Shown piece by piece: positions 1 through 64,000 of a stretch of 64,000 bases of DNA; positions within the stretch are counted from its first letter, which is position 1; each line of letters begins with the position of its first letter. The notes below the pieces were generated by a model that was not told the origin of the DNA, did no database searches, and saw nothing but the letters and a program-made list of their open reading frames with translations. Location: the NCBI GenBank assembly GCA_040389905.1, contig JAZJZK010000041.1, positions 18,798 to 82,797 on the forward strand, given 5' to 3'. This DNA comes from Gemmatimonadota bacterium (GTDB lineage Bacteria; Gemmatimonadota; Gemmatimonadetes; Gemmatimonadales; Gemmatimonadaceae). A program made the translations under genes and the position numbers.

Positions 1-797
1 AGCCAATGCTGCGGCTGGCAATCGTCCTCGTTGTCGCTGTGCTGAAAGTACTCTCGCCGGTCGTCGGGCCGGTGGGCGCCTTCTGGTCGCTCAGCCCGAT
101 GCCATGGCTGTACGAACCGTGGTTCTTCGAGTTGCTCCTCATTGCGCTTCCGGGAACAATCGCGGGCGACTTGCTGGTCGAGTGGACGCGGTACGCGGCT
201 GGTGACCGGCCGGCGTCGAGAGACGAGGAGCATCTCGGACATCTGCGTGGTGTGGCGGCGATCGGGTTTGGCATGCCCGTGGTGCTTGTCGTGGGACTCT
301 ATCAGCGCCAGCTGATCGGAACGACTGCCGCAGTGCTCGCCAGTGTCCTCGCCGGCGCCTACCTGCTTCGGCGTGGCACCTCCGATCGTGATCGGCTGCT
401 CGCACGCATTGGCGCGTGGGCGGGGGCGTTGCTCATCGCCGGCATTCTCCTCGAGCCCCTCGAAGGTGGGATCAAGAAGGATCCGCAAACGATGAGCTTC
501 CTCTTGCTCTGCGGGGGACTATGGCTGGGAGTTCTGCTCGCCGCCACGATCCTGATCGACGTCGTCGGCGGCGCATGGAGGCGCATCTTCGAGCCGATCA
601 TTCTCGCGGGGCAGAACGCCATGTTGGCGTACGTGATCTTCACGCTGTTCCTGTTGCACATCGCCTACTATCTGGGCTTTGGCGACTTCCTCTCCGCAAC
701 ACCGCCGCAACAGGTGGTACGTGGCGTACTGGTTACCACGGTCGTGATGGCCCTACTCTGGACGGCGAGCAAGAAGCGAATCGTGTGGCGGAGCTGA
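1..797 (+). CDS. DUF5009-type polytopic membrane protein (HGSNAT-like acyltransferase family), 5' part probably outside the window
   Basis: Many hydrophobic segments; motifs 'LLLIALPGTIAGDLL', 'EGGIKKDPQTMSF' and 'GQNAMLAY' recalled as typical of the DUF5009 C-terminal half; stop at 795-797. Confidence 0.7.
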   Translation, partial: PMLRLAIVLVVAVLKVLSPVVGPVGAFWSLSPMPWLYEPWFFELLLIALPGTIAGDLLVEWTRYAAGDRPASRDEEHLGHLRGVAAIGFGMPVVLVVGLYQRQLIGTTAAVLASVLAGAYLLRRGTSDRDRLLARIGAWAGALLIAGILLEPLEGGIKKDPQTMSFLLLCGGLWLGVLLAATILIDVVGGAWRRIFEPIILAGQNAMLAYVIFTLFLLHIAYYLGFGDFLSATPPQQVVRGVLVTTVVMALLWTASKKRIVWRS

Positions 798-848
798 GCG
801 AGCAACGCATGCTCTGTTAGTTCGCCCGCGGTCCGTCGGTGTGGTTAC

Positions 849-3149
849 CTACTCGACAATGAGCGTCACTTGCCGACCGCCGATGAAAAGCGTGAACTCT
901 CCGGGCTCCACGCCGAAACGATTGTCGCGGCCGATGAATCCGAGGCGCTGAACAGGAAATGTGAAGGTCACGACGCGACGCTCGCTCGGAGCAAGGGAGA
1001 TCTTCTCGAATGCCCGCAACTTTCGCATTGGGGGACTCACTGACGCGTAGAGTTGGCGCGAGTACAGTTGAACGACCTCCATGCCGGCGCGCGCGCCCGT
1101 GTTCGTGACGGCGACAGACACGGTGACTGTGTCGCGCACCCCGACTGTCGACTTGGCGAGTCGGAGGGTGTCGTACGAAAAGTGGGTATACGAAAGACCG
1201 TGGCCAAAATCCCACTCGGGGTTATATCCGCCCTCCGGCTTGTCCGAGCCGATGTCCGCACTTGCCGTGCGATCGTAATGCTCGATCGCGCCAGAAGCGC
1301 GCGGATACGTGAACGGCAGCCTCCCGCTCGGGTTCACCTGTCCTGCGATGACGCGCGCGAGCGCCTCTCCAGCATAAGGCCCCGTCTGATACGCCAGCAC
1401 GATCGCCCTCGCGCTATCCACGACATCACGCAGGATCCTCGGCCGTGCCTCGAAGATGGTGATGATGACCGGCTTTCCCGTCGCCTCCATCGCACGCGCG
1501 AGACGGAGCTGCGCGGTGGGGAAGGTGAGGTCATCGATGTCGCCGGGCTTTTCGGCCGATGCCGGCTCCGCGAGCGCGACGATGATAACGTCCGCTCCTC
1601 GCGCGGCTCGCACGGCCGCATCGATATCCTCGTCGCCGCGAAGCGTCGCGCCTGCCGCGTATGTGACCTGCTGCGCGCCGAACTGCTCCAGCAACGAGGT
1701 GAGAAAACTGCGAACCGTCTTGGGGTACATCGCGCTATCGGTACCTTGCCAGGTGTACGTCCAACCGCCGTGCATTGCGGATATGGAAGTCGCGCCGGGC
1801 CCCGCCACGAGAATGCGCGTCGATTTTGCGAGTGGAAGAAGTCCTCGCTCATTCTTGACGAGCGTGATCGCCTCGTCGGCGGCTCGTTGACTGACCGCGC
1901 GAAAGGCGGCGGCATTGGCGTTGGAAAGCTGCGCGGTATCGGCACCGGCGTGCTCGAAAAGACCGAGGTCGAACTTCATGGCGAGAATGCGGCGGACCGA
2001 TTCGTCGATGCGCGTCTCGCTGACCTCCCCAGCGTGCACCATGGCGACGAGATCGTCGGCGAACGAGGTCGAGTACGGCACCATGCTCATATCGATGCCC
2101 GCATCGATCGCCATCCGCACCGCCTCTCGTCGCGTGCGCGCGACTCGGCTGACCGTCTGGAGGCGAATGATGTCTTCCCAATCGGATACGACCACGCCGC
2201 GAAACCCCAGTTCGGTGCGGAGCACGTCCGTGAGCATCGTGCGATCCGAATGCACCGGAACGCCGTTGATATCGCTTGAATTCACCATGATCGCGCGCAC
2301 ACCCGCATCGACAGCCGCGCGAAATGGCGGCAGGAACAGCTCCCTCAGTTGCTGCGCGGGAATCCATGCCGTCGTGCGATCCTTCCCACTCAGCGGCATC
2401 CCGTATCCGAGGAAGTGCTTGGCCGTCGTCGCCACGTAGAGCGCGCTCGATTGCTGGGGTGCCGCGTTGCCGAGCAGTGGCACCGGCTTCCCAGCGAGAA
2501 GGGCCGCAATCGTCGCCGAGGGATTCGCCTGTTCCGACTCGATCGAGGCCCGCCCCATCACCGACACGAGATAGGGATCCTCGCCGAATGTCTCATAGAA
2601 GCGCGACCACAGTGGTTGGCGTGCGACGTCCAACACCGGCGCGAAGTTCCAGGCGATTCCGCTGGCGCGGACCTCGTACGCCGTGATTTCGCTTGCCCGA
2701 CGAACGAGGGCAGGGTTCCAGGTCGCGGCCATCGCGATGTTCTGCGGAAAGATTGTTCCGCCGAGCATGTACTGATGCCCGTGCACAGCATCGATGCCGT
2801 ACAGCACGGGAATGGGAATCCGTCGCCGTTCGGCGATGCGCTGGATCAGTGACGTGGCCTCGTTCCACTGTCGGGGCGTGAGCGCAACACCCGGCACGTT
2901 GAGCAGCGAGCCGACGCTGCGCCGGATGATCAGCTCCTCGAGCTTCGCGGAGTCCAACTGCATGGGGCGCGTTGCGGTGCCCGACACTTTTGTCGCAACC
3001 GAAATGTCGACCTGCGTCATTTCTCCGACCTTTTCCTCGAGCGTCATACGCTTGAGCAGCGCGTCGACACGTGCGTCGGTCGATTGCGCTGCGAGCGCAG
3101 TCGGAACGGACGTTGCCATGACGAAAAACAGCGTGCCGGTTCGTGCCAT
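849..3149 (-). CDS. Periplasmic GH3 beta-glucosidase (BglX-like) with C-terminal Fn3-like domain
   Basis: Signal peptide (...ALAAQ); motifs MTLEEKVGEM, YGIDAVHG, WNFAPVLD, KHF, GVVVSDW, NPSGRLPFTY, FGHGLSYT. ATG at 3149 chosen; the ORF track starts at 3188. Confidence 0.92.
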   Translation of the reverse strand: MARTGTLFFVMATSVPTALAAQSTDARVDALLKRMTLEEKVGEMTQVDISVATKVSGTATRPMQLDSAKLEELIIRRSVGSLLNVPGVALTPRQWNEATSLIQRIAERRRIPIPVLYGIDAVHGHQYMLGGTIFPQNIAMAATWNPALVRRASEITAYEVRASGIAWNFAPVLDVARQPLWSRFYETFGEDPYLVSVMGRASIESEQANPSATIAALLAGKPVPLLGNAAPQQSSALYVATTAKHFLGYGMPLSGKDRTTAWIPAQQLRELFLPPFRAAVDAGVRAIMVNSSDINGVPVHSDRTMLTDVLRTELGFRGVVVSDWEDIIRLQTVSRVARTRREAVRMAIDAGIDMSMVPYSTSFADDLVAMVHAGEVSETRIDESVRRILAMKFDLGLFEHAGADTAQLSNANAAAFRAVSQRAADEAITLVKNERGLLPLAKSTRILVAGPGATSISAMHGGWTYTWQGTDSAMYPKTVRSFLTSLLEQFGAQQVTYAAGATLRGDEDIDAAVRAARGADVIIVALAEPASAEKPGDIDDLTFPTAQLRLARAMEATGKPVIITIFEARPRILRDVVDSARAIVLAYQTGPYAGEALARVIAGQVNPSGRLPFTYPRASGAIEHYDRTASADIGSDKPEGGYNPEWDFGHGLSYTHFSYDTLRLAKSTVGVRDTVTVSVAVTNTGARAGMEVVQLYSRQLYASVSPPMRKLRAFEKISLAPSERRVVTFTFPVQRLGFIGRDNRFGVEPGEFTLFIGGRQVTLIVE

Positions 3150-3257
3150 CACGCAACGTCTTGACGGTGGTACAGGGCTCGTTCGCATTTAGGGCAGGGC
3201 TGTAGAGCAAACCAACAATACGAAAGCAATCGCGTTCAATCGGTGGCTGTGCAAAGG

Positions 3258-5792
3258 CTACCGCGACACAACGTGCATCTCGCCACTCGCACTCGCCACG
3301 GATGCTTCGTCGGCAACGACCGCGAAGCGAATGCAGGTTTCCACGGGAAGCGACGTCGTGTCGAGATCTGCAATCCACACACCGATCGGCGTGCCTCGAA
3401 GCGACGTGCTCATCGGCTCTCCGCCATTCACCGACCAGCGAACGACGCCTGCGGACTCGGATTGGATGCGAAGACGATTGCCGAACGGCAGCAGGTGCGC
3501 CCGACTCTCGGGAGATATCAGCGTAAGGTTGCATGACACGCGTTGCCGCACGTACCGCTCGTAGGGTTGCTGCGGCATGTCGAAGACTCGGCCATCGTGC
3601 AGCGACCGAACGAGCTTCGCGTACTCTGCGTGCGCCCACACGAGCGGCATTGCGCCTCCCGTTGGTCGTCCGTTGCGCAACTCGTGCTGCGGACAATCTG
3701 CTCCATCCCACACTTGTTCCGGGAGCATGCCGCCATCGCTCGCTTGGGCGCGCATGACACCGAGGAGTTGCACCGCCACGTCGGGCCGGCCGGCCGCCAA
3801 CTCGTAGTGCGCGCGCTCGCCGGCGAGAAGCGGCCACGGGCGTCCGATGCCTGTTCCGTCGAATGGCGAACCATCTTCCTTCTCACCGTACCCGTCACCG
3901 TTGTATCGGTACCAGGCCGGTCCTGTCGAGGTGGATGTGCGTAGCACGAGGTCGATGACGCGAATCGTGTTCAAGATCCGAGGGTCGTTGGCATCGCGCA
4001 GGCCGAAGCGCACGAGCGCGAGCGCGTCGGGGCTGACGACGGAATCATACCGTGCGTGATCGGAGCCAGGCGGCCGGTTCTTGATGGGGATTGTGCCACC
4101 GCTCCCTGGGGTGGATTCGCTCACGTCGCCTGGGGCGATTCGAACGTAGTAGCCGTCGACTCCGACCTCGCGCGCGAGCGATGTACCGCGCACATACGTC
4201 CAGTCTTCGATGCGAGCGTTCCAGGCATCGGCGGTCTCGCGCAGGAGCGTCGCTAATTCCTCCTCACCGGCACGCGTCGCGAAATCCGACGCGGCCAGAA
4301 GCGCAGCAACTTCTATCGCGAGGGTGAAAACCGAAAAGCCACCGTTCTCTTCCCATCGGTCCTGTCCAGTGACGGGACCGTAACGCACGAGGAACTCCGA
4401 TGCGCGGCGAATCATCGGATAGGGATCGAGATCCTCCAGCTTCCCTTCGCGGCGCAACAGTTCCGCGAGGAGAATCGGGAACGCAACCTCATCCATCTGG
4501 ACACCGTTCCAGTACGGCGTGCCATCGAGCCACAGGTTCTGTGCCCAGCGCCCATCCGCTTCCTGCGTGCTCATCAGGTACCGCAACGTTCGCCGAGCCT
4601 GCACGCCATGACCGAGCGCGATGAGTGCTCCGGCGCTGTTCACCAGATCTCTTGGCCACACGAGATGATAGCCGCCCAACTCGTGATCGCTCTTGGTGTT
4701 TCCCCACGGAATGGACAGGCTCGCGATGATCGCTCCTGACGCGCGCTTGTCTTCGTGGATGGCGAGGATGGCCGCGCTCATGCGGTAGAGATCGAGCACA
4801 CTCTCGGGCAGGTCTACGGGAGTGCGCTTCCGCCGCTCTCGCTTGGGGCGGTCGCCCGTGGGAACATGCGCCCGCGTGCTTTCGTCGGCGTGTACCGCAA
4901 GGTCTCGCGCTGCGTCTTGCCGAGATTCTTCCGGCGTTCTGGCGTCGTCGGACACGGCGCGTGGCCCGATGGTGTGCTCGTGGAAGCGCGTCCATCCGCG
5001 GACGTACGATGCGCGAACGCGCTCGAACGACGACGCCATCGACATCCGCGCGCGCTGTGCCGCCTCGGCGGGTCCGAGTCCAAACGACAGGACGATCAGG
5101 AACTCCGCCACATTCGCATGCGCCAGCGAGGCGCGAGCGAGGTTCACCTCACCACACAGCGCGACGTTGCCGTCGCGGGCTTCGGCCGATGCGTCGGAGA
5201 GCTGGCCAGTGGACCGGATCTGGCGCCAACCGTCGTTCACGCCCACGTAACCGCAGTGCATGGCCGTCCAATCAGCGTCGCACGCGAGCGCAAGCGCGAC
5301 TTCCCGGCGCCGCGCAAAGAGCATGGGGACGCCTTTGTACGTCTCGGCCCATCCGTCGTTGCCGTAACCTTGATTGCAGATGTGCGGCGCCAACAGCGCA
5401 AAGACGCGATAGTCGCTGATCTGTCCGCGAAGCGCCCGGAAGCGAATGCGCTGGATAAGAACGTCTCGCTCAGGATCGGTGATGATGACCTTGTCGATCT
5501 CGTATCGTCCATGCACGCAACTGTTGAGCAGGTGATAGCCCGGAACTCCGGGGCCGATCAGCCGCACCACACTCGTCGTATCGCGCTTCTCCTCGGAGAA
5601 GAAACCGTCCGGCCCCGCGACGATCAGCCCGAGGTCGCGGGTATTCGCCTGATCGACGCCGGGATAATAGACCTCGTCCACGATGCCGTGCGAGACCGTG
5701 AACCAGACATGGCTGCGCCCATCGAGCGCCGTGCCGACGCCGCTCTTCGCACTCGATGTCCAGCGGGGCTCGACTCCCGGGCCCCGGTTCAT
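3258..5792 (-). CDS. GH15 glucan 1,4-alpha-glucosidase (glucoamylase/glucodextranase type)
   Basis: N-terminal glucodextranase-like 'PRWTSSAKSGVGTA...VWFTVSHGIVDEVYYP'; GH15 motifs ASLSIPWG, GGYHLVWPRD, QDRWEE, RYNGDGYGE, PLVWAHAEY. Confidence 0.9.
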   Translation of the reverse strand: MNRGPGVEPRWTSSAKSGVGTALDGRSHVWFTVSHGIVDEVYYPGVDQANTRDLGLIVAGPDGFFSEEKRDTTSVVRLIGPGVPGYHLLNSCVHGRYEIDKVIITDPERDVLIQRIRFRALRGQISDYRVFALLAPHICNQGYGNDGWAETYKGVPMLFARRREVALALACDADWTAMHCGYVGVNDGWRQIRSTGQLSDASAEARDGNVALCGEVNLARASLAHANVAEFLIVLSFGLGPAEAAQRARMSMASSFERVRASYVRGWTRFHEHTIGPRAVSDDARTPEESRQDAARDLAVHADESTRAHVPTGDRPKRERRKRTPVDLPESVLDLYRMSAAILAIHEDKRASGAIIASLSIPWGNTKSDHELGGYHLVWPRDLVNSAGALIALGHGVQARRTLRYLMSTQEADGRWAQNLWLDGTPYWNGVQMDEVAFPILLAELLRREGKLEDLDPYPMIRRASEFLVRYGPVTGQDRWEENGGFSVFTLAIEVAALLAASDFATRAGEEELATLLRETADAWNARIEDWTYVRGTSLAREVGVDGYYVRIAPGDVSESTPGSGGTIPIKNRPPGSDHARYDSVVSPDALALVRFGLRDANDPRILNTIRVIDLVLRTSTSTGPAWYRYNGDGYGEKEDGSPFDGTGIGRPWPLLAGERAHYELAAGRPDVAVQLLGVMRAQASDGGMLPEQVWDGADCPQHELRNGRPTGGAMPLVWAHAEYAKLVRSLHDGRVFDMPQQPYERYVRQRVSCNLTLISPESRAHLLPFGNRLRIQSESAGVVRWSVNGGEPMSTSLRGTPIGVWIADLDTTSLPVETCIRFAVVADEASVASASGEMHVVSR

Positions 5793-5800
5793 TGGGTCGG

Positions 5801-6541
5801 CTACTTTCCGCTCAGGTTCGTGAGCAGCAGAAACTCCACGCGAGCATAACCGGAACTCGGTGTGTTGTTGTTGCCCGCCCGGAGTCCGCCGGACGCACCG
5901 ACGCGGAAGTCCTGGCTCACCCGATACTCGATGGTCGGGCCAATCTCATAGCGGAACTGCGTCGGCGTCGTAAAACCTGCGATCGTCTCCGTTTTCTGCG
6001 AACCCTGCAAGACCAGCTCGCCGCCGAGATAGACCGGGTGGGCGGTCGGCGAGAGACGATGCGATGCACGGAACCTCGTCCAGTAGTATTCCGATTCGAA
6101 TCCGTAACTTCCGATCACCTGCGCGGAATTCTCGCCATTCCCCCAGTAATTACCCTGTGCGGAGACGAACACGCCGTTCCGTGCACCGAGCTCTGCGCCC
6201 GACACGAGTCCGTTGAATTCCGTGTTGACGAAGGTGTAACCGACCATCGCGCTGATCGATCCTTCCGGCATCGAATTCTGAAGACCAATGGACGGCGACA
6301 AGGCGTAAGCCTGCGCGTGTGAGTTGAGCCCGTTCCGGTAGCGGTAGGTCATCGCGACAAGGTTCGCGACCGGCCCGACGCCGAGCCGGCCAGTGCTCCA
6401 CGACGTGCCGAGCAGTGCGGAACCTTCGCCGAAGCCACCGACCTCGACCGAACCGAACGTGGCGAGTGATTGCGCTGATGCCGCCGAGGCCACTCCAAGA
6501 ATCACGGCTGCGAGTGGGATGATGCGAGTCAGGGTCTTCAT
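5801..6541 (-). CDS. Small outer-membrane beta-barrel protein, BcsS-like
   Basis: Signal peptide MKTLTRIIPLAAVILGVASAASAQ; alternating amphipathic strands; 'YYWTRFRASHRL...YLGGEL...YEIGP...FRVGASGG' resembles cellulose biosynthesis protein BcsS (by recollection). Confidence 0.6.
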   Translation of the reverse strand: MKTLTRIIPLAAVILGVASAASAQSLATFGSVEVGGFGEGSALLGTSWSTGRLGVGPVANLVAMTYRYRNGLNSHAQAYALSPSIGLQNSMPEGSISAMVGYTFVNTEFNGLVSGAELGARNGVFVSAQGNYWGNGENSAQVIGSYGFESEYYWTRFRASHRLSPTAHPVYLGGELVLQGSQKTETIAGFTTPTQFRYEIGPTIEYRVSQDFRVGASGGLRAGNNNTPSSGYARVEFLLLTNLSGK

Positions 6542-6703
6542 GGGTGAGTGCGTGGTCGAGTTAGCGCGATGCCAGCGTGACGACACGCGCCAATGCCAAA
6601 AGCGTACCTGATGACCGGTGAGCGCGCGGTGCGCCATTTGCCTTTCACTTTGGCGACTGTCTCAGCTCTCGTCGCACGCAAACAACCTCAGCCGAACTTC
6701 TCG

Positions 6704-8053
6704 ATGACTTTCCGGTTCGTTCCGTCGCGTGGACCCATTGTCGTCGCGCTCTTGCTCGCCGTGGTCGTGTCTGCCAGCTGCGGCGGTCAGAGCGCGGACG
6801 CGGGCGTACCAGCTCATACGCCATCGTCCGCTGTGGTTCGATCGACCAGTGGAACGCTGAACATTCCCGCTCCCGACGCATCTGACCCACCCAAGGCGAC
6901 TGTCGAGGAACAACGTGCCTTCATGATGAAGTCAGCGCGCGGCGCGTGGAATTATGTCACGCGCGAGGCTTCGCGCACCGGCTTTGTTGGCGCGACCAAG
7001 GAGTATCCCTACCTCACGGTATGGGACATGGCGAGCGGACTTGCGGCGGCGTACTCGGCTCGTGAACTCGGGTTCATCAACACCACGCAGTACAAGAGCA
7101 TCGTCAATCGCACGCTCGCCTCGATGGAGAAACTCACACTCTTCGACAAGGCTGCGTACAACAGGCTGTATTCCGCGAAGAACGGCGCCATGGTCGACTC
7201 CAAGGCCCAGCCCAGCAAGACCGGCATGGGTTGGTCGGCACTGGACCATGGTCGCATGCTCGTCTGGCTCAAGCTCATCGCCAACAGTGATCCCAGCTTC
7301 GCGCCGCGCGCCAACAGGATTGCCACGCGCGTCGATATGGGCCGCCTGGTGAAGAACGGATACATGCAGGGCGAGGAGATCCTGGATAAGTCCGAGCACC
7401 GCGCATATCAGGAAGGCCGCGTCGGATACGAACAGTATGCGGCCGAAGGCTTTGCGCTGTGGGGCGCGAAGGTAGACTCAGCGCTGGACTTCGCCATCAA
7501 CGGCAAGCCGGTCACCGTTCACGGTCAATCGATCATCACGGATGTGCGCGGCATGGACGTGATGACGAGCGAGCCATTCGTGATGATGGGTCTGGAACTG
7601 GGCTGGAAGAATGCCAACTGGCGCAATCTGTCCCTGTCGGTGCTCGCCGCGCAGGAAGCACGTTACAAGAAGGAGGGCATCGTCACGATGGTGAGTGAGG
7701 ATGCGATTCCGGTTCCCCCAGCCTACTTCTACTACTACCTCCTCTACCACGAGGGAAAGCCCTTCGTCGTCACCACGGTCGCTGGCGTCACGAGCGACAC
7801 GTTCCCCCGATGGGTGAGCGCGAAGGCCGCATTCGGCTACCACGCGCTGGCGCCGAGTGCGTACACGTGGCTCGCGTTGCAGACGGTGCAGCACGGCGGT
7901 TCAGCCCGAGGATGGACGGCAGGCGTCTACGAAGGCACGAAGACGTCGACATCGCAGTACAACCTGAATACCGCCGCGATCGTTCTCGAGTCTGCGGCGT
8001 ATATGAAGCGCGGCTGTCCGTTCATTCAAACCGTGTGTCAGAAGAAGAGGTAG
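6704..8053 (+). CDS. DUF3131 family protein, probable lipoprotein (putative glycoside hydrolase/transglycosylase)
   Basis: Motifs TVWDMAS, GWSALDHGR, YQEGRVGYEQYAA, SEPFVMMGLE, VSED, VSAKAAFG, NLNTAAIVLES; hydrophobic stretch ending in lipobox-like VSASC. Confidence 0.75.
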   Translation: MTFRFVPSRGPIVVALLLAVVVSASCGGQSADAGVPAHTPSSAVVRSTSGTLNIPAPDASDPPKATVEEQRAFMMKSARGAWNYVTREASRTGFVGATKEYPYLTVWDMASGLAAAYSARELGFINTTQYKSIVNRTLASMEKLTLFDKAAYNRLYSAKNGAMVDSKAQPSKTGMGWSALDHGRMLVWLKLIANSDPSFAPRANRIATRVDMGRLVKNGYMQGEEILDKSEHRAYQEGRVGYEQYAAEGFALWGAKVDSALDFAINGKPVTVHGQSIITDVRGMDVMTSEPFVMMGLELGWKNANWRNLSLSVLAAQEARYKKEGIVTMVSEDAIPVPPAYFYYYLLYHEGKPFVVTTVAGVTSDTFPRWVSAKAAFGYHALAPSAYTWLALQTVQHGGSARGWTAGVYEGTKTSTSQYNLNTAAIVLESAAYMKRGCPFIQTVCQKKR

Positions 8054-8086
8054 TCGTCGAATCGCCAACCCTTACCGTACGTCACC

Positions 8087-8518
8087 ATGGAAGAGAGGAA
8101 TAGTCGTTCAGCCGACGTGCAGCATGGTCGCGACGAAACACAACCCGCGCACTCGCTGGCCGGAGTTGCCGTTCGCGAGGATGATGTCGAGCCGGCCAAG
8201 GCCATTCGCTTCATCGCCATTCTCTTTCGCGGAATGGCTGTGCTCATGATCCTGCTCACCGTCGTGCAGATCATCTCTGGCGTCACGGGAACGGTCGAAC
8301 TGTCGGTTGGGGTGCTCTTCGCTGAAGCCGTTCGCCTGCTGATCTTCGCGGGCCTGCTATGGGGCGCAGGCGACCTCGCTGTGCTCGCCATCAAGTCGCA
8401 CTACGATCTTCGCGCCACGCGGATCCTTGCGGCGCGGTCCGAGTACATGATGCGCCTCGCATGTGTGGCGAATGGAGTCATTCCGCCCCAGGACGGGCGA
8501 GGGGAGCGTGATACGTAG
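8087..8518 (+). CDS. Small membrane protein of unknown function (two TM helices)
   Basis: ATG start, two hydrophobic segments, host-like codon usage, short gaps to both neighbours. Confidence 0.65.
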   Translation: MEERNSRSADVQHGRDETQPAHSLAGVAVREDDVEPAKAIRFIAILFRGMAVLMILLTVVQIISGVTGTVELSVGVLFAEAVRLLIFAGLLWGAGDLAVLAIKSHYDLRATRILAARSEYMMRLACVANGVIPPQDGRGERDT

Positions 8519-8531
8519 GTCGGCCGGTCCG

Positions 8532-9479
8532 ATGATGCGTATGTCGTTGGTGCCGGATCTCGTGTTCGTCGTGCTGTTCCTGCAGTCTACGAATCCGTTG
8601 GCCGGCAAGCGTCTGTACGTGGACCCGGCGTCTGGCGCAAAGCGGCAAGCGGAAACGCTTCGTCGCTCGCGCCCGCAGGACGCAGCGCTGCTCGCCCGCA
8701 TTGCCGACCAGCCAGTGGCGAAATGGCTCGGGGGCTGGGTAGGCGACATTGGGCGCGAGGTCGACAACGCCGTCTCGACAATCTCTGGCAGCGGTGCCCT
8801 TCCCGTGTTCGTCGCGTACAACATTCCCGGGCGCGATTGCGGTCAATACTCCGCCGGCGGCGCCAACGGGAGTGATGCGTACCGCAAATGGATCCGCTCA
8901 TTTGCGAACGGACTACACGGCAGGCAAACGCTGGTGATTCTCGAGCCCGACGCGCTTCCCGGAATGGACTGTCTCAACGCCGCAGGGCAGGCGGAGCGAC
9001 TCGCGCTCATGCGTGACGCCGTTCAAGTCTTGAAGAGTCAACGTGCGACGGTGTACATCGACGCGGGGCATGCCAAGTGGAAGCCCGCATCGATCATGGC
9101 TGAGCGACTGAAGCAAGTGGATATTGCCTCGGCCGATGGCTTCTCGCTCAACGTGTCGAACTACATCGACAACACCGCCAACATCGCCTTTGGCGAAGCG
9201 CTTTCTAAACTGCTCGGCGGAAAGCACTTCATCATCGACACGAGTCGCAACGGCATCGGCACCACATCCGATTGGTGCAACCCTCGCGGGCAAGCGCTCG
9301 GCGTGACGCCGACGACCAACACCGGACATCCGCTCGTCGACGCATTCCTCTGGGTCAAGCAGCCCGGAGAGTCCGACGGAACCTGTAAGGGAGGGCCGGC
9401 CGCCGGCAGCTGGTGGACGGATATCGCGCTGGAACTGAGTCGCGCCGCGGCCTCGCTCGCCAAGACGATCGCGAGGTAG
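8532..9479 (+). CDS. GH6 endoglucanase/cellulase, catalytic domain only
   Basis: GH6 motifs VAYNIPGRDC, ILEPDAL, YIDAGH, GFSLNVSNY, IIDTSRNG, WCNP, DAFLWVKQPGESDG; start may be 8532, 8535 or 8541. Confidence 0.92.
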   Translation: MMRMSLVPDLVFVVLFLQSTNPLAGKRLYVDPASGAKRQAETLRRSRPQDAALLARIADQPVAKWLGGWVGDIGREVDNAVSTISGSGALPVFVAYNIPGRDCGQYSAGGANGSDAYRKWIRSFANGLHGRQTLVILEPDALPGMDCLNAAGQAERLALMRDAVQVLKSQRATVYIDAGHAKWKPASIMAERLKQVDIASADGFSLNVSNYIDNTANIAFGEALSKLLGGKHFIIDTSRNGIGTTSDWCNPRGQALGVTPTTNTGHPLVDAFLWVKQPGESDGTCKGGPAAGSWWTDIALELSRAAASLAKTIAR

Positions 9480-9481
9480 GT

Positions 9482-10036
9482 CTACAACCGCGGCAGCGTT
9501 ACGCCGGTTTGACTCTGGTACTTCCCCTTCTTGTCCTTGTACGACACTTCCGGCTCTTCCTCGCCCTTGAAGAAGAGCACCTGCGCGATGCCTTCATTCG
9601 CGTAGATCTTTGCCGGCAGCGGAGTCGTGTTGGAGATCTCGAGCGTGACAAAGCCTTCCCACTCGGGCTCGAACGGCGTCACGTTCGTGATGATGCCGCA
9701 CCGGGCATACGTCGATTTGCCGACGGTCACCGTGAGGATGTTGCGCGGAATTCTGAAGTACTCCACCGAGCGCGCCAGCGCGAAGCTGTTCGGCGGAACG
9801 ATGCAGACATCTCCCTCCCATTCCACGAAGCAACTCGACTGGAAGTCCTTGGGATCGACGATCGAATTGAGGACGTTGGTGAAGATCCGAAACTCGCGCG
9901 CGACGCGCATGTCGTAGCCGTACGAGCTTACTCCGTACGAAATGACCCCTTCTCGAACCTGGCGTCCTTCAAAGGGCTCGATCATCCCGTGCTCGGTGGC
10001 CATGCGGGTGATCCAGCGGTCTGACATGATGCTCAT
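9482..10036 (-). CDS. dcd: dCTP deaminase
   Basis: MSIMSDRWI..., [51 protein letters not shown]. Confidence 0.95.
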
Positions 10037-10224
10037 GCGAAGGACGGGTTTGAAGGTCTGGGCGCGGCGTCGAATTCGGCGCGAAAGGTATCGCGCATCA
10101 CCGTGGGTCGCCAAGACGCGTCGAAATGATACAAATGTTTCCGCTGGACCTCATCTTGCCTTTCGAGATCATGGTCGTTCGCCATCGAGGTGGGCGGTTC
10201 CCAACTCCCTCTCCCGTGGCTTCG

Positions 10225-11232
10225 ATGCGCAGTCGTTCTCTGTTTCTGCTCCCAATACTTCTTTCGGTAGCTCCAGCGGTTGAGCTCGCAGGGCAGGGCT
10301 ATATCTCGCCGTACGACGTGTTCGTCTTCGGAGACTTCACGCACATCAACAGCGAGACGAATGGCCGCATCGCCATCGGTGGAAATGCCGACATGACCAA
10401 TTGGGGAGTTGGCCAGTTCCTCCCAGTCGGCTACTCCGATTATAGCCTCGTCGTTCGCGGCAACCTCACGAGTCTCGAGGGAGGCGTCTTCCAGGGTCGT
10501 ACGTACGTGGGGGGCACGATCAGCGCCGTCAATACGGGTTTCCCCGCGCAGTACCCGCCCGAGAGTGGCACATCGCCCGTATCATTCGACAGTGAGATCG
10601 CTCGTCTGACGGCCATATCGAACGGCTATGCCGCAATGGCCACCAACGCCACGACGCAGTACAACGGCGGCCAACTGCAGTTCCTCGGCGGGGCAGGGGT
10701 CAACGTCTTCTCGGTGACGATCGCAATGCTGCAGGCGGCGACCGCCGGGTATGCGTTCGTCAACCCGGGCGGTGCCACGAATATCGTGAATGTCCTCGGG
10801 AATTCGGGTACGTCGGCGTTCAATAACGACGGCTTTTTCTTCGACTGTCTCGATGCCAACGACGCGAATTCCTGCCAGACCGGCGCGAACGAGTCGACGC
10901 CCGCCGCCGCCGCACGCACCGTCTGGAACTTCAATCAGCAAACGACACTGAGCCTCGACAGTCCCGATCACGACACGCCGGTACACGGATCGCTCTTCGC
11001 GCCCAATGCGTTCGTGACGTTCGGCTATGGCGATGTCGTTGGAAATGTCGTCGTCGGCAGCGCGACGAGTCACGCCGAGTACTACGCGAATCACGATTTC
11101 GTGGGTGAGCTTCCACCGCCGTCCGAGACGCCGGAGCCCGCAACGCTGGGCCTTGTTGCCACCGGCTTCATCGGACTGGCTGGAGCGGCACGCTTGAGGA
11201 AACGGCACGCACACTCATCGCGACAGCGATGA
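10225..11232 (+). CDS. Choice-of-anchor A family surface protein with PEP-CTERM sorting signal
   Basis: Signal peptide; 'YDVFVFGD...ETNGRIAIGGNA', 'TVWNF', 'HGSLFAPNA'; C-terminal TPEPATLGLVATGFIGLAGAARLRKR (PEP + TM + basic tail). Confidence 0.85.
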   Translation: MRSRSLFLLPILLSVAPAVELAGQGYISPYDVFVFGDFTHINSETNGRIAIGGNADMTNWGVGQFLPVGYSDYSLVVRGNLTSLEGGVFQGRTYVGGTISAVNTGFPAQYPPESGTSPVSFDSEIARLTAISNGYAAMATNATTQYNGGQLQFLGGAGVNVFSVTIAMLQAATAGYAFVNPGGATNIVNVLGNSGTSAFNNDGFFFDCLDANDANSCQTGANESTPAAAARTVWNFNQQTTLSLDSPDHDTPVHGSLFAPNAFVTFGYGDVVGNVVVGSATSHAEYYANHDFVGELPPPSETPEPATLGLVATGFIGLAGAARLRKRHAHSSRQR

Positions 11233-11624
11233 CGCCCGTCTCGGTCACGGCGTCCAGAGCCAGATACATCAAGCCTTCATCATCGCGCTTCTTCGCGACG
11301 TTCGGGTTCGTCTGGCTGTCAATTAGCGTGTTCTCCGGAACGCTCCTGGTAATGCTTGCTCCTGGCGCGTCCCGTGGTGTCCTTCGCCTCGTCAGCGGAG
11401 GAGCATCCACGCCCCGGGATGCACTGGTGCTGGTGGCGCTGATCCTATTCGCGATCGGCACATTCATGCTCTCGCGGGCGATTGTTCGTTCTCTCTTTCG
11501 GCGTTCGCCGCGAGCCCGTCTGATTGCGCTCTGTGTGCTCGGCGTTCCAGCGGTCCTCAGTCTCGCGGCGTGGTCGAATCCTGGTCGCTATTTGCCAGTC
11601 GTTGTCGCAAAGGTAAAGCCGTGA
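11229..11624 (+). CDS. Small membrane protein, three TM segments
   Basis: ATGA overlap with the upstream gene; three hydrophobic segments. Confidence 0.55.
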   Translation: MTPVSVTASRARYIKPSSSRFFATFGFVWLSISVFSGTLLVMLAPGASRGVLRLVSGGASTPRDALVLVALILFAIGTFMLSRAIVRSLFRRSPRARLIALCVLGVPAVLSLAAWSNPGRYLPVVVAKVKP

Positions 11625-11658
11625 CTGGTTCGTTCCCGTCCTGAAATGCGGCAAGGGC

Positions 11659-11686
11659 AGATCCCTCGACTTCTCTCGGGATGACA
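11659..11686. repeat. Partial REP-like element (family A, right arm)
   Basis: agatccctcgacttctctcgggatgac matches the arms of the palindrome at 29310-29396. Confidence 0.6.
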
Positions 11687-11738
11687 TCCATGACGCGTCC
11701 TGCCGGAATTTCCCGTCGGCGTAGCCACCGGCACAAGG

Positions 11739-11832
11739 AACGCGGATTGAGCGGATGGAGGCGGATCACTTCGGATCCTGCGCAGTTGGTTGATCAGGTT
11801 TTCTCTATTTTCAAATTCGCTCGATCCGCGTT
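11739..11832. repeat. Imperfect palindromic element (family C, CGGAT 9-bp periodic)
   Basis: aacgcggattgagcggat ... attcgctcgatccgcgtt, 18-bp arms with 2 mismatches, between convergent genes. Confidence 0.6.
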
Positions 11833-11861
11833 CTCGACTGCGGTGCAGCAATCTCGCGTCG

Positions 11862-14354
11862 TCAGGACCTCGCTGCGGGAGCGGGCGCTAACGGGTTCGA
11901 TCTCACCCACCTGCGCATCGCGCCAAAGCGCGGCTGATCCTCGAGTCGCTGCACGCCCACAACGAAGTGCACGCGCAATGGCGACTCCACGGCACGGCTG
12001 AAAATCACGGTGCCTCGACCCGCGATCGTCGTGCCAGGTACGTCCCAGCGCATGATCACCCCCGGCTCGACGGGATGATGGAGAATCAGGCGAACCCCGC
12101 CGCGGCTCTCCTCTTCGAGGAGGCCCATCCCGAGCTCCATCTCGCCATCGTCGATCGTCTGTGACACCAATGCCGGCAATCCCACGACGGATCGTCGTCC
12201 ATCGCGCGGGTTCGTGAATCGCTGCACGGCGTTCTCCACGACATCGAGGCTCTGCCGAAACTTTTGCCTGGAGAGTGGGATGGCGTGATGCGCCGTATTC
12301 AGCTCGATGGCGTCGCGCGTCTCGAGCGGCAGGTCGAGGAAGATCACACCGTGTGCGTACACGGTTCCGTAGGAGGTCTGCAGCGCCGAGCTGTGGGTAA
12401 CCGTTCCGCGCGTCGCGACCGTCCCCGATGCGAGGGGAAGCGGGATGTCCACGATCGTTCCTGCTTCGAACTCTCGCGTCGTCCGGAACGAGAGTCCGGA
12501 TGAGTTGATGTCGATCGTCGTGGAAGGCACCAAGTCACCCGTCAATACCCCGTCGACGACGGTGCAGACGCTGGTGGGAAGCCGCTGCGCGAACCGATAG
12601 TCGCCGCGCAATTGCTTCGACCTGATGCTGTGGCGCACCACGTACAATGCGAAGTACATGTTCCAGCCAAGCCACATGCCGTTGACGACGAACGCCGTGG
12701 AGAGGCCCCCGCCGTCGTGATAGTCGATCCAACCAAAGCTCCGCGCGACGAGCGCCCACACGAACGCGGTGAAGGAAACGATCGCCAGATACAACTGCGG
12801 TGCATAGGTCTTGAACGGGACGTCGCCCACGCCTTTCGGCGTCACGTTGAATTTGAGCGGCTTCCGCGCGAAGTACCCCGACGTGGCGAGAATGAACGTC
12901 CAGAAGCGCGTCATGTTGTAGCGCTCGGAGATCAGCATGTAGCCCGTCCCGCGCGACAGCAGCTCGAAGCTCACGATCGTGAGCAGCATGTACGGCACGA
13001 GCCGGATGAGCAATGCCTGGTTGTCCACGCGCACCGGCATGATGCCGAAGAGAAAGAACATCACTGGCGCGAGATAGAACACCAGCCGCTGCATGCCATC
13101 CAGGTACACGATCACCGACGAGAAGTACGAGAGCTTCTGCTTCCAGTCGAGCCCTTTCACGAACAGGGGATTCATCTTGCGCAGGATCTGCATGGAACCC
13201 TGGCCCCAGCGCAGCCGCTGCACGTGATACTGCGCGGCCGACGCTGGTGCGAGACCGTACGCAAGCGTCTCTCCGTGATAGAAGGACTTCCATCCCCGCG
13301 CATGCAACATCATCGATGTTTCCATGTCCTCCGTGATCGTCTGGACGGAGAAGCCGCCAATCTCGTCGATCGCGGTGCGCCGGAGAACGCCACAGCTACC
13401 ACAGAAGAACGCCGCGTTGATGCGGTCTTTCCCCGGTTGGATGAGGGAGAAGAACAGCCGGTTCTCCTCCCACATCTGGCCCTGCTCGTCGTTCACGACA
13501 TGGGTGAACGAATCGGTATTGTAGAAGTCCTGCGGAGACTGCACGAACGCCAGCTTCGGATCGTTGAAGTAGCCGAGCAGGCGATCGAGGATGTTGGGGA
13601 GGGGAACGTGATCCGCGTCGAGTTGCAGGATGAACTGCCCGGACGTCACCGTGAAGGCGTTGTTCAAATTGCCCGCCTTGGCGTGCGCGTTGCCCTCGCG
13701 CCGGATGTAGCCGACGCCGAGCTCGCTGGCCATTGCCTTCACTTCATCACGCTTGCCGTCGTCGAGCAGGAACGTCTTGTGGGGATAGCGAATCGCTCGC
13801 GCGCCAATCGCCGTGCGCCGCAGGAGCTGGAGCGGCTCGTCGTAGCTCGTGATGAAGACGTCAACCTCGAGGCCGTCCGGCGCCAGCGGCGGCTCGCGGT
13901 GCACGAGGCGCCACGCCGTGAAGATGAAGACGGCCATGCTGACGAGCCCGTATGTCTCGGCGAGCACGAGGACCAGGGAGAAAACCGGCTGATCCCAATT
14001 CAGCGACGAGCGCCACCGCCAGGCAATCCAGTAGACGCCGAATCCGTACGCGAAGAGCGCGATGCCGCGGATTAAGCGCTCGTGGGTCTCGGAAAGCCGG
14101 GGAATCGTGTTCGCCGACAGCGCCGGGCGTAGCGATTTCGCCGCGGAGGGCGTGTGGTCAGTTGGGTGTGTCGTGGGGCTCCCGATGCTCGAGGCTGGAG
14201 ATTGCGCACTACACCAGTGCAGAGGTCGGGCCGTGGTAATCTTTTGTTTCGGTTTCCATTGGAGCCCGTTGGCCTGCGAACATCGGTTGATCAGCTGTTC
14301 CGGACGCTGTAACGGTGAGAGTCGCGGCCGTGGAGGGCGCGGAGCCTGACGCAA
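11862..14354 (-). CDS. bcsA: Cellulose synthase catalytic subunit-like GT2 glycosyltransferase with two PilZ-like domains; true start uncertain (protein-like sequence begins near 14120)
   Basis: Motifs DVFITSYDEP, LLDDG, HAKAGNLN, QLDADH, QSPQDFYN, FFCGS, TED, QRLRW, FNVTPK; C-terminal RGDYR...DINSSG and RDGRR...EESRGG. Confidence 0.85.
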   Translation of the reverse strand: MRQAPRPPRPRLSPLQRPEQLINRCSQANGLQWKPKQKITTARPLHWCSAQSPASSIGSPTTHPTDHTPSAAKSLRPALSANTIPRLSETHERLIRGIALFAYGFGVYWIAWRWRSSLNWDQPVFSLVLVLAETYGLVSMAVFIFTAWRLVHREPPLAPDGLEVDVFITSYDEPLQLLRRTAIGARAIRYPHKTFLLDDGKRDEVKAMASELGVGYIRREGNAHAKAGNLNNAFTVTSGQFILQLDADHVPLPNILDRLLGYFNDPKLAFVQSPQDFYNTDSFTHVVNDEQGQMWEENRLFFSLIQPGKDRINAAFFCGSCGVLRRTAIDEIGGFSVQTITEDMETSMMLHARGWKSFYHGETLAYGLAPASAAQYHVQRLRWGQGSMQILRKMNPLFVKGLDWKQKLSYFSSVIVYLDGMQRLVFYLAPVMFFLFGIMPVRVDNQALLIRLVPYMLLTIVSFELLSRGTGYMLISERYNMTRFWTFILATSGYFARKPLKFNVTPKGVGDVPFKTYAPQLYLAIVSFTAFVWALVARSFGWIDYHDGGGLSTAFVVNGMWLGWNMYFALYVVRHSIRSKQLRGDYRFAQRLPTSVCTVVDGVLTGDLVPSTTIDINSSGLSFRTTREFEAGTIVDIPLPLASGTVATRGTVTHSSALQTSYGTVYAHGVIFLDLPLETRDAIELNTAHHAIPLSRQKFRQSLDVVENAVQRFTNPRDGRRSVVGLPALVSQTIDDGEMELGMGLLEEESRGGVRLILHHPVEPGVIMRWDVPGTTIAGRGTVIFSRAVESPLRVHFVVGVQRLEDQPRFGAMRRWVRSNPLAPAPAARS

Positions 14355-14355
14355 C

Positions 14356-14649
14356 GGCTGTGAAGGCCGATTGGAAGGCTGTGAACTGCGACTGATGGGC
14401 TGTGAACGGCAATTGGAACGCGGTGATTGCCGATTGGAGTGGTGTGATTGCTGATTGGAGCGGTGTGATTGGCGATTGGAGTGCCGTGGAACCGCTCTGG
14501 ACTCCGGTGCTGCACGACTCCGTATGCGGGAATCGCTCGCTCACCGGTGCGAACAACGTTGCAACGGGCGCTGCGCTTCCCTGTAGCGCCGCACTTTCCG
14601 GTGCAACGAGTGTGAATTGCGGTTGAACGGCTGTGAAAGCACGTTGGAC
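14356..14649. repeat. Degenerate 21-bp tandem repeat spanning 14 unit lengths
   Basis: Units such as ggctgtgaaggccgattggaa, ggctgtgaacggcaattggaa, tggtgtgattgctgattggag, cggtgtgattggcgattggag; the unit at 14629 is exactly 13x21 bp from the first. Confidence 0.8.
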
Positions 14650-14815
14650 TGCGGGCACGAACCATGGGATGCGCTCCGTATCCGGCGCAGTGCGTAAAAG
14701 GGAGTAAAGTTATCGGGAATAGATCCCTCGTCGCGAATTCTCACCGATGAGCGCGTTGGTTTGCGTGGTTTCTACGCGCGCGCGCAAAGTTCTCAACACG
14801 AATGCCGCCAAGCCG

Positions 14816-14845
14816 TTGACACTGCTTTGCGGCACTCGGTAAGTT
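14816..14845 (+). promoter_or_regulatory. Sigma70-type promoter of the nuo operon
   Basis: TTGACA (14816) - 18 bp - TAAGTT (14840), upstream of nuoA. Confidence 0.6.
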
Positions 14846-14859
14846 CATGCGCTCGGACT

Positions 14860-14877
14860 TAGTGAAAGATTTCACGA
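14860..14877 (+). promoter_or_regulatory. Putative Rex (NADH/NAD+ sensor) operator
   Basis: TAGTGAA-agat-TTCACGA versus Rex consensus TTGTGAA-N4-TTCACAA, between the promoter and the nuoA RBS. Confidence 0.7.
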
Positions 14878-14889
14878 AGTGCGGAGACT

Positions 14890-15294
14890 ATGGAACGGAC
14901 GTACCTCCCCATCCTGCTGCTCGTAGGATTTGTCGTCACCAACGCGGTGGCGATCATCCTGATCTCTCACCTGACCCTTCGCCCGCGCTACACCGCGGTG
15001 AAGCAGACGCCATACGAATCCGGAATACCGGTGCTCGGCGACGCGCGCGAGCGCTTCTCCGTGAAGTTCTATATGGTGGCGGTCCTGTTCATCATCTTCG
15101 ACATCGAAACGGTGTTCATGATCCCGTGGGGGGCTCACTTCAAGGAGCTCTCCTGCGCCGTGGACCTCGTCGGCAACGCATGCCCGGCCGGGCAAGTGTC
15201 GCTCTTCGGCCTGTATGAGATGCTCGTGTTCATCGCGATCCTCCTCGTCGGATTCGCCTACGTGTGGAAGAAGGGAGCGCTGCAATGGGACTGA
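14890..15294 (+). CDS. nuoA: NADH-quinone oxidoreductase subunit A
   Basis: [33 protein letters not shown]. Confidence 0.97.
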
Positions 15295-15911
15295 GCCCGC
15301 GTCCAGAACACGATTTCGTTTCGATCAACCCGGATTCCCAGGAAAGCTGGGTCACGACGAAGCTCGACTTCCTCGTCAACTGGGGCCGAGCGAATTCGCT
15401 GTGGCCGATGCCCTTCGGAACCGCATGCTGCGCCATCGAATTCATGGCAACGGCGGCGTCGAAGTACGATCTGGCGCGCTTCGGCATGGAGCGCATGAGC
15501 TTCTCGCCGCGCCAGGCGGACGTCCTCATCTGCGCCGGCCGAGTGCCGTTCAAGCTCGCGCCGGTCATTCGGCGTATCTGGCAGCAGATGGCACAGCCCA
15601 AGTGGTGCATTTCCATGGGCGCCTGCGCCTCGTCGGGCGGCATGTTCGACAACTACGCCGTCGTGCAGGGAATCGACACGATCATCCCGGTCGATGTCTA
15701 CGTGCCGGGTTGTCCGCCACGTCCTGAAGGCTTGCTCTACGGCATCATGATGCTCCAGAAGAAGATCATGAACGAGCGCATGGCCGATTCGGCGCTCCGC
15801 GACGAGATGGAGCCAGATCCCGCGAGCCAGCTCTACATCCCGCCACGCCTCATCGACGAGCTCTCCGAACCGTTCGGCAACTCGATTCACCAGACGCGCT
15901 CGGGGCTCTGA
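15285..15911 (+). CDS. nuoB: NADH-quinone oxidoreductase subunit B
   Basis: [30 protein letters not shown]. Confidence 0.97.
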
Positions 15912-15916
15912 CCAGC

Positions 15917-16615
15917 ATGGCCGGATCCTTTACTCCCGTCGTAGCAGGGCACGCGTCAACCGACGCCGCGCCAGTCACGCCAAAGAACGTCCCGCACAAG
16001 GGTGGCGACGCGAACCCCAGCGCCGCCGCGCTCAAGACACAATTCGGCGACGCCGTCATCCGCACGGACGTCGTGTGGGGCGAAACGAGTGTCGTGGTCG
16101 AGCGTTCGCGTGTCAACGACATCGTCCGCTGGCTCCATGACGATCCGTCGCAGTTGTACGACTACTGCTCCGACGTCACCGCGGTCGAATTTCGCGACCT
16201 CGAACGTGACCTCGAGGTTATCTGGCATCTTCGGTCGCTCCCCTTCCGCCGCTTCCTTCGCCTCAAGGCGCTGATCCCCAAGGGACAGCCCCTCGAAGTC
16301 CCGAGCATCTGGGACATTCACAAAGGCGTCGATTGGATGGAGCGGGAGTGCTATGACATGTTCGGCATCAAGTTCGTCGGGCATCCGGACCTGCGCCGCA
16401 TCCTCATGTGGGAGCAATACAAGGAAGGCTTTCCCCTTCGGAAGGACTTCCCACTGCGTGGACGCTTCAGTCGCTCCGAGCAACTCCGTCAGGCGCTCGC
16501 CCAGAATCCGGAAGCCAAGTACAGCATGGAAGAGCTCACGATCGCCGACGCCTTCGAAGACCTGCCGAGCGACATGAAGAAACGGCTCGGTGCCGGCGAA
16601 AAGGTGGGAGAATAA
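15917..16615 (+). CDS. nuoC: NADH-quinone oxidoreductase subunit C
   Basis: WMERECYDMFGIKFVGHPDLRRIL, FPLRKDFPL. Confidence 0.96.
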   Translation: MAGSFTPVVAGHASTDAAPVTPKNVPHKGGDANPSAAALKTQFGDAVIRTDVVWGETSVVVERSRVNDIVRWLHDDPSQLYDYCSDVTAVEFRDLERDLEVIWHLRSLPFRRFLRLKALIPKGQPLEVPSIWDIHKGVDWMERECYDMFGIKFVGHPDLRRILMWEQYKEGFPLRKDFPLRGRFSRSEQLRQALAQNPEAKYSMEELTIADAFEDLPSDMKKRLGAGEKVGE

Positions 16616-16617
16616 CG

Positions 16618-17931
16618 ATGGCGACCACCAAGCGTACGGTCGAAGTCGAACTCTCGACCACCGGACTGGACTCACGCGGACGCGCTCAGCGGGTTCCCCT
16701 CGTCACCGATCAGGCGGGCAACATCGTTCCCGTCACCGCATCACCCGCGCTGGAGCCGGACCTCGAAGGCGATCACATGCTGATCAACATCGGGCCGCAA
16801 CACCCGGCGACGCACGGCGTACTGCGCCTGGTGCTCGAGCTCGACGGCGAAACAGTTGTACGCTGCATTCCGCACATCGGCTACCTGCACTGCGGCTTCG
16901 AGAAGATCGGCGAGTACCGCCAGTACAACCAGATCATTCCCTGGACCGACCGCGAAGACTACCTCAACTCGCCCGGCAACAACGTCGCATTCGCGCTCGG
17001 CGCAGAGCGGTTGTTCGGCATAGAGATCACGGAGCGCTGCAAGGTCCTCCGCGTCATCGCCAGCGAACTGTCGCGCATCATCTCCCATTGCGTGTGGCTC
17101 GGGACCTTCTGTATCGACATCGGCGCCTTCACGCCATTCCTCTGGATCTTCCAGCAGCGCGAGCGCGTGTACAGCATGCTCGAGAGCTGGATCGGCGCGC
17201 GCCTCACGACGACGCTCACGCGCGTCGGTGGCATGGGTGCCGACATTCCGGATGGCTGGACGGAAGACCTCGCGAACTTCGTCCGCACCTTCCCGAAGGT
17301 GCTGGCCGAGTGCGACGCGATGCTCACGAAGAACGCCATTTGGGTTGGCCGCACGGTCGGGCTCGGCGCGATGTCGGCCGAGGAGGCGGTGAACTACGGT
17401 CTCTCCGGCCCCATGCTCCGCGCCTCGGGAGTCGCGTACGACGTCCGCAAGGATTTCCCGTATCTCGACTACGAAACGTACGATTTCGACGTCCCTGTGG
17501 GTTCCGCCGGTGACGTATACGATCGCTTCCTCTGCCGCATGGAGGAGCTTCGCCAGTCGGTTCGCATTCTCGACCAGGCGCTCAAGCGGCTCCCCGACGG
17601 CCCAGTCAACGTGGACGACCACCGCGTCATCCTGCCGCCCAAGTCCAAGGCGACGAGCGACATGGAAAGCATGATCCACCACTTCAAGCAGGTGATGGAA
17701 GGTCCGCGTCCTCCGGTCGGCGAGGCGTATGTCGCCGTCGAAAGCCCCAAGGGCGAGAAGGGCTACTATATGGTATCGGACGGCACATCCAAGCCGGTTC
17801 GCTGGCGCATCCGTCCACCCTCGTTCGTGAACCTCTCGGCAATTCCCAAGATGGTCGAAGGACATCTTTTGTCGGACGTCATCGCGATCAACGCTTCCAT
17901 TGACATCGTGATGGGAGAAATCGACCGATGA
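16618..17931 (+). CDS. nuoD: NADH-quinone oxidoreductase subunit D
   Basis: NIGPQHPATHGVLRL, GYLHCGFEK, ESPKGE, DIVMGEIDR; ATG at 16618. Confidence 0.97.
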   Translation: MATTKRTVEVELSTTGLDSRGRAQRVPLVTDQAGNIVPVTASPALEPDLEGDHMLINIGPQHPATHGVLRLVLELDGETVVRCIPHIGYLHCGFEKIGEYRQYNQIIPWTDREDYLNSPGNNVAFALGAERLFGIEITERCKVLRVIASELSRIISHCVWLGTFCIDIGAFTPFLWIFQQRERVYSMLESWIGARLTTTLTRVGGMGADIPDGWTEDLANFVRTFPKVLAECDAMLTKNAIWVGRTVGLGAMSAEEAVNYGLSGPMLRASGVAYDVRKDFPYLDYETYDFDVPVGSAGDVYDRFLCRMEELRQSVRILDQALKRLPDGPVNVDDHRVILPPKSKATSDMESMIHHFKQVMEGPRPPVGEAYVAVESPKGEKGYYMVSDGTSKPVRWRIRPPSFVNLSAIPKMVEGHLLSDVIAINASIDIVMGEIDR

Positions 17932-18428
17932 GCGCGCACACGGATCACGCTGAGTACGTGCCGGTCTTCGGACCGCGACGCGCGGAGCTCGACGAATTGC
18001 TCACGCGTTATCCCACGAAGATGGCAGCGTTGCTGCCCGCGCTGTGGATGGTGCAGGAAGAGCGCGGCTGGGTGCCCACGGAAGGCATGCATGAAGTTGC
18101 CGAGGTGCTCGAGTTGACGCCGGCGTATGTGAAGGGTGTGGTGTCGTTCTACACGATGTATCACCAGCACCCCGTCGCGAAGCACTTCATCCAGGTGTGC
18201 ACGACGTCGCCCTGCAACGTCTGCGGCGCTGAAGATGTCGTCAATGCGCTGCTAAAGCACACGGGCTGCGAAGAGCTCGGCGTCCAATCGCCAGACGGCA
18301 AGTATCAGGTAATCGAAGTCGAATGCCTTGGCGCGTGCGGGTTCAACACACCGCTGATGGTCAACGAGAAGTTCATCGAGTCGGTCACCGTTGAATCGGT
18401 GCCCGCGCTCCTCGCCTCACTGGGCTGA
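17928..18428 (+). CDS. nuoE: NADH-quinone oxidoreductase subunit E
   Basis: VSFYTMY, CTTSPC, ECLGAC ([2Fe-2S] ligands). Confidence 0.96.
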   Translation: MSAHTDHAEYVPVFGPRRAELDELLTRYPTKMAALLPALWMVQEERGWVPTEGMHEVAEVLELTPAYVKGVVSFYTMYHQHPVAKHFIQVCTTSPCNVCGAEDVVNALLKHTGCEELGVQSPDGKYQVIEVECLGACGFNTPLMVNEKFIESVTVESVPALLASLG

Positions 18429-18429
18429 C

Positions 18430-19746
18430 ATGGGCTTTCCACACAAGCCACACGAGCGCGAGACGCTCGTTCTTTCGAAGCACTTCGGCGAGCAGGAGGC
18501 CATTGGCCTCGATGGCTGGCGGAAGCGCGGCGGTTATCAGGCGCTCGAGAAGGCGCTCAAAATGGAGCCGGGCGAGATCGTCCAGATCGTCAAGGATTCC
18601 GGTTTGCGCGGACGCGGCGGGGCTGGTTTCCCCACCGGCGTGAAGTGGAGCTTCATGAAGCCTGGCGATGGCAAGCAACACTACCTCGCCTGCAACGCCG
18701 ACGAGTCCGAGCCCGGTACGTTCAAGGATCGCGAGATCATGCGCTGGACGCCGCACGCCCTGGTCGAGGGGTGCGCGATCGGCGCGTACGCGATCGGCGC
18801 GACGGTCGCGTACATCTATATCCGCGGCGAGTACACGGAAGCGCTCGAGAAGATGAACGCCGCGTGCAAGGAAGCGTACGCCGCGGGCATTCTCGGCACG
18901 AACGCGATGGGGACTGGCAAGACGGTTCACGTCTACGTGCACAAGGGCGCGGGTGCGTACATCTGCGGCGAAGAGACCGCCATGATGAATTCGCTCGAGG
19001 GTCGCCGGGGCAATCCGCGCATCAAGCCGCCATTTCCGGCGGTTGCGGGCCTCTTCGGCTTGCCGACGACGATCAACAACGTCGAGACGCTTGCCGCCGT
19101 ACCGCACATCCTGAACAACGGCGCCGCGTGGTACCAGAACTTCAAGCGCGCCGATAATCCGAAGAGCACCGGCACCAAGCTCTATTCCGTTTGTGGCAAC
19201 ATCCAGAAGCCCGGCAACTACGAAGTCACGATGGGATTTCCCTTCAAGGATTTCCTGTATGACCTCTGCGGCGGTCCTCTGCCCGGCCGCAAGTTCCGCG
19301 CGATCATCCCCGGTGGCATTTCCGTTCCGATTCAGACGCTCGATGAAGCGGAAGCGTCGCTGATGGATTACGAGGGCTTCGTCGCTAACGGCACGATGCT
19401 CGGCTCCGGTGGCGTCATCGTCATCGACGATGCACAGAATCTCGTGAAGCAGATCGCTCGTGCGGCGCGCTTTTTCGCCCACGAGAGCTGTGCGCAATGC
19501 ACGCAGTGCCGAGAGGGCACGGCCTGGACGACCAAGATTCTCGAGCGCATCGTCGCGGGTGACGGAACACACGAAGACTTCGATACGCTGCTGGAGATCG
19601 CGGAGAACATGACAGGCAAGACGATCTGTGTGCTCAGCGACTCGTGCGCGACACCGGTCATCTCGGGACTGACGAAGTTCCGCGGCGACTTCGAGGCGTT
19701 GATCAAGAAGAAGAAGGTCCACATGGTGCCGGCGCAGGTGGCCTGA
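18430..19746 (+). CDS. nuoF: NADH-quinone oxidoreductase subunit F
   Basis: [48 protein letters not shown]. Confidence 0.97.
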
Positions 19747-21314
19747 TGGCTGAGACGAAGATGGTGAACCTGACGATCGAAGGGCGCGCGGTCTCGGTGC
19801 CCGATGGAACGTCGATCCTCGAGGCGGCGAAGGTCGCCGGCGTGCTTGTCCCGCACTACTGCTATCACCCGGGCCTTCCCGTGGCCGGCGTCTGCCGCAT
19901 GTGCCTCGTCGAAGTGGAGAAAGCGCCGAAGCTCGCGCCCTCCTGCGCGACGTCGGTGATGGAAGGGCAGGTCGTCCACGTCCACTCGGACAAGGCGCTC
20001 GAAGCCCGCAAGGGCGTGCTCGAGATGCTGCTCATCAACCACCCACTCGATTGCCCGATCTGTGATCAGGCTGGCGAGTGCGAGCTCCAGGACTACACCT
20101 ACCAGGAAGGCCGCAGCGAAGGTCGCTACCGCGACCCCAAGCGTTTCAATCCGGTCGAGGATTTCGGCGGCGATGTCATGTACGTCGCGAACCGATGCAT
20201 CCTGTGCACGCGCTGCGTCCGATTCATGGACGACGTCGCGAAGGACCCGGTGCTCGCCGTTGTCGAGCGCGGAGATCGCGCGCTGATCGGCAAGTTCGAG
20301 GGCGAGGACATGACGCATGCCTGGGCCGGCAACGTCATCGATCTCTGCCCGGTGGGCGCGCTGCTCTCCAAGGATTCGCTGAACAAGGCACGCGCGTGGG
20401 AGCTCGATCGCTCCGCGTCGGTGTGCCCGAACTGCTCGCAGGGCTGCAACATGATCGTAGAGACGCGCGACAATCAGGTCATGCGCCTGCGACCGCGTCC
20501 CAATGCGGAAGTGAACGAGTACTTCATGTGCGATCACGGGCGGCTCAACTACCGCTGGATGAATCGCCGCGATCGTGTCGAGTCACCACTCGTGCGGCAT
20601 GAGGGTGCGCTGCTCAGCACGGATTGGGATGTGGCGCTCCGCACGGCGGCGCAGCTGCTCAATGGCAAGCGCGCGTACGTGCTCGCCTCACCGAATCTCT
20701 CCAACGAAGCGTTGTTCCTCCTCGGCAAGCTCGTCGCGAAAACGGGTGGGAAGGGTGCCTTCCGCGTCAATCAGGGGCAGGAAGCGCCGCTCCCCGGTGT
20801 CGACGATCTGGCACTGCGCGCGGATCGCGCGGCCAATGTACGCGGTGCCGAACTCGCGGGTTTTACCCGCTCCGAGAGCCCACTGGCTGACATGCAGGCC
20901 GGTGACGTGCTGATCGTGGCCGACGAAGAGCTCGCGGGTGTCGACGCGATCGACGTCGCCAGGGCTGGCGCGGTGATCGTGATCGGGACGACGCTCCCCG
21001 CATGGGCGCGCCACGGCGCGAACGTCGTGCTTCCCATTGCCAACTGTGTGGAGGAGGACGGCACCTTCACCAACTTGCGTGGCCGAGTGCAACGGTTCCT
21101 CCAGGCAAAGGCAGCGCCTGGACTGGCGCGGCCGAGCTTCTTCGCCGTCGGTGATCTCCTGGCGGCGATCGGCGAAGGCAGCGGATACTGGACGGCATCG
21201 CAGGCGTTCGACGCGCTCGCTGCGTCGCATCCTGAATTCGCCGGCATGTCGTACGACGGGCTGGCGCTCAAGGGCGCGATGACCGCCGGTGCAACGGCGG
21301 GAGCGGCGCAATGA
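19746..21314 (+). CDS. nuoG: NADH-quinone oxidoreductase subunit G (short form, about 520 aa)
   Basis: CYHP...CRMC, NHPLDCPICDQAGEC, CILCTRC, CPVGAL, CPNCSQGC...C. Confidence 0.93.
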   Translation: MAETKMVNLTIEGRAVSVPDGTSILEAAKVAGVLVPHYCYHPGLPVAGVCRMCLVEVEKAPKLAPSCATSVMEGQVVHVHSDKALEARKGVLEMLLINHPLDCPICDQAGECELQDYTYQEGRSEGRYRDPKRFNPVEDFGGDVMYVANRCILCTRCVRFMDDVAKDPVLAVVERGDRALIGKFEGEDMTHAWAGNVIDLCPVGALLSKDSLNKARAWELDRSASVCPNCSQGCNMIVETRDNQVMRLRPRPNAEVNEYFMCDHGRLNYRWMNRRDRVESPLVRHEGALLSTDWDVALRTAAQLLNGKRAYVLASPNLSNEALFLLGKLVAKTGGKGAFRVNQGQEAPLPGVDDLALRADRAANVRGAELAGFTRSESPLADMQAGDVLIVADEELAGVDAIDVARAGAVIVIGTTLPAWARHGANVVLPIANCVEEDGTFTNLRGRVQRFLQAKAAPGLARPSFFAVGDLLAAIGEGSGYWTASQAFDALAASHPEFAGMSYDGLALKGAMTAGATAGAAQ

Positions 21315-22594
21315 CCCATATCAATGCGCTCCTCCAGATCGCAGGACCGACCACGGAGCCTGGTTTCATCGTCTGGCTCATTGCCACGCTTGTGAAGATG
21401 ATTCTCGTCTTCACCGTCTACATGCTCTGCGCCGCCCTCTTCACGTTGGCCGAGCGAAAGATTTCTGCGTGGATGCAAGACCGCCATGGACCGAACCGTG
21501 TCGGTAAGGGCTGGCTTCAGCCGATTGCCGACGGCGTCAAGAACTTCGTCAAGGAAGAGACGTATCCCGGTGCGGTGAACTTGCCGCTGTTTATTCTGGC
21601 GCCGGTGCTGTCCTTCCTGCCAGCGCTCATCACGTGGGCGGTCATTCCATTCGCGGCACCCTGGGGTTCGCGCTGGGGCCTCATCGAGATGGTGCTCGCG
21701 CCACTCCCGATTGGCTTCCTCTTCATCCTCGCGATCTCGTCGCTTGGCGTCTACGGCATCGTGCTCGCTGGCTGGTCGTCGAACAACAAGTACGCGCTCC
21801 TCGGTGGATTGCGCTCGAGCGCGCAGATGATCTCGTACGAGATCGCCATGGGCATGAGCACCATCCCCGTGCTGCTCCTCGCGGGCAACGTGTCCCTCAC
21901 CAAGATCGTGAGCCAGCAGTCGTTCGAGACGTGGAACGTGCTCAACCTCACCGTGGCGTTCTTCATCTTCATGGTGGCCGCCTTCGCCGAGACGAACCGG
22001 TTGCCGTTCGATCTTCCCGAGGCGGAGTCGGAACTGATCACGGGGTACCACACCGAGTACAGCGCGATGAAATTCTCGATGTTCTTCATCGCCGAGTATT
22101 CGAACATGCTCACGGCGAGCGCGCTGATGGCGACGTTGTTCTTTGGCGGGTGGGACATTCCGTTCACCCTCTGGGACAACCTCGCGCCGCATACGGGTCT
22201 CAAGACGCTGCTGACGCTCTTCTCGTTCGTGATCAAGACGCTGGCGTTCGTCTTCCTGTTCATGTGGATCCGCTGGACACTTCCGCGCTTCCGCTACGAT
22301 CAGCTCATGTCGCTGGGCTGGAAGTTCATGCTGCCATTGGCGCTGGGTTACATCGTTGCCATCGCGACCACGATCGTGACGCTCGATTCGATGGGGTTCG
22401 CCCGCGGCTCTGTGCCATTCCACACGGGTTTGATCCTGCTGAACCTCGCGGCGGTCGTGATCCTGTTCATGATTCTCGACCGCGGTCGTTTGATCAGCCC
22501 TGCATACTCGCGCCTCGACCGGCGTGACCTCGATAAGTTGCGCGCCATGGGCGCGCCGCCCCGTGTTCCCCTCGTTCCCGAGTCCGGAGACTGA
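21311..22594 (+). CDS. nuoH: NADH-quinone oxidoreductase subunit H
   Basis: ERK...GPNRVG, AETNRLPFDLPEAESEL, PRFRYDQLM. Confidence 0.97.
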   Translation: MTHINALLQIAGPTTEPGFIVWLIATLVKMILVFTVYMLCAALFTLAERKISAWMQDRHGPNRVGKGWLQPIADGVKNFVKEETYPGAVNLPLFILAPVLSFLPALITWAVIPFAAPWGSRWGLIEMVLAPLPIGFLFILAISSLGVYGIVLAGWSSNNKYALLGGLRSSAQMISYEIAMGMSTIPVLLLAGNVSLTKIVSQQSFETWNVLNLTVAFFIFMVAAFAETNRLPFDLPEAESELITGYHTEYSAMKFSMFFIAEYSNMLTASALMATLFFGGWDIPFTLWDNLAPHTGLKTLLTLFSFVIKTLAFVFLFMWIRWTLPRFRYDQLMSLGWKFMLPLALGYIVAIATTIVTLDSMGFARGSVPFHTGLILLNLAAVVILFMILDRGRLISPAYSRLDRRDLDKLRAMGAPPRVPLVPESGD

Positions 22595-23088
22595 TGTCCA
22601 TCGGCGTGAAGGTCGTCGACCGACCTATCGACCAGACGAGTTACGTACGCGCCACGCTCGGCGGCATGAAGCGAACCTTTCTCAAGCTGTTCGACGAGAA
22701 GGTGACCACGCAGTACCCCGAAGAGAAGGAGTCCATCTCGCGGCGGTGGCGTGGGACGCATCGCATGCTCACGACCGAGGACGGCAAGGCCAAGTGCGTC
22801 GGCTGCGGGCTGTGTCCGTCGGTGTGTCCCGCGAACTGCATCAAACTCGTTCCGGGCGAAGACGAGCAGGGCAATCGCTACCCGCTGGTGTTCGAAATCG
22901 ACGAGTTCCGTTGCATTTTCTGCGGCTATTGTCAGGAGGTTTGCCCGGAAGAGGCGATTCACGTCGGCCGGCACTACGAAAACGCTGAATACAGCCGAGA
23001 GGGTTTCGTGTACGACCTCGAGCGGTTGATGGCGCAGACGCATCCGGTGTGCGAGATGTGGGACCCTGCAGATCCGAAGGGGGAGTAA
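22594..23088 (+). CDS. nuoI: NADH-quinone oxidoreductase subunit I
   Basis: Two CxxCxxCxxxCP motifs. Confidence 0.97.
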   Translation: MSIGVKVVDRPIDQTSYVRATLGGMKRTFLKLFDEKVTTQYPEEKESISRRWRGTHRMLTTEDGKAKCVGCGLCPSVCPANCIKLVPGEDEQGNRYPLVFEIDEFRCIFCGYCQEVCPEEAIHVGRHYENAEYSREGFVYDLERLMAQTHPVCEMWDPADPKGE

Positions 23089-23645
23089 TGTCCCACAACG
23101 AACTGCCGCTGTTCTACGTCTTTCACTTCTACTTTTTCGGGCTTGTCGCGGTCATTTCCGCGGTGTGCTTTGTCACGCGAAAGAGTCCAGTCGCCGCAGC
23201 GCTGTGGCTGGTGAACACGATGTTCTGCCTCGCGGCGATGTATGTGTTGCTCGACGCGCAGTTCATTGGCGCCATGCAGGTGCTGGTGTACGCAGGCGCA
23301 ATCATGGTGGTGTTCCTCTTCGTGATCATGCTGCTGAACCTGGGCCATCCGTCGGAGTTGGCAGACGCGCGTGGTCTGGGGTGGAAGCTGGTGGCTGGCG
23401 GAGTCGGCATCGCGCTACTTGCGCAGATCGTCGCCTTGACGAAGGGACGGATTCCGGAGCCGCTCGTGCTGCCCGAGAACACGATCGCCGATCAAGTGGC
23501 GAAGACGGGCGCCATCGCGCCGCTCGCCGGCCCGCTGTTCCACGAGTACCTGCTCGCGTTCGAGGTGACGAGCATCCTGTTGCTCGCGGCAATTGTTGGC
23601 GCCGTGGTCCTCGGCAAGCGCAAGGAGCGTGTCCATGCTGGGTGA
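23088..23645 (+). CDS. nuoJ: NADH-quinone oxidoreductase subunit J
   Basis: [32 protein letters not shown] overlaps the nuoI stop. Confidence 0.96.
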
Positions 23646-23924
23646 AGCCCTGTTCTTTAGCGCCGTGCTGTTCACGATCGGTGTCGTGGGCGTGCTCACG
23701 CGGCGAAATGCCATCATCATCTTCATGTGCGTCGAGCTGATGCTCAACGCCGTGAATCTCACGTTTATCGCCTTCGCGCAGGTGTACGGCGTCGCGGGCC
23801 AGCTCTTCGTGTTCTTCGTCATGACCGTGGCGGCCGCAGAAGCGGCTGTCGGGCTCGCGATAATCATCGCGCTGTTCCGCCACCGTCAGACGGTCAATTT
23901 GTCGAACATCAATCTCCTCAAGGG

Positions 23925-23928
<4 letters not shown>
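23635..23928 (+). CDS. nuoK: NADH-quinone oxidoreductase subunit K
   Basis: RRN...[18 protein letters not shown]. Confidence 0.96.
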
Positions 23929-26174
<2,246 letters not shown>

Positions 26175-26178
26175 CGAG

Positions 26179-27762
26179 ATGCGCGAGTTTCTGCTTTCCG
26201 TCGGCTACGACCGCTGGATCCTTCCGGCGCTTCTCGTGCTTCCGCTCATCGGTGCGCTGGCAATTCTTGCCGGCCCGCGCGGTGCGCAGGGCGAGGATGA
26301 AGTCGCCACGGGCCGTGCTGTCCGGCCACGCATGCTTGCGACGCTGGTCTTCGGTCTCGAGTTCATTCTGTCGCTCGGGCTCTGGTGGGCATTCGACCCC
26401 GCCGTGCCGGGTTGGCAACAGAAGTTCGACATCGCGTGGATTCCGTCGTGGGGCGTTCGGTTCACGCTCGGTCTCGACGGTATCGCACTCATGATGGTGC
26501 TGCTGACCACGTTCATCATGGCGCTAGCGGCGCTCGGCAGCTGGAGCGCGGTTCGCCACAAGGCCGCCGCCTACTATGCGCTGCTCCTCGTGCTGACGAC
26601 GGGAATGCTCGGCGTGTTCATGGCGCTCGACCTGTTCCTGTTCTACGTGATGTGGGAAGTGATGCTGGTGCCGATGTACTTCATCGTCGGCATCTGGGGT
26701 GGGCAGCGACGCATTTATGCCAGCCTCAAGTTCTTCATCTACACGATGGTCGGTTCGCTGCTGATGCTCGTGGGCATCATCTACCTGGGGCTCGCGGCGA
26801 CGAGCACGTCCACCTTTGTTCCCAACTTTTCGTACGACGCCATCATGGCGTCCGCGAATATTCCGCCGCATCACGCCATGTGGTTGTTCGGCGCCTTCTT
26901 CCTCGCATTCGCGGTGAAGGTGCCGATGTTCCCGTTCCACACGTGGTTGCCCGATGCACACGTGGAAGCGCCGACCGCAGGCTCCGTTGTGCTGGCGGCC
27001 ATCATGCTCAAGCTCGGGACCTTCGGATTCCTTCGGTTGGCGGTGCCGCTGTTCCCGACCGCCGCGATGGATCCCACGGTGCGTGGATTGATTCTGGGGC
27101 TCGCGGTCATCGGCATCGTCTACGGCGCGCTGGTGTCGCTCGTGCAGCCGGACTTCAAGAAACTCGTGGCATACAGCTCCGTGAGCCATCTCGGTTTCGT
27201 GATGCTCGGCATCTTCGCACTGACCGTGCAGAGTGTGCAGGGCGCGTTGATGGTCATGATCAATCACGGCCTTTCGACTGGCGCGTTGTTCTTTCTGATT
27301 GGCATGATCTACGAACGGCGCCACACGCGAATGATCTCCGCGTACGGCGGCATCGCGCGTGTCGTTCCCATGTTCTCCGCCATCCTTGTGTTCGTGTCAC
27401 TCAGTTCGATCGGAGTACCGGGGACGAATGGATTCGTTGGCGAGTTCCTCGTGCTCCTTGGCTCTTATCGTACATATCCGATCTTCTCCGTCATCGCCGC
27501 CACGAGCGTGATCATCGCCGCGGCGTATCTGTTGTGGGCCGTCCAGCGTATCCTCTTCAACCCGCTCGACAAGCCTGAGAACGAACACATTCCCGACCTC
27601 AATCGGCGTGAGCTCCTTCTTCTGGCCCCGCTGCTCGCCGGTATTGTTTGGCTGGGTATCTATCCCGCGCCGGTGCTTCGGCGCATGCAACCTGCCGCCG
27701 AGCAGTTCGTGCGTACGGTCGAGCAGCGCGCCGCGCTGATGAGCGCTGAGGGAGGCCGCTGA
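26179..27762 (+). CDS. nuoM: NADH-quinone oxidoreductase subunit M
   Basis: FAVKVPMFPFHTWLPDAHVEAPT, KKLVAYSSVSHLG. Confidence 0.97.
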   Translation: MREFLLSVGYDRWILPALLVLPLIGALAILAGPRGAQGEDEVATGRAVRPRMLATLVFGLEFILSLGLWWAFDPAVPGWQQKFDIAWIPSWGVRFTLGLDGIALMMVLLTTFIMALAALGSWSAVRHKAAAYYALLLVLTTGMLGVFMALDLFLFYVMWEVMLVPMYFIVGIWGGQRRIYASLKFFIYTMVGSLLMLVGIIYLGLAATSTSTFVPNFSYDAIMASANIPPHHAMWLFGAFFLAFAVKVPMFPFHTWLPDAHVEAPTAGSVVLAAIMLKLGTFGFLRLAVPLFPTAAMDPTVRGLILGLAVIGIVYGALVSLVQPDFKKLVAYSSVSHLGFVMLGIFALTVQSVQGALMVMINHGLSTGALFFLIGMIYERRHTRMISAYGGIARVVPMFSAILVFVSLSSIGVPGTNGFVGEFLVLLGSYRTYPIFSVIAATSVIIAAAYLLWAVQRILFNPLDKPENEHIPDLNRRELLLLAPLLAGIVWLGIYPAPVLRRMQPAAEQFVRTVEQRAALMSAEGGR

Positions 27763-29291
27763 TGCGCAGCTTCGACCTTTCCGTTCCGGCCCAACTGAGC
27801 GCCGCTCTCGCGCCAGACTTGCTGCTCATGGGCGGAGCGATGTTCCTGTTGCTGCTGGCGGTATGGAGGAAGGAGTCCGCGGCGCATCAGCGCACGATCG
27901 GTATCCTGTCGATGGCGCTCTGCGTGGCCACGCTGGTGGTCATTGGGCTCATGATGCCCGAGCGATCAACGGCCACCGACGGCCCGATCGCGGTCGACAA
28001 CTTCCGCTGGATGGCGGATATCATCATCCTCCTCGGTACCATCGGGGCGCTCGCGCTCGGGATCGACGACAACGATCGCGCCGGCACAACGACGGCCGAG
28101 ACGCACGTGCTGATTCTGTTTGCGACGAGTGGCATGATGCTCCTCGCGGCCGCTCGCGATCTGATGATCGTGTTCCTCGGTATCGAGATCATGTCGATCT
28201 CCGTGTACGCGCTGGCGGGCATGAATCGCCGGAGCGAGCGCTCTGCCGAAGGCGCGCTGAAGTACTTCCTGCTTGGCGCGTTCTCGACCGCCATTCTGTT
28301 GTACGGCATTGCCCTCGTCTATGGGGCAACCGGCACGACGAGCCTCTATCAGATTCACGCACGCGTCGCCCAGTACGACCTTGCGTCGAGTCCCCTGTTG
28401 TTGATCGGGATCGCGCTGCTGCTCGTGGGCTTCGGCTTCAAGGTGTCGACGGTGCCATTCCACATGTGGGCACCCGACGTCTACGACGGCTCGCCGAATC
28501 CCATCACCGCCTACATGGCCGCGACGGTGAAGACGGCGGCGTTCGCCGGCTTCCTCCGTGTGTGGCTCGAAGCGTTTGGTCCATCCATCGGAACCTGGCA
28601 CCGCGCCGTGGTGGGATTGGCGATTGCTACCATGGTGTTCGGCAATGCGATTGGCTTGATGCAACGCAACCTGAAGCGTCTGCTGGCCTATTCGTCGATT
28701 GCGCATGCCGGTTTCATTCTCGTTGCCATCGCCGCCGGCACGGGGCAGGGGGCATCGGCGATGCTCTTCTACCTCTTCGCCTATACGCTCGCGACGTTCG
28801 GGGCATTCGGCGTGATCATCGTCATGTCGCGCGGTGACGCGCCGGTCACCACCGACGATCTCAACGGCCTGTGGAACGAGCGTCCGTGGCTCGCGCTCGG
28901 GATGACGGTGTTCATGCTGGCGCTCATGGGCTTTCCGGTGTTCGGTGGAATCGGCTTCTTCGCCAAGTGGTATGTGCTGAAGGCCGCGCTGTCGGCGCCC
29001 GTTCCGGAAACGCTCCTCGCCGTCGTGCTCGTGCTGACGACGGTGATCTCGGCGGGGTACTACCTTTACGTCATCATGGTGATGTTCATGCGTCCGCGGC
29101 GCGATGACGCACCGTCGATTGCGGCGACGCCGGGGTGGACGCGCTTCGTGCTCGTTGTCAGTGCGGCGGCGATCCTCATTCTCGGCATCCTGCCAGATCT
29201 CGCAGTTCGGTACGCCCAGGTTGGAACGCCGCGCCTCGACGCCGACGCCCCTGCCGCGTCGCCCGCGCGGCAGGCTGCGCTGGCTCCTTGA
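27762..29291 (+). CDS. nuoN: NADH-quinone oxidoreductase subunit N
   Basis: EGALKYFLLG, FKVSTVPFHMWAPDVYDG, KRLLAYSSIAHAG. Confidence 0.97.
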   Translation: MRSFDLSVPAQLSAALAPDLLLMGGAMFLLLLAVWRKESAAHQRTIGILSMALCVATLVVIGLMMPERSTATDGPIAVDNFRWMADIIILLGTIGALALGIDDNDRAGTTTAETHVLILFATSGMMLLAAARDLMIVFLGIEIMSISVYALAGMNRRSERSAEGALKYFLLGAFSTAILLYGIALVYGATGTTSLYQIHARVAQYDLASSPLLLIGIALLLVGFGFKVSTVPFHMWAPDVYDGSPNPITAYMAATVKTAAFAGFLRVWLEAFGPSIGTWHRAVVGLAIATMVFGNAIGLMQRNLKRLLAYSSIAHAGFILVAIAAGTGQGASAMLFYLFAYTLATFGAFGVIIVMSRGDAPVTTDDLNGLWNERPWLALGMTVFMLALMGFPVFGGIGFFAKWYVLKAALSAPVPETLLAVVLVLTTVISAGYYLYVIMVMFMRPRRDDAPSIAATPGWTRFVLVVSAAAILILGILPDLAVRYAQVGTPRLDADAPAASPARQAALAP

Positions 29292-29309
29292 GTGCCTGGT
29301 AGCAAAATT

Positions 29310-29396
29310 GTCATCCCGAGCGAGCGGAGCGAGTCGAGGGATCTGCACCTCAGCACGTGCAGAGCCCTCGACTCACTTCGTTCGCTCGGGGTGACA
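29310..29396. repeat. REP-like palindrome (family A), probably also ends the nuo transcript
   Basis: gtcatcccgagcgagcggagcgagtcgagggatct ... agagccctcgactcacttcgttcgctcggggtgac: long inverted repeat with G-U compatible changes. Confidence 0.8.
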
Positions 29397-29419
29397 GCAC
29401 AGTGGATCGATCTCACGCC

Positions 29420-30787
29420 ATGAGCATTTCCGCGGGAATCTTTCGGCAGTATGACGTCCGCGGCATCGTCGATTCGGACCTGACCGTCGAGGCGGCGCGT
29501 GCCATCGGTGGAGCGTACGCCGCGCTGATGAAAGAACGGGGTGTCTCGGGCTCCGTCGCGGTTGGCCGCGACAACCGTCCGAGTGGCGACAAGCTTCGCG
29601 ATGCACTCGTTGACGGGCTGACCGGCGCAGGCATCGATGTGGTCGACATTGGCGTCGTGCCGACTCCCGTCTTGTACTGGGCGTTGCATCATCTGCCTGT
29701 CGTGGGCGGAATCCAGATTACGGGGTCGCACAACCCGCCGGAATACAACGGTTTCAAGCTGTGTCTCGGCACGGAGTCGGTGCACGGCCATGAGCTCCAA
29801 CACCTCCTCGATCTCATCCGCACCAATGCTGCGCCGACTGGATCGGGAACGGTGTCGCATGAAGCGCTGATCGATCGATACGTCGCCGACATCGTGCAGC
29901 TGACCGGTCCGCTCGCACGACCGCTCAAGATCGTCTACGACTGCGGCAACGGTGCCGCAGCGCTCGTTGCGCCGCAGCTCATGCGCGCGCTTGGAGTCGA
30001 TGCGATCGGGCTGTTTACGGAGAGCGATGGCACCTTTCCCAATCATCATCCGGACCCCACGGTCTCCGAGAACCTTCAGGATCTCATTGCCGCGGTTCGC
30101 CGAGAGGGTGCCGAGCTCGGCATGGCATTCGATGGCGACGCCGACCGCATCGGGCTCGTCGACGAGACGGGAAAGATCATCTGGGGCGATCACATCCTCA
30201 TTCTCTATGCGCGTGACGTGCTGGCGCGGACGGGCACCGGCCAGCCGATCATTTTCGACGTCAAGTGCAGCCAGGCGCTGACGGATGAGATCGCGCGCGC
30301 GGGCGGAAAGCCTGTGATGTGGAAGACCGGACACTCTCTCATCAAGGACAAGATGAAGGAGAGCGGTGCTCCGCTCGCCGGTGAAATGTCCGGACACATG
30401 TTCTTCAGCGAAGGCTTTTACGGACATGATGACGCGCTCTATGGTGCCGCGCGCCTGCTACGCATCGTGGCCGCAACGTCGCACAAGGTCGCGGAACTGC
30501 TGTCGGATGTTCCGCCCTTCGTGACGACGCCGGAGATCCGCGTGGAGTGTGGAGACGAGCGGAAGTTCGAGCTCGTCGAGCGTGCCGTTGCGCATTTTCG
30601 CGCGATCCACGACATCATCGATGTGGACGGCGTACGTGTCCTCTTCGGCGACGGATGGGGATTGATCCGCGCGTCCAATACGCAACCGATTCTTGTCACC
30701 CGCTACGAAGCGCGCTCTGCCGACCGGCTCGCGGCCATTCGAAATGAAATGGAGGGGTGGATCAGGTCGCAGGGCGTAAGTATCTGA
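29420..30787 (+). CDS. Phosphomannomutase/phosphoglucomutase (AlgC-like)
   Basis: IFRQYDVRG, TGSHNP, FDGDADR, GEMSGH, RASNTQP. Confidence 0.95.
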   Translation: MSISAGIFRQYDVRGIVDSDLTVEAARAIGGAYAALMKERGVSGSVAVGRDNRPSGDKLRDALVDGLTGAGIDVVDIGVVPTPVLYWALHHLPVVGGIQITGSHNPPEYNGFKLCLGTESVHGHELQHLLDLIRTNAAPTGSGTVSHEALIDRYVADIVQLTGPLARPLKIVYDCGNGAAALVAPQLMRALGVDAIGLFTESDGTFPNHHPDPTVSENLQDLIAAVRREGAELGMAFDGDADRIGLVDETGKIIWGDHILILYARDVLARTGTGQPIIFDVKCSQALTDEIARAGGKPVMWKTGHSLIKDKMKESGAPLAGEMSGHMFFSEGFYGHDDALYGAARLLRIVAATSHKVAELLSDVPPFVTTPEIRVECGDERKFELVERAVAHFRAIHDIIDVDGVRVLFGDGWGLIRASNTQPILVTRYEARSADRLAAIRNEMEGWIRSQGVSI

Positions 30788-30788
30788 C

Positions 30789-33245
30789 GTGACAGGGCGC
30801 CGCATTCTCGTCGGTGCCATTGTCGCGGTGGCGCTCGTGCTCCTCGTGGGCCGTTGGAGCGCATCGCTCTATGCCGATTTCCTCTGGTTCGACGCGCTGG
30901 GGGCCCGCGAAGTCTGGCAAGCGAAGGTCGTCGCGACCGGCATACTGACGCTGCTGTCGTTTCTCGCCGCGTCGTCCTTCGCGTTCATCAACCTGTTCGC
31001 CGTTCGGCGGTCGGTGGTGTCGCTCGTGCTTCCGCGGCGCATCGCGAACATCGAGATCGGTGAGGAAGTCCCCGGCAAGTATCTCGTCGCGGCGGTCGTC
31101 GCAATGTCCGTGGTGCTCGGTGCGGCCATGACCTTTCCGGGAGATCAGTGGCACGCAGCGCTGCTGGCCCGAATCGGGCGCTCATTCGGCGAACTGGACC
31201 CCTATCTCGACGAAGATGTGGGATTCTTCGTCTATCGGTTGCCGTTCGAAGAGGCCGTCCACATGTGGGCGGTCGCCGTACTGGTCGTCGTGTCGATCCT
31301 CGTGATCCTGCTCTACGCCCTCACGCCGAGCCTGCGTTGGGAGCGCGGGTCACTCTATGTGTCGGCCTACGTGCGGCGTCACTTCACCATGCTCGGCGCC
31401 GTTCTGCTCCTCGTGCTCGCGTGGAGCTATCGCCTCTCGATGTATCGATTGCTGTCCTTCGGGAGTGGACCCGCCGGCATCTTCACCCTCGTCGATCACC
31501 ATGCGCTGATTCCGGCGACACTGCTCCTTTCCGTGGTAGCGCTGTGTGCGGCGGTCGTTGTCGCGTGGGCGGGTTGGACGGGCCAGACTCGGCTCGCCTT
31601 TTTCGCGGTGAGTGCCGTCCTCGTCCTGTCGCTCATGTCGCGTACGATCGCTCCCCTGGCCGTACGCCGTTCCGTCGATGCCGCCGATCAGCGGCGACAA
31701 GAATTGAGCTACATGAGCACGCGACTCACCTTCACCCGTCGGGCGTACGGTGTGGATCGCATGCGTGCCGAATCACTTGGTACCGGCTTCGCTAACGCCG
31801 CCGATGTCGCGACGCGCCTCGCAGTCTGGGACGGAGGCTCACTCGGCAGGGCCGCCGAGCGGTTGCGGCACGTGCGGATTCTCGGCGACGGGCCCGCGTG
31901 GGAAGCGACGCCGAGCGGAATCACCGCGGCACTCGTGGAGAATGGCACGGAGGGTAATCCGGAATCACGCGACGTCTGGAATATTTCGCGCTTCGATGCC
32001 TCGTCCGCAGACGATCACGGACTGCCGTTGCGCGCGCTCCCGCCGCTCGTATCATCGGAGGACATCAACGGTGGAGAGCCGGCCGTCTACGACGCAGCCC
32101 CGAGCTACAGCGTGCTGTCCGACTCCGCTCGTCAGTTGGCTGGCGTGGAGATGGTGTCGACGCGGTCGCGCCTGATGCATGCATGGAGCCTTCAAAACTT
32201 CCGGCTGCTTTTCGGCGATCTTCCCGCGAATCGGCCGGTCATGGTGCAACGACGTGACGTTCGCGAGCGAATCGCGGCGATCACGCCGTTCTTCGTCCAG
32301 GGCAGCGAAGTCGTTCCCGTGATTGCGAGCGACACGCTCTACTGGATCGTGGAGCTCTACTCCGCCTCTGTCCGATATCCGCTGGCGCAACGCTTTACGG
32401 TGCTTGGTGAGGAGCGTGGGTACTTCCAGCATGCCGCCACGGCGATCGTGCATGCCCCGTCGGGACACGTCCGCATCGTGAATGGGACGAATCCGGATCC
32501 CGTCGCCATGAGCTGGATTGGCCGCTTTCCGCATTTGTTCCGTCCGTCTAGTTCAGTTGCCCCTGCGCTGAGGGCGGCGTTGCCGCCGATCACTGATGCA
32601 GCACGAACTCAGGCGCTCGCCTTCGCCGTCGCCGGTTTTCGCGGCGACAACCTCGAAGCGCGTCACATCGCGGCACTCGATGGGGCAGATTCAGCGTCGT
32701 CCCGCGAGCCATCGCATGCGATGATTCCCTCGATTCCCGGAGTGTCGGCGTTCTGGCCGCTCCTCGATTCGACCGATCGAGTGCGTGGGCTCGTCGTGGC
32801 CACCGGTGGTGCGGCGCGCGTGACGTCCTGGTTGCCCATGGCGAGCGACGGGAATCGCTGGAGTGCCGTCCTCGACCGAATGCGTGCCATCGACTCCGCC
32901 GTCCATGAACCGAACTGGGTTCGCGCGCCCCTCCGGGTCGTGCCGGCCGACGGCCAGCCGCTCTACGTGCAGCCGACCTTCCAATCGCGGCCAGGATTCT
33001 CGCCCTCGCTGGCGCGCGTTACCGTTTTTCGGGCGGACAGCCTGCACGTGGGCCCGACGCTCGCAACCGCACTGGGAGCGGCGCCCAATAGCGCAGGCCG
33101 CGAGCCCGGCAGCGCCCCCGATCTGCGGTTGCGCGCCGATAGTCTGTACCGCGTCATGCGCGAGGCGATGACACGGGGCGACTGGACCACATTCGGGCGC
33201 GCGTTCGATGCGCTGGGATTGGCGTTGCGCGTCACGCCGCGGTGA
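30789..33245 (+). CDS. UPF0182 family membrane protein
   Basis: LYADFLWF, FGELDPYLDEDVGFFVYRLP, TRRAYG, RDVRERIAAITPF, LYWIVELY, LYVQP, GDWTTFG. Confidence 0.85.
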   Translation: MTGRRILVGAIVAVALVLLVGRWSASLYADFLWFDALGAREVWQAKVVATGILTLLSFLAASSFAFINLFAVRRSVVSLVLPRRIANIEIGEEVPGKYLVAAVVAMSVVLGAAMTFPGDQWHAALLARIGRSFGELDPYLDEDVGFFVYRLPFEEAVHMWAVAVLVVVSILVILLYALTPSLRWERGSLYVSAYVRRHFTMLGAVLLLVLAWSYRLSMYRLLSFGSGPAGIFTLVDHHALIPATLLLSVVALCAAVVVAWAGWTGQTRLAFFAVSAVLVLSLMSRTIAPLAVRRSVDAADQRRQELSYMSTRLTFTRRAYGVDRMRAESLGTGFANAADVATRLAVWDGGSLGRAAERLRHVRILGDGPAWEATPSGITAALVENGTEGNPESRDVWNISRFDASSADDHGLPLRALPPLVSSEDINGGEPAVYDAAPSYSVLSDSARQLAGVEMVSTRSRLMHAWSLQNFRLLFGDLPANRPVMVQRRDVRERIAAITPFFVQGSEVVPVIASDTLYWIVELYSASVRYPLAQRFTVLGEERGYFQHAATAIVHAPSGHVRIVNGTNPDPVAMSWIGRFPHLFRPSSSVAPALRAALPPITDAARTQALAFAVAGFRGDNLEARHIAALDGADSASSREPSHAMIPSIPGVSAFWPLLDSTDRVRGLVVATGGAARVTSWLPMASDGNRWSAVLDRMRAIDSAVHEPNWVRAPLRVVPADGQPLYVQPTFQSRPGFSPSLARVTVFRADSLHVGPTLATALGAAPNSAGREPGSAPDLRLRADSLYRVMREAMTRGDWTTFGRAFDALGLALRVTPR

Positions 33246-33308
33246 GCTTGCCCGTGCTCTCGGTGAGGTCTAGCTTGTGTCCATCGAGAGCGGAACAGCA
33301 AACGAATG

Positions 33309-33380
33309 AACCACAGAGGTCACAGAGGACGCAGAGGACTGCATACGTCGTCCTCTGTGTCCTCCGTGACCTCTGTGGTT
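33309..33380. repeat. REP-like palindrome (family B, 9-bp CACAGAGGA periodic)
   Basis: aaccacagaggtcacagaggacgcagaggac ... gtcctctgtgtcctccgtgacctctgtggtt. Confidence 0.85.
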
Positions 33381-33466
33381 AATGCTTTTTGGTTTGTGGT
33401 TGCATCCCGAGCAATTGCCGGGGTGCATGGAAACTGAATGACCATCGAAGCGGAGAAGCGAATCCC

Positions 33467-34612
33467 GTGAACATTCACGAATATCAGGCGAAGGACATTC
33501 TGCGCGCCGAAGGCGTCCCGATTCCCGCAGGCGAGGTCGCGACGACCGCCGAGGAGGCGGAGGCGATTGCGACCAAGTTCGGCGGCATGGTTGTCGTCAA
33601 GGCGCAGGTGCACGCCGGCGGCCGAGGAAAGGCGGGCGGTGTCAAGCTTGCCAAGACGCCAGCCGAAGCGAAGGAAATCGCTGGAAAGATCCTCGGGATG
33701 CAGATCAAGGGGCTCACGGTCTACAAGGTGCTCGTCACTGCCGCCGCCGACATCGCGAGCGAGGCGTATGTCGGCATCATTCTCGATCGCGCCACGAAGA
33801 AGCCGGTGTTCATGGTGAGCCCGGCCGGTGGCATCGACATCGAGGAAGTTGCCGCGACGACCCCGGAGAAGATCCTCAAGCTCCCCGTCGACACGCGATA
33901 CGGGCTCCAACCGTATCAGGCCTCGGAGCTTGGCTTCTTCCTGTTCGACGACATCAAGAAGGTGCGCGCCGCTTCGAAGATCATGATGGCGTTGTACCAG
34001 GCGTTCATGAAAAGCGGTGCCTCGCTCGCCGAGATCAACCCGCTCGTCGTCACCCCGGCGGGAGAGGTCATCGCGCTCGACGCCAAGATCTCCATCGACG
34101 ACAATGAGCTCGATCGTCATCCCGAGCTCGCAGCGTTGCGCGATGAAACAGCGGAAGAGCCGAGCGAGGTGGATGCGCGCAACTCGCACCTCACCTTCAT
34201 CAAGCTCGACGGCGACGTCGGCTGCGTCGTCAACGGCGCGGGGCTCGCGATGGCCACGATGGACCTTGTGAAGTACTACGGCGGCGAGCCGGCCAACTTC
34301 CTCGATATCGGCGGGTCGTCGAATCCGGAGAAGGTCGTGAACGCGCTGCGCATCATTACCGCCGATCCGAGCGTGAAGGCGATCCTGTTCAACATCTTCG
34401 GCGGCATCACGCGCACTGACGACGTGGCGAACGGTATCGTCACGGCGACGAAGGCCAATCCGCTGAAGATCCCGATTGTCATTCGACTGACGGGCACCAA
34501 CGAAGAGATTGCGATGAAGATTCTGACGGAGAACGGATTCAGCGCGTCGTCCGACATGGACGAAGCGGTCAAGAAGGCTGTCGAGCTCGCGAAGGGAGGG
34601 AAGGCAGCGTGA
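33467..34612 (+). CDS. sucC: Succinyl-CoA synthetase beta subunit
   Basis: GTG start, [39 protein letters not shown]. Confidence 0.97.
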
Positions 34613-35478
34613 GCATCTTCATCGACAACTCGACGACGCTGATCGTGCAGGGCATCACCGGACGCGATGGCGGGTTCCATACGAAGCAGATGATCGAGTA
34701 CGGCACGAAGGTCGTCGGTGGCGTGACGCCGGGGAAAGGCGGCCAGACCTTCGAAAACAGCGTGCCCGTATTCAACACCGTGCATGAGGCGGTTCAGAAG
34801 ACGGGCGCGAACACGTCGGTCATCTACGTTCCGCCGATGTATGCGGCGGACGCCATGATGGAAGCGGCGGACGCGGGCATCAAGTTCATCGTCTGCATCA
34901 CCGAAGGCGTGCCCGTGCTCGACATGACGCGCGTCTACCCCTTCGTGAAGGAGAAGGGTGCGCGGCTCCTCGGACCGAACTGTCCGGGCCTCATCACGCC
35001 GGGCCAGAGCAAGGTCGGCATCATTCCCGGGCGCATCTGCACGCCGGGCAACATCGGCGTTGTGAGCCGCTCCGGAACGCTGACGTATGAAATCGTCTAC
35101 CAGCTCACCCGCGCGGGAATGGGGCAGAGTAGCTGCGTCGGTATCGGTGGCGATCCGATCAACGGCACGAACTTCATCGATTGCCTCGAGGCATTCGAGA
35201 AGGATCCGCAGACGAAGGCCGTCGCCATGATGGGCGAGATTGGTGGCACGGACGAGCAGGAAGCGGCGGAGTTCGTCGCGAAGCACATGACGAAGCCCGT
35301 GGTGGGGTTCATTGCGGGACAGACTGCACCTCCGGGGCGCCGCATGGGTCACGCTGGCGCCATCATTTCCGGATCCGCGGGAACGGCCGCTGAAAAGATC
35401 GAGTCCTTCGAGAAGGCGGGCATGGGCGTCGCCAAGCGTCCGATCGACTTCGTCGCGCTGCTCCAAGCCCGCATGTGA
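34609..35478 (+). CDS. sucD: Succinyl-CoA synthetase alpha subunit
   Basis: [27 protein letters not shown]. Confidence 0.97.
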
Positions 35479-35488
35479 GAACCCAGTT

Positions 35489-36376
35489 GTGAGGCTGCGA
35501 GAGTTTCTCGCGCCGGAGCGCGCGGTCGTCGGATTGGCCGCGCGCACACTTCAGGTCGCGTCCGATGCCTTGTTGGACCGCCTGGCGAGCGCACACGGCG
35601 TCCTTGACGAAGCCAAGCTGCGACGAAAGCTCTCCACGGCGAAGCCGGAGGACGTCGTGGCCATGGGCGATCGGGCCTTCCTCGTCCACTTTCGCACGGA
35701 TGCGGTCGGCCAACTCCTCGTCGCCATCGGTGTGGCGCAGGAACCGATCGTCCAGCGTCTCGCCGATGACGAGGAACGACACGCCCGGATTGTGCTGCTC
35801 GTCGTCACGCCGCCGCGACACGCCGCTCGCTACCTCCAAGTGGTCGGGGCGTTAGCGAGACTGCTCCGTAAGCCCGACGTGCTCGCGACGATTCTCAGCG
35901 CTGAAAGCGCTGAAGGATTGATCGAGCTTCCGTGTTTTTCTGAATACCGATTGCCGGAGCAACTCACCGTGCGCGACGTGATGAGCGAGTCACCGCGAAC
36001 GGTGCAGGCGGATAGTTCGCTCCGCGATGCCGCGCGCACGCTCGTGCGCACCGGCCTCGGCGCCTTGCCGGTTGTCGACGCCGACGGCTTCATGCTCGGA
36101 ATCGTCAGCGAGCGCGAGATCATCCGAAACCTGCTGGCCGTTCAGGCGTTCACCGGCCCGGACGCGCGAGTGGCTGCGCCCGCGAATGCCGGGTCCAAGA
36201 CCGTTCGCGACGCGATGACGCGTCAGGTCCTCTGCGTCGCGCCGGAGCAACCGATCGCCGAAGTGGCATCATTGATGACGAACAAGGACGTAGAGCGAGT
36301 TCCGGTTGTGCGTGAGGGAAGACTGGTCGGTTTCCTGACCAGAGGGGATATTGTGAGGAAGTTGATTGGCACCTGA
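35489..36376 (+). CDS. PTS EIIA(Fru/Ntr)-like domain fused to a CBS pair
   Basis: N-terminal 'VVAMGDRAFLVHFRT...IVLLVVTP...YLQVVGALARLL'; C-terminal CBS repeats LTVRDVM...LPVVD...GIVSER and TVRDAMT...VPVV...GFLTRGD. Confidence 0.75.
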   Translation: MRLREFLAPERAVVGLAARTLQVASDALLDRLASAHGVLDEAKLRRKLSTAKPEDVVAMGDRAFLVHFRTDAVGQLLVAIGVAQEPIVQRLADDEERHARIVLLVVTPPRHAARYLQVVGALARLLRKPDVLATILSAESAEGLIELPCFSEYRLPEQLTVRDVMSESPRTVQADSSLRDAARTLVRTGLGALPVVDADGFMLGIVSEREIIRNLLAVQAFTGPDARVAAPANAGSKTVRDAMTRQVLCVAPEQPIAEVASLMTNKDVERVPVVREGRLVGFLTRGDIVRKLIGT

Positions 36377-36412
36377 TTCGGGCCACGGCCCGCACAACGA
36401 CGAGGAATAGAT

Positions 36413-36835
36413 ATGGCTGGCAACTATACACTGACGATCATCAAGCCCGACGCATTCGGCGCCGGCAAGGCCGGAAAGATTATTGCGCTGCTCGAGGAGA
36501 AGGGGTTCTCGATCGTCGCGGCGCGCGCGATGCGCATGACGAACGAGCAGGCGGGGCAGTTCTACGAGGTGCATCGTGAGCGTCCGTTTTACGGTGAACT
36601 CGTCGAGTTCATGACATCCGGCGCGTGCATGCCGATGATTCTTCGTCGTGAGAATGCCGTGCTGGCGCTCCGCGAGGGAATCGGCGCAACTGACCCCGCC
36701 GAGGCTGCGGAGGGCACGGTGCGCAAGCTGTACGCGGAATCAAAGGGACGTAACGCCATTCACGCTTCCGACTCGGACGAGAACGCCGCGCGCGAGGCGC
36801 GCTTCTTCTTTGCCGAGTGCGAGTGGTTGCGCTAG
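36413..36835 (+). CDS. ndk: Nucleoside diphosphate kinase
   Basis: [39 protein letters not shown]. Confidence 0.97.
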
Positions 36836-39800
36836 TCGTACGGTCGAGGAGCCGGCTCGGCCGGTTCCTCGGCTGGTGGTCTGTCGTTGCAGTACTTCTC
36901 AGCACAGCAGCTGGTACGCTCCGCGCGCAATCCGACGGGACTGGCATGATTCAGGGATTCGTCCGCGACAGTGCGGGGAATCCAATCAGTGACGCGCTCG
37001 TCGTCGTCGCACGCAACGATGGCTCCTATGTGCGCCGATCCACATCCGACATCAAGGGCGTCTATCGCGTCGGGCTGTTGCCTCCCGGACGGTACAACCT
37101 CACAGCACAGCGCATCGGTTTTCTCCCATTCGGGGCGCGCGACATTGTCGTTGCCGCGAACTCAGTGCGGGCCTACAACGTGACGCTGCGGCACCGCGCC
37201 GTTGATCTCGCAGAAGTTGTGGTCAAGGCCGACGCGCCGATTGCGGAGCAAAAGAGTGCCGAGCTTGGTGCGACGCGCGTGACGAGCGAGGCCATTGCCA
37301 AGTTGCCAGTCGGCGCCGACGTCGAGCGACTCGTGGCGATGGCGCCGGGCGCCCGGGGTTCCAATCTGTGGGGGGCCGCCGGAACCGCCGCGAACAACTA
37401 TCAGCTCGACGGCGTGTCGATCATCAATCCGGGAATCGGCGGCGCTTTCGTGCAACCCAGTGTGCGCTGGATCGAGTCGCTCGAGGTCAAGGGGCTGGGC
37501 GCCGATGCCCAGGAGGGCAACTTTCAGGGCGGGCTCGTGAACGTCATCACCAAGACGGGAAGCAACACGCGCCACGCGTCCGTCGAGTTCAACCTCGAAG
37601 ACCAGTCGCTCAACGGAACCAACCTCACCCCGACGACGCTCGTTCCGGAGATCGCGGGGCGGCGTCAGTTCATCGGCCAGGTCAGCGGACCGATTGTTCG
37701 AGACCGGCTTTTCTACTATCTGGGCGGGGAGCTTCTTGCGGGGAACTATCGCTCGCTGGACCACTTGAATACTGACACGTCGTCATACGCACCGTTCACG
37801 CAGATGCGGACCGACGCCAAGGCATTCGGCAAGCTGACCTTCTCGCCCAACGATCGTGATCTGCTGAACCTGACCGGCACGTATTACAACAGACTGGTCG
37901 ATCACGCCGGCTTCAGTGGTCGCGAAACCGCAGAGGCGACGACGAACTTTCGGGCACCGACCACGCTGTTGAACGCGAGTTGGCAACGTGTCCTGAGCAC
38001 GGCGACGACGATCGAGGCGAAGCTCCTTGGCTTTGACGGACGCGAGGCTGACGTCCCCGTCGCAGGTCCGAATGTGCCGGGGATCTACACCTACCAACTG
38101 ACCACGACCCGCTCGTACCAGAACGCCCCGTTCACCATCGAGAAGCACGCTCGGAGCATGGGGGGCAGTTTTGCCGTCGATCACTACACGACGATCTCCG
38201 GCGCATCGCACCATGTTCGCGTGGGCGCCGAGTACAGCAGCGCCACGTGGACGGATCAGCGTACGCGCAACGGCGGCATGACATGGCGGCCGCGATACAA
38301 CTACCTCGATGGCTCGGACAAGACGTTCGACCCCGTGGACGCACTCACGTGGAACACGCAGACGCCAACCACGTGGGGAGGAGAAGTCGATCTCGCGACG
38401 CACACACTGAATGCGGCGGCGTATGTGCAGGACGAGATCAAGAAAGGCAACTTGTCGCTTTTCCCCGGCGTGCGAATTGGTTCCTGGCGCGGTGACCTCG
38501 ACCCCACGGTGCGCGGCGTCACCACTCGCACGAATGTCCTTTCGGACATAGGTCTCGATCCGCGACTCGGCGTGACGCTTTTTCTTCCCGATCCAGATAC
38601 ACCGACTCGGCTGGCGGCGCATCTCGGGAGATATCATCAGAGCGCCTTCGGAGAACTGTTCGACCGCGCGCAGGGTGCGAACGCCTATACGGACCAGGAG
38701 GTGTGGGAGTACTCTGGACCCGCATTCAGCAACCCGAACCGCATCATCACCAGGGCGGAGCGCGATGCGCTCGCATCGCAGGGGAAGTTTCGGCAAATCG
38801 AGAACGTCGTATTGTCGCAGTCCGGGCCGGTGCGGAACTATCATCAGCCGTACGTCGATCAACTGGTCGCAGGCTTCGACGTCCGCCCGAACAGTCATTG
38901 GCGCGCCGAGATGCTCTTCGTCGGGCGCGACAATCACGACATGGTGGCGCTGGTTGACGGAAACATCGCGACGAACTATCGCAAGTGGGACTATGTGAGC
39001 GTCTATGACCGTCGTGGCAATCTCGTCCTCGATTCGGATGGCAAGCCTCTCCTGCTGCGGAGCTTCTATGCACCGAATGACGCGATCGTCGCGACGATTC
39101 GCGCGGCGCTGGCGAATCCCGGTGGCGGTGTGGTCCTTCCGCCTGGTGTAACCCTGAAGGACACCACACTGCGGTTCACGCCGGACTATGCGGTGACGAA
39201 TCCGCCCGAGGCCAAGCGCCAGTTTCGCCAGTGGCAGATCACCGTTGACACGGATTTCCCAGCCTGGTCGAATACGGTCTCATTCGCCTTTAGCGGACTG
39301 AATGGAAACGTCTCCACGGATCTTGGCGGGTACGACCAAGTCAGCATCGGTGGCTTCGAGGCAATTCAGGGGCGTGGTCCGGGTCCCTTCGTTCGCCCGA
39401 ATGAAGCGATCAACTTCGAGGGGGGACTCGACAACGCGAGTTTTCTCACGATCAAGGAGCGTCTCCTGTTCGACCTGCCGTTCGATTTCCGCGGTGGAGT
39501 CATTGGGGAGTACATTTCGGGCGACCAGCTGACACCATCGTTCATCGTTGTGCCGGCGGCGTTCGTCTACAAGGTAGGAAACACCGAATTGTGGCCACTC
39601 CTGACGCAGGGTGTATCTCGGCAGCGATTCTACACGAAGCAGCAGGGCTCTCTTCGCTATAGTGGACGCACGACGGTCGATGTGCATCTCGAGCGCGCAT
39701 TCGTAACCGCGAGTGGGTCACTTACCCTGCTGGTCGATGGGTTCAACGTGTTCGGTGCACGGAATCCGACCCTGTTCAATACCGCATTGAGCTCGGATGC

Positions 39801-39888
39801 TGATCCCAACTCGCTAACGAAATTCGGAACCCCTCTTGCGCGCCAAGCGCCGCGACAACTGCGGGTAGGGGCTGCATTGAATTGGTAG
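36817..39888 (+). CDS. TonB-dependent/Oar-like outer-membrane receptor with N-terminal carboxypeptidase-regulatory-like domain
   Basis: Signal peptide; [12 protein letters not shown]...[12 protein letters not shown]; plug motifs NNYQLDG and [13 protein letters not shown]; ends [12 protein letters not shown]; start approximate. Confidence 0.85.
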
Positions 39889-39927
39889 GGCGCGGATTCA
39901 AGAATTTCCCCAGAAGGCCCCGTTTCA

Positions 39928-40013
39928 GGAGCGGATGGGACAGATGCGACGGAAACCACCAGATCAAGGGATTGACCCGTTAAGTTTCCCGCTGCATCCG
40001 TTCAATCTGCTCC
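39928..40013. repeat. Imperfect palindromic element (family C-like)
   Basis: ggagcggatgggacagatgcgacggaaa ... tttcccgctgcatccgttcaatctgctcc; same CGGAT periodicity as 11739-11832. Confidence 0.55.
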
Positions 40014-40086
40014 TCAAATATTCACTGGGCCGCTGGGGGATCAGGCATTGGGCGGCGCGACCCGTAACTATCCGTGGCAAACGGAC

Positions 40087-40115
40087 TTGTGAAGAGCCAT
40101 TGTGAGCAGTAATTT
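40087..40115 (+). promoter_or_regulatory. Putative sigma70 promoter for yceD-rpmF-fab
   Basis: TTGTGA - 17 bp - TAATTT, ending 8 nt before the ATG at 40124. Confidence 0.45.
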
Positions 40116-40123
40116 ACTTGGCT

Positions 40124-40603
40124 ATGCTGTCCTTTGACATTCGGTCACTCACCGAGCATGCCGTCGTCGTTGACGACACTTTGTCGGCCGATGATCCGGT
40201 GTGGGAGGAGGGGGATCCGAAGCCGTCGGAGCCGCTCCACGTACGGGGGCGATTGTCGTCGGCCGGGCCGGGCCGGTTCTATTGGCATGGCTCAATCGAA
40301 GGGGATGTTGCATTGGAGTGCAGCCGCTGTCTCGGCTCAGCCGGTGCCCATGTCTCCGACGAGGCGCATCTCATCTTCGCAGAAGCGGGGACCGAGGGCG
40401 TCGAAGATGATCCTGATGTGTTTCTGCTCGACGACCGAAAGCCGGACCTCGATCTCCGGCCCGCCCTTCGAGAGCAGTGGTTGTTGAACGTTCCAGGCTA
40501 CGCGTTGTGCCGGGAAGATTGTAAAGGGTTGTGTCCTAGCTGCGGTGCCGAGCTCAACCTCGGTCCATGCGATTGTAACTCAACGGCAGATTCTCGCGCT
40601 TGA
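40124..40603 (+). CDS. yceD: YceD/DUF177 family protein
   Basis: ECSRCL, LCREDCKGLCPSCG; conserved position before rpmF. Confidence 0.9.
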   Translation: MLSFDIRSLTEHAVVVDDTLSADDPVWEEGDPKPSEPLHVRGRLSSAGPGRFYWHGSIEGDVALECSRCLGSAGAHVSDEAHLIFAEAGTEGVEDDPDVFLLDDRKPDLDLRPALREQWLLNVPGYALCREDCKGLCPSCGAELNLGPCDCNSTADSRA

Positions 40604-40666
40604 GTCGCTCCGTAGCAGTCCGGACAAAGCCGATCCCCCGGTTCTTATCCTTATTCCGACCAGACA

Positions 40667-40849
40667 ATGGCCGTCCCGAAGCGCAGAACCAGTAAGCGAA
40701 AGAAGCGCGCCCGCAACACGCACAAGACCGCGCCGGCAATCGCAATTCAGAAGTGTCCGCGGTGCCAGGCGATGAAGCGTCCGCACCATGTGTGTGCCGA
40801 GTGCGGCTATTACGCCGGTGAACAGCGAGTAGCGGCCAAGGAAGCCTGA
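40667..40849 (+). CDS. rpmF: 50S ribosomal protein L32 (Zn-binding C+ form)
   Basis: MAVPKRRTSK, CPRC...HHVCAEC. Confidence 0.97.
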   Translation: MAVPKRRTSKRKKRARNTHKTAPAIAIQKCPRCQAMKRPHHVCAECGYYAGEQRVAAKEA

Positions 40850-40851
40850 CC

Positions 40852-41868
40852 TTGGCGCGGATCGCGTTGGACGCCATGGGGGGTGATTTTGCCCCTCAGG
40901 CGACCGTAGCCGGTGCGTTGCTCGCGCTCGCTGAGCTCGATCCCGTTCATACCATCCAACTCGTCGGCCGAACCGCCGTCGTAGAGGCGCAGTTGCGCGA
41001 CCTCCTCGACGGCGAATTGTCGACCCATGCATCGCACCGCGACCGCCTGTCCATCGTCGAGGCGCCAGACGTCATCGAGATGACCGACAAGCCCAGCGGT
41101 GTGCGCGGGAAGCCAAACAGCTCCATGATGGTCGGACTGCGGCTCCAGCAGGAGACCAAGTCCGACGCGTTCGTCTCGGCCGGAAGCACAGGCGCGCAGA
41201 TGGCTGCGTCGATGCTGCTGCTCCGGCTGCACGCCGGTCTCAAGCGCCCGGCGATCGCCACCTTTTTCCCCACCCTCGGCAACACCATCGTGGTGCTCGA
41301 TTCGGGCGCCAACGTCGATTGCTCGCCCGAAGAGCTCGTCCAGTTCGCGCGCCTTGGCGCCACCTATGCCCAGTGCGTGATGGGTCGCGAGAACCCTGCC
41401 GTCGGGCTGCTGAGCATTGGCGAGGAGGCGGAAAAGGGAAATGCCGTTACCAAGGACGCGCACCAACTCCTCCGTCAATCGGGGCTCAATTTCGTAGGCA
41501 ACGTGGAAGGCCGCGACATACCAGCCGGCCGCACCGAACATCATGCGCTCGACGTCGTCGTCTGCGACGGTTTTGTCGGGAACGTGCTGCTCAAGTTCTA
41601 CGAAGCGATCGCGCCGCTCATGATCGAGACGCTGCGCAAGGCCGGCGTCGATGGCGACCAGCTCGAATCGGGCCTCAAGCACCTCGATTACTCGGAGCAC
41701 GGTGGTGCCCCGTTGCTCGGGGTGCGCGGTGTGAGCATCATCGCGCACGGTAAATCCTCGTCGCGCGCAATCAAGAATGCGCTCAAGGCCGCGGCACAGG
41801 CGGTCACCAGCGGAATGAATGACCTCATTGGCGAGCGGCTGACCGCCGCCGAAGAGAACGCGGCGTGA
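40852..41868 (+). CDS. plsX: Phosphate acyltransferase
   Basis: IALDAMGGDFAP, SAGSTGA, LDSGANVD, DGFVGN. Confidence 0.96.
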   Translation: MARIALDAMGGDFAPQATVAGALLALAELDPVHTIQLVGRTAVVEAQLRDLLDGELSTHASHRDRLSIVEAPDVIEMTDKPSGVRGKPNSSMMVGLRLQQETKSDAFVSAGSTGAQMAASMLLLRLHAGLKRPAIATFFPTLGNTIVVLDSGANVDCSPEELVQFARLGATYAQCVMGRENPAVGLLSIGEEAEKGNAVTKDAHQLLRQSGLNFVGNVEGRDIPAGRTEHHALDVVVCDGFVGNVLLKFYEAIAPLMIETLRKAGVDGDQLESGLKHLDYSEHGGAPLLGVRGVSIIAHGKSSSRAIKNALKAAAQAVTSGMNDLIGERLTAAEENAA

Positions 41869-42860
41869 AGCGCCCGATCGCGTATATCGCCGGAACGGGT
41901 CGCGGAATCCCCTCGCGAGTGATGACGAATCACGAGTTTGCGGCGATGGGGCTCGAAACCGATCACGACTGGATCGTCGAGCGCACCGGTATCGTTGAGC
42001 GCCATATCGCGAGTAGTGCGGAGACCACCTGCGTCATGGCGGAGCAGGCATCCCGGCAGGCGATGGCGCGCGCCGGCGTTGCCCCCGGGGAGATCGACGC
42101 GATCGTGTTGAGCACGGCAACGCCCGACCGCCTGCTTCCCTCGACCGCCGTGGACCTTCAGGCGTGCCTCGGTGCGACTCGCGCGGCCGCCTTCGACATC
42201 TCGGCGGCGTGCACGGGCTGGATTTACGGCATGACCGTGGCCGAGGGTCTCATGCACTCCGGCGTCGTTGAAACGGCACTCGTTGTTGGTGCAGAGAAGA
42301 TGAGCGCGATCGTCGATTGGAAGGACCGGTCGACGTGCGTACTTTTCGGCGATGGGGCGGGCGCCGTGGTGCTCAAGCGCAACAAAGCGCATCCCGCCAA
42401 GGGCATCTTGAGCTCGTACATGCGGAGCGATGGAACGCTCGCGGAGCTGCTCTGGCGCCCGAGTGGCGGAGCAAAGGTGCCCTTCAGCGAGGCAGTCCTC
42501 GAAGACCGCTCCAGCTTTGTCCGCATGGGGGGCCGAGAAACGTTCAAACACGCCGTCCGGTCGATGAGCGAGGCATGCGACCGCGCGCTGGATGGCGCCA
42601 GGTTGCGCGGAGATGACATTGACATTCTCATCCCGCATCAGGCGAATGTCCGGATCATCGAGGCGACCGCCAAGTACGCCAATCTCCCGATGGAGAAGGT
42701 CTACGTGAACGTGGATCGGTACGGCAATACATCATCTGCATCCATTCCCATCGCGCTCGATGAAGCGATCGAATCAGGCCGAGTGAAGGAAGGCACCACA
42801 GCGCTCATGGTCGCGTTTGGGGCGGGTTACACGTGGGGTTCGATGGTGGTTCGGTTCTAG
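41865..42860 (+). CDS. fabH: Beta-ketoacyl-ACP synthase III
   Basis: AACTG, LFGDGAGA, PHQAN, YGNTSSAS. Confidence 0.96.
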   Translation: MKRPIAYIAGTGRGIPSRVMTNHEFAAMGLETDHDWIVERTGIVERHIASSAETTCVMAEQASRQAMARAGVAPGEIDAIVLSTATPDRLLPSTAVDLQACLGATRAAAFDISAACTGWIYGMTVAEGLMHSGVVETALVVGAEKMSAIVDWKDRSTCVLFGDGAGAVVLKRNKAHPAKGILSSYMRSDGTLAELLWRPSGGAKVPFSEAVLEDRSSFVRMGGRETFKHAVRSMSEACDRALDGARLRGDDIDILIPHQANVRIIEATAKYANLPMEKVYVNVDRYGNTSSASIPIALDEAIESGRVKEGTTALMVAFGAGYTWGSMVVRF

Positions 42861-42863
42861 GCC

Positions 42864-43808
42864 ATGAGAGACATCGTACTACTGTTTCCGGGTCAGGGGT
42901 CGCAGGCGCCGGGCATGGGTCAGGACTTGGTGAATTCCTATCCCGCCGCGCGGGCGGTTTTTGCTGCCGCCGAGGAAACCCTTGGCATTCCGCTAAGCCA
43001 GCTCTGTTTCGCGGGGCCCGCGGACGAGCTGATGCTCACGATGAACGCGCAGCCGGCGTTGTTGACGCATGGCGCCGCCGTGTGGGCCGTGATTCGCGAC
43101 AACATCCGGGACGGCGCGGTCGTGGCGGCGGCAGGTCATTCGCTTGGCGAGTTCACCGCCTATCATGCGGCCGATGCGATGATGCTGCCCGAGGCGGTTG
43201 CACTGGTGCGGAAGCGCGGGGAACTGATGTATGACGCAGGAGTCCGGAGGCCCGGCGCAATGGCCGCCATCCTCGGCGACATGGACCTTTCCGGCGACGA
43301 ACTGTGCGCACTGGCGGCGACGGATGGCGTCGTCGTCCCTGCAAACTTCAACTGCCCCGGGCAGCTGGTGATCAGCGGGGAAGTGGCGTGCGTTGAGCGA
43401 GCGATGGTCCTGGCCAAGGAACATGGCGCCAAGCGTGCCATCCGATTGAACGTCAGCGGCGCGTTTCATTCGCCATTGCTCGCGGATGCCGCCGGTGGCC
43501 TCGCCAAGTCGCTCGACTTGGCGCATTTGGCGGATCCGCGCTTCCCGGTGTACGCGAATGTGAACGGCCAACCTGTTACAGATGCTGCACTTGCGCGGCG
43601 TCTGCTGGTCGAGCAGTTGACGGCACCTGTCCAGTGGACGCGTGAAATCCAGGCGATTGCGGCCCTTCACCCGGATGCCCTCTACGTCGAGATGGGTCCG
43701 GGGTCGGTGCTCAAGGGGCTGGTCAAGAAAATCGCGCCGAGCCTCTCCGTGGTCACGTGTGGAACAGCTGCTGAAGTCGAGTCACTGCTTGCCTTGGTGA
43801 ACACATGA
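42864..43808 (+). CDS. fabD: Malonyl-CoA:ACP transacylase
   Basis: FPGQGSQ, GHSLGE, VSGAFHS. Confidence 0.96.
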   Translation: MRDIVLLFPGQGSQAPGMGQDLVNSYPAARAVFAAAEETLGIPLSQLCFAGPADELMLTMNAQPALLTHGAAVWAVIRDNIRDGAVVAAAGHSLGEFTAYHAADAMMLPEAVALVRKRGELMYDAGVRRPGAMAAILGDMDLSGDELCALAATDGVVVPANFNCPGQLVISGEVACVERAMVLAKEHGAKRAIRLNVSGAFHSPLLADAAGGLAKSLDLAHLADPRFPVYANVNGQPVTDAALARRLLVEQLTAPVQWTREIQAIAALHPDALYVEMGPGSVLKGLVKKIAPSLSVVTCGTAAEVESLLALVNT

Positions 43809-44542
43809 AGATCGACCTGACGGGAAAGACGGCGCTCGTGACGGGGAGTACGCGCGGAATCGGCAATGCCATCGCCACCACGCTTGCTGCCGCGGGGGCA
43901 CGCGTCGCGGTGGTCGGTCGTGAGCAGGCCAAGGCTGCCGAAGTCGCGGCTGGCTTGGGCGGCGGCGCCGCCGGCTTTGGCGCTGATGTGAGCGATTCGG
44001 CTTCTGTCGTCGCACTCGTCACGGGCGTCGAAGAGGCCTTCGGCCAGATCGACATCCTTGTCAACAACGCCGGCCTCACGCGCGACAATATCCTGTTCCG
44101 GATCAAGGACGACGACTGGGATATGGTGCTCGATGCGAATCTGCGCGGTGCGTTCATCGCCATTCGTGCGGCGTCCCGCGGCATGATGAAGCGGCGCTGG
44201 GGACGCATCATCAACATCGCCAGCATCGTTGGCATCACGGGCAACAAGGGGCAGGCCAACTATGCGGCCAGCAAGGCGGGGTTGATCGGCCTCACGAAAT
44301 CGGTCGCCAAGGAGCTCGGGTCGCGCAACATTCTTGTCAACGCCGTCGCCCCGGGTTTTATCGAGACAGACATGACGGCGGCGATGACCCCAGAAGCGCG
44401 CGCGGCGCTATCAGGACAGATTCCGCTGGACCGCTTGGGGAGTCCACAGGACATTGCCGGCACGGTGGCTTTCCTGGCCTCGGACTACGCCTCGTACATC
44501 ACCGGGCAGGTGCTCGTGGTGGACGGGGGTATGGTCATGTGA
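43805..44542 (+). CDS. fabG: 3-oxoacyl-ACP reductase
   Basis: TGSTRGIG, NNAG, YAASK. Confidence 0.96.
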   Translation: MKIDLTGKTALVTGSTRGIGNAIATTLAAAGARVAVVGREQAKAAEVAAGLGGGAAGFGADVSDSASVVALVTGVEEAFGQIDILVNNAGLTRDNILFRIKDDDWDMVLDANLRGAFIAIRAASRGMMKRRWGRIINIASIVGITGNKGQANYAASKAGLIGLTKSVAKELGSRNILVNAVAPGFIETDMTAAMTPEARAALSGQIPLDRLGSPQDIAGTVAFLASDYASYITGQVLVVDGGMVM

Positions 44543-44619
44543 TGAATCCCGCCAAGTGACAATACTGCAGAACTTTCGCTAACTTTCACGCGTTCTTCAC
44601 CCTACAGGAGCAACATCCA

Positions 44620-44859
44620 ATGGCCGACAACGCCAAGAAGGTCCGGGACATCATCGAGAAGGAGCTCGGCGTCGAGCGCGATAAGATGACCGATGAAGCG
44701 AGCTTCATCGAAGATCTCGGAGCGGACAGCCTCGACATCGTCGAACTCGTGATGGAATTCGAGAAGGAATTCAACATCGACATTCCTGACGAAGACGCGG
44801 AGAAGCTCCGTACCGTCGGAGACGCCGTCGCCTATTTGAACGGCAAGGTCGGCGAGTAA
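44620..44859 (+). CDS. acpP: Acyl carrier protein
   Basis: [12 protein letters not shown]. Confidence 0.97.
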
Positions 44860-46103
44860 TGCGTCGTCGGGTCGTCGTCACTGGTCTCGGTGCGGTGACG
44901 CCCGTCGGCAACGACGTGGCGACGACTTGGCGCGCCCTGTTGGATGGCGTGTCGGGGGCAGCTCCCATCACGAAGTTCGATCCCACGACGTTCCCCGTGC
45001 GGTTTGCGTGCGAGCTGAAAGGCTTCGATCCGTTGAAGGCAATGGAACGAAAGGAAGCCAAGCGCGCAGACCCGTATGCACAGTACGCCGTTGCGGCGTC
45101 CGTCGAAGCCATGGCAGATGCCGGCCTCACACTCGGCAACTATGATGTCGATCGTATCGGCGTCATCGTCGGCAGTGGCATCGGTGGCCTCAAGAGTTTC
45201 GAGGACCAGCATGATACCTATCGGGAGCGCGGCGCCAGCAAGATCAGCCCGTTCTTCATCCCGATGTTCATTGCGGACATCGCCGCGGGCATCGTGTCCA
45301 TGCGCTTCAACGCGCGTGGTCCGAACTACGCGACGGTGTCGGCATGCGCTACGAGTGCCCACGCCATCGGCGATGCGTTCCGCACCATCCAGTACGGTGA
45401 TGCGGACGTCATGATCTGCGGAGGCTCGGAAGCCGCCGTCACCGCCATGTCGATCGGTGGGTTCGCGAACATGACGGCGCTGTCCACAAGAAACGACAGC
45501 CCCGAAACGGCGTCGCGTCCGTTCGACAAGGATCGCGACGGCTTCGTCATGGGTGAAGGCGCTGGCATCGTGATCCTCGAGGAACTCGAGCATGCGCGCG
45601 CGCGCGGCGCAAGGATCTACGGTGAGATGGGCGGCTATCGTGCAACAGGCGACGCCTACCATCTCACGGGTCAACTCCCGGAACACGAAGGGCTTCAGCG
45701 TGCCATGCGTGGCGCGTTGAACGATGCCGGGCTTTCCCCGACAGACGTCGATTACGTCAATGCGCATGGTACATCCACACCATTGAACGATTCGAACGAA
45801 GCCAAGGCAATTGCAACCGTGTTCGGCGAATCGGCGGGCAGGGTCAGCGTTTCCTCCACCAAGTCGATGACGGGACACATGCTCGGAGCGGCTGGTAGCG
45901 TCGAGTTCATCGCGTCCACGTTGGCGATGCGCGACGGAATGATCCCGCCCACGATCAATCACTTCACGCCGGATCCGGAGTGCGGTGATCTCGACTTCAC
46001 GCCGAACGCGGCCAAGCAGCGTGACGTACGAGCCATCCTCAGCAACAGCGCCGGCTTCGGCGGACACAACGTCTCGATCGTCGTCAAGCGCTATCAGGAG
46101 TAA
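44859..46103 (+). CDS. fabF: Beta-ketoacyl-ACP synthase II
   Basis: RVVVTGLG, SACAT, NAHGTST, KSMTGHMLGA, FGGHN. Confidence 0.96.
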   Translation: MRRRVVVTGLGAVTPVGNDVATTWRALLDGVSGAAPITKFDPTTFPVRFACELKGFDPLKAMERKEAKRADPYAQYAVAASVEAMADAGLTLGNYDVDRIGVIVGSGIGGLKSFEDQHDTYRERGASKISPFFIPMFIADIAAGIVSMRFNARGPNYATVSACATSAHAIGDAFRTIQYGDADVMICGGSEAAVTAMSIGGFANMTALSTRNDSPETASRPFDKDRDGFVMGEGAGIVILEELEHARARGARIYGEMGGYRATGDAYHLTGQLPEHEGLQRAMRGALNDAGLSPTDVDYVNAHGTSTPLNDSNEAKAIATVFGESAGRVSVSSTKSMTGHMLGAAGSVEFIASTLAMRDGMIPPTINHFTPDPECGDLDFTPNAAKQRDVRAILSNSAGFGGHNVSIVVKRYQE

Positions 46104-46106
46104 TTC

Positions 46107-47267
46107 GTGCCAATCGCAGTTCCGTTCGACCGCTCGCGTGTTTCCGATCCTTCCCTCCAGCCCATCGCGGAGAAGGTCATCGCCGGCGAGCGGCTGACGG
46201 ACGCCGACGGCGTAGCGCTCTTCCGCACGCCTGACCTCCTCGGACTCGGCGCGATGGCCGATGCGGCCAATCGGGCCCGCAACGGCAACATCGTCACCTT
46301 TGCCGCGAACCAGCACATCAATCCCACGAACGTCTGCATACTCCGCAAGACGTGCGTGTTCTGCTCCTACGCCCGCCTGCCGAAAGAAGCCGGCGCGTAC
46401 CGGTACACGATGGATCAGGTGTGGGAAGAAGCGGCCAAGGTCGATGCCAACATGACCCGCGAGTTCCACATCGTGGGCGGGCTCGACATGCAAGCGGGGC
46501 TCGCCTACTACGACGAGATGTTCCGTGGGCTGAAGGCGCGACACCCGCAGGTGCACATCAAGGCACTCACGGCGGTCGAGATCGCGCACATTGCGCGTAT
46601 CGAGAAGATGTCGGTTGCCGACGTCCTCGTTGCGCTGCGCGATGCGGGGCTCGATACGATGCCGGGCGGCGGTGCGGAGGTGTTCAGCCCAGGCGTCCGC
46701 GCGACCATTGCGGAGAAGAAGCTGTCCGGAGAAGAGTACATCGATGTGCACCGCACGGCGCACGCCCTTGGAATTCGCTCCAACTGCACGATGCTGTACG
46801 GCCACGTGGAGACGTTCGAGGACCGCGTCAACCACCTGAGCATGTTGCGTGATCTTCAGGACGAAACGGGCGGATATCTGGCCTACATCCCGCTGGCCTA
46901 CCATCCGGACAACAACGAGCTCGGAGTGGAACTCGGCCGTACCGGCACGGCGACCACTGGCTTCGACGACCTCAAGAACCTCGCCGTCGGCCGCCTCTAT
47001 CTCGACAACTTCACGCACATCAAGTCGCATTGGATCATGGTCACGCCCGCGATATCGCAGATGTCGCTGCATTTCGGCGTGAATGATCTCGAAGGCACGG
47101 TGGTGCGCGAGAAGATCTATCATGAGGCAGGCGCCCACACGGCGCAGGCGATGTCGCTCGACGAAATCCTCCGGCTCATTCGCGGTGCTGGAAAGATCCC
47201 TGCGGAGCGCGACTCGTTCTACAACGTGCTCCGGATGCTCGACGAACCGCGCGCCGAGGCGGCGTAG
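46107..47267 (+). CDS. mqnE: Aminofutalosine synthase (radical SAM)
   Basis: NPTNVC(x4)CVFC, EFHIVGG, MPGGGAE, TMLYGH, HIKSHW; adjacent to mqnA and mqnC. Confidence 0.88.
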   Translation: MPIAVPFDRSRVSDPSLQPIAEKVIAGERLTDADGVALFRTPDLLGLGAMADAANRARNGNIVTFAANQHINPTNVCILRKTCVFCSYARLPKEAGAYRYTMDQVWEEAAKVDANMTREFHIVGGLDMQAGLAYYDEMFRGLKARHPQVHIKALTAVEIAHIARIEKMSVADVLVALRDAGLDTMPGGGAEVFSPGVRATIAEKKLSGEEYIDVHRTAHALGIRSNCTMLYGHVETFEDRVNHLSMLRDLQDETGGYLAYIPLAYHPDNNELGVELGRTGTATTGFDDLKNLAVGRLYLDNFTHIKSHWIMVTPAISQMSLHFGVNDLEGTVVREKIYHEAGAHTAQAMSLDEILRLIRGAGKIPAERDSFYNVLRMLDEPRAEAA

Positions 47268-47270
47268 GGT

Positions 47271-48107
47271 ATGCGCGTCGGTCGCATTCCCTATATCAAC
47301 TGCTATCCGGTTTACGGTGCGATCGACAGAAAGCTCATCGAGCTGGATGCAGAACTCGTCGACGGCATCCCCACGGCGCTCAACCGCGCCATGGCGGAAG
47401 GGTCGCTCGATGTCAGCGTCATTTCCGCGGTTGAGTACGCGCGAGATGCCGCGCGGTATCTCCTACTTCCCGATCTCGCCATTTCGTGCGATGGACCGGT
47501 GCGCAGCGTGATGTTGTTCTCACGACGGCCCGCCGAGTCGCTCGAGAGCGCACGGGTGTTGGTGAGCAGGAGTTCGATGACGAGCGTGGCACTTCTTCGG
47601 CTCATGTTCGAGCACGTCTGGCGATCGTCGCCAACCTTTGTGCCGTCGAATGCGGAGATATCAGATCTCGCGCGGGAAGGGACGGAGCCGCACGAGGCGC
47701 GACTCATCATCGGTGACGCGGCCTTGATGCTCTCCTCAGGGACGAGCGAACTCGCGGCAGACTATCCGTACGTGTACGACCTTGGCACCGTCTGGAAGGA
47801 ATGGACGGGCTTGCCGTTCGTGTTCGCGGTATGGGTGGCGCAGCGTTCGACTCCCGTCGCCAGTTCGCTGGCCGTTCACGCTCGGCTGATCGAATCGCGG
47901 GAGTGGGGATTGGCGAATTTGCCGCAGCTTGCGCTTGAGGCATCCATCGCGACGGGCGTCTCAGGACAGGCAGCGCTGGAGTATCTTTCAGGTCTCGACT
48001 ACGGTTTGCGATACGAGCATCTCGCTGGCCTGACGACGTTTTTCGGGAAGCTCGCAGCAAGTGGCCGAGTGCCGAATGGGTCGCTGGCCTTCCTGCCGGC
48101 GGCGTAG
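47271..48107 (+). CDS. mqnA: Chorismate dehydratase (futalosine pathway)
   Basis: RVGRIPYINCYP, GPVRSV, SMTSV, IGDAAL, DLG..W...TGLPFVFAVW. Confidence 0.92.
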   Translation: MRVGRIPYINCYPVYGAIDRKLIELDAELVDGIPTALNRAMAEGSLDVSVISAVEYARDAARYLLLPDLAISCDGPVRSVMLFSRRPAESLESARVLVSRSSMTSVALLRLMFEHVWRSSPTFVPSNAEISDLAREGTEPHEARLIIGDAALMLSSGTSELAADYPYVYDLGTVWKEWTGLPFVFAVWVAQRSTPVASSLAVHARLIESREWGLANLPQLALEASIATGVSGQAALEYLSGLDYGLRYEHLAGLTTFFGKLAASGRVPNGSLAFLPAA

Positions 48108-48125
48108 CAGTAAAGCAACGCATTA

Positions 48126-48203
48126 ACCACAGAGGACACAGGGGACACGGAGGAAACCATGGTTAACTACGCAGTCCTCTGTGACCTCTGTGTCCTCTGT
48201 GGT
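48126..48203. repeat. REP-like palindrome (family B), second copy
   Basis: accacagaggacacaggggacacggagga ... tcctctgtgacctctgtgtcctctgtggt. Confidence 0.85.
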
Positions 48204-48238
48204 AAAAACGGCCCGCCAAGAGATAAGGCGAAATAGCA

Positions 48239-49273
48239 ATGCGTGACCTCCTCGATTTCTACACCAACGCGCCCCTGCTCGAGCTGGGCGCTGAAGCGGA
48301 TCGCGTGCGTGAGCGTCTGCATCCGCACAACACGGTCACGTACATCGTCGACCGCAACATCAACTACACCAACGTCTGCGTCGCCGACTGTGGGTTCTGC
48401 GCCTTCTATCGTCGCCCGAAGGACGCGGAAGGCTGGACGTTGTCATACGAGCAGATCGGCGCCAAGATCGACGAGACGAAGGCGCTTGGCGGTGTGCAGA
48501 TCCTCATGCAGGGGGGGCACAACCCGTACATCCCCTTCGAGTGGTACCTCGACCTGCTGCGATACATCAAGCGCAACCATCCCATCCACGTGCATGGCTT
48601 CAGCCCGAGTGAAGTGGACTTCTGGGCAAAGCTCTATCGCATGGACGCACGCGAGGTCATTCGGGAGTTGCAAAAGGCCGGACTCGATTCCATTCCGGGC
48701 GGCGGCGGCGAGATCCTGGTCCAGCGTGTCCGCGACGAGGTCGCGAAGAAGAAGGCGGGCGCCGATCGATGGCTTGAAATCATGGAGATCGCCCATCAGG
48801 AGGGGATGAAGACCTCCGTCACGATGATGTACGGCATTGGCGAGACCTTGGCGGAACGACTCGAGCACCTCGAGCGCGTGAAGGAAGTGCAGGCGCGCAC
48901 CGGCGGGTTCACCGCATTCATCTGCTGGCCGCTTCAGCCGGAGAACACGCCGCGCATGTCGCACATGCAGAAGACGGACGCGCTCGATTATCTGCGCACC
49001 GTCGCCATTTCGCGAATCGCGCTCCAGAACGTCCCGAACATTCAATCGAGCTGGGTCACGATGGGGATGAAGGTCGGGCAGACGGCGTTGCGATTCGGCT
49101 GCAACGACTTCGGCTCGCTCATGATCGAGGAGAACGTCGTGTCGGCGGCGAATACCACGCACCGAACCTCGATCGAGGAGATGGAACGCCTCATTCGCGA
49201 CGCCGGCTTCACGCCGGCACGGCGCCGTCAGGACTATTCGATCATCGCGCCGGCCGCTGCTGTTGCGGCGTGA
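48239..49273 (+). CDS. mqnC: Cyclic dehypoxanthinyl futalosine synthase (radical SAM)
   Basis: VTYIVDRNINYTNVCVADCGFCAF, QGGHNP, FTAFICW, NIQSSWVT, EENVVSAA. Confidence 0.93.
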   Translation: MRDLLDFYTNAPLLELGAEADRVRERLHPHNTVTYIVDRNINYTNVCVADCGFCAFYRRPKDAEGWTLSYEQIGAKIDETKALGGVQILMQGGHNPYIPFEWYLDLLRYIKRNHPIHVHGFSPSEVDFWAKLYRMDAREVIRELQKAGLDSIPGGGGEILVQRVRDEVAKKKAGADRWLEIMEIAHQEGMKTSVTMMYGIGETLAERLEHLERVKEVQARTGGFTAFICWPLQPENTPRMSHMQKTDALDYLRTVAISRIALQNVPNIQSSWVTMGMKVGQTALRFGCNDFGSLMIEENVVSAANTTHRTSIEEMERLIRDAGFTPARRRQDYSIIAPAAAVAA

Positions 49274-49283
49274 GCATTGCACG

Positions 49284-49760
49284 GTGACGCGGTCAGGGAT
49301 CGGTTACGATTCGCATCGGTTCGCCCCAGGCGGCCCGCTCATCCTCGGTGGCGTGCGCATCGACGCCGATGTGCACCTGCACGGCCACTCCGACGGAGAT
49401 GCCATCGCGCATGCCGTGACGGATGCGATCCTCGGCGCCGTCGCGCTCGGAGACATTGGCGCTCTCTTTGCCGATACCGATCCGGTGAACAAGGACCGCG
49501 ACTCTATCGAAATGCTCGGCATTGCCGTGGCGCGACTTGCGGCCGCGGGGTGGGTCGTCGGCCAGGTCGACGTCGTCGTCATTGCGGAAACACCAAAGAT
49601 CGCGCCGCACCGCGACGCGATGCGCGCGCGAATCGCCAGCGCGCTCGGTGTTACGGTGTCGGACGTCAGCATCAAGGGCAAGACGAATGAAGGAATGGGG
49701 TTTGTCGGTCGCGGGGAGGGAATCGCCTGCATGGCCACCGCGACAGTCCGCGCACAGTAG
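49284..49760 (+). CDS. ispF: 2-C-methyl-D-erythritol 2,4-cyclodiphosphate synthase
   Basis: GIGYDSH, GHSDGD, GDIG, KGKTNEGMG. Confidence 0.95.
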   Translation: MTRSGIGYDSHRFAPGGPLILGGVRIDADVHLHGHSDGDAIAHAVTDAILGAVALGDIGALFADTDPVNKDRDSIEMLGIAVARLAAAGWVVGQVDVVVIAETPKIAPHRDAMRARIASALGVTVSDVSIKGKTNEGMGFVGRGEGIACMATATVRAQ

Positions 49761-49772
49761 CAAGCGAATCCG

Positions 49773-50381
49773 ATGGATGGGCTCATCGGCTGGTTGTCGC
49801 AACTTCCCCTTGGTGCGCTCTACCTGATCCTCGCCACGGTGGCCGCGGTCGAGAACGTGTTTCCGCCACTCCCCGCCGACACGGTTGTGGTACTCGGGAG
49901 TTGGCTAGCCGCCCGAGGCCAGGGGAATGTCATCGCCGCGTTTGCCAGCACGTGGATCGGCAACGTGGCTGGAGCGTCTGCCATGTACTTCGTCGCTCGG
50001 CGGCACGGCGCCGGCTGGATGCATCGGCGATTTCCCGGCCTGACGGGGGCCGACAGCGAAGCCCGGATGAAGCGGTGGTACGCGCGCTATGGTGTTGCTG
50101 CGCTCTTTATTTGCCGCTTCATCCCTGGCGTGCGCGCGGTCGTTCCAGTATTTGCAGGGGCCTTGCGTGCGCCACCGGTGCTCTCGATCGGAGCAATGGC
50201 TGTCGCTTCGGCAATCTGGTATGGCCTCATCAGCTATCTCGGCTTCACCGCGGGCTCGGACTGGAACGCCGTGCTCGATGTCATTCGCCGCTACGGCCGG
50301 ATCGCGGCGCTGGCGGGCGTCGGAATTCTGGTGGTGGGGATTGCGGTTTGGTTCGCCAGGCGAAGGCGCACCCGTTCATGA
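49773..50381 (+). CDS. DedA family membrane protein
   Basis: ENVFPPLPAD, RFIPGVR, AG. Confidence 0.9.
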   Translation: MDGLIGWLSQLPLGALYLILATVAAVENVFPPLPADTVVVLGSWLAARGQGNVIAAFASTWIGNVAGASAMYFVARRHGAGWMHRRFPGLTGADSEARMKRWYARYGVAALFICRFIPGVRAVVPVFAGALRAPPVLSIGAMAVASAIWYGLISYLGFTAGSDWNAVLDVIRRYGRIAALAGVGILVVGIAVWFARRRRTRS

Positions 50382-51289
50382 GTGACGACGAACGGAGGGC
50401 GCGCGCATTTCTGCTGGCGCCGTTTGGCGACTACGTGGCGCTGGAACAAGGGCTCTCGCCGCGCACGATCGAGGCGTACCAACGCGACCTCGCGCGGTTC
50501 GCGACCTACGCTGACGTAAAGTCGGTGAGCGCTCCGGGCGACATCACGGCGAAGCTCCTGCGCGAATACGTGTACCACTTGAAGGACCTCGGACTCGCCC
50601 CGGCGTCGATTCGACGGAACGTCTCAGCGGTGCGCACGTATTTCCGTTTCCTCACCGGCGACGGAATCGTGACGAAGGACCCGAGCGAGCGGCTCGAGAC
50701 GCCGAAAAAATGGCGCACGCTTCCCGAAGTCTTGTCGGTGGACGAGGTGCAGAAAATCCTCGCGTCGCCGACGCTGGACGACAATCTGGTCTTTCGCGAC
50801 CGTGCGCTCCTTGAACTCGCGTACGGTGCCGGCCTTCGGGTGTCGGAGTGGATCACCGTCGGCGTTCGTGACGTGTTGTTCGAGGACGGCCTTGTGCGGG
50901 TGTTCGGGAAGGGAAGCAAGGAACGGCTCGTCCCGATCGGCCGCTCTGCGATTGGCGCCCTTGCCGTCTACCTTCGCGAACTGCGTCCTCGCCTCGAGAA
51001 GGGCGAAGGGAAGGGGATCCTGTTCCTGAACGCCCGCGGCGAGCCGTTGAGCCGCATGGGCGCCTGGAAAATCCTGCGTATTCACGTCGAACGCGCGGGG
51101 ATCACGAAGCACGTGTCCCCGCACACCCTCCGTCATTCGTTCGCGACGCATCTGCTCGAAGGTGGCGCCGACCTCCGCGCCGTACAGGAGATGCTAGGCC
51201 ATGTTGACATCGCGACGACGCAGATCTACACGCACGTCGATCGGGAGTACCTGCGGCAGGTGCATAAGAGTTATCATCCGAGAGGATAG
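50378..51289 (+). CDS. xerD: Tyrosine recombinase XerD
   Basis: EQGLSPRTIEAY, RDRALLELAYGAGLRVSE, GKGSKER, SPHTLRHSFATHLL, LGH, TTQIYTH. Confidence 0.9.
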   Translation: MSDDERRARAFLLAPFGDYVALEQGLSPRTIEAYQRDLARFATYADVKSVSAPGDITAKLLREYVYHLKDLGLAPASIRRNVSAVRTYFRFLTGDGIVTKDPSERLETPKKWRTLPEVLSVDEVQKILASPTLDDNLVFRDRALLELAYGAGLRVSEWITVGVRDVLFEDGLVRVFGKGSKERLVPIGRSAIGALAVYLRELRPRLEKGEGKGILFLNARGEPLSRMGAWKILRIHVERAGITKHVSPHTLRHSFATHLLEGGADLRAVQEMLGHVDIATTQIYTHVDREYLRQVHKSYHPRG

Positions 51290-51302
51290 GGGACAGGGAC
51301 AA

Positions 51303-51881
51303 ATGCTTCTCGTCATCGACAACTACGACTCCTTCACGTACAACCTCGTCCAGTACCTGGGGGAACTCGGTGCAGAGATCGTCGTTCGCCGGAACGATGC
51401 GGTGACGATCGCCGAAATCGAGACGATGGCGCCGGCCGCGATCGTCTTGTCACCCGGACCATGCGCGCCCGCCCAGGCTGGCATCACGGTGGACGTCATC
51501 AAGGCGTTCGGCAGCCGTATTCCTACGCTGGGTGTTTGCCTCGGGCATCAGGCGATTGGCGAAGCGTACGGTGGCACCGTGGTGCGAGCGGCCCGAGCCG
51601 TGCATGGGAAGACGTCGCGCATCGCTCACGACGGATGCGAGATCTTCGAAGGATTGCCATCGCCGCTCGAGGTCGGACGTTACCACTCGCTGGTCGTGGA
51701 GCGCTCGACCTTGCCCGACTCACTGCGCGTCGTTGCCACATCGGTGGATGATCCGGATGAGATTCACGCATTGCGCCACGTGTCCCATCCAGTCTGGGGC
51801 GTTCAATTTCATCCCGAGTCCGTGCTGACACCCAACGGCAAGCAACTGCTCCGCAACTTCCTCGGTCTCGTCGCGGCGTGA
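51303..51881 (+). CDS. Anthranilate/aminodeoxychorismate synthase component II (TrpG/PabA)
   Basis: IDNYDSFTYNL, SPGP, GVCLGHQ, RYHSL, QFHPES. Confidence 0.95.
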   Translation: MLLVIDNYDSFTYNLVQYLGELGAEIVVRRNDAVTIAEIETMAPAAIVLSPGPCAPAQAGITVDVIKAFGSRIPTLGVCLGHQAIGEAYGGTVVRAARAVHGKTSRIAHDGCEIFEGLPSPLEVGRYHSLVVERSTLPDSLRVVATSVDDPDEIHALRHVSHPVWGVQFHPESVLTPNGKQLLRNFLGLVAA

Positions 51882-53371
51882 GTCGTCGTGCACTAGCGCT
51901 CGTCCTGCTCTTGCCGGCGCTTGCCGAGGCGCAGACCGTTAGCGTTGGCGTCGGCGCCGAGCGCCGGTCGGCGGCGTTCATCACCGAGGCGAACTCGCAG
52001 CCGCATGTTGTGATCGCGGGTGAGGGACGCGTCGAATTTCCGCGCGACAGCACGATTACATCGACGCTCATCGTCATCGGTCGCCCGACCTATCTCTCCA
52101 GCAAGGTCGAAGGGAACGTCGTCGTCATAGGAGCCGACTTGTTCTTGCGACCCGGCTCTGCTATTCGCGGACACGCCGTCGCCATCGGCGGTACGGTTGC
52201 GGTGACGACGCTCGGCACCGTTGGCGGTCGGGTCGAGAGCTACCGCGACGATCAATACGAGGTGCGTCAGGTCGCAGGCGGGTACCTGTTCGACTACCGT
52301 GCGCCCCTGGTGGTCGCGTCCTCCGTTCCTCTTGTGCAGCCCGCTGGATTGATGGGTCTGCTCTTACCCTCGTACGACCGGGTGAATGGGCTCTCGCTGC
52401 CTGTCGGGGCCCTCTTCGCGTTGTCTGAGGGAAAGCTGGAGGCCACGCCGACGGTGACGTACCGCTCTCGGCTTGGTGCACTCGATCCCGGAGTACGCCT
52501 CCGCATCAACCCGGACGGCAAGCTTCGGCTCGACGGCACGGCCGGTTACGATACCCGAACCAACGAAGGCTGGAATTATGGCGACCTGGTCAATTCCGCG
52601 ACCACCTTTTTCGCCGGGAGTGACACGCGAAACTACTTCCGCGCGAAGGGCGGCGTTGCCCGCGTGATTGGCCGTCTTGAATCAGTCGGCCGGACGATCG
52701 AGCCATTTGCCGGCGGTCGCTTTGAACGCTTGAGCGCAATATCCGCCGGGTGCAATGTGTTCACCGTGACCGGGCGCAAATCGGTCGAAAAGGCCTGTCG
52801 TCCGAATCCAGCGGTTGATGCTGGCGACATCGGTTCGTTGCTCGCTGGAGCGCAGCTCTGGGACACGTCGGGCGTGGTCGTAAGTCGCGTGCGCGCGGAG
52901 TTGGAACGGAGTGTCACGAGCGTCATTGGCGCCTCGAATTTCACGCAGCTGACTTTTGACGGGCGCATCGGATTCCCCACCTTTGGAACGCAGTCGCTTC
53001 ACGTGCGCGGTCACGCAGTCGCCACTATGGGGGACAAGGTGCCGCTCGCGCGGTACGCGTATCTTGGCGGGAGCGGGACGCTGCCGGTCACCGAACTCCT
53101 TGAATTCGGGGGTACGCAACTTCTTTTCGTGGAGTCTCGGTACCTGATCCCGGTGCCAGCGGTGCAACTGCCTTTCGTGGGGTCTCCGATTCTCACGCTG
53201 CGACATATCCTTGGCGGAGCGGGAGTTGGATCGTTACCGAAGCTGGAGCAGGAGGTCGGCATCGGATTGGGGCTGAGCGCTTTGCGCATCGATCTCACGG
53301 TCGACGCCTCGCGCCATCGCGATAGCCGGCTGCTTGGGAAGCTCGGGTTCGGGATCTCGTTGACGAACTAA
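51878..53371 (+). CDS. Exported protein with a short beta-helix-like repeat region and a probable outer-membrane beta-barrel
   Basis: Signal peptide (LAEAQ); VEGNVVVIGADL/IRGHAVAIGGTV repeats; amphipathic strands after YDRVNGL. Confidence 0.6.
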   Translation: MSRRALALVLLLPALAEAQTVSVGVGAERRSAAFITEANSQPHVVIAGEGRVEFPRDSTITSTLIVIGRPTYLSSKVEGNVVVIGADLFLRPGSAIRGHAVAIGGTVAVTTLGTVGGRVESYRDDQYEVRQVAGGYLFDYRAPLVVASSVPLVQPAGLMGLLLPSYDRVNGLSLPVGALFALSEGKLEATPTVTYRSRLGALDPGVRLRINPDGKLRLDGTAGYDTRTNEGWNYGDLVNSATTFFAGSDTRNYFRAKGGVARVIGRLESVGRTIEPFAGGRFERLSAISAGCNVFTVTGRKSVEKACRPNPAVDAGDIGSLLAGAQLWDTSGVVVSRVRAELERSVTSVIGASNFTQLTFDGRIGFPTFGTQSLHVRGHAVATMGDKVPLARYAYLGGSGTLPVTELLEFGGTQLLFVESRYLIPVPAVQLPFVGSPILTLRHILGGAGVGSLPKLEQEVGIGLGLSALRIDLTVDASRHRDSRLLGKLGFGISLTN

Positions 53372-53761
53372 GCAACTTAAGCAACTTCATATTTCACAGA
53401 GGGCGCAGGCTCGACAGCTGCTTATCTCACCGACACGGCGCCGGAGCGCGCTTGCCGCCGGCTCACTCCTGCCGACGACTGGACCCCGCCACTTCCGCTG
53501 AAAGCAACTGTGCCGTCAGTCGCGTAACCCGTGGCCGTGCATCGCGGTGCGGATTGGAAATCACACCGTGCACATACGCGGTTTGGAGCGCCTCCCCTCG
53601 CCGTTCTCGACAGCATTGAGCTGCGCGCAGGGAGACACGAACCATGAGTAGCGGTCTGAGCATTAGGGTGCCATTGGATGATTCGTTTGTGATTGATTTG
53701 TGTCTTGCGAAGACATTTTACAAGTTGTAGCGTTGGGTCGTCACCTTCAGCCAGGACAACC

Positions 53762-54007
53762 ATGCGTTACAAACGGTTAATCGCTCGTGCCGCTCTTGTC
53801 GTCGGACTGGGAGCAGTCGCATTGGTGACGGATAAGCCCGTTGCCGCCGCGACTCCCATGAAGTGTTCGACGGCAACGTATTGCGATTGGAGTTGTACGA
53901 ATCCTTGCTCAGGTGGCGGTGTTTGCATTAAGTCCTGCAGGCCGGAAGCGTGCTGGTTCGAAGGTACGCAGTACTCGATTAGGATTTATTGCGATGGGGT
54001 GTCGTGA
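53762..54007 (+). CDS. Secreted cysteine-rich peptide (81 aa, 8 Cys)
   Basis: AGGA RBS before the ATG; Sec signal MRYKR-hydrophobic-PVAAA; mature part C-x5-C-x3-C-x3-C-x5-C-x3-C-x4-C-x12-C. Confidence 0.75.
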   Translation: MRYKRLIARAALVVGLGAVALVTDKPVAAATPMKCSTATYCDWSCTNPCSGGGVCIKSCRPEACWFEGTQYSIRIYCDGVS

Positions 54008-54086
54008 CGTGAGGGGCATGTTGTTTGTGGAAGGCGGCGCGCCAAGGAAGGCTGAATGTCGGAGAGCTGCTCGCTCTTGGCGCGCC

Positions 54087-54461
54087 GTGAGTTATCGTGC
54101 TCTGTTGTTTTCCTCGATCCTAATCCTGGCGATGCCGCGCAACGCCGCCGGCCAAGGGGGGGGGCGTGAGGATACAATGGCGGACTCGAGCTGGGTATCC
54201 GAGCGAATATTGAAGGTCAGCTTTGCCGGGATTAAGCTTTCACCCGATGAGGAGAAGGCCGCTCGGGGGGTCATTCGAAGGATATTCGTTGCGCTCATGT
54301 CATTACCGCGCAATTTGGAGTACGGGTCTCCTAAGATCGTCGCGTTGTGCGAGCAGCGCGATGCGGCGCTCCTTCAGCTGGTGCACTCGCGGGCAGACAG
54401 TGTCCGATACCTCGACAACTCGGAGATATTCTGTGGCCCGAGAAAATCATCGCGGCGATAG
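54087..54461 (+). CDS. Small exported helical protein, Spy/CpxP-like
   Basis: GTG start; signal peptide YRALLFSSILILAMPRNAAG|Q; FAGIKLSPDEEKAAR...RDAALLQL resembles LTxxQ helical-hairpin proteins; two Cys. Confidence 0.55.
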   Translation: MSYRALLFSSILILAMPRNAAGQGGGREDTMADSSWVSERILKVSFAGIKLSPDEEKAARGVIRRIFVALMSLPRNLEYGSPKIVALCEQRDAALLQLVHSRADSVRYLDNSEIFCGPRKSSRR

Positions 54462-54536
54462 TATCCGGGAATGTCGTGGTGCGTTGCGCCTGCCATCTTC
54501 CGTTAGCACGTGTCTTGATCCTCTTAGGCGACTCCC

Positions 54537-55232
54537 ATGAAAGATCGCTTCGAGCGCATAGTCTCCCTGTTGCTGACGGTGGCCGCAGTTGGAATCGCCG
54601 TGGGGCTCGTGCATCGCGAGTTCTTTTCCGCTCCCCCGGCAGTCGTCGCACGTCCGGCGCTGCCAGCATGGGAGGAAGATTGGAAAAGCATGATTTCTGC
54701 TGGTGAACGGTCTGGAGATCCCGGCGCACCAGTGACGATCATCGAGTTTTCTGATCTGGAGTGTCCCTTCTGCGCGATCTTTCACAAAAGCTTGAGAGAG
54801 CTCATTGCGGAGAATCCCAAGCGGATTGTCGCGTACTTCGTGCATTTGCCCGCACCCAGTCACCGGTTTGCCATGCCTGCTGCGCGGGTGGCTGAGTGTG
54901 CGCGCGCTCGGGGCCACTTTCACCCGTTGGTGGACGAAGTGTTTGCGCGTCAGGACTCCATCGGGCTGCGCAGCTGGAATTCGTTCGCTCGCGCCGCCGC
55001 GATTGCCGACACGACCGGCTTTGACGCTTGTGCTCGTGACACGAGCGATGTACCTCGCATTGTGGCCGGGCTGTCGATGGGTCAGCGTTTTCGCGTAAAC
55101 GCCACGCCGACGATCATCATCAATGGCTGGCGCGTCGAGGGTGCACTGTCGAAGTCGGAACTCTCGAAAATGATTGATGCTATCACGAGTGCAAAGGCAC
55201 CCTATTCCGACGCGCAGAAGGCCATCCTTTAG
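54537..55232 (+). CDS. Membrane-anchored DsbA/BdbD-family thiol-disulfide oxidoreductase
   Basis: N-terminal TM; GDPGAPVTIIEFSDLECPFC; cis-Pro loop VNATPTIIING. Confidence 0.9.
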   Translation: MKDRFERIVSLLLTVAAVGIAVGLVHREFFSAPPAVVARPALPAWEEDWKSMISAGERSGDPGAPVTIIEFSDLECPFCAIFHKSLRELIAENPKRIVAYFVHLPAPSHRFAMPAARVAECARARGHFHPLVDEVFARQDSIGLRSWNSFARAAAIADTTGFDACARDTSDVPRIVAGLSMGQRFRVNATPTIIINGWRVEGALSKSELSKMIDAITSAKAPYSDAQKAIL

Positions 55233-55257
55233 GTGGGTTCTGGTGTCGCTCCCCTCG

Positions 55258-58200
55258 ATGGTGTTAGCGACCCTCGCGTGTGCTTTGTGCCTGCCTGTGG
55301 TGCTTCTTGGCCAGACGCTTGTGCTGCGCGGCCGCATTACGGGGAGTGATTCGGTGGCGCTGTCTGGCGCGTCGATCAGCGCTACGAACTCGGTTGGGCA
55401 CTTGGTCGCGACACGCTCGCAACAGAATGGGGACTATCGCATCGCCCTCGACGGCCGCGACACCATTTATGTGCTGACAGTTACGGCGCTGGGGTACGCA
55501 CCGGGCAAACGCGTACTTCGCATCTCCGCACCCCGCCCGGACCAAGTCATCGCCGATTTCACGCTGACGAGCGCATTGGCGACCCTTGAACCGGTCATCA
55601 CGGTCGCTACCCGCCCACGCCCGCCTCGTGACGAGGACGGATTGTTTCGAACGCCTGGGCAAACGCGTTATGAGGTCGACGTCTCGAGTGGAGTTGCGGG
55701 TAGCCTGACTGGAGATCTTTTCGCTGCGCTTGGGATGGTGCCCGGTCTCGTGCGCACGCCGAGTGGAAGCGGAGCAATCGCGCTCTCTGCCTTCGGACTG
55801 TCGGCCGAGCAGAACGGGCTCACGCTCAACGGAACGGCCTTTCCCGGTTTCAGCCTTCCTCGAGATGGTCTGTTTCATCAGGTACGACTATCGACATATG
55901 ATCCAAAGTACGGCCGCTACGCAGGCATTCAGGTTGCGTCCTCACTACCATGCGGCTGTTTGGATCCGACTCGCAGGGTGCGCGTTTCAGCGGACGGTGT
56001 GCGGTGGCACCAGCCGGGCGACCAGGGTTTCGGTTCGCGCGTACTCAGCGGTGTTGTATCGGGAGAGATTCGGGCGGAGCGGTCCTTCTATTCCGTGGCC
56101 TATCAAGTCACGGACCATCGCGCTGTGACTCCCACAGCCTTCTCTCTCGACGCGCGATCTCTTGGAGCGCTTGGCATCAGCTCCGATTCGATTGCGCGCG
56201 CGCGAAGCCTCGCGGCGTTACTCGGGCTACCAGCGGGCTCTGCGAGGCCGGTCGACGCTGGCACAACGACGGGATCTTTGCTTGTGAGGGTGGACCTGAC
56301 TCCCGGACCGGTGCCTGCAGTAAACGCGATGCAACCGACGGCCTACGTCCTCGCGGCAGCGGCGCTTTCTCGCTCGGCCAGGCCCGGTGCCAGTTTGCCG
56401 TCCTCGTCGCTGCAGAGCGGCGAGTACTCGCGGCGCGACGCTCAGCTGCTGCTTGTATTTGCCCCGTACTTGCTCGACGCCTTGAATGAAACGAAGGCTA
56501 GCCTGTCGATCTCGCGAACCGACGGCAGGCCAAATTCACCTCTGCCTCGCATAGAAGTCCAAATCCCGTCTGGGCTCGGCGCGTCCGTAGCGGCGCCCGT
56601 TACCATAGTTCAGCTTGCCGGAGGTGGTCAGGCGAGAACCTCGGAAGAGAGTTCGGCTCTGCAGGTCACCAACGAGACATCGTGGATGACGCGTGATGGC
56701 GGCCACAAGTTCCAGATCTTCGGTGACGTGGTCGCTACGAGCTTCTCGAGCCGTACCACGGCGAGTTCCGCCGGGCGCTACCTGTTTACCTCGCTCGCCG
56801 ACCTGGAGAGTGGGCGGCCATCCCTGTTTTCGCGGACGATGGGCGAAGCCAGCGTGCGCGGCTCTCTAATTCAGGGAGTAGTCGCGATCAGCGACATCGT
56901 GAAGACGAACAACACTGCGAAAGCACAGGAGGGTGCGCGCGGCGAGGATTTCACGCTTCAATTTGGCGCCCGAATCGAAGCCGAGCGGTTCGGCGATACG
57001 GCTCGGCTGTCGCCGGCCATTCAGTCAGCCTTTGGCGTCGGGGATGGTTCACTGCCTCTCTCAATCTCAATCTCGCCCATGCTCGGCTTCACTTGGACGA
57101 AGGGGTACTATCAGGAGGACGTTCCGGGAGGTGGATGGTTTACCGCAAATCGTCACTACGTGACAGGAGGGATCAGGGCGTATCGAGGCGCGGTCTCTGT
57201 TCAGACGTACTCGCACGCGCGACAGCAGACAGGTGAGGCCGCATCGCCGAGCACACTCCAATGCATCGGGGTTAGCGCGCCTGTCCCGGACTGGTCTTCA
57301 ATCGTGGACCCGCGAGTCCCAGCACCGAGCGACTGCGTCCAGGAAGTAGGCGGCACCTTCCCGCGCGCACTATCCTCCGTGACATTGTTCGCGCGAGATT
57401 TCAATCCGCAGCGCAGCTGGCGTTCGGAGTTGAATTGGCGATATCGCGCGTCAGGCAGGGTGTATCTGACGGCTGCCGGCAGCTACGCGCTGAGTCTCGG
57501 GGGCATCCAGTCGTATGATTTGAATTTCGACGGCACCCCGAAAGCACACCTCGGTTGGGAAAAGGACCGCGAGTTATATGTCTACCCCGAGTCCATCGAT
57601 CCGCAATCCGGAATGCTTTCATATGGCGGTTCGCGAGCGCTGAACGGTTTCGGTGCGGTTTCCGAACTACGCTCCGATCTCAGGTCCGAGCAGTATCAGA
57701 CGACCATCGGGGTCGAGTACCAGATCGGCCGGTCCGTCGGAACCAACGCAGAATCCCCGGACCGGAATCGCTTTACAGGGACGTTCCGAGGCAATTACAC
57801 ACTGGCGGGCGGCCGGGCGCAGTCGACTGGCTTTTCCGCATCGACCGCCGGTAATCCGCGGCAAATGGAGTGGAGTCGCAGCTCACAACCGCGGCACACT
57901 TTACAGGCAGTGCTGACCGGACAGCTCGACGGCTGGTTTGCACTTGGCGCTTCCGCGCGCTGGGCTTCGGGCATGCGCTACACACCAATCGTTTCCACAG
58001 ATGTTAACGGCGATGGCTTCGCGAATGACCGAGCTTTCGTAGCGGATCCCGCGGCGGATTTGGACACGACGCTAGCTGGCGGAATGCGCGCGCTGCTGGC
58101 GCGCGCGCCAGCGTCCGCGCGCGAGTGCTTGAGCCGCCAGGTTGGAAAAATCTCCGGTGACAACTCATGTGTGGGGCCCGGAAGCGTGACGCTTGGTACA

Positions 58201-58974
58201 ATCTCGGTCGAGCTGGACTCATATCGCATTGGGTTGGGGAACCGTGGAAGCCTGACGCTTTATCTGGAGAATCTCCCTAGTGCGGTCGACCAAATCCTGC
58301 ATGGTGCGAGGGAGCTGCGCGGCTGGGGGCAGGGAGCCTATCCCGACCCGGCCCTGCTACACGTGAGAGGCTTTTCTCCGTCCGAAATGCGCTTTCGGTA
58401 TCTCGTCAACCCATCGTTTGGCTCGACGACCGCCGAGCGCTTCCTGTACCGCGCGCCCGCCAGACTAACGGTTGACGTTCGCTTCGATATAGGGCAGGAC
58501 GCCGAGACGCGCGGCATCGAAGAAAGCGTCAGGCTCGCAAAACAGGCCGATTTCAATGCCGACTCGGTTCAGCTGGGGAAGTTTCTGATGCGACTAGCCC
58601 AGCCGAGGCTTTCCAGTGACATGTGGGCAATTCTCAGGGTCAAGGATTCGATTGCGCTGACCGCCGATCAGGCGGACCGCATCGAAAGCGTGCAGCAATG
58701 GTACAAGCAGACATCCGATTCGGTGTACCGAAGCCTCGGCAACTTCCTATTCAGCCGGCAGGGCAGATATGGAGGAGAAGGGGTGCGCGCACGATGGCAT
58801 GAGGCGATTAGCGTCTCGGTGCGCGCGGGCGTGGCCGCGAGCGAGAGCGCCCGGGAAATTCTAACAGCTGAGCAATTGTCCTGGCTTCGCTCTCGAAAGA
58901 TCGCCCGAGGGCTGTTTTTCTCGCGCGAGTGGCTGGAACGAACCCTGAGGGGCCCCCTCACGCTTCCGCGATAG
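55258..58974 (+). CDS. Large outer-membrane receptor-like protein (carboxypeptidase-regulatory-like N-domain, plug-like region, beta-barrel, C-terminal LTxxQ helical domain)
   Basis: Signal peptide; LRGRITGSD...YVLTVTALGYAP; GLSAEQNGLTLNG; YTPIVSTDVNGDGFANDRAFV; tail LTADQ...ILTAEQ; start approximate. Confidence 0.75.
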   Translation: MVLATLACALCLPVVLLGQTLVLRGRITGSDSVALSGASISATNSVGHLVATRSQQNGDYRIALDGRDTIYVLTVTALGYAPGKRVLRISAPRPDQVIADFTLTSALATLEPVITVATRPRPPRDEDGLFRTPGQTRYEVDVSSGVAGSLTGDLFAALGMVPGLVRTPSGSGAIALSAFGLSAEQNGLTLNGTAFPGFSLPRDGLFHQVRLSTYDPKYGRYAGIQVASSLPCGCLDPTRRVRVSADGVRWHQPGDQGFGSRVLSGVVSGEIRAERSFYSVAYQVTDHRAVTPTAFSLDARSLGALGISSDSIARARSLAALLGLPAGSARPVDAGTTTGSLLVRVDLTPGPVPAVNAMQPTAYVLAAAALSRSARPGASLPSSSLQSGEYSRRDAQLLLVFAPYLLDALNETKASLSISRTDGRPNSPLPRIEVQIPSGLGASVAAPVTIVQLAGGGQARTSEESSALQVTNETSWMTRDGGHKFQIFGDVVATSFSSRTTASSAGRYLFTSLADLESGRPSLFSRTMGEASVRGSLIQGVVAISDIVKTNNTAKAQEGARGEDFTLQFGARIEAERFGDTARLSPAIQSAFGVGDGSLPLSISISPMLGFTWTKGYYQEDVPGGGWFTANRHYVTGGIRAYRGAVSVQTYSHARQQTGEAASPSTLQCIGVSAPVPDWSSIVDPRVPAPSDCVQEVGGTFPRALSSVTLFARDFNPQRSWRSELNWRYRASGRVYLTAAGSYALSLGGIQSYDLNFDGTPKAHLGWEKDRELYVYPESIDPQSGMLSYGGSRALNGFGAVSELRSDLRSEQYQTTIGVEYQIGRSVGTNAESPDRNRFTGTFRGNYTLAGGRAQSTGFSASTAGNPRQMEWSRSSQPRHTLQAVLTGQLDGWFALGASARWASGMRYTPIVSTDVNGDGFANDRAFVADPAADLDTTLAGGMRALLARAPASARECLSRQVGKISGDNSCVGPGSVTLGTISVELDSYRIGLGNRGSLTLYLENLPSAVDQILHGARELRGWGQGAYPDPALLHVRGFSPSEMRFRYLVNPSFGSTTAERFLYRAPARLTVDVRFDIGQDAETRGIEESVRLAKQADFNADSVQLGKFLMRLAQPRLSSDMWAILRVKDSIALTADQADRIESVQQWYKQTSDSVYRSLGNFLFSRQGRYGGEGVRARWHEAISVSVRAGVAASESAREILTAEQLSWLRSRKIARGLFFSREWLERTLRGPLTLPR

Positions 58975-59386
58975 CCGATCCGAGCGCGGCTTCCGTATTG
59001 ACATCTGAATGGTCGGGCTGGACGTTTTGGGATGTCGCGAATCCGCTTCGTCGAAAGGTTTAATACGCCGAGGTCGGTGCAAATTTTCGCACTGCTCGCG
59101 GTTTTGCGCGCGACGCCCGGGTTGGGGCAAGATCCTTTCGGGGGAGCGGGGATCGGTGTGACAGGTGCAGTTGCACTGGCGAACCCCGATCTGTACAAGC
59201 CAGGGACGATGGATTCTGCTGGCGTTCGCATGCCTTCCGCGCGCGCCACTCGGCGCCAGCCACGTCCGCCGTTGGTTGTCGACGAGAGCGACGCGCTGAC
59301 GCGTGCGGGCCTTGCGGCGACAGCTCTACTGATCATCGGTCTTGGCGTTCTGGCTCGTCTCAGCAGCGATCGCGGCGCCGAACAAC

Positions 59387-59415
59387 TTGACCCTCCCCGG
59401 GCCACCCTGTACGTT
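59387..59415 (+). promoter_or_regulatory. Sigma70 promoter of rimP-nusA-infB
   Basis: TTGACC - 17 bp - TACGTT. Confidence 0.6.
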
Positions 59416-59445
59416 GTCAGGGTGGTCCCGTAAAACGGGCCGCGG

Positions 59446-59474
59446 AATGTGGGGGATGCTCCCCACATTTTTTT
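59446..59474 (+). terminator. Terminator-like hairpin in the rimP leader (possible attenuator)
   Basis: aatgtgggg-gatgct-ccccacatt running into a T tract, 26 nt before the rimP ATG. Confidence 0.7.
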
Positions 59475-59500
59475 ATTGCCGGACGTGCCCTAGAGACAAC

Positions 59501-59959
59501 ATGAACGAATCGCTGGAACGTGTTGTCGCGCAAGGACTTGATGAGGTTGAGTACGATCTCGTCGAACTTCGCCAGGGAGGCACGCGCTCTCGGCCGGTGC
59601 TCGAAATCCGCATCGACCGGCGCGATGGTCAGAAGGTGACCGTCGACGACTGCGCGCGCGCCTCGCGTGCGCTGGAGGCGCGGTTGGACGGCGGCAGTCT
59701 CGTGTCAGATCGGTATGTGTTGCAGGTGTCGTCCCCTGGTGAGCGTCCGCTGCGGACGCCCCCCGAGTGGCGACGTTTCGTCGGTCGTTGGGCCAATGTC
59801 CTGGCGCCCGACTTCGGTGGCCGCTTCGAGGCCGAAATTGTTCACGTGGACGAAGAGGCTGATGGTGGTGCGGTCACGCTCCGTCCGGAGCGTGGCGGCG
59901 AAAAAAAGATTCCGCTCGCCGCCATCAAGGAGGCGAGGCTGGCGTTCCGCATGTCTTAG
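59501..59959 (+). CDS. rimP: Ribosome maturation factor RimP
   Basis: YDLVEL, VTVDDCARASR, YVLQVSSPG; lies before nusA. Confidence 0.93.
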   Translation: MNESLERVVAQGLDEVEYDLVELRQGGTRSRPVLEIRIDRRDGQKVTVDDCARASRALEARLDGGSLVSDRYVLQVSSPGERPLRTPPEWRRFVGRWANVLAPDFGGRFEAEIVHVDEEADGGAVTLRPERGGEKKIPLAAIKEARLAFRMS

Positions 59960-60010
59960 ACGGGTCACGGGTCGTCGGCTAAACGACGATCCTTCTCAGC
60001 GAGGTCTTTG

Positions 60011-61357
60011 ATGGTCAGTTCCGCAGAGATGTTGGCGGCGTTCCGTGAATTGTCGAATTCGAAGCAGCTCGACCGCACGGAGCTCTACGGGCTACTGCAG
60101 GACGGCTTCATGGCCGCGCTCGCCAAGAAATACGGTCCCACCGTGCAGGCAGAAGTCGAGATCGACGACGCCAAGGGTGAGATCAAGATCACGGTTCTCA
60201 AGACCGTCGTCCTGAACGTCGAAGATCCGGCCCGCGAGATTGCCCTCGAAGAGGCCAAGCTCTTCGACGAAGGCTTTGAGCCCGGCGACGTCATGGAAGA
60301 GCCGCTCGACTTTACCGTCTTTGGCCGCGCCGCCATTCAGGCCGCCAAGCAGCGCATCATCCAGCGCGTCCGCGAAGGCGAGCGCACCAAGATTCGCGAC
60401 GAATTCGCCTCCCGCGTCGGCGATCTCCTCTCCGGCGAAATCCAGCAGATCGAGCGCGGCAAGCTGGTCGTCATGCTCAATAAGTTCCGCGAGGCGGAAG
60501 CCATCATCCCCTATCGCGAGCAGAATCATCGCGAGCACTTCCATCAGGGTGAGCCCATCCGCGCGGTGCTCAAGCGCGTCGAGGAAACGCCGAAGGGCCC
60601 GCGACTCATCCTGAGTCGTGCCGATGGACTATTCGTCAAGGCGTTGTTCAAGCTCGAGGTCCCCGAGATCCAGCAGAACATCGTCGAAATCCGGGCGACG
60701 GCCCGCGAAGTGGGCAGTCGTACGAAGATCGCCGTCTTCTCGCGCGACGACAGTATCGATCCCGTCGGCGCATGCGTTGGGCTCAAGGGGTCGCGCGTGC
60801 AGACCGTCGTCAACGAGCTTGGCGGCGAGCGCATCGACATTGTGCCCTGGTCATCCGACCCCGAGCGCTTCGCCAAGCTCGCGCTCGCGCCGGCCAAGGT
60901 CGCGCGCGTCTTCAGCGATGCGGTGAGCAAGACGATTCAGGCCGTCGTCGATGAAGACCAGCTCTCACTCGCGATCGGCCGAAACGGGCAGAACGTGCGC
61001 CTCGCGTCCGAACTGACTGGTTGGAAGATCGACCTCTATTCGAGCCGCGAATGGCTCGAGAAGGGCGGCGCGGAGCAGATCTTTGCGCCGCTACCTGGTG
61101 AGATCGAGAGCGAAGAGGCGGCCGACGTCGCGCTGTCGGAGTTGGCGGGCATGAACCCGGCGACGGTTGCCGTCTTGAACGAAGCTGGTTACCGCACGTT
61201 GAACGATATCATCGATCTGGAGCGCGACGACTTCCTTCGTCTGGCCGGAATCGCGCCGCAGGAAGCAGATCGCATCATTGCGTTCCTCGACGAGTTGACG
61301 ACGGATGAAGGTGCAGGGGACGACGGAAAGACGGCGTCGGGCGGACAACCCGAGTGA
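60011..61357 (+). CDS. nusA: Transcription termination factor NusA
   Basis: FGRAAIQAAKQ, EVPEI, DPVGACVGLKGSRV, LSLAIGRNGQNVRLA. Confidence 0.97.
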   Translation: MVSSAEMLAAFRELSNSKQLDRTELYGLLQDGFMAALAKKYGPTVQAEVEIDDAKGEIKITVLKTVVLNVEDPAREIALEEAKLFDEGFEPGDVMEEPLDFTVFGRAAIQAAKQRIIQRVREGERTKIRDEFASRVGDLLSGEIQQIERGKLVVMLNKFREAEAIIPYREQNHREHFHQGEPIRAVLKRVEETPKGPRLILSRADGLFVKALFKLEVPEIQQNIVEIRATAREVGSRTKIAVFSRDDSIDPVGACVGLKGSRVQTVVNELGGERIDIVPWSSDPERFAKLALAPAKVARVFSDAVSKTIQAVVDEDQLSLAIGRNGQNVRLASELTGWKIDLYSSREWLEKGGAEQIFAPLPGEIESEEAADVALSELAGMNPATVAVLNEAGYRTLNDIIDLERDDFLRLAGIAPQEADRIIAFLDELTTDEGAGDDGKTASGGQPE

Positions 61358-61692
61358 CCCTTTCCGACACCGATCGCGGGCGCCTGTTGCGGCTCATTGG
61401 GCTTGGCGTGCGCGGTCGCGGTGCCGTCGTTGGAGTGGAGCGGGTGCGTGAAGGTGCGAAGAAGAACAAGGTCGCTTACGCGATCGTTGCGACAGATGCA
61501 TCGCAGAATAGTCTGGACAAGATCGTACCGCTGTTGAACGCTAGGCGCGTTAGATTCGTCGAAGTACCAAGTGCCGCCGAGCTTGGCGGAGCGGTGGGGC
61601 GAGAGACTACCGCCGTCGTCGGGATCGTGGATCGGCAGCTCGCGAAAGGCATTCGCGAGCTCGTGGAGGCGGGCTCCGTTGGAGCCCCATAG
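61354..61692 (+). CDS. L7Ae/YlxQ family RNA-binding protein
   Basis: LIGLG...VVGVE, IVATDAS, ELGGAVGR; between nusA and infB. Confidence 0.88.
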   Translation: MTLSDTDRGRLLRLIGLGVRGRGAVVGVERVREGAKKNKVAYAIVATDASQNSLDKIVPLLNARRVRFVEVPSAAELGGAVGRETTAVVGIVDRQLAKGIRELVEAGSVGAP

Positions 61693-61701
61693 GAGGGCGG
61701 T

Positions 61702-64000
61702 TTGAGCAAGCTTCGCGTTACAGATATGGCGGCGGAATTCGGCATTCCCGTCGACGAAGTACAGGGACTCCTTCGAACGATGGATGTCCCTGTCCGCAGC
61801 CATTTAAGTCCGCTGACGGACGACCAGGTCGCCCGCGTTCGCGCCCGTTGGGAGCGCGAAAAGCGCGAGCGTGCCCAGAAGCAGGCGGCACCACCCGTAC
61901 CCGCACGCCGGCGTCGTGGCGCTGCCTCGGTGGCCGCGCCCGAACCGACCCCCGTTCCAGCACCAGAGGCCGCACTCGGCGAGCCGGTCCGCCGGCGCCG
62001 GAAGGCCGCCGACGTTGCTGCCGCCGCGGAAGTCGCCGCAGCCGAACAGGCTGCCAGCGATGCCGTTGAGGCGATTCACGCCGCAGAGCGCGCAGAGCGC
62101 GAACAGCGCGAGGCGGCGGAAGCCGCCGTAGCCGCCGCTCGGCTCGAGGAAATCGCAGCAGCGCGTGCCGCCGCCGCCGCCGAGGAGCGCGCGCAGGCCG
62201 AAGCCGACCTGGCCGCGCAACGCGCGGAGGCAGAGGCTGCGCAGGCTGTCGTTGTCAGTACGCCGCCGGATACCGAGGCACCGCCCGTCGATACACCACG
62301 AGCGGATGCCGCCCCGCGTCCGGCGACGCCGCCATCCGCACCGGTCATCGAGCGTCCGCGCCCCCGTCCAATTACGCCGGGTGCCCCGCGTCCGCGCGCC
62401 GCTGCCCCTGGTTCACCGTTTCCGCCGCGGCCAGTCGCATCGGCGTCGCCGGGCGGCTTCGGAGGTCCAACACGTCGCGACGATCGCCGGCCCACGCAGG
62501 GCGGTGGTCCACCCTCCGGCAATCCGCCGGCTACACAGCCGGCGGCCGGCGGCAGCGCCGCATCGCGACGCGGCGGCAAGAAGGGCAAGCGGGGTTCAGT
62601 CGATCAGGAAGTCGTGGATGCGAACATCGCGAAGACGATGGCGTCCATGCGCGGCGCCCCCACGCGTGGCGGTCGCGTCGACCGCCGCGGCATTCGCGAG
62701 GAAGCGGAGGCAATGCGCGTTGCCGAAGTGGAGCGCGAGAAGAAGCTGGTCCGCGTCAACGAGTTCATTACCGTCAGCGAGCTCGCGCAGATCCTGAAGG
62801 TGTCGCCCACCGAAATCGTGGGCTTCGCGTTCAAGAATCTCGGCCTCATGATCACGGTGAACCAGCGACTCGATTTCGACCAGATCGAAATCGTCGCTGG
62901 AGAGTTCGGATTCCAGGCGGTTCGGGAGAACGAATATCAGGCCGAGGAAGTCGGTACGGTTGCCGCAGACGAGCCGGAGCAACTCAAGCCGCGGCCCCCG
63001 ATCGTCACGATCATGGGTCACGTCGATCACGGTAAGACGTCGCTCCTCGATTACATCCGCAAGGCAAACGTCGTCGCCGGCGAGGCCGGTGGTATTACGC
63101 AGCACATCGGCGCATATCACGTCGAACTGCCGGGCGGCAAGATGATCACCTTCCTCGACACTCCGGGTCACGAGGCGTTCACCGCCATGCGTGCGCGCGG
63201 TGCCCAGGTGACGGATGAGGTCATCCTCGTCGTCGCAGCTGACGACGCCGTCATGCCGCAGACGATCGAAGCGATCTCACACGCCAAGAACGCCGGCGTG
63301 CCGATGATCGTCGCCATCAACAAGGTGGATCTGCCGCAGGCGAACGCCATGAAGGTGAAGCAGGATCTTCTTCAGCACGGTGTCGTGCTCGAGGAATTCG
63401 GTGGTACGACACTGAGCACCGAGATCTCCGCGAAGAAGGGAACAGGTATCGACGCGTTGCTCGAGCAGATTCTCCTCCAGGCCGAGTTGCTCGACCTGAA
63501 GGCGAATCCGGACAAGCGCGCCACGGGCACGGTCGTCGAAGCACAGCTCGACGCCGGCAAGGGTCCCGTGGCGACGGTACTGGTCCAGAGCGGCACGCTT
63601 CGCGTGGGAGATGACTTCATCGTCGGCATGTTCTCCGGACGCGTTCGCGCGCTGCTCGACGAGCGCGGCAAGACGGTGAAGTCGGCCGGCCCGGCCATTC
63701 CGGTGCAGGTGCTCGGCATGGCAGGTGTCCCGATGGCTGGCGATCAGTTGCTCGTCGTGGAAGATGCGGGCGCGGCGCGTGAAGTCGCGCAGCGTCGCGA
63801 GCGTCTCGATCGCGAGGCCAAGAGCCGTCGGACGACGCGCGGTGGAGTCACGCTCGAGGACTTCATGGCGCAGTCCACCACCGGCGAAGTGCGTTCGCTG
63901 CGCATCGTCATCAAGGCCGATCAGGGCGGCCCGGCAGAAGCACTGGCCGACGCACTGCAGCAGCTCGGCACGAGCGAGGTGAAGGTCGAGGTGGTGCACC
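61702..64000 (+). CDS. infB: Translation initiation factor IF-2, runs off the window end (absent from the ORF track)
   Basis: AGGAGG RBS then TTG at 61702: [13 protein letters not shown]...; [47 protein letters not shown]. Confidence 0.97.

Follow-up and report, generated by a model that had tools for sequence, protein, structure and literature searches.

A candidate Gemmatimonadota system of hypervariable disulfide mini-proteins with dedicated DsbA oxidoreductases, and a possible barrel-linked secretion form

Across the Gemmatimonadota loci compared here, a small exported cysteine-rich peptide and an accessory DsbA-family oxidoreductase form a conserved gene core, to which swappable partners are joined, most commonly a beta-propeller and at some loci an outer-membrane barrel. 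We tentatively propose that hypervariable disulfide mini-proteins make up a so far undescribed system found throughout the phylum, and that the four-gene cassette in the window (the 64,000-nucleotide stretch of DNA, from an environmental Gemmatimonadota bacterium, that was analyzed) might be its secretion form, equipped with a dedicated barrel lineage and a Spy-like chaperone. No description of the cassette was found in the literature searched at the level of listings and abstracts.

Results

All four genes are intact on the + strand, and each encodes a signal peptide or anchor segment, bearing out an earlier note on this DNA that had described four co-oriented genes with export signals. The hand counts of GC in that note for the lines starting at 53641 and 53701 (27/60 and 29/60) were exact on recount. 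GC3 of the cassette genes is 0.58-0.69 versus 0.70-0.80 in four flanking housekeeping genes. A contig from the sequencing run that is the probable source spans 52000-59247 with zero differences and does not constitute independent data. The intergenic leader (53372..53761) is AT-richer close to the peptide start, where AGGA precedes the ATG, and has no sigma-70 consensus on the + strand. The first terminator-like site downstream of the barrel gene is a + strand hairpin at 59444..59471 (12 pairs, then a T run), which follows an ORF at 59032-59433; because the region gives 6 such sites versus 6.0 expected, this hairpin is distinguished by position and length only. Promoter and terminator counts in the region are both at chance level, a hairpin between the peptide gene and the second gene (ORF2) is not significant (z -0.83), and the region contains no Rfam match and no meaningful repeats. 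No sigma/anti-sigma or two-component genes adjoin the cassette, and an inversion breakpoint is inferred at the position of this copy. The placement of the locus outside the classical RiPP classes held up, given that no leader-binding tailoring enzyme or peptidase-ABC exporter family is found among the cassette genes. The radical-SAM-like ORFs at 46107-49273 belong to the housekeeping block, 4.5 kb upstream of the cassette.

The peptide gene (53762..54007, + strand) encodes an 81-residue precursor with a predicted Sec signal peptide, a hydrophobic sequence of about 30 residues predicted to end in A-A-A, after which all eight Cys residues lie. The mature peptide would comprise about 51 residues with a Cys spacing of 5-3-3-5-3-4-12 and a net charge of 0. 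It has no Pfam match, a direct homologue search (large protein search, nine candidates) returned only the peptide itself, and all Atlas matches for the cassette scored below 0.9, none with a family. By BLAST against the cassette peptides, the best relatives are those of loci L114, L201, and L256 (E 2e-11 to 6e-8). For 20 aligned cassette peptides, searches of Pfam, NCBIfam, and PDB sequence families yielded nothing above cut-off; one of the 20 matched PF08090 at E 0.02, which is not meaningful as a sequence relation. An AlphaFold2 model of the peptide contains a small beta-sheet at low confidence (pLDDT 67, pTM 0.32). Foldseek on this model found nothing at E<=0.001, with all seven rows being alpha-defensins at E 2-7 and probability <=0.05, and VIA-align found no match at Z>=2. 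The fold is therefore neither assigned nor demonstrably new.

By motif, the earlier description of the peptide as defensin/knottin-like is unsupported. CS-alpha-beta defensins carry the motif C...CxxxC...C...CxC, and knottins are built on a six-Cys knot in which adjacent CC is common. Like bacterial and eukaryotic members of these groups, the peptide is small, Cys-rich, and exported, with a small beta-sheet in its low-confidence model; unlike them, it has eight Cys residues, neither CxC nor CC, no net charge, and no structural match. One related cassette peptide, from locus L021 (7-3-11-6-1), does carry the CS-alpha-beta motif.

The DsbA-family oxidoreductase (54537..55232, + strand; 231 residues) has an N-terminal hydrophobic membrane anchor and matches PF13462 (E 3e-25), with PF01323 also above cut-off. 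It displays the thioredoxin fold, CXXC site, and cis-Pro loop motif of the family, with CPFC at 76-79, TP at 190-191, and a second Cys pair at C121/C165. Residues C76, P77, C79, T190, and P191 are invariant across 13 DsbA sequences, and the profile matches solved DsbA/BdbD structures (E 1e-31 to 1e-20). CPFC is also common among control DsbAs (7/22). It groups apart from the housekeeping DsbAs, in an accessory subfamily. A second DsbA of the genome adjoins a VKOR gene on contig C23; PF02600 is absent from the 85% complete genome, and the cassette has no dedicated DsbB/DsbI partner.

Linkage between peptide and oxidoreductase recurs across the subfamily, contrary to a refuting outcome named in the earlier note (no linked Cys-rich small ORFs), and supports the dedicated pathway that had been suggested from the window alone. 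At 47 of 59 DsbA-subfamily loci (26/34 genomes at one locus each), a Cys-rich ORF with a signal peptide occurs no farther than 4 kb away, versus 0/20 housekeeping DsbA loci and 7/150 random 8.7-kb windows from the window's genome under the same detector. Under looser criteria, 4 more of the 12 negative loci carry a Cys-rich peptide. These counts leave out L166, a duplicate of L123; L163, which repeats the peptides of L162, was left out of the peptide set only; and apparent wrong-frame noise (5/6 detector hits in the barrel-centered set, and hits in L270 and L273) was not counted. The Cys count is even in 77/80 cassette peptides, versus 13 even and 12 odd among genome-wide detector hits, and 69/80 are acidic. 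The peptide is the most constant neighbor of the cassette DsbA, its gene is nearly always co-oriented with the exported partners, and divergent tandem pairs occur at six loci (L117, L118, L126, L132, L135, L169). Partner genes at the 59 loci encode a beta-propeller (38 loci), a barrel (5 loci), CarboxypepD_reg proteins, or permeases, with a same-strand gene for a MacB/FtsX-type permease within 1.5 kb at 7/59 loci versus 0/20 controls. PF17170 is matched by 3/7 scanned propellers, and 13/44 propellers lack Cys. A scan of genome contigs returned mostly generic DsbAs with detector hits at 14/80, the real-looking same-strand cases being confined to Gemmatimonadota records.

The barrel gene (55258..58974, + strand) encodes a 1238-residue protein of the TonB-dependent type. 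Where it starts is uncertain: a signal peptide read from 55258 lacks a basic n-region, and in-frame starts occur from 55174. The sole Pfam match, PF13620 (CarboxypepD_reg) at residues 23-104 (E 2e-8, above cut-off), is the N-terminal extension of the Oar subclass. PF25183 is found on most of the homologues listed, PF07715 and PF00593 on a few, and PF07813 also appears; matches to solved TonB-linked receptors/SusC (E 2e-11) are limited to the N-terminal 200 positions. The predicted architecture is a plug, a barrel, and a C-terminal helical domain that is LTXXQ-like in homologues. Two Cys pairs are conserved, both being present in 40/41 barrels of the barrel-centered set. The genome has 10 TonB_C matches, none in the cassette. 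The barrel is assigned to the Oar subclass of TonB-dependent-type proteins, and it is one of several swappable partners rather than part of the cassette core.

In the tree, the barrel of the window falls in a clade with SH-aLRT 99, in which 8/8 members of known context sit in peptide/DsbA-type cassettes, a count that excludes seven clade proteins (P0005-P0010, P0015) and whose members are not independent, as three come from one genus. Within the clade, L264 has ORF2 and barrel only, the contig of L254 ends inside DsbA, and the peptide gene of L265 is frameshifted. This cassette-confined clade shows long internal divergence and at least four genus labels, and its gene content is kept despite shuffled order. 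In a prospective set of 11 newly fetched barrel loci, three fell in the clade, all with cassette genes, and the remaining eight had no DsbA. At the top-scoring barrel loci, DsbA is present in 1/40, a propeller gene in 32/40, and no peptide in 39/40. Barrels adjoining cassettes fall at several tree positions (5 changes), with that of L028 nested among non-cassette copies, and the two cassette barrel clades differ in peptide type (8 Cys in the window's, 4-6 Cys in the PDZ-linked one).

ORF2 (54087..54461, + strand) likely starts at the GTG at 54087 and encodes a small exported helical protein of about 124 residues with a signal peptide. It has 15 further protein matches at E<=0.001, and family members carry signal peptides. 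In L201, L253, L254, and L256, a homologue is placed between the DsbA and barrel genes, and L264 and L265 also have one. The earlier label "Spy-like" has weak support from three of four PDB rows (CpxP at E 0.097 and 0.17, Spy at E 0.77), and LTXXQ occurs on 14% of the members of an Atlas lead scoring 0.75; PF07813 (LTXXQ) is absent from the 15 family members. Below about 55 bits, the ORF2 profile picks up free-standing proteins or segments of M56 proteins rather than cassettes, among them weak matches within BlaR1/M56 proteins. The possibility that ORF2 is a detached copy of the barrel's C-terminal domain was rejected, as the HHalign probability of 1.4% did not improve on that of control windows.

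Discussion

Our leading reading of the intact cassette, held at slightly under even confidence, is that DsbA folds the peptide, the barrel likely exports it, and ORF2 likely assists as a chaperone. The peptide would cross the inner membrane by Sec and be cleaved after A-A-A, the step in which we have most confidence. Judged from gene linkage and even Cys counts, the cassette DsbA very probably oxidizes the peptide; the eight Cys would become four disulfides in the periplasm through the action of this membrane-anchored enzyme, itself re-oxidized by the VKOR of the genome. That the barrel deals with the peptide in any way is somewhat favored, and the larger part of that probability, though well short of the whole, attaches to outward transport. 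The Oar-type barrel of the cassette would then carry the folded peptide through the outer membrane, with ORF2 likely acting as a holding chaperone (the least confident step, from matches at E 0.1-0.8), and the released peptide would be a strain-variable extracellular ligand or effector.

In favor of this reading, we count the report that Oar, with its PF13620 N-terminal extension, secretes PopC (PMC6434023), along with the all-cassette clade, the prospective 3/11, the peptide-DsbA linkage, the even Cys counts, the permeases at 7/59 loci, and the presence of VKOR and TonB_C in the genome. Counted against it are the reported predominance of importers among characterized TonB-dependent transporters (PMC6434023, PMC11658791) and the propeller pairing at 32/40 top-scoring barrel loci, which fits an uptake module. 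With 54/59 DsbA-subfamily loci having no barrel within 6.5 kb, peptide export cannot generally need a linked barrel. An unlikely but serious alternative keeps DsbA as the folding enzyme and makes the barrel a receptor or importer of the folded peptide, which would exit by another route and serve as a self/kin signal or as a carrier of scavenged ligand. Import is the usual role of such transporters, and propellers are both the commonest cassette partner and frequent at top-scoring barrel loci; the weak ORF2-profile matches in BlaR1/M56 proteins hint at a ligand-sensing domain, the mostly acidic peptides are unlike cationic antimicrobials, and peptide type differs between the two cassette barrel clades. 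This arrangement nevertheless leaves the cassette without an exporter, sigma/anti-sigma and two-component genes are absent beside the window's copy, and a secretion role has been shown for the Oar subclass.

Two further readings, both improbable, deny the peptide its role as cargo of the barrel. It could remain attached to a partner protein in the envelope as a small disulfide-bonded subunit (a plug, a lid, or an assembly factor), a role in keeping with its near-constant co-orientation with exported partners and with a scaffold type that follows the barrel clade, but at odds with the structurally unrelated partners (barrel, propeller, CarboxypepD_reg proteins, permeases), the divergent tandem pairs, and the barrel paralogues that lack any peptide. 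Equally doubtful is that peptide and DsbA form the real unit while barrel and ORF2 travel as passengers of the same mobile cassette without contacting the peptide. The scattered tree positions of cassette-adjoining barrels, the L028 copy, and the inferred inversion breakpoint would suit such passengers; confinement of a whole diverged barrel clade to cassettes, with content kept across its genus labels despite shuffled order, argues against them. The last reading, in which DsbA serves only the Cys of the barrel or propeller and the small ORF is incidental, is highly improbable and, on the sequence data, already largely refuted. The barrel does have two conserved Cys pairs, and DsbL, also a CPFC enzyme, is reported to be reserved for a large enzyme with which it is co-expressed (PMC8405906). 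However, the pairs are family-wide, occurring in barrels with no DsbA nearby, 13/44 propellers have no Cys, and the peptide is the most constant neighbor of the DsbA.

The export reading has partial precedents. Like Oar of Myxococcus xanthus, the barrel carries a PF13620 extension, its homologues match plug and PF25183 domains, and cargo would wait in the periplasm (PMC6434023). Unlike Oar, it has an extra C-terminal LTXXQ-like helical domain and no adjoining exbB/exbD/tonB, and the proposed cargo is a 51-residue disulfide peptide rather than PopC, reported as a 51-kDa protease (PMC6434023). The Escherichia coli STII route, in which MacAB-TolC is reported to export STII after Sec export and DsbA oxidation (PMC5985334), shares the signal peptide, periplasmic disulfides, a second outer-membrane step, and, at related cassettes, MacB/FtsX-type permeases. 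It differs in that there is no meaningful sequence relation, the cassette DsbA is a linked paralogue, the proposed exit is a TonB-type barrel, and nothing here points to an animal toxin. In DsbL/ASST and SrgA/PefA, the substrate is likewise reported to be encoded alongside an accessory DsbA that is not the only DsbA of its genome (PMC8405906). The cassette departs from these in its hypervariable mini-protein substrate, its N-terminally anchored DsbA, and its lack of a dedicated DsbB/DsbI partner. Bacteroidota NVEALA (PF14055) small proteins adjoin six-bladed propellers (PF17170). Related cassettes similarly pair a small exported Cys-containing protein with a DUF5128-like propeller, but PF14055 matches 0/20 cassette peptides and the window's copy has no propeller; NVEALA proteins went unmentioned in the literature searched.

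The most familiar disulfide-rich mini-proteins come from animals, plants, and fungi. The present sample of one phylum yielded about 80 bacterial examples with several Cys spacings, each neighbored by its own oxidase. The dedicated DsbAs could help fold multi-disulfide peptides. The barrel variant makes TonB-dependent export beyond PopC testable with a 5-kDa substrate, and the four-gene cassette is small enough for expression in E. coli, a host in which Oar reportedly works. If the proposal is correct, TonB-dependent barrels would provide a new secretion route for folded four-disulfide peptides, and Gemmatimonadota would possess an extensive natural collection of bacterial disulfide scaffolds serving as strain-specific signals or effectors.

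Gene content and genomic context of the cassette

The four co-oriented ORFs described in the earlier note were all found on the forward strand: a peptide precursor (53762-54007; 81 aa; 8 Cys, all past the signal peptide), ORF2 (likely 54087-54461; 124 aa), a DsbA (54537-55232; 231 aa; CPFC, N-terminal anchor, PF13462), and a predicted barrel protein (55258-58974; 1238 aa; N-terminal PF13620). The hand GC counts behind the claimed AT-richer leader were exact on recount, and GC3 is lower in the cassette genes than in neighboring genes. A single contig from the probable source run covers 52000-59247 and shows no differences. A 14-nt exact direct repeat (53849-53862, inside the peptide gene, and 54528-54541, across the DsbA start) is probably due to chance. 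Between the barrel gene and rimP lies an ORF (59032-59433; 118-133 aa) that precedes the first terminator-like site; it gave no Pfam or NCBIfam match and had no counterpart beside rimP in 29 relatives, and it may belong to the cassette.

In loci from genus relatives, counted by eye, a cytidylyltransferase gene comes after the upstream outer-membrane gene in 28 of 29, and a Cu-oxidase_4 gene comes before rimP in 27 of 29. In the window's own genome, the cytidylyltransferase and Cu-oxidase_4 genes are instead joined on another contig (G000:C4:17340-19092), and the cassette is placed between the outer-membrane gene and rimP (53371-59501). The two anchors are ~95 kb apart on opposite strands in genome G108. 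The layout is what a single inversion would produce, spanning about 95 kb by comparison with the genus relatives and having one of its breakpoints at the cassette.

A peptide–DsbA core recurs across the phylum

The cassette core comprises the peptide and DsbA. A search with the window DsbA (E<=1e-20) hit 9 of 41 genomes, its own included; among 14 loci holding the remaining matches, a strict detector of signal-peptide Cys-rich ORFs was positive at 10, and inspection added two more (L022, L025). A profile built from 13 DsbAs was then run against 301 genomes of the phylum. Sixty regions at the best-scoring matches outside the seed genomes, less one duplicate, formed a test set of 59, and 20 regions from lower-scoring matches that did not span the N-terminal anchor served as controls. 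Within 4 kb of DsbA, the detector was positive at 47 of 59 test loci, which include kin and are hence not independent of one another (26 of 34 genomes at one vote each), vs 0 of 20 control loci and 7 of 150 random windows. This recurrence supports the dedicated peptide–DsbA pathway proposed earlier. Relaxing the criteria reveals a peptide at four of the 12 detector-negative test loci, and another of the 12 has just 19 bases upstream. Several of the genome tallies include unpublished genomes (G186, G419, G517, G559, G012); locus-level claims are independent of these.

Control DsbAs (n = 22) form one side of a tree branch (support 90), where they are joined by one cassette copy (L169). A second DsbA in the window's genome adjoins a VKOR gene on contig C23, likely as a general oxidation pair. 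One genome (G035) carries five DsbA cassettes (L016-L020), each with a different Cys-rich peptide. AraC-like (HTH_18) regulator genes, two of them Pfam-confirmed, lie near cassettes L016, L022, L027, L115, L116, L124, and L154 in an uncorrected tally.

Peptide sequences are highly variable, although the window peptide shares its leader and Cys spacing with an 8-Cys group. From residue 21 on, the Cys count is even in 77 of 80 collected peptides (31 with 6 Cys, 41 with 8), as full disulfide pairing predicts; genome-wide detector matches were even in 13 and odd in 12. Most peptides (69 of 80) are net acidic; that of the window is neutral. The peptide gene at L265:4692-5000 is split across two reading frames, through either decay or an assembly error. 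Elsewhere in the window's genome, locus L276:83-2741 (G000:C12, about 186300-188960, minus strand) encodes another exported protein rich in Cys (140 aa; the N-terminal half has 6 Cys and is followed by a C-terminal extension). Its gene lies between genes of 337 and 403 aa that appear propeller-like by eye (no Pfam match), after which come CarboxypepD_reg-like genes; DsbA is absent beside it, and IS elements and a duplicated block lie nearby.

The core takes interchangeable partners

Among the 59 test loci, 38 have a beta-propeller gene no more than 6.5 kb from DsbA, 17 a CarboxypepD_reg-type gene, and five a barrel gene (four whole, one in pieces); at seven loci, a MacB/FtsX-type permease lies within 1.5 kb. 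None of these partners occurred at control loci. A second cassette type (L022, L111, L112, L116, L128) combines a 4-6-Cys peptide, DsbA, a small exported PDZ protein, and a barrel of a separate clade.

ORF2 represents a real family of small proteins with signal peptides. Its proposed Spy-like nature is tentative: the ORF2 profile matches CpxP and Spy only weakly and PF07813 not at all. PDZ-type cassettes carry a PDZ domain in the position of ORF2. This fold binds peptides, consistent with an accessory for handling them. BlaR1/M56-type proteins at L236, L237, L243, L244, and L247 (two confirmed as PF05569) show weak ORF2-like matches C-terminally.

Homologs of the barrel carry PF25183 and, in some cases, PF07715, PF00593, and PF07813, which places it as a predicted Oar-subclass TonB-dependent transporter with an added helical domain at the C-terminus. 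Such barrels are common: the window's genome has five more copies, none beside a DsbA. DsbA and peptide genes, whose recurrence next to barrel homologs was the check proposed earlier, occur in just one of the 40 top-scoring regions, but cassette genes recur within the window barrel's own clade. A beta-propeller gene is present in 32 of these 40 regions (L190-L229), a widespread pairing of an Oar-type barrel bearing a C-terminal LTXXQ-like domain with a downstream propeller. Both Cys pairs are kept in 40 of the 41 barrels of this barrel-centered set, mostly without DsbA; DsbA is therefore not there for the barrel, contrary to the alternative that it serves solely the barrel's own cysteines.

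In trees, the window barrel clusters with those of L201, L253, L254, and L256, loci located via ORF2 and ordered peptide-DsbA-ORF2-barrel (the L254 contig stops inside DsbA). In a prospective test of 11 new loci picked on barrel similarity alone, three fell in this clade (SH-aLRT 99; IQ-TREE, 25 selected sequences), and all three had cassette genes: ORF2 and barrel at a contig start (L264); a frameshifted 8-Cys peptide gene, DsbA, ORF2, and barrel (L265); and peptide, DsbA, propeller, and barrel (L274). The eight outside the clade had no DsbA. Because the barrels accompanying small PDZ proteins and 4-6-Cys peptides form a second clade, and four more cassette barrels fall elsewhere (FastTree, with long-branch warnings), cassettes likely recruited barrels several times.

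Proposed route and relation to known systems

Beyond the genes, families, linkage, and clade specificity shown above, we propose that the peptide would be exported via Sec, oxidized by the linked DsbA, and then moved across the outer membrane by the barrel. Two papers describe TonB-dependent transporters as mostly importing, and also describe Oar as secreting PopC (PMC6434023, PMC11658791). The former, together with the majority of cassettes having no barrel, makes a receptor or importer for the peptide a close rival. We nonetheless favor export on three grounds: Oar secretes PopC; the barrel gene is predicted to lie in a single operon with the biosynthesis genes; and other cassettes adjoin MacB-type permeases, MacAB-TolC being the reported exporter of DsbA-oxidized STII (PMC5985334).

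As proposed, the cassette would resemble STII in its two-step route, Oar in its barrel, and substrate-dedicated DsbAs in its oxidase (PMC8405906). In the tests run, it joined no classical RiPP class, as claimed earlier, nor the NVEALA family. The defensin-like assignment gained no support: these tests gave no CS-alpha-beta defensin membership, and a low-confidence predicted structure of the window peptide matched only alpha-defensins, non-significantly. No description of the cassette emerged from the literature searched, which included few subscription papers. As far as searched, then, this is an undescribed cassette whose function is putative; it is real and recurrent.
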